Shown in pieces: positions 1 through 18,618 of a stretch of 18,618 nt of DNA. The stretch comes from Armatimonadota bacterium (GTDB lineage: Bacteria > Armatimonadota > UBA5829 > DTLH01), in assembly GCA_039680575.1 (NCBI GenBank), contig JBDKSP010000028.1, forward strand, positions 1 to 18,618. The letters are read 5' to 3'. The translations under genes were made by a program, and so were the position numbers. The notes under the pieces were generated by a model that was not told where the DNA came from, did no database searches, and saw nothing but the letters and a program-made list of their open reading frames with translations. Each line of letters begins with the position of its first letter. Positions within the stretch are counted from its first letter, which is position 1.

Positions 1-124
1 TGTACACATTGAGACATTACGATTTTTGGGCTCGTATGGGCCCAAATCTGAACCAAACTGGGCCGCGAAACCACCGAAGCATGTCCATTTGCAGGCCCAC
101 TTCCGTGGTCATGAATAAAGCAGG

Positions 125-1222
125 CTAAGTAGTTACATTCCTTTTCCACTTGAGTGTCAGAGTGAAGAACACCGCTAATACGATCAGTTTCCACGCCAAC
201 GGGATAAATGGGCCAGCCCGATGCCTTCCGATAGGTTGTGTGACCCCGGGCACCCCAAGTTGCGCGTTGCGCAGTTGGACAATTCCATCCTTGTTCCATC
301 GGGCTGTGTCTGTCGTTACGTGAAGCGTTCCAGTGAAAACCTGAAACGGCTTCCAAAGCGGTGGTGTCTGCGACTCATCGGCTGGGTAAACAGTAATTGC
401 ATTATAGACCGTCGGAGGCGTACCCTGCGCGACGCCATCCCACCACATCTTCGCAACAATCAGCCTTGGAGGTTGTGATGAGTTGCGCCCTACACAATAA
501 CCGGCAACAACCACGCGTTTACCGTTCATCACCCGAAGAGTCTGTGCGACGCCGCCAGACTTGGGGTTCTTCGCTATTGCTATGAGCGGCGTATAGTCAA
601 AGAGTGGGAGCTTCGCTTTCTTTGCTGAACTTACTGGATCTACGTCGGGTATATCATCTCCGACTCTTGTAAGGGAGTCTCCTTCCATCCTATAGATGTA
701 ACCGTCGTTGGGTTTCGGATCAACAAAGAACTTCCCGCTGATCATCACAGGATTAAGCCTCTGGAACTTGACCGGCTCTTTCATCTCCACAAGGATATAC
801 TGATTGAACTGAGGACGAGGACCGTAGCAGCAGGTCTGAGTGCTTCGCAAGAGGCAGAAGTCCTTGATTCTATCGCCAATCTGCAAGGGATACATGAAGC
901 CTACGCAATCGAAAGCGCGACCGTTCAGAGCCTTTATCGGTTTTGGACATGGTGGTCTGGAGTCGACGGCAAAGTCCCATTCTCCGAGTGTGGAAAAGTG
1001 CAGAAATTTCTCGCCATTACTCGCATCAAGAGCTTGCTCATCAATACCGATAGTATTATGGCTGGTATCGCCGTTTTCCGCACGAACACTCAACTGGATA
1101 GCTGATTTACCACCAGCCAGGTTGCGTTGAGTGATGAAACCGTAAATAGAATCCGCTGCGAAGATTGCCAGTATTAGCGGCAGTCCATAAATCAGCAGTT
1201 TCCTGTGTCTTACACTAAGCAT
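125..1222 (-). CDS. DUF3299-like (ZrgD/PA4066-like) membrane-anchored protein with two tandem domains
   Basis: 365 aa. N-terminal and C-terminal hydrophobic helices. Motif LNG..GFMYPL..F.L....CCYG.P..NQYI.V typical of DUF3299, and a second similar domain (MNGKRVVVAGY..WWDGVAQGTPP). SD CAGGAG upstream of the ATG. Confidence 0.75.
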   Translation of the reverse strand: MLSVRHRKLLIYGLPLILAIFAADSIYGFITQRNLAGGKSAIQLSVRAENGDTSHNTIGIDEQALDASNGEKFLHFSTLGEWDFAVDSRPPCPKPIKALNGRAFDCVGFMYPLQIGDRIKDFCLLRSTQTCCYGPRPQFNQYILVEMKEPVKFQRLNPVMISGKFFVDPKPNDGYIYRMEGDSLTRVGDDIPDVDPVSSAKKAKLPLFDYTPLIAIAKNPKSGGVAQTLRVMNGKRVVVAGYCVGRNSSQPPRLIVAKMWWDGVAQGTPPTVYNAITVYPADESQTPPLWKPFQVFTGTLHVTTDTARWNKDGIVQLRNAQLGVPGVTQPIGRHRAGPFIPLAWKLIVLAVFFTLTLKWKRNVTT

Positions 1223-1237
1223 TACAAACTCCTGGAA

Positions 1238-1732
1238 CTAATCGGGATCGTAGCCCTTGGGATATTCGATCCTGAGAGGTGTTTTCTTTCTTTTGAACGT
1301 TATTTGGCCGTCCGCGGTGAACTCGGAAAGACCTTTAAGCCAAGGCGCATTACCCTCAAAGTAAGAGCAATCACCGGCCTTTTCACCTGCAAGATCAAGA
1401 GGGCTGGGGCTCAGAACAAGTGTCTTCATTCCTTCGTTCGTCTTTACTTGAAGCCGGATTGAACTGTCCGGTATACGAACGGACATACCTGTATTATGTC
1501 CCCCGCTGACAAACCAGAGTTGCAGCTTCTCACCACTCAACTTCACCTCCGCATGGCCATTTTCGCAGGTCACTATTGCATTGAGTGTGCCTCCATGCGC
1601 CGATTTGTGTCCGTGTTTGTGTTCTTGCGGCTGTGCTATGTGTGAGTGGCTCGATTTTGCTTGATTGGAACAACCACTGCATATCATACAAGCGAGCAAT
1701 ATCGCGCTCGCGACGGAAATAAATCTAGGCAT
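1238..1732 (-). CDS. His-rich putative metal-binding lipoprotein
   Basis: Start moved to ATG 1732 (MPRFISV..., SD AAAGGA), which gives a signal peptide with lipobox-like CSGC. Followed by HSHIAQPQEHKHGHKSAHGG, CENGHAE and GDCSYF. Confidence 0.75.
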   Translation of the reverse strand: MPRFISVASAILLACMICSGCSNQAKSSHSHIAQPQEHKHGHKSAHGGTLNAIVTCENGHAEVKLSGEKLQLWFVSGGHNTGMSVRIPDSSIRLQVKTNEGMKTLVLSPSPLDLAGEKAGDCSYFEGNAPWLKGLSEFTADGQITFKRKKTPLRIEYPKGYDPD

Positions 1733-1746
1733 AATAAATAATATTC

Positions 1747-1802
1747 CTTTTATCAAAAACTCTCCGAAGAATTTTCGGCTGTATTGCAGCCGAAAATCAA
1801 TA
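1747..1802 (-). repeat. Shortened third copy (C) of the structured intergenic element
   Basis: Minus strand reads TATTGATTTTCGGCTG-CAATA-CAGCCGAAAATTCTTCGGAGAGTTTTTGATAAAAG. It has a perfect 11-bp stem (1771-1781/1787-1797) and aligns with the first stem and junction of copies A and B. Confidence 0.6.
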
Positions 1803-1872
1803 GATGATGCTACCGCGGCAGCGCTTTTAAAAAAAGTGCGACAGATGCACAATATTAAGGTGTGATCCACTA

Positions 1873-2874
1873 TTAGCCGCCGCTGTCGGTAGATTTTGGT
1901 CTTTCAACTTTTGCGTTTTTCATTATCTGTGAGTATATACTCTTGAATTCTTTCTCCACGAAGTATGACTCACAGAATTTTACTATGTCGCTGTCGCTCA
2001 TCGGTTTCCACTTGATGATGTGGTAACCCCAGGAACTCTCGAAGGGCTTGCTGGTCTCGCCGGGCTTTAGCTTAGATATCATCTCATCAAATTCCTGGCC
2101 ATATGACGCCCTATCGATGAAACCAAGCATCCCACCTTTGTGTTTGCTGGTCATATCCTCCGACACCGATTTTGCGACAGCCCCGAACGACTCTCCAGAC
2201 TGCAATCTGTCCCAGGCCGTCTTTGCCTTTTGGCTGATAGATGCCCTAATCTTATCTGGATTTGAGTCAAAACCTGGCTGTTGGAATGTATTGAAGAATA
2301 TCTGGCAGGCATTCACATAGCGGGCGCGGATAAATTTGCTCTGAGCGCCTATTTCCTTGAGCACCTTGGCTTTGTCCTGATGTGACTTACTCCATGATGT
2401 CTGCGCATAGTCTGAAAGGCCGATGTTATTTCTTATCTCCTGGCGAAGCTCATCGCGAGTGTATCCCACTGCAGAAAGATAAGCATCGAGGCTGGGGTAA
2501 GTGCAGCAGGCACATCCCTTGCTTGGAGGGTTCTTTTCAAGCTTCTCTATCTCCTTTTCGACAAGCTCCTCTCGAACACGAACACCATGTTTGGTGAGAA
2601 ATTGCCGAACTGCCATCTGAGATATCATTCGTGATAGCTTGTTTTCCTTGAGATTGTCTAAAGTGTCGCTGAACGAATCACTCGGCAACCCTCGATTGAT
2701 ATCGACCTCATATATTGGTTCACCATTCACCCGAGCAACGACAGTGCTTGCCTCGATACGAGCATTCCGAATGTAGTTGAATGCGTAACCGCCTGCGCCT
2801 AGAACCACTATTACCGCGATAATCAATGTTCTCAACGGTAAAGGTCTCCGGCTGCTCTGCTCTTCGATACTCAT
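1873..2874 (-). CDS. PpiC/parvulin-type peptidyl-prolyl isomerase (PrsA/SurA-like foldase), membrane anchored
   Basis: N-terminal TM helix, VVARVNGEPI SurA/PrsA N-domain motif, and parvulin motifs F..VAK..SED..S...GG.LG and SKPFESSWGYHII. Confidence 0.85.
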   Translation of the reverse strand: MSIEEQSSRRPLPLRTLIIAVIVVLGAGGYAFNYIRNARIEASTVVARVNGEPIYEVDINRGLPSDSFSDTLDNLKENKLSRMISQMAVRQFLTKHGVRVREELVEKEIEKLEKNPPSKGCACCTYPSLDAYLSAVGYTRDELRQEIRNNIGLSDYAQTSWSKSHQDKAKVLKEIGAQSKFIRARYVNACQIFFNTFQQPGFDSNPDKIRASISQKAKTAWDRLQSGESFGAVAKSVSEDMTSKHKGGMLGFIDRASYGQEFDEMISKLKPGETSKPFESSWGYHIIKWKPMSDSDIVKFCESYFVEKEFKSIYSQIMKNAKVERPKSTDSGG

Positions 2875-2880
2875 AATGAC

Positions 2881-4131
2881 TTACTCCATAATACTAAGAT
2901 TTCGCAGGATACTCATGCGATATGCCTGGACCGCGGGAATCAGTCCCGCGAATGCTCCCATCAGGGTGATGATCGGCAGTACCCATACATCTGATGATGA
3001 GATGAAGCTAGAGGAGAACTGCATCCCGGTTTCGACTGCTATATAGCGGCTTCCAAATGCAACCAGTAGATGTCCAAAGGTGATGCCCAGGACTGTTCCA
3101 AAGATACTGAGAAGAACTGCTTCGGATATAATCAGTCCGAATACCGTCCGCCTGTTCGCGCCAAGCATTCGCATCATGGCGAGTTCTCTACGCTGCTCGC
3201 GAAGAGCAGTTATCAGGACAACGAATAAGAACATAATGGCAAGCAGTGTAACCAGTGATCCTACGATAAACATCACCTTGTCCACCCAGCCGATGATGTC
3301 GAGTATCCTTGGAATTACTTCACTTGGCACTACCAATTGAGCTTGAGTAGATTGATCGACCTCATACTTGAGGTTCTGGACACCCGGGTGCATCGCACCG
3401 CCTCTGATGTGACGCAGTTTGATATATGCTCCGCTTATTTCACGCTGCGATGGATCCGTTGCCATTGTCGCCACATTTGCGCCGTGTCCCTCGAGCGTAT
3501 AGAAAGTCTTCAGAGGAATGTAAATAGCGCGGTCGTGAGGTGTTCCGGTCGGAGCGAGTATTCCGACGAAGCTGATACGGTCGTGTGCATGGACGGGGTC
3601 TCCGGAATGTACGCCGCACACGGGATTGAATGTATCACCGAGATGAAGTCCAAGTGCCCGGGCTGCCGTCCAGCCAGCAACCGCTTCATCGCGAGCCCTA
3701 AACATCCGGCCCTGGCCTCCAGCATTAGGATCGAAGGAGAATCGTTTACCGGGCTGGTACTCAAATGAGGTGAAGAAACGGTCATCTATTGCATTAACTC
3801 GAAAGTCTGCATAGGAATGTCCGGTGACAAAAGGAATCGCATCCACTACAAGTGGATCTTTTCGGAATTTCTCGTAATAGGTCCACTTTATCTTACCGGG
3901 CATTTCCTCAAGGTGGTAGAGTGCATTGAGTGCAATCTGCAGCGGTGAACCCTTCGGTCCAAGAATGGCATCTACTCCGACACCTTCAGTCATGAATTGC
4001 CGATGAGATTGCTCTCGGAAAGATACGACGGCGGACAGAAGCCCCACACCAAGCGTGATGCTGATCAGTGCGAGGATTGTCGAGAACCGATGACGCCGTA
4101 TATTGTGAATCAGTATTCGCCAGAAACTCAT
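2881..4131 (-). CDS. ABC transporter permease, FtsX/MacB family (ZrgC/PA4065-like)
   Basis: Start at ATG 4131 (ATGA overlap with the ATPase stop, SD GGAGGT). Motifs DAILGPKGSPLQIALNALYHL and REQRRELAMMRMLGA, 1+3 TM topology, His-containing extracytoplasmic loop VHSGDPVHAHD. Confidence 0.9.
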   Translation of the reverse strand: MSFWRILIHNIRRHRFSTILALISITLGVGLLSAVVSFREQSHRQFMTEGVGVDAILGPKGSPLQIALNALYHLEEMPGKIKWTYYEKFRKDPLVVDAIPFVTGHSYADFRVNAIDDRFFTSFEYQPGKRFSFDPNAGGQGRMFRARDEAVAGWTAARALGLHLGDTFNPVCGVHSGDPVHAHDRISFVGILAPTGTPHDRAIYIPLKTFYTLEGHGANVATMATDPSQREISGAYIKLRHIRGGAMHPGVQNLKYEVDQSTQAQLVVPSEVIPRILDIIGWVDKVMFIVGSLVTLLAIMFLFVVLITALREQRRELAMMRMLGANRRTVFGLIISEAVLLSIFGTVLGITFGHLLVAFGSRYIAVETGMQFSSSFISSSDVWVLPIITLMGAFAGLIPAVQAYRMSILRNLSIME

Positions 4132-4805
4132 TGAGCCACCTCCAATGCACAAGCCCGGTTGATGTCGGAAAAACGCACCCGGTTTTCGAACTGTGCGATA
4201 ATATCCGGCTCATGGCTGACCAGGACCAGCGCGCTGCCCTGAGCTTCACACATAGAGCGAAGCAGACTGACCACTTGGGTTTTGTTGCGAGGGTCAAGAG
4301 AACCCGTAGGTTCATCAGCCAGAATAACTTCCGGCTTCTTCGCAAGCGCCCTCGCAATTGCTACTCGCTGCTGTTCGCCAAGCGACATTTCGGACGGACT
4401 ATGCCTAAGCCTTGAGCCTATACCGACCTGCTCAAGCAGCGATTCCGCGAGCTTACGGTCAGGTTTGACAGAGCAGAAGGTCATTCCCATAAGCACATTG
4501 TCCAGCGCAGTGTAGCCGCTCAAAAGGTTGAAGTTTTGAAACACATAACCTATTCTTCGTGCTCGAAATCGATCTCGCTCGGCTTCGGACATCTGGGAGA
4601 CGACTTCGCCGCAGACTGTTACCTGCCCGCTCGAAGGAAGAAGCACTCCAGCGATCATATGCAGCAGAGTAGATTTTCCCGAACCGGACGGGCCGAAAAT
4701 GGCGATCTGCTCGCCCCTTTCCACACGCCAGTATGGTACATCGACTACTTTCAGGGTCTCGTCCCCGATGGAGTAGTTGAGGCACAAGTCCTTTATTTCT
4801 ATCAT
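4128..4805 (-). CDS. ABC transporter ATP-binding protein, LolD/MacB family (ZrgB-like)
   Basis: Walker A GPSGSGKS, signature MSLGEQQRVAIARAL, Walker B ILADEPTG, H-loop VSH. Start ATG 4805 with SD AAGGAG. Confidence 0.93.
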   Translation of the reverse strand: MIEIKDLCLNYSIGDETLKVVDVPYWRVERGEQIAIFGPSGSGKSTLLHMIAGVLLPSSGQVTVCGEVVSQMSEAERDRFRARRIGYVFQNFNLLSGYTALDNVLMGMTFCSVKPDRKLAESLLEQVGIGSRLRHSPSEMSLGEQQRVAIARALAKKPEVILADEPTGSLDPRNKTQVVSLLRSMCEAQGSALVLVSHEPDIIAQFENRVRFSDINRACALEVAQ

Positions 4806-5029
4806 AGAAACACTCCTTAGCATCGACTGAGATTCGACTCCGACCATAGCCAAAATCCAGTCAATGAATTCATATCCATCATCATTTTATATTCCGATTT
4901 CCTCGATTTGCTTCATCCATGTATATAATCATCTGACTTGGCGTAAGCAAGAGCCGGAAATATACATGAATTCACGCCTGAGTAAGGCGCATTTAGCGTG
5001 CAAAATGCCGATAAGTTCTGGAAAAGTGA

Positions 5030-5374
5030 TTATATGGTGGGAGGAGATCTAGAGTGAGATTTACAGGAGAATACTGTATAGATGATCTGATTAAGCTCTT
5101 GGATAGGACTTTCTAATGCAGAAGTGGGTTGAAAGTGGAATTGAGGAGCGAATGTTGTGATGTTTGACCCGGAAGCCAAGATATCACAAGCTGCGCAATG
5201 ATTTTCCTCGCTATTCTGAGCAGCAATGCATATACCTGTTCCAGTCCCGAGCGACTCGTATTCCCCGCGAAACGGGCCGTGCGTATGCACATTGCTCGCG
5301 ATAAGGAGTAACGAAAATGCTACCAGGCAGATTGCCGCAGCTAGTCTTCTATTGAACCTGGTCATTAGTTTCAC
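5030..5374 (-). CDS. DUF2946-like small exported protein (HxH, CxxC, C-terminal RSPP); candidate regulatory upstream ORF
   Basis: 114 aa with a signal/TM segment, HTH right after it, HCAAC (5186-5200) and C-terminal SRSPPTI. GTG start with SD AGGA. Confidence 0.75.
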   Translation of the reverse strand: MKLMTRFNRRLAAAICLVAFSLLLIASNVHTHGPFRGEYESLGTGTGICIAAQNSEENHCAACDILASGSNITTFAPQFHFQPTSALESPIQELNQIIYTVFSCKSHSRSPPTI

Positions 5375-5382
5375 GTTGTTTC

Positions 5383-5546
5383 CTATTGAGTTTCAGAAGA
5401 TAAAGTAACAGCCTAAAAGTTATATAAACAGTTCTCTGATATAGCTTTATCTGTTGATTTTACACTTATACCTGAAACTCTTCCGGAAGAGTTTTGGCTT
5501 GAGACGTAATGCATATTTGTTCACATCAACTGCCAAAACTCTATAA
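5383..5546 (-). repeat. Structured intergenic element, copy A
   Basis: Its reverse complement aligns over about 165 bp with 6716-6879. Core 5448-5481 matches 6782-6815 at 33/34 positions. Contains several internal inverted repeats. Confidence 0.9.
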
Positions 5547-5859
5547 TATAAATTTTACTCACAGATGAGACTATTGTCAAGTTGCTTCTGTGTGTAATTA
5601 GCATCTATGATTGTGATGCGGTATGGATGTGATCGCAGATTAATTTGATAAGGAGTCAAAGTAGATGCCAAGAGGCCAAGGCCATCGGTACGGCGGAGAG
5701 CGCTCAGCACATGCGCAATGGGCAATCCATATCGATTTGTTGAGCCGGTCACTTGCCATAAGTGCCGGTCGTGATGCAAAATAGATGTGCAAGTATAGAT
5801 GTGCGTGCCTGCCGCATGCATACGTGCTTGATAGTCGTTTTATTTGAAAGGAAGATGAG

Positions 5860-6711
5860 TTGAAACCAATAGCAATAGCGACATGGAGATTCGGAGTAGC
5901 TGCATGCACTGAGACAATGAAGCATCTCCATGCAGGCGCAAATGGAATGGATGCCGTAGAAAGCGGCATAAGGGTTATCGAGGAAGATACCAGCGTCGAA
6001 ACGGTTGGTTACGGCGGAGCGCCGAACTCGGACGGTATAGTTGAACTCGATGCGGCTATGATGTGGGGACCCGGCCGGCGATTGGGCGGCGTTGCATCGC
6101 TGAGAGATATAGGTGAAGCCATCTCTGTCGCAAGACGGGTGTTGGAGAATACGCCGCACTGTCTCCTGGCCGGAGAAGGCGCAAAACAATTCGCCATAGA
6201 AAACGGCTTCAAGCCGAGGAATATGCTCACAGAGACCAGCAAGAAGAAATGGGAGCAGTGGAAAGCGACCGGCTACATGGAGGAGTCCCATGATACGGTC
6301 TGCGTACTTGCCATCGACAGCAACGGCGATGTCTGCGCAGGTACGTCTACAAGCGGTATCAGATACAAGCTCCCGGGTAGAGTAGGGGATACACCTCTCT
6401 GCGGCGGTGGACTGTACTGTGACAATGAAATAGGTGCGGCGGCATCTACAGGACAGGGCGAAGACATTATGCGCTACGCTATGAGTTTCCGCGTGGTAGA
6501 AGAGATGCGCCGCGGCGTAAGCCCGATGGAAGCCTGCCGTTCTACTATGTTATGGGCTGTTACGGACGACCCCCGGATGAGAGACAGAATATCCTGCGTG
6601 ATGGCTCTTAATAAAGCAGGAGAGTGGGGTGCGGCAGCCAGTAAGGTAGGGTTCTCAGTCGCTTACGGCAATTCCGAGGACATCAAGAGAATAATAATCG
6701 ATCCGGTATAG
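5860..6711 (+). CDS. N(4)-(beta-N-acetylglucosaminyl)-L-asparaginase / isoaspartyl peptidase (Ntn hydrolase, type 2 asparaginase)
   Basis: N-terminal ATW, VGYGG.P..G.VELDA, autocleavage site HD|TV, GTSTSG..K.PGRVGD.P and STGQGE. TTG start with SD GAAAGGA. Confidence 0.92.
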   Translation: MKPIAIATWRFGVAACTETMKHLHAGANGMDAVESGIRVIEEDTSVETVGYGGAPNSDGIVELDAAMMWGPGRRLGGVASLRDIGEAISVARRVLENTPHCLLAGEGAKQFAIENGFKPRNMLTETSKKKWEQWKATGYMEESHDTVCVLAIDSNGDVCAGTSTSGIRYKLPGRVGDTPLCGGGLYCDNEIGAAASTGQGEDIMRYAMSFRVVEEMRRGVSPMEACRSTMLWAVTDDPRMRDRISCVMALNKAGEWGAAASKVGFSVAYGNSEDIKRIIIDPV

Positions 6712-6715
6712 CTAT

Positions 6716-6879
6716 TTATAGATTTTCGGCTGTTCAGTCAACAAACAATCGTATATTGGCTGTTGACGAAAATCTTTAGGGAGAGTTTCAGGTATAAGTG
6801 CAAAATCAACAGATACAACAGCATCGGGAACTGGTTATATACCTGTAAGGCTGTTGTATTATCGCCTGAAACTCAGTAG
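6716..6879 (+). repeat. Structured intergenic element, copy B
   Basis: Inverted copy of 5383-5546. It fills nearly the whole asparaginase-comF intergenic region and ends at the comF SD. Confidence 0.9.
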
Positions 6880-6885
6880 AGGCTT

Positions 6886-7629
6886 ATGAAAAGCAGCGGC
6901 ATATCATCAGAAAATAGCAGGCGGTTTCTCAGGGATATTTGGGACGGAGCGCTTGATCTTATCTATCCCCCCAAATGTCTCGTATGCGGAGAAATGCAGC
7001 AAAAGTATTTTTGCGATGAATGTCTTGCCGGTATTGCCTGGATAGAGCCTCCGGTATGTTCATTTTGCGGAAAACCGATAGATGAAAAGCCGTGTCTCGA
7101 ATGTAATGAGATGGATTTTGCATTCGACAGCGCACGGTCCGTAGCCGCTTATGATGGAACACTGAAAGAAGCTATCCATAAGTTTAAATATTCCGGTCAA
7201 CGCGTGCTTGGACCGGTGCTTGCGGCGCTTGTCGTCGATCACCTAAGAAGAAGAGACCAAATAAGACGAGTCGGATGTATCATTCCCGTTCCGATACATC
7301 CGACTCGTTTGCGTTATCGCGGGTTCAACCAGTCTGAAATACTTGCTGAAGAGATTGGCAGGGCTTTCGGGCTTCCGGTGCTGGTACAGGTTCTCAATAG
7401 AACCCGGCCGACGCGTCCACAGGTAAACCTCAGGATAGATGAACGCCACGGAAATGTCGAAGGCGCTTTTGAAGTAGGTCCTGGGTCAGCCAGAAGGATA
7501 AGCGGGATGAAAGTCCTTTTGGTGGATGATGTATATACTACGGGGAGCACTTCGGACGCTGCAGCGCGTGCTTTGAAGGATGCAGGAGCAGCGGAAGTTC
7601 ATGTACTGACTCTTGCCAGAAGCCTTTGA
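6886..7629 (+). CDS. comF: ComF family protein (double zinc ribbon + phosphoribosyltransferase domain)
   Basis: Four CxxC pairs, IPVPIH..R...RGFNQSE, and the PRPP-binding loop LLVDDVYTTGST. Confidence 0.93.
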   Translation: MKSSGISSENSRRFLRDIWDGALDLIYPPKCLVCGEMQQKYFCDECLAGIAWIEPPVCSFCGKPIDEKPCLECNEMDFAFDSARSVAAYDGTLKEAIHKFKYSGQRVLGPVLAALVVDHLRRRDQIRRVGCIIPVPIHPTRLRYRGFNQSEILAEEIGRAFGLPVLVQVLNRTRPTRPQVNLRIDERHGNVEGAFEVGPGSARRISGMKVLLVDDVYTTGSTSDAAARALKDAGAAEVHVLTLARSL

Positions 7630-7653
7630 TGGATAAAACCGCCGTACAAGGGA

Positions 7654-7682
7654 GAACCCCCGCCGAATTCGGTCGGGGGTTC
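7654..7682. terminator. GC-rich hairpin between convergent comF and csp
   Basis: GAACCCCCG-CCGAATTCGGT-CGGGGGTTC inverted repeat; the U-tracts are weak. Confidence 0.6.
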
Positions 7683-7701
7683 ATGGGGTAATTATCAACG
7701 A

Positions 7702-7905
7702 TTATTCCACTATGGATACGTTGGCAGCTTGTGGGCCTTTCGGACCTTCGGCTACCTCGAATTCGACTTGTTGCCCCTCAAAAAGACTTTTCCGTCCAGC
7801 GCCGTTTATCGCGGAGTAGTGAACGAATACATCATTCCCATCACTGGTTGAGATGAATCCGTAACCTTTCGCGTCGCTGAACCATTTGACGGTTCCTGTT
7901 AGCAA
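7702..7905 (-). CDS. cspA: Cold-shock protein (CspA family)
   Basis: 67 aa from TTG 7905 (purine-rich AAGGGGGG upstream). GTVKWF, RNP1 KGYGFI, RNP2 VFVHY, GPQAANV. Confidence 0.93.
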
Positions 7906-8036
7906 ACCCCAACCCCCCTTCGGCTGCGTCAAGTTCAAGCAAGGTCGAAGGCGAGGCCAGTACGCCATCCAAATGCGACAGAGATGCTTGCACTCAAACG
8001 GATACAATATGACAGCTTGCTACAACTGCCTCTTGG

Positions 8037-8065
8037 ATTATAGCGGCTGTCGCATAGTTTGTAAA
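8037..8065 (-). promoter_or_regulatory. Sigma70-type promoter of csp gene
   Basis: TTTACA-17 nt-TATAAT on the minus strand, implying a 5' UTR of about 125 nt. Confidence 0.7.
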
Positions 8066-8130
8066 TACATAGATGGTAAAAATTGTGAAACTATCTCGGA
8101 TTTAGGGTTCACGTCAGTCAGACTGCTTGT

Positions 8131-8156
8131 GTTTAATCATAATTGGCCGAGGGTAC
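8131..8156 (+). promoter_or_regulatory. SigB/SigF-like promoter candidate
   Basis: GTTTAA-14 nt-GGGTAC about 55 bp upstream of the DUF1540-like gene; resembles the SigB consensus GTTTAA-N12-14-GGGWAW. Confidence 0.4.
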
Positions 8157-8212
8157 GACTCTATCGATTGAATTAGCGATATAACGGTTGACTGGTAAGG
8201 AGGTGAGGTTTC

Positions 8213-8422
8213 ATGGATAAGCCAATGCAAACGGAAGGTTCCGGCAAGGTAGTGCTTTGTTCGGCGCGTGATTGTGCTTACAATGAGAACACAAAATGTA
8301 TCGCGGATGCAGTCCACGTCAACCTGCATCAGGATCATGCCGACTGCAATACATATACTCAAAACCAGCATTCCGCCGGCTGGATGGGGCAGTCCGGACA
8401 AACAGGCGGACAGCAAATGTAA
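8213..8422 (+). CDS. DUF1540-like small Cys-rich protein
   Basis: 69 aa with pattern C....C.YN....C.A..V.V.......C.TY and a strong SD AAGGAGGT. Confidence 0.8.
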   Translation: MDKPMQTEGSGKVVLCSARDCAYNENTKCIADAVHVNLHQDHADCNTYTQNQHSAGWMGQSGQTGGQQM

Positions 8423-8431
8423 ATTCTCCCG

Positions 8432-8458
8432 GCAGGGGCGGAAAACGCTCCTGCTATT
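8432..8458 (+). terminator. Probable intrinsic terminator after the DUF1540-like gene
   Basis: GCAGGGGCG-GAAAA-CGCTCCTGC followed by TATT. Confidence 0.5.
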
Positions 8459-8624
8459 CCTCCAAATTATAAACCTCTCATGTCGGAAGGTAAAATCACC
8501 GATTATGTGTAAGAGTGTATTGTAGCACTCTTGGCCTTTATGAATTCGCTTTTGGGTGTTATTATAAATTAACTGATCAGATCGTTTTGAGTAAGGGATA
8601 AAAATATAACAGGAGGGGTAATCA

Positions 8625-10922
8625 GTGCCTTTTCTTCTTACTGCAGTAACTGCAATCGCACTTCTTTTTTCCGGGCCGGTAATGGCTGGAACAGACCATG
8701 TCGATGTTCGGAGCATGGTAGGCGCCGCGACGGTCACATCATCGGAGAGTGGTTTTACCGCTCCATCCAGGGCAGCAATTGCCGATTTGTATGAGAAATC
8801 ACAGGCTACATGTGCCAGGATTAGCTGTAAATGGGGTGACATAGAGAAACAGGACCCCCAAGTAGATAACTGGTCGGTTCTCGATTCAGACCCGATGATG
8901 AAGTTCAGTAGGACAAAGATCGTGAGCATCGATCTGACCTGTCAGTGGGCTGAAAAGTTCAAACATCAGGATCCGAATAGATATTGGACCGCTGTAGAGA
9001 AGTTCGTTCGTGAGCTTACGAAGCATTGTAATGAACGGGGAATAAAATATTTCCACATAGCAGGCCGACAGTATAACAGACTCGACCGTACAGACTGGCC
9101 GGTGCTTGTAGTCGAGCCGCTAATACATCTTTATCCGGTAATAAAGTCCGTCGATAAGGATAATGTAGTGATCGGCGGTAATCTTTACGGCGGAACCGAT
9201 GAAGATGTGCAGTCGCTTTACCGTGCCGGAATCAAAGGGTACTTCGATGTTCTGGAAATCCATCCCTATACCGATAAGCCCGGACTTGGTGTAGATATCG
9301 ATCAAATCGTATCAGCCCACCAGGCAATGAAAAGGAACGGCGATGGTGACAAGCAGATATTCATCGGCGAAGGGTGGGGGCCGGAGTTCGTAGACGGTAT
9401 TACCAATCGGGACGAGGAGTTGAATATCCTCCGAACCTATCTTGTGAATGGGTATAGAAGGCTTTTGACTTCCGATGAGGGCTACGATCCTTACTGGGTG
9501 CTCGGAGCGCTTTTTAACTCCATGAGTGATTATCAGATCGGGTCGAGCTATAAAAACAGGGCGAAAAAGGTAGACGAGGATGGCGACGGCAGAGTAGACT
9601 GCACACTCGTCGACGGTTATCGTCTTCCCGCTGATGCGAATACAGACCGGAAATTCTTCAACTGTGGTCTGTGTGACATCGATGGGAAACCTAAAGGCAA
9701 TCTGCTCGATCTCCTCGGTGTAAATTTGAAAATCGAGATGGCGGGAAGCACAAGCGGTAGTGGATTAGCTCTCACCTATCTGCCTGGTATTCCCTACAAC
9801 CTTACCGTAGAGGCTTATAATGTGATGGACGAGCCGGTCGAAGCGCCGAATATTGCGCTTGAGGCGGATGATCCGGCTGTTGTCATTAAAGATAATGGCG
9901 GTGTAATTCCGGCGGTTTTGAACGGGACCACACGTATCAAACGTGACTTCACAGTAACTATTCCCGATGAGCTGGCGGGCAGCAGGGTGCGTTTCACGGG
10001 CAAATTCTCATTCAAATGGAAGGGCGACGCTTACTGCATAAGTAATCGCACGGAAATGGTTACGAGCAAGCTTGTCGAAGCCAGTGTTATGCCTTCCAGC
10101 CTGATTATGCCGGGTGTAAAGCAGTTCGGTGTAGCTGTCATAAACCATAGCCAGGAGGATATAAAGGTTCACGTTTCTCCAGATCTTCCAGAAGGTGTAC
10201 GGATCAACCCTGCAGCAGCCGATACGAAGGTCGAGCCTATGGGATTGGAAACAGTCACATTCTCTACAGCTTTAGCGCCTGGGCTCAAAACAGGCAGAAA
10301 CCAGGCGAAGGTGCTTATGGATGGCAAGCCGGTGAAGACCTTCGATGTTGTTGTCCCGGCGGTGGCTGCAAGAGAGCAGATAAAGGTTGACGGCAGTCTT
10401 AACGAGTGGCAGTCCGCTCCCATACCTTTCGGAATGGAACTCGAGTCCGCTGTACGGTTTGCTTATGACGATAAGGCGCTTTATATTGCAGTCGAGACGA
10501 AAGACCCGGTTCACAGACAGCCCTATTCAGGGTTGGAAGTATGGAGAGGAGACTCCGTACGGGTTGCAATCGATCCATTAATGGATGGTGCGCTGACCCA
10601 ATCCGGTGGGTACCGTGATGATGACCATGAGTTCGTATTTGCAACTGACGGCACTCACTCGACAGCGAGCAGGCTCTTTGGCAAACCTGGGACCAGTGGC
10701 GCAAGCGTAATATGCTATATCTCGAATGATAAGAAAGCGGTATACGAGATCGCCATTCCGTGGAGTGAGGTTGCGCCATTCGTATCAAATGGCGAGAAGA
10801 TGTTTGCTGTTTCGATTCTTGTGAATGACATCGGCTCCGGGCTGAAGCAATCAGTGTGGGGCGGCGGTATTGCAGGAAAGAAAGATCCCGGCGAGTTCCT
10901 GCCGGTCAGACTGGCTCAATAA
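8625..10922 (+). CDS. Secreted multidomain protein: clan GH-A-like TIM barrel, Ig-like domains, C-terminal CBM9-like sugar-binding domain
   Basis: Signal peptide, YFDVLEIHPY and KQIFIGEG barrel motifs, C-terminal IKVDGSLNEW..AYDDKALYIAV..D..W.GDSV..YEIAIPW. GTG start with SD AGGAGG. Confidence 0.75.
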   Translation: MPFLLTAVTAIALLFSGPVMAGTDHVDVRSMVGAATVTSSESGFTAPSRAAIADLYEKSQATCARISCKWGDIEKQDPQVDNWSVLDSDPMMKFSRTKIVSIDLTCQWAEKFKHQDPNRYWTAVEKFVRELTKHCNERGIKYFHIAGRQYNRLDRTDWPVLVVEPLIHLYPVIKSVDKDNVVIGGNLYGGTDEDVQSLYRAGIKGYFDVLEIHPYTDKPGLGVDIDQIVSAHQAMKRNGDGDKQIFIGEGWGPEFVDGITNRDEELNILRTYLVNGYRRLLTSDEGYDPYWVLGALFNSMSDYQIGSSYKNRAKKVDEDGDGRVDCTLVDGYRLPADANTDRKFFNCGLCDIDGKPKGNLLDLLGVNLKIEMAGSTSGSGLALTYLPGIPYNLTVEAYNVMDEPVEAPNIALEADDPAVVIKDNGGVIPAVLNGTTRIKRDFTVTIPDELAGSRVRFTGKFSFKWKGDAYCISNRTEMVTSKLVEASVMPSSLIMPGVKQFGVAVINHSQEDIKVHVSPDLPEGVRINPAAADTKVEPMGLETVTFSTALAPGLKTGRNQAKVLMDGKPVKTFDVVVPAVAAREQIKVDGSLNEWQSAPIPFGMELESAVRFAYDDKALYIAVETKDPVHRQPYSGLEVWRGDSVRVAIDPLMDGALTQSGGYRDDDHEFVFATDGTHSTASRLFGKPGTSGASVICYISNDKKAVYEIAIPWSEVAPFVSNGEKMFAVSILVNDIGSGLKQSVWGGGIAGKKDPGEFLPVRLAQ

Positions 10923-10925
10923 ACT

Positions 10926-10962
10926 AAAAGCCCCCAGCCGATTCATATGGCTGGGGGCTTTT
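10926..10962. terminator. Bidirectional intrinsic terminator
   Basis: AAAAGCCCCCAGCC-loop-GGCTGGGGGCTTTT between convergent stop codons. Confidence 0.9.
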
Positions 10963-10963
10963 C

Positions 10964-11908
10964 TTAACCCTCAGGTAATTCTTTTCCGACTATTCTTCGA
11001 TATGCTTCTCTATATCTGGCGCTGGTCTTTTCGATGATCTCCTCAGGCAGCTCAGGACCGGGATATGTCTTGTTCCAGTCAAGAGTTTCCAGGTAATCAC
11101 GGACAAACTGCTTGTCGAACGACAGTTGAGACCTTCCAGGCTCATAGTCCGCCGCGTCCCAGAAGCGGGAAGAGTCCGGCGTCAGGACTTCATCGATCAG
11201 GATGATCTTGCCGTCGAGTATACCGAACTCGAATTTGGTATCGGAAATTATGATGCCCCTGGAAAGGGTGTATTCGGAAGCTTTTTTATAGATTGTCAGG
11301 CTCAATCGTTCGAGTTCGTCTACAATCTCTTTCCCGATTATGTCTCTTGCCTGGTCCGCGCTGATGTTTATATCATGGCCGCTCGACTCTTTGGTCGACG
11401 GAGTAAAAACGGGTTGCGGAAGCCGGTCAGACTCGACAAGGTTGGATGGAAGGGTTACACCATAAAGTGTAACTGTATCCGTACTCCCCGCTTTTGCAAC
11501 GAGTCTCTTATATTCATTCCATGCCGATCCAGCGAGATAGCCTCTGACGACGCACTCTATAGGAACGGATTTTGCCTTAGCGCCCAGCATTGACCTGCCA
11601 CGGAGCGTCTCTCGATATTCATCAGCATCAGGCATTCCGGACTTTTTCAGCCGCGCGACAATTTCGTCTGCATCTGCTGTAATCAAGTGGTTGTCTACTA
11701 TGTCCCCCGTCATATCGAACCAGAAAAGGGAGAGCTGCGTGAGGACTTTACCTTTATCGGGGATACCATCCGGCAGTACGACATCGAAAGCGGATAGCCG
11801 GTCCGATGTTACCAAGAGGAGCGAATCTCCCAGGTCGTATACATCTCTGACTTTTCCTGTTATGAACTTTTGGACTCCCGGTAAATCGGTTGAACGAACA
11901 ATTGTCAT
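10964..11908 (-). CDS. purC: Phosphoribosylaminoimidazole-succinocarboxamide (SAICAR) synthase
   Basis: GKVRDVY, SDRLSAFD, ECVVRGYLAGS, DTKFEFG, DEVLTPDSSRFW, DKQFVRD. Start ATG 11908 with SD AGGAG. Confidence 0.97.
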   Translation of the reverse strand: MTIVRSTDLPGVQKFITGKVRDVYDLGDSLLLVTSDRLSAFDVVLPDGIPDKGKVLTQLSLFWFDMTGDIVDNHLITADADEIVARLKKSGMPDADEYRETLRGRSMLGAKAKSVPIECVVRGYLAGSAWNEYKRLVAKAGSTDTVTLYGVTLPSNLVESDRLPQPVFTPSTKESSGHDINISADQARDIIGKEIVDELERLSLTIYKKASEYTLSRGIIISDTKFEFGILDGKIILIDEVLTPDSSRFWDAADYEPGRSQLSFDKQFVRDYLETLDWNKTYPGPELPEEIIEKTSARYREAYRRIVGKELPEG

Positions 11909-11921
11909 CTGATCAAAACTC

Positions 11922-12404
11922 CTAGGGGACCGGGCGGATGACGACGAGCGGTTGTCCCTGTTGGACCAGCTTTCCGTTTTCGACGGGAAGCTCAACGACT
12001 TCTCCCGAAACTTCCGACGGGATTTCGCTGAAGACCTTCATAGCCTCGATCAGTCCGACAGTCTGGCCGATTTCGATAACATCGCCTACCTCGACGAATG
12101 GAGGGGTGTCCGGCGATTGAGCACGGTAGAACACACCGACCATTGGAGATTCGATAGTTATGAGGTTAGATGGTTCAGCCGTTTCTTCAAAATACTCTTC
12201 CAATGGTTCTTCATACTCGACCGGATATGCGAGTCCTTGTGGGACAGATCCCTGCGGTATTTGCACGATATGAGCCTGATGCTCAACCGCGCCCTTCACG
12301 GTGATAGTAACACCGTGTTCTTCGACGGTCAGTTCAGCAAGTTTATGCTCTTCAACCAGCTTTACAAGTTCTTCGACCTGCTTGATGTCAACGTCTTCCG
12401 TCAA
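11922..12404 (-). CDS. accB: Acetyl-CoA carboxylase biotin carboxyl carrier protein
   Basis: SPMVGVFY, PFVEVGD and the biotinylation motif EAMK. TTG 12404 has SD AGGAG 6 nt upstream; alternative start is TTG 12419. Confidence 0.93.
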   Translation of the reverse strand: MTEDVDIKQVEELVKLVEEHKLAELTVEEHGVTITVKGAVEHQAHIVQIPQGSVPQGLAYPVEYEEPLEEYFEETAEPSNLITIESPMVGVFYRAQSPDTPPFVEVGDVIEIGQTVGLIEAMKVFSEIPSEVSGEVVELPVENGKLVQQGQPLVVIRPVP

Positions 12405-12453
12405 ATTCGTCTCCTGCAAAATGCGGGCTCAAGCCCGATCCGTAATAGCGCTT

Positions 12454-12493
12454 AAATTAAAATGACGGAGGGTTTTATACCTGTCTCCGTCAC
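12454..12493 (-). terminator. Terminator-like hairpin inside the accB leader
   Basis: Minus strand TGACGGAG-ACAGGTATAAAACC-CTCCGTCA-TTTTAATTT. Confidence 0.5.
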
Positions 12494-12509
12494 TCGCCAC
12501 AACAGGCAA

Positions 12510-12538
12510 AGTATATCATTCGGCAGGTCCATCGTCAA
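12510..12538 (-). promoter_or_regulatory. Sigma70-type promoter for accB-purC
   Basis: TTGACG-17 nt-TATACT with extended -10 TGn. Confidence 0.75.
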
Positions 12539-12540
12539 GC

Positions 12541-12569
12541 TTGACCTGGTTTATGCTGCCTGATATACT
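12541..12569 (+). promoter_or_regulatory. Sigma70-type promoter for the wza/wzc-like pair
   Basis: TTGACC-17 nt-TATACT with extended -10 TGn. Confidence 0.75.
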
Positions 12570-12628
12570 ATGATCACCATGGCTGCCCGTAATATTATGG
12601 GGCTAAATGTGAAACAGGGACATCTGAG

Positions 12629-14254
12629 GTGGAATTTAGCTTGGGAAGAGCATATTTCTTAGCCTTGTTGCTTTTAACCATTGTCGCAGTGCCCGCTGCA
12701 CTTTCCCAGAGGGCTGATTCCGGCGATACAGCCAGCTTAGCGGTGGTTGCGCCGGTAGACCTGTCAGGCGACAGAATCAGTATCTCAACTGAGTTAGAAT
12801 CGCTTGCGCTCGATGACAGCATACGTTCATCTTTTTATATATCCCCGGACTATCTTATAGGTCCCGGCGATCTGCTTGCCGTGGATGTAAGGGGAAGAGT
12901 GGACCTGCACTATGGTCGGGAAAAGTCCGAGCAGGATACAACCACGAAAGATAATCCGCTAAATGTGTACTCTGTGCTGCACGATGGGACAGTCAACCTT
13001 CCGGTTATAGGCCCGGTAGAGGCTGCAGGCAAAACAATCCTCGAGTTGAGAGCGATAGTCAAGGAAAAACTATCGGCATATTACAAACATTTCGACGTCG
13101 ATATAAGCATCTCCAGGCCTGCAACCATTAAAGTGTGGGTAAGTGGGATGATAGCTAACCCGGGACCGCAGGTTCTTCCTTCATCCGCGACACTGCTCGA
13201 AGCGCTTCTCAAGGCTGTAGTACAGCCTACGGGGTCAACACGCAGAGTAAGGTTGACCAGAAACGGCAAGAGCAGTGTAGTTGACGTTTTCAAAATGGTA
13301 TCCAGGGGTGAGTTGGAGGCAAATGTCACACTTAAGGGCGGCGATGTAATCTACGTGCCTCCTGCGCTCGAGTGGGTGTCGGTAATCGGTGAAGTATCAC
13401 GGCAGGGGCAGTTCGAGATGGTCCCGCTTTATCCCAAGACAGCGAACGAGTGCCGTGTCAGTGATGTGATGGAGCTTTGCCAGGGGCTGCTGCCGACCGC
13501 TGCAGAAACGAATGCCGTAATCAATCGCCGTAATGCCGATGGCAGTGTAAAAGCCATTCACATCGATCTGTCAGGACACGATAACCCGGTCCTTCAGCTT
13601 GGAGACAGACTTATTATCCCATCCATCTTCGATTACCTGCCGACAATACGTCTGGTGGGGGAATTCAAAGGTGATGGAGTCTATCAAAGAGCAGCGGGAA
13701 ACATATTGAACAAATCGGGTGTTTATCGTCTGGCGAAAGGCGAAACAGCTGGAGATGTGATAGTCAGGACCGGGGGCGCAACTCCGCAGGCAGACCTGAA
13801 ACATGCGAAGATCGAGCGCCGGAGCGGCGACAAGACCGAGATCATCGCGCTCGATCTGGATAGTGTTATCACGCGGCAGGACAAGTCCGCGGATGTCGTT
13901 TTAAAAAGCGGTGACACGCTTATTCTACCTGCCTTGCAGGACAAGGTATATGTATTTGGCGAGGTAGCGAAGCCCGGCGGGTTCTCTTACGAGCCGGATG
14001 GGAAACTCCTCGATTATGTAGCGCAGGCCGGCGGCCCGGGAGGAAGAGCGAAATCGTCTGTTGTCATCGTCCGGGCGGCTTCCAATGGCAACGAGTTTAT
14101 AAAAGCAGATATCGCAAATGGGATGAAAGGGAAAGCTAAAGACAATCCCGTTATGCAGCCCGGTGATATCGTTTATGTGTCCGAGAAGATAATAAGCGAC
14201 TGGCGTGATTTCTCGCAGATCATATCTACAATCAGGTTATTAACACTCTTTTAG
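12629..14254 (+). CDS. Polysaccharide export protein (OPX/Wza-like, Poly_export + multiple SLBB domains)
   Basis: Signal peptide, YLIGPGD.L and DGTVNLPVIGPV.AAGKT, four SLBB repeats (V.V.G.V..PG ... L..GD.I.VP). Confidence 0.88.
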   Translation: MEFSLGRAYFLALLLLTIVAVPAALSQRADSGDTASLAVVAPVDLSGDRISISTELESLALDDSIRSSFYISPDYLIGPGDLLAVDVRGRVDLHYGREKSEQDTTTKDNPLNVYSVLHDGTVNLPVIGPVEAAGKTILELRAIVKEKLSAYYKHFDVDISISRPATIKVWVSGMIANPGPQVLPSSATLLEALLKAVVQPTGSTRRVRLTRNGKSSVVDVFKMVSRGELEANVTLKGGDVIYVPPALEWVSVIGEVSRQGQFEMVPLYPKTANECRVSDVMELCQGLLPTAAETNAVINRRNADGSVKAIHIDLSGHDNPVLQLGDRLIIPSIFDYLPTIRLVGEFKGDGVYQRAAGNILNKSGVYRLAKGETAGDVIVRTGGATPQADLKHAKIERRSGDKTEIIALDLDSVITRQDKSADVVLKSGDTLILPALQDKVYVFGEVAKPGGFSYEPDGKLLDYVAQAGGPGGRAKSSVVIVRAASNGNEFIKADIANGMKGKAKDNPVMQPGDIVYVSEKIISDWRDFSQIISTIRLLTLF

Positions 14255-14257
14255 CTT

Positions 14258-15685
14258 ATGGAAGACATAAATCTCATTGATTACTTGCAGGTGATATGGC
14301 GTAGGCGGACGATGGTCCTCATAATCGGGATCGTCGTGACGCTGGTTGCGCTTGCCGTACTCCTTTTGACGCCCCATACGTACAGGAGTAAGGCAGTGCT
14401 TATATTCCCTAGTTCTAAGCAGTCCTCAGCAGCGGGATTACTTTCCAGCCTGGGTGTCTCCAGTATAGGCGACTTTGATATGTCGAGCGGTAATAGTCCC
14501 GAGATGTATACGGGAATACTGAAGAGCAGGACATTAAGCGAGCAGGTAGGACGCGAGCTTAAACTCGGCAAGATTATGGATAACTATTCAGCGCTTCAGA
14601 ACGATATTGAAGTGATGAAAACGAAAGAAGGAACGCTGGAAATCTATTGTTGTGTTCCAACTACTTGGATAGAGAAGGGCAATCCCGGTATAAAACTGGA
14701 AGGTAGTAATGTAGATGAAAAGACTGCGAGCCTTTCCGCCGAGATGGCGAACATGTATATCCGAAAACTGCAGGAGTTCGATAAAGAGCATTCTATTAAT
14801 ACAGGCCATCGGAAAAGAGTGTTTCTTGAAAAGGAAGTAGATAAGACAAGCAGAGAGCTTTCCGATGCAGAGAATACACTGCGGAAGTTCAAAGAGTCTA
14901 ATCCGGCGCTGCCTCCTCCCGAGACTGAAAGCCAGCAGGTCGAGCAGTTGATCTCGCTTCGTACACTGCAAATCCAGGCTGAAACTGAAGCCAGTGAGAC
15001 AGAAAAGAGTATTGAAGAGGCAAAAGCAACAGTCGAGGACCATGAAGCCGTTATCGAAGCCTCGAAGGTAATCCAGGAGAACGCCGTTGTAAGCCAGCTC
15101 AAGTCGAAACTCGCTGAAGCTGAGGTGTTAAGAGCAAGCCTTCTTGAAGACATGACCGAAAAATCACCTGATGTTGTGACTGCGACACATGATATAGAGA
15201 AGATAAAGGAACAGATAAAGGCCGAGGTACCTAGAATAACGGCAAGTGAGATTCTTCAGATAAATCCAGTCCGTCAGGAGTTGGTTCAGGAAATAGCACA
15301 ATTAGAGATCAAAAAGAGCGGAGTTCAGGCAAGGCTGGACACGCTCAATAAGATCCTGACACGTGTTGAGGGCGAAATATCCGGTGATGTCAAAAACCAG
15401 ATGCGCTACATCAGAATAACGCGCAACGTTAAGGCACTGGAAGCGGTTTATACATCGCTTCTCGCGCAGTTAAGCCAGGCGAAAGTGCTTGAGGCAAGGG
15501 ACCCTGAAGGGTTTACTGTCCTGGATTGGGCTGTCGCTGAAAAATGTTATTACAAACCAAGGACTAAGATAATGCTCGTTGCAGCACTATTCCTGGGCAT
15601 GCTTGTTGGCTGCGTAGTGGCTCTAGTCGTTGAGAGTTCCCGCCCTTTGCGGAAAAGAAAAGTGGTACGGCAGATCGAAGGCTGA
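14258..15685 (+). CDS. Polysaccharide co-polymerase (Wzz/Wzc/GumC family) without kinase domain
   Basis: INLIDYLQVIWRRR plus TM, ILKSRTL, a long coiled coil with SPDV, C-terminal VLD.A....KP plus TM. No Walker A follows. Confidence 0.88.
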   Translation: MEDINLIDYLQVIWRRRTMVLIIGIVVTLVALAVLLLTPHTYRSKAVLIFPSSKQSSAAGLLSSLGVSSIGDFDMSSGNSPEMYTGILKSRTLSEQVGRELKLGKIMDNYSALQNDIEVMKTKEGTLEIYCCVPTTWIEKGNPGIKLEGSNVDEKTASLSAEMANMYIRKLQEFDKEHSINTGHRKRVFLEKEVDKTSRELSDAENTLRKFKESNPALPPPETESQQVEQLISLRTLQIQAETEASETEKSIEEAKATVEDHEAVIEASKVIQENAVVSQLKSKLAEAEVLRASLLEDMTEKSPDVVTATHDIEKIKEQIKAEVPRITASEILQINPVRQELVQEIAQLEIKKSGVQARLDTLNKILTRVEGEISGDVKNQMRYIRITRNVKALEAVYTSLLAQLSQAKVLEARDPEGFTVLDWAVAEKCYYKPRTKIMLVAALFLGMLVGCVVALVVESSRPLRKRKVVRQIEG

Positions 15686-15711
15686 AAGGTTTTTCGAGTT
15701 TTAAGAAAAAT

Positions 15712-15744
15712 AATGGTCCAGGGCTTTTGCCTCGGACCATTTTT
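15712..15744 (+). terminator. Intrinsic terminator
   Basis: AATGGTCCAGGGC-TTTT-GCCTCGGACCATT-TTT, with an A-run upstream (possibly bidirectional). Confidence 0.7.
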
Positions 15745-15764
15745 ACTTGTATCTATTATTACAA

Positions 15765-15967
15765 CGTTGTCTTGAACTTCCACAGCGTCATGCTAAACCT
15801 CCAAAACGCCATGCAGAACCTCCAAAACGCTATGCTGAACCTCTAAAACGTCATGTCGAACTCCCAAACGTCATGCCGAACTCCCAAACGTCATGCTGAA
15901 CTTGATTCAGCATCCAGTGGACCCTAAACTAAGGAGTTTCAGGGTGACATTAACGTTCAGGGTGACG
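15765..15967. repeat. CGTC-type REP-like element with tandemly reiterated ends
   Basis: Six 20-21 bp units (consensus CGTCATGCTGAACCTCCAAAA, 15765-15888), then CGTCATGCTGAA-CTTGA-TTCAGCAT, a second hairpin ACCCTAAACT-AAGG-AGTTTCAGGGT, and TTCAGGGTGAC twice, ending in GACG. Confidence 0.85.
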
Positions 15968-16012
15968 TAATTGTCGTTAGGTTGGCGTCTTCCACTTACT
16001 TATCGTGGAAGT

Positions 16013-17194
16013 CTAGATAATCGCCAGTTCCTTGCCGACCTTCTCAAAGGCTTCGAGCGCTTTATCGAGTTCTTCCTTGGTATGCGTCGCAGTCACGATC
16101 GTACGGACTCTGGACTTTGCCTCTGGGACTGTTGGATAGCCTATTCCCTGAGCGAATACACCTTCATCGAACAATCTGTCTGAAAGTTTCATCGCAAGCG
16201 CGCCTTTACCGACGATTACCGGGGTAATCGGTGTTTGGCTGTGGCCTGTGTCGAATCCGAGATTGTTGAGCCCTGCCTTGAAGTAGCGGGCGTTGTCCCA
16301 AAGCTTCTCGATTCTCTCAGGCTCGTTCAAAAGAACATCGATAGCCGCGATACACGACGCAACGACTGATGGCGGATGAGATGTGCTGAAGAGAAGCGCT
16401 CTGCCTCTGTGGATCATTAGGTCACGCAGCCTCTGGCTTCCAGCTACATAGCCGCCCATTGCGCCTATGGCTTTAGAGAGAGTTCCGACCTGGATATCGA
16501 CCCTGCCGTTTAAATCGAAGTGGTCGATGCTGCCCCGTCCGTTACGTCCCAAGACACCGCTGGAATGAGCATCATCCACCATAACGATCGCTTCGTACTC
16601 CTCCGCAAGCTCGACAATCTGCGGCAGCGGAGCGATGTCTCCGTCCATACTGAAAACGCCGTCCGTTACGATCAGTTTCTTCTTGATGTCCTTCGAGTTT
16701 TCGAGTACATCCTTCAAACTGTCCATATCGCTGTGCGCGTAGACTTTTCGCGCGGCCTTAGTCAGCCGGATACCGTCGATGATGCTCGCATGGTTCAGCT
16801 CGTCACTTATTACGAGATCGCCTTCTTCGAGAACAGAGCCGATAACGCCCTGGTTCGCGGCAAAACCGGACTGAAAAACAAGCGATGCTTCAGTATGCTT
16901 GAAATCAGCAAGTTTTCGCTCCAGTTCCTGGTGAATCTCCATCGTACCGGCTATTGTCCTGACGGATGCAGAGCCTACACCGAGGTCTTTAATAGCTTTA
17001 ATTGCAGCTTCGCGCATTTTGGGATGAGTAGTCAGCCCCAGGTAGTTGTTCGATGAAAGATTGATAACGGTTTTACCATCGAATATACTTGTAGGAAGCT
17101 GCTCGCCTTCGAGCACTCTAAGCTCACGATAGGCTCCCCTTTCTTTCAGCGAATTGAGAATCCCATCAATGAAATCCATAGCTTTTGCTGTCAT
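16013..17194 (-). CDS. kbl: Glycine C-acetyltransferase (2-amino-3-ketobutyrate CoA ligase)
   Basis: [36 protein letters not shown] lysine in GTLSKA; directly downstream of tdh. Start ATG 17194 with SD GAGGT. Confidence 0.9.
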
Positions 17195-17204
17195 GTTTTT
17201 ACCT

Positions 17205-18233
17205 CTAAGGATACAGGATGACTTTTCCACAGCGACCGGATGCCATGATCTCCATCGCTTTGTCCACTTCCTCGAACTTCATCTTGTGCGTGACGACAGG
17301 CATCAGGTCCACTCTGCCGGACTGGATCAGCCTCATTACCTGGTACCAGGTCTCATACATCCTTCGACCGTGGATACCCTTCATTGTGATGCCTCTCATG
17401 ACTACGTCATTTGCGAGGTCTATAGTTACAGGCGATTTCGGCAGGCCGAGAATTGTAACCTGTCCGCCTGAGCGAGTCATCTTGATCGCGTTATCGATCC
17501 CCTTAGCGTTACCGGACATCTCAAGGACTACATCGAAGCCGGTGCCGTCTGTAAGGTCTTTCGCCACGGCGAGAGGGTCTTCTTTGGCGGAGTCGACTAT
17601 ACGGTCTGCGCCCATCTGTTCCGCCATCTTCATTCTGACTTCGGAAACATCGAACCCTACAATCTTTGTCGCGCCGGCCGCGCGGGCTATCTGTATGGAC
17701 GCAAGCCCGATAGGTCCACATCCAACTACAGCCATATTCATTCCAGCAACATCTCCTGCGAAGACGGTGTGGACAGCGTTTCCGATGGGGTCGAAGATTG
17801 CTGCAAGTTCGGTGGGGATGCTCTCGTCGAGCTTCCAGATATACTGTTCCGGGATGGAAACGTACTCGGCGAATGCACCATTACGATCTACGCCGCAAAG
17901 CTGGACATTGGCGCAGATATGACGCTGATTAGTCTTGCACTGGTAACAGTTTTCGCAGGTCATATGACACTCGGCGCTCACATAATCACCGACGGAGACT
18001 TTGGTAACATCTGAGCCGATCTCTACTACATCGCCGCAGAATTCATGTCCGAGGATTACAGGGGGTTTGACTCTTCCTGCTGACCATTCGTCCCAGGAAT
18101 AAATATGAAGATCGGTTCCGCAGATTCCGGCAGCTCTAACCTTGATAAGGACATCTCTGCTGCCGATTCTCGGCTCCTTGACCTGGAGGACATCCAAACC
18201 GGGGCCGGGATTCGATTTTACAATGGCTTTCAT
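17205..18233 (-). CDS. tdh: L-threonine 3-dehydrogenase
   Basis: [19 protein letters not shown], structural Zn C..C..C.......[28 protein letters not shown]. Confidence 0.96.
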
Positions 18234-18513
18234 CTATCCATGCCTTTCCTTCTGCTGCGTCTGTCTTTTAGCTGAGCTTCGCAGCGCCATTTATAAAGAA
18301 CGGGCACAGCGGCGCTTTGGTTTACATTTCTTTATGTCCGTCCGGTATCTACCCGCAATTATCCATATTTCATATTGTCTTTAGAGTGCCAAACTCTGCG
18401 GATGGGTAAACTTATTAGGGCTATCTTCCGGACGACATTAGACTTAACCTTAATATAATAGCACATCCGAACCGGCGGATGCTACGGGAGCAGCAGGGCG
18501 AACGCATCTTATT

Positions 18514-18618
18514 CTAGCTCACGAAAATCTTTTCGAGATAAGAGTTGTCCCAGCCAGCTTTCTTAATACGGACTCTGACGCTGGACTTAGCTGACGTAGT
18601 TGCTCTTTTAATGGAATT
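18514..18618 (-). CDS. Possible 3' end of an upstream gene running off the window
   Basis: Open frame ...SVRVRIKKAGWDNSYLEKIFVS* followed by a hairpin at about 18464-18483. A second frame is also open, so the frame is uncertain. Confidence 0.3.
   Translation of the reverse strand, partial: NSIKRATTSAKSSVRVRIKKAGWDNSYLEKIFVS

What the first reader, a model, noticed from the sequence alone, without database searches (positions are those of the whole stretch)
5383..6879. Unannotated ~165-nt structured element in two inverted copies with compensatory stem changes, each ending at a ribosome-binding site
Seen: the reverse complement of 5383-5546 (A) aligns with 6716-6879 (B). The core AGAGTTTCAGGTATAAGTGYAAAATCAACAGATA is 33/34 identical. 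Stem 1 is AGAGTTTTGGC/GCCAAAACTCT in A (5488-5498/5532-5542) and AGATTTTCG/CGAAAATCT in B (6720-6728/6767-6775), with two compensatory pair changes (G-C to T-A and T-A to C-G). Stem 2, GAGTTTCAG/CTGAAACTC, encloses 92-93 bp in both. An inner stem is AGATAAAG/CTTTATCT in A and ATACAACAGC/GCTGTTGTAT in B, so the sequence differs but pairing is kept. The best-conserved segment, TATAAGTGYAAAATCAAC, lies between these stems. Both copies are sense to, and end at the SD of, the next gene (DUF2946-like ORF and comF). Inference: a cis-regulatory RNA/ncRNA family or a hairpin-based non-autonomous mobile element. I do not recognise it as a known riboswitch.
Basis: partly seen in the sequence, partly recalled or inferred. 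Interest (0 to 1): 0.85.

Follow-up and report, generated by a model that had tools for sequence, protein, structure and literature searches.

The report
TA-inserting mini-transposon with IS630 partner
The two look-alike hairpin stretches are copies of a gene-less jumping DNA element present over a hundred times in this bacterium's genome, likely moved by an IS630-type transposase; this is a known kind of genome parasite in a new host, not a riboswitch.

Summary
The two copies are real (75% identical over 166 nt, E 3e-22) but are not a cis-regulatory RNA. They are 158-bp members of a dispersed repeat family: 224 profile hits and 112 closed TA-to-TA elements in the genome (1 in shuffled DNA), about 36 of them a young subfamily. 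Copy B is missing at the orthologous site of the sister species, whose empty site already holds comF's ribosome-binding site. Empty sites mostly keep one dinucleotide where filled sites have two TAs. Copies point at the next gene 14 times of 28. Each end reads TA-NN-GA(G/T)TTTYRG with a variable NN; the ends of one IS630 clade read the same way, and this genome holds a multi-copy, strain-polymorphic IS630 of that clade. Verdict: a bacterial TA-targeting MITE, like pneumococcal RUP with IS630-Spn1. Unusual points: four end-motifs per element with a TA-less inner junction, swappable halves, two sites occupied in opposite orientation in two species, and a 66-bp form nested in REP doublets. The resident IS630 is not proven to be the mover (its flanks differ). 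The scan holds no look-alike of this sequence; it noted the same kind of element in other genomes.

The parts
5386..5543 (-). Copy A, 158-bp four-arm doublet MITE; mosaic of an old-type hairpin 1 and a young-type hairpin 2
   Evidence: hairpin 1 is 55/55 identical to a free 61-bp unit on contig C87, hairpin 2 is 95.7% identical over 115 nt to young copies
5544..5545 (.). TA at the left end of A (inferred target duplication)
   Evidence: empty site of A not found in G001, so inferred from the family
5384..5385 (.). TA at the right end of A (inferred target duplication); followed on the minus strand by GGAAACAAC and the GTG start at 5374
5489..5541 (-). A hairpin 1: arms 5532-5541 and 5489-5498
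5481..5488 (.). A inner junction TTCCGGAA: two end motifs abut without a TA
5388..5480 (-). A hairpin 2: arms 5471-5480 and 5388-5396
6719..6876 (+). Copy B, 158-bp four-arm doublet MITE between the asparaginase stop and comF; absent in G001
   Evidence: about 85% identical to the young subfamily in both halves
6717..6718 (.). TA at the left end of B
6877..6878 (.). TA at the right end of B
6721..6774 (+). B hairpin 1: arms 6721-6730 and 6765-6774
6775..6782 (.). B inner junction TTTAGGGA (decayed TTCCGGGA type)
6783..6874 (+). B hairpin 2: arms 6783-6792 and 6865-6874
6878..6882 (+). Native Shine-Dalgarno AGAGG of comF (start 6886); not part of the element
   Evidence: same AGAGG in the empty site of G001
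5552..5580 (-). Sigma-70-like promoter match (11 of 12) just outside A; would make A the 5' leader of the 114-aa ORF and ABC-transporter genes
   Evidence: consensus match only (4 found, 2.8 expected in shuffles)
5520..5547 (+). Hybrid outward promoter-like match (11 of 12): -35 inside hairpin 1 of A, -10 made of the element's end, the TA and the flank
   Evidence: consensus match only
1750..1802 (-). Third, decayed short doublet of the same family
   Evidence: profile hit C28:1741-1815; sequence

Best explanation
Both copies belong to a genome-wide family of gene-less elements that sit between two TA dinucleotides and differ in position between sister species, and they are likely cut out and pasted into new TA sites by an IS630-family transposase supplied in trans. 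Shown: copy number, limits, TA flanks, palindromic target (W-N-Y-TA-R-N-W), presence/absence between G000 and G001, similarity of the ends to the ends of one IS630 clade, presence of a multi-copy IS630 of that clade in this genome. Inferred: the transposase binds the outer GA(G/T)TTTYRG arms; it would cut at the 3' ends and two bases inside the 5' ends as shown for ISY100 (PMC2170065), which would explain why the two bases inside each TA are free to vary; host repair duplicates the TA. The 158-bp form has four arms; the inner two abut without TA and would not be cut, so the doublet would move as one piece. Effects on neighbouring genes (A as a 5' leader, B inside the asparaginase-comF message) are possible but untested and secondary.
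For: 224 hits, 39 near full length; 112 closed TA-to-TA elements versus 1 in shuffled DNA. Young subfamily: 38 left and 34 right ends, TA at 36/38 and 33/34, pyrimidine before it 37/38, purine after it 34/34; median identity 96.9% among 17 closed copies. B absent in G001. Of 22 elements mapped on both sides, 10 empty sites keep exactly 2 bases, 5 keep -1 to 3, 7 are shared or rearranged; three exact TA cases (C61, C89, L083). Of 74 mapped hits 62 have no element in G001. IS630 clade (NF033545, PF13358, PF13592 matches): in 28 loci with both ends found without using the MITE motif, 48 of 56 ends read TA-NN-GA with 8 kinds of NN; the closest score 11-16 bits on the MITE-end matrix (99.9th percentile of 5,035 TA-anchored controls 13.5; MITE ends 6-24), other IS630 clades -17 to -25. 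G000 holds 6 left and 3 right ends of such an IS at contig breaks; its right end scores 13.8, reached by 46 of 280,507 other TA sites; its N-terminus is 12/22 identical to the G005 element. It is one 1,109-nt contig at about 11 times the flank depth in runs X1 and X2, absent at the C47 site in X2, and joined end-to-end through one TA in X3.
Against: No element with a transposase between exact MITE ends was found (G000 and 1.56 of about 3.1 Mb of G001). The resident IS630 matches only at clade level: left end -1.4 bits, at best 15 of 26 letters; right end at best 18 of 26. Its flanks have a pyrimidine before TA in 4 of 9 ends, against 145 of 162 for the MITE, so another clade member may be the real mover. 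No IS of this clade was found in the G001, G003 or G004 assemblies, which carry the MITE (multi-copy IS are often unassembled). Only 4 of 10 two-base empty sites still read TA; 8 of 20 bases differ versus 38 of 200 in the flanks (p 0.04), and B's own empty site has one extra T. All 34 empty REP loops read AA where 38 filled ones have TA on both sides.
Confidence: 0.85

Rival explanations
1. A cis-regulatory RNA (riboswitch or leader) that sequesters the ribosome-binding site of the next gene.
For: Both window copies fold well and end at an SD; A lies right behind a promoter-like site; arms covary (CAG/CTG, CGA/TCG, TGG/CCA); the inner helix in register 108 is 82% paired against 18-69% for slid registers.
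Against: 14 of 28 doublets sense to the next gene; in co-directional gaps 4 sense versus 13 antisense (p 0.049; all hits 35 versus 60, p 0.013; crude ORF calls); 3 of 39 end at SD plus start; B absent from the sister species with the operon intact; G-U equals A-C in the inner helix; neighbours have no common function; no Rfam match; confined to a few genomes of one order.
Confidence: 0.04
2. A REP/REPIN- or TIRtron-like element moved as single-stranded DNA by a HUH (RAYT/IS200-type) transposase that reads the hairpins.
For: Two hairpins per element; two Y1 transposase genes in G000; the family is entangled with CGTC-type REP doublets in G000 and encloses such REP clusters in G009; TIR-flanked tyrosine transposases exist (PMC3733652, passages).
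Against: Neither Y1 gene is flanked by this family; the target is palindromic on both sides, whereas IS200/IS605 targets are one-sided (recalled); the ends match IS630 ends; loop length varies from 4 to 75 nt without loss of spread.
Confidence: 0.06
3. The arms are sites for a site-specific recombinase that crosses over at the TA, so that the element integrates, flips in place and can overwrite a non-TA target.
For: Two orthologous sites hold an element at the same TA in opposite orientation in G000 and G001 (C87/C53 with L067; C93 with L103); 6 of 10 empty sites are not TA; REP loops read AA when empty.
Against: Young copies have TA on both sides almost always, which mismatch-tolerant crossover would not give; no recombinase gene linked; IS630 ends explain the anatomy; re-insertion, hot spots or gene conversion can give the inversions; mutation since divergence can give the non-TA sites.
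Confidence: 0.05

Closest known systems
RUP (repeat unit of pneumococcus) with IS630-Spn1 (PMC2229807, parts 1-2 of the text read; PMC3049150, passages)
   Same: Under 200 bp, AT-rich, non-coding, about a hundred intergenic copies, TA at both ends, inverted ends resembling those of a resident IS630, mobilisation in trans proposed but not shown.
   Different: No sequence comparison with RUP was run; different phylum. RUP is one 107-bp hairpin; this family is modular with four arms and a TA-less inner junction, and is depleted rather than enriched between convergent genes (1 of 28).
Correia/NEMIS and ERIC/IRU elements (PMC2229807)
   Same: TA-flanked, hairpin-forming, long and short forms, possible outward promoters and effects on co-transcribed messages.
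   Different: One pair of terminal repeats; no IS630 partner named in that review; regulatory effects are shown for them, untested here.
CIR elements of Caulobacter and Brucella (PMC2229807)
   Same: Two hairpin arms joined by a linker, TA termini, intergenic.
   Different: CIRs lack terminal inverted repeats and carry GANTC sites; here each hairpin arm is an IS630-type end.
ISY100 / IS630-Tc1-mariner transposition (PMC2170065, abstract and passages)
   Same: TA target duplicated; cut two bases inside the 5' ends, matching the variable NN seen here.
   Different: ISY100 is autonomous; the chemistry is borrowed as a model and was not tested on this clade.

Membership tests
Bacterial TA-flanked MITE (features from PMC2229807) | Small, non-coding | tested here: met
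   158 bp; closed forms about 60, 95-100 and 160 bp; longest stop-free stretch 35 and 53 codons
Bacterial TA-flanked MITE (features from PMC2229807) | Terminal inverted repeats | tested here: met
   GA(G/T)TTTYRG arms at both ends; outer 10-bp arm 97% paired in 17 non-redundant copies versus 7-57% slid
Bacterial TA-flanked MITE (features from PMC2229807) | TA at both termini | tested here: met
   36/38 and 33/34 young ends found by internal motifs
Bacterial TA-flanked MITE (features from PMC2229807) | Target-site duplication shown by empty sites | tested here: met
   10 of 15 empty sites keep exactly two bases, 4 of those 10 read TA; length fits, sequence only partly
Bacterial TA-flanked MITE (features from PMC2229807) | Many dispersed, mostly intergenic, AT-rich copies | tested here: met
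   224 hits, 4 inside a called ORF; G+C 33-39% against 50% for the genome
IS630-dependent MITE (RUP-like) | Ends resemble those of an IS630 element | tested here: met
   clade-level match
IS630-dependent MITE (RUP-like) | A cognate transposase with the same ends and target in the genome | tested here: inconclusive
   multi-copy IS630 of the clade present but ends only partly alike and flank preference different
IS630-dependent MITE (RUP-like) | Transposase binds, cuts and moves the element | not testable with these tools
   needs biochemistry
Cis-regulatory RNA / riboswitch | Sense placement 5' of functionally related genes | tested here: not met
   14 of 28; 4 sense versus 13 antisense
Cis-regulatory RNA / riboswitch | Conserved at orthologous genes across species | tested here: not met
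   B absent in G001; 62 of 74 mapped hits absent
Cis-regulatory RNA / riboswitch | Strand-specific covariation outside the terminal arms | tested here: not met
   alifold consensus keeps only the outer stem firmly; G-U 21, A-C 21 in the inner helix
Cis-regulatory RNA / riboswitch | Transcribed; responds to a ligand | not testable with these tools
   no RNA holder listed
REP/REPIN (GTAG or CGTC families, PMC3733652) | GTAG or CGTC tag at the palindrome; flanks a RAYT gene | tested here: not met
   ends read TA-NN-GA; neither Y1 gene flanked by it

The most novel reading that the evidence does not exclude
A four-ended MITE built from a head-to-tail junction of IS630 ends whose inner TA was lost: the doublet jumps as one piece, swaps or drops halves by recombination between its repeated arms, is flipped or replaced in place, and rides inside REP doublets; a live multi-copy IS630 in the same genome would let this be tested directly, including whether the element can write TA at a non-TA target.
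Probability: 0.3. Interest if true: 0.5.

Novelty: new member of a known kind. Interest (0 to 1): 0.3.

Why it matters
It removes a riboswitch candidate and shows the trap: two copies of a mobile repeat in one window, with covarying terminal arms and chance placement at ribosome-binding sites, look like a regulatory RNA. It adds a MITE family in an uncultured Armatimonadota lineage (about 20 kb of the genome, 29 of 244 contig ends break in the young form) and links it to a defined IS630 clade with a variable terminal dinucleotide. Mobilisation of bacterial TA-MITEs by IS630 transposases is described as a hypothesis in the two papers read (PMC2229807, 2007; PMC3049150, 2011); this pair offers one more substrate for that test.

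Tried and rejected
Rfam: nothing at either copy in the window or in 6 other loci. Search for a transposase between exact MITE ends in G000 and half of G001: none. Y1/RAYT genes: two in G000, other flanking repeats. Other IS630 clades in G000 and G005: ends unlike the MITE. G014's motif excess (41 versus 17) is a different AT-rich motif in the 7 loci read and was dropped. Empty site of A: the upstream operon was not found in G001 and has no cover in X2-X4, so A's insertion is untested. Expression: no RNA holder listed; RNA run X5 laid only on the IS end, nothing laid. The 'hp2 part 1.0' figures come from a slicing error and were not used. One search's hit in G000 is partly circular (the fragment is in the alignment); searches are the independent ones. 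Literature: Armatimonadota + MITE gave 2 unrelated papers, Armatimonadetes + insertion sequence + repeat elements none, IS630 + MITE + composite + tandem 2 papers, listings only; supplements were not read. A longer target duplication was rejected because NN differs between the two ends of single copies.

Full report
1. Observation. Rfam has nothing at either. Exact limits: A 5386-5543 (minus strand) and B 6719-6876, each 158 bp between two TAs.

2. It is a genome-wide repeat. An iterated profile gave 224 hits at E 0.01 in the 2.97-Mb genome, 39 near full length, covering 19.8 kb. A motif search found 112 closed TA-to-TA elements against 1 in shuffled DNA. A young 163-bp form (TA to TA) has 38 left and 34 right ends and 96.9% median identity among 17 closed copies; its copies in the sister species G001 are 92.5-99.4% identical to their best G000 match, while neighbouring genes are 84-87% identical. 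Twenty-nine contig ends break inside it. The end motif is enriched in G000 (278 versus 6 control), G001 (104 versus 5), G003 (17 versus 3) and G009 (30 versus 10) among 53 genomes of the class; among 251 genomes drawn from the phylum only G000 and G001 stand out. The exact inner junction occurs in 14 stretches of the 185,579-genome collection, all in one Armatimonadota assembly (the own genome may be left out). The phylum label for G000 comes from earlier notes and fits.

3. Anatomy. Every end reads TA-NN-GA(G/T)TTTYRG; NN varies. The 158-bp form has four such arms: hairpin 1, an 8-9-bp junction of type TT-CCGG-AA, hairpin 2. Each hairpin also occurs alone between TAs (about 60 and 100 bp), and loops range from 4 to about 75 nt. 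A is a mosaic: hairpin 1 is 55/55 identical to a free unit on C87, hairpin 2 is 95.7% identical to the young form; B is about 85% identical to the young form in both halves. At one shared site G000 has a doublet and G001 only hairpin 1 (C23), so halves are gained or lost in place; the direction is not resolved. G003 has a doublet with a 6-bp junction, and in G009 the same ends enclose clusters of REP-like repeats.

4. It moves. In G001 the asparaginase-comF junction lacks B and already has the AGAGG ribosome-binding site; the empty site has one T more than a clean TA duplication predicts. With 1.56 Mb of G001 (about half), 22 elements mapped on both sides: 10 empty sites keep exactly two bases, 5 keep -1 to 3, 7 are shared or rearranged (copies inside REPs left out, one shared site counted in both directions). 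Three sites are exact TA duplications. Against a tidy picture: only 4 of the 10 read TA (8 of 20 bases changed versus 38 of 200 in flanks, p 0.04). The target is palindromic: pyrimidine before TA in 37 of 38 left ends, purine after it in 34 of 34 right ends, A/T three bases out. Of 74 hits mapped on one side, 62 have no element in G001, 9 rows (8 sites) share one in the same orientation and 3 rows (2 sites) in the opposite orientation at the same TA.

5. Not a cis-regulatory family. With crude ORF calls, 28 of 39 near-full copies could be classed: 14 are sense to the next gene; in co-directional gaps 4 are sense and 13 antisense; 1 lies between convergent genes. Three of 39 end at an SD plus start, two being A and B (four rows are cut by contig ends). 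In 17 non-redundant hairpin-2 units the outer arm is 97% paired; the inner helix is 82% paired in its best register (69% three columns away), A and B use different registers, and G-U and A-C mismatches are equal (21 and 21), so no strand is favoured. Single copies may still matter: a promoter-like site just outside A would make it the leader of the ABC-transporter genes, and A's left end forms an outward promoter-like site (consensus matches only).

6. The likely mover. An IS630 in G005 (L112; NF033545, PF13592, PF13358) has ends like the MITE's. Its relatives from 401 genomes and from metagenomes gave 28 loci with both ends, found without the MITE motif: 48 of 56 ends read TA-NN-GA with variable NN, and the closest score 11-16 bits on the MITE matrix, other IS630 clades -17 to -25. 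A profile built without G000 sequence found this clade in G000 at contig breaks (E 0.0037): 3 right ends and 6 left ends, one inserted at the TA of a MITE. In run X1 (possibly the source) and in X2 it is one 1,109-nt contig at about 11 times the flank depth (depth is not strictly copy number); X2 lacks it at the C47 site; in X3 its two ends are joined through a single TA, the same geometry as the MITE's inner junction apart from the TA. ISY100 cuts two bases inside its 5' ends and duplicates TA (PMC2170065, abstract and passages), which would explain the free NN; this step is inferred. Caveats: the resident IS matches at clade level only (right end 13.8 bits, left -1.4), its flanks have a pyrimidine before TA in 4 of 9 ends versus 145 of 162, and no clade member was found in the G001, G003 or G004 assemblies.

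7. Nesting. A 66-bp doublet sits in the loop of a CGTC-type REP doublet (type named from PMC3733652, passages): 38 filled and 34 empty in G000, 9 and 21 in half of G001; all empty loops read AA. One insertion into a TA variant followed by amplification with the REP is the simplest reading; it is not shown.

8. Comparison and verdict. It meets the features of bacterial TA-flanked MITEs listed in PMC2229807 (two of three parts read) and parallels RUP with IS630-Spn1 (also PMC3049150, passages); CIR elements share the two-arm shape. My searches found no description of this family, and the scan holds no look-alike sequence, though it noted this kind of element in other genomes. New member of a known kind; interest 0.3.

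Noticed in passing
window 1750-1802 (-): Decayed short doublet of the same family inside the long ORF 1238-1870, just before an internal ATG (MPRFIS...), which suggests that the true start of this His-rich protein is that ATG.
   Followed up: partly
window 15890-15990: CGTC-type REP doublet with a remnant of the mini element's right end, after the Wzz-like gene.
   Followed up: partly
window 125-5374 (-): CxxC-bearing 114-aa ORF, ABC ATPase, FtsX-type permease, PPIase, His-rich protein and DUF3299 protein: looks like a metal-handling operon; not found in G001, where homology with the window starts at 5750.
   Followed up: partly
window 7651-8003 (-): cspA thermoregulator match below the gathering score (34.6 bits, E 8.7e-6), over a cold-shock gene.
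   Followed up: no
G000 contig ends C13, C18, C24, C48, C54, C76 (left), C47, C74, C101 (right); L222: Multi-copy IS630, 1,109 nt in X1 and X2, strain-polymorphic, with an end-to-end junction through one TA in X3 (circle or tandem); the C74 copy is interrupted by an IS5-like element.
   Followed up: yes
G000 C87:2-128 and C53:15447-15572 versus L067:3310-3476; C93:508-606 versus L103:12492-12657: Same TA occupied in both species with the element in opposite orientation; in the second case by a different subfamily.
   Followed up: partly
L134, L142, L154 (G009): The same terminal repeats enclose clusters of REP-like GTCATTCCC repeats, 155-298 bp: cargo capture by the MITE ends.
   Followed up: partly
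L022:1330-2000; L023: Y1 transposase flanked by GTAG-type REPs (REPtron-like; 15 contig ends break in this repeat) and a second Y1 gene flanked by other palindromes.
   Followed up: partly
G000 contig ends: Many other collapsed mobile elements by their ends: ISAs1-like, IS3-like, IS5-like, two further IS630 types and a group II intron (labels recalled, not searched).
   Followed up: no
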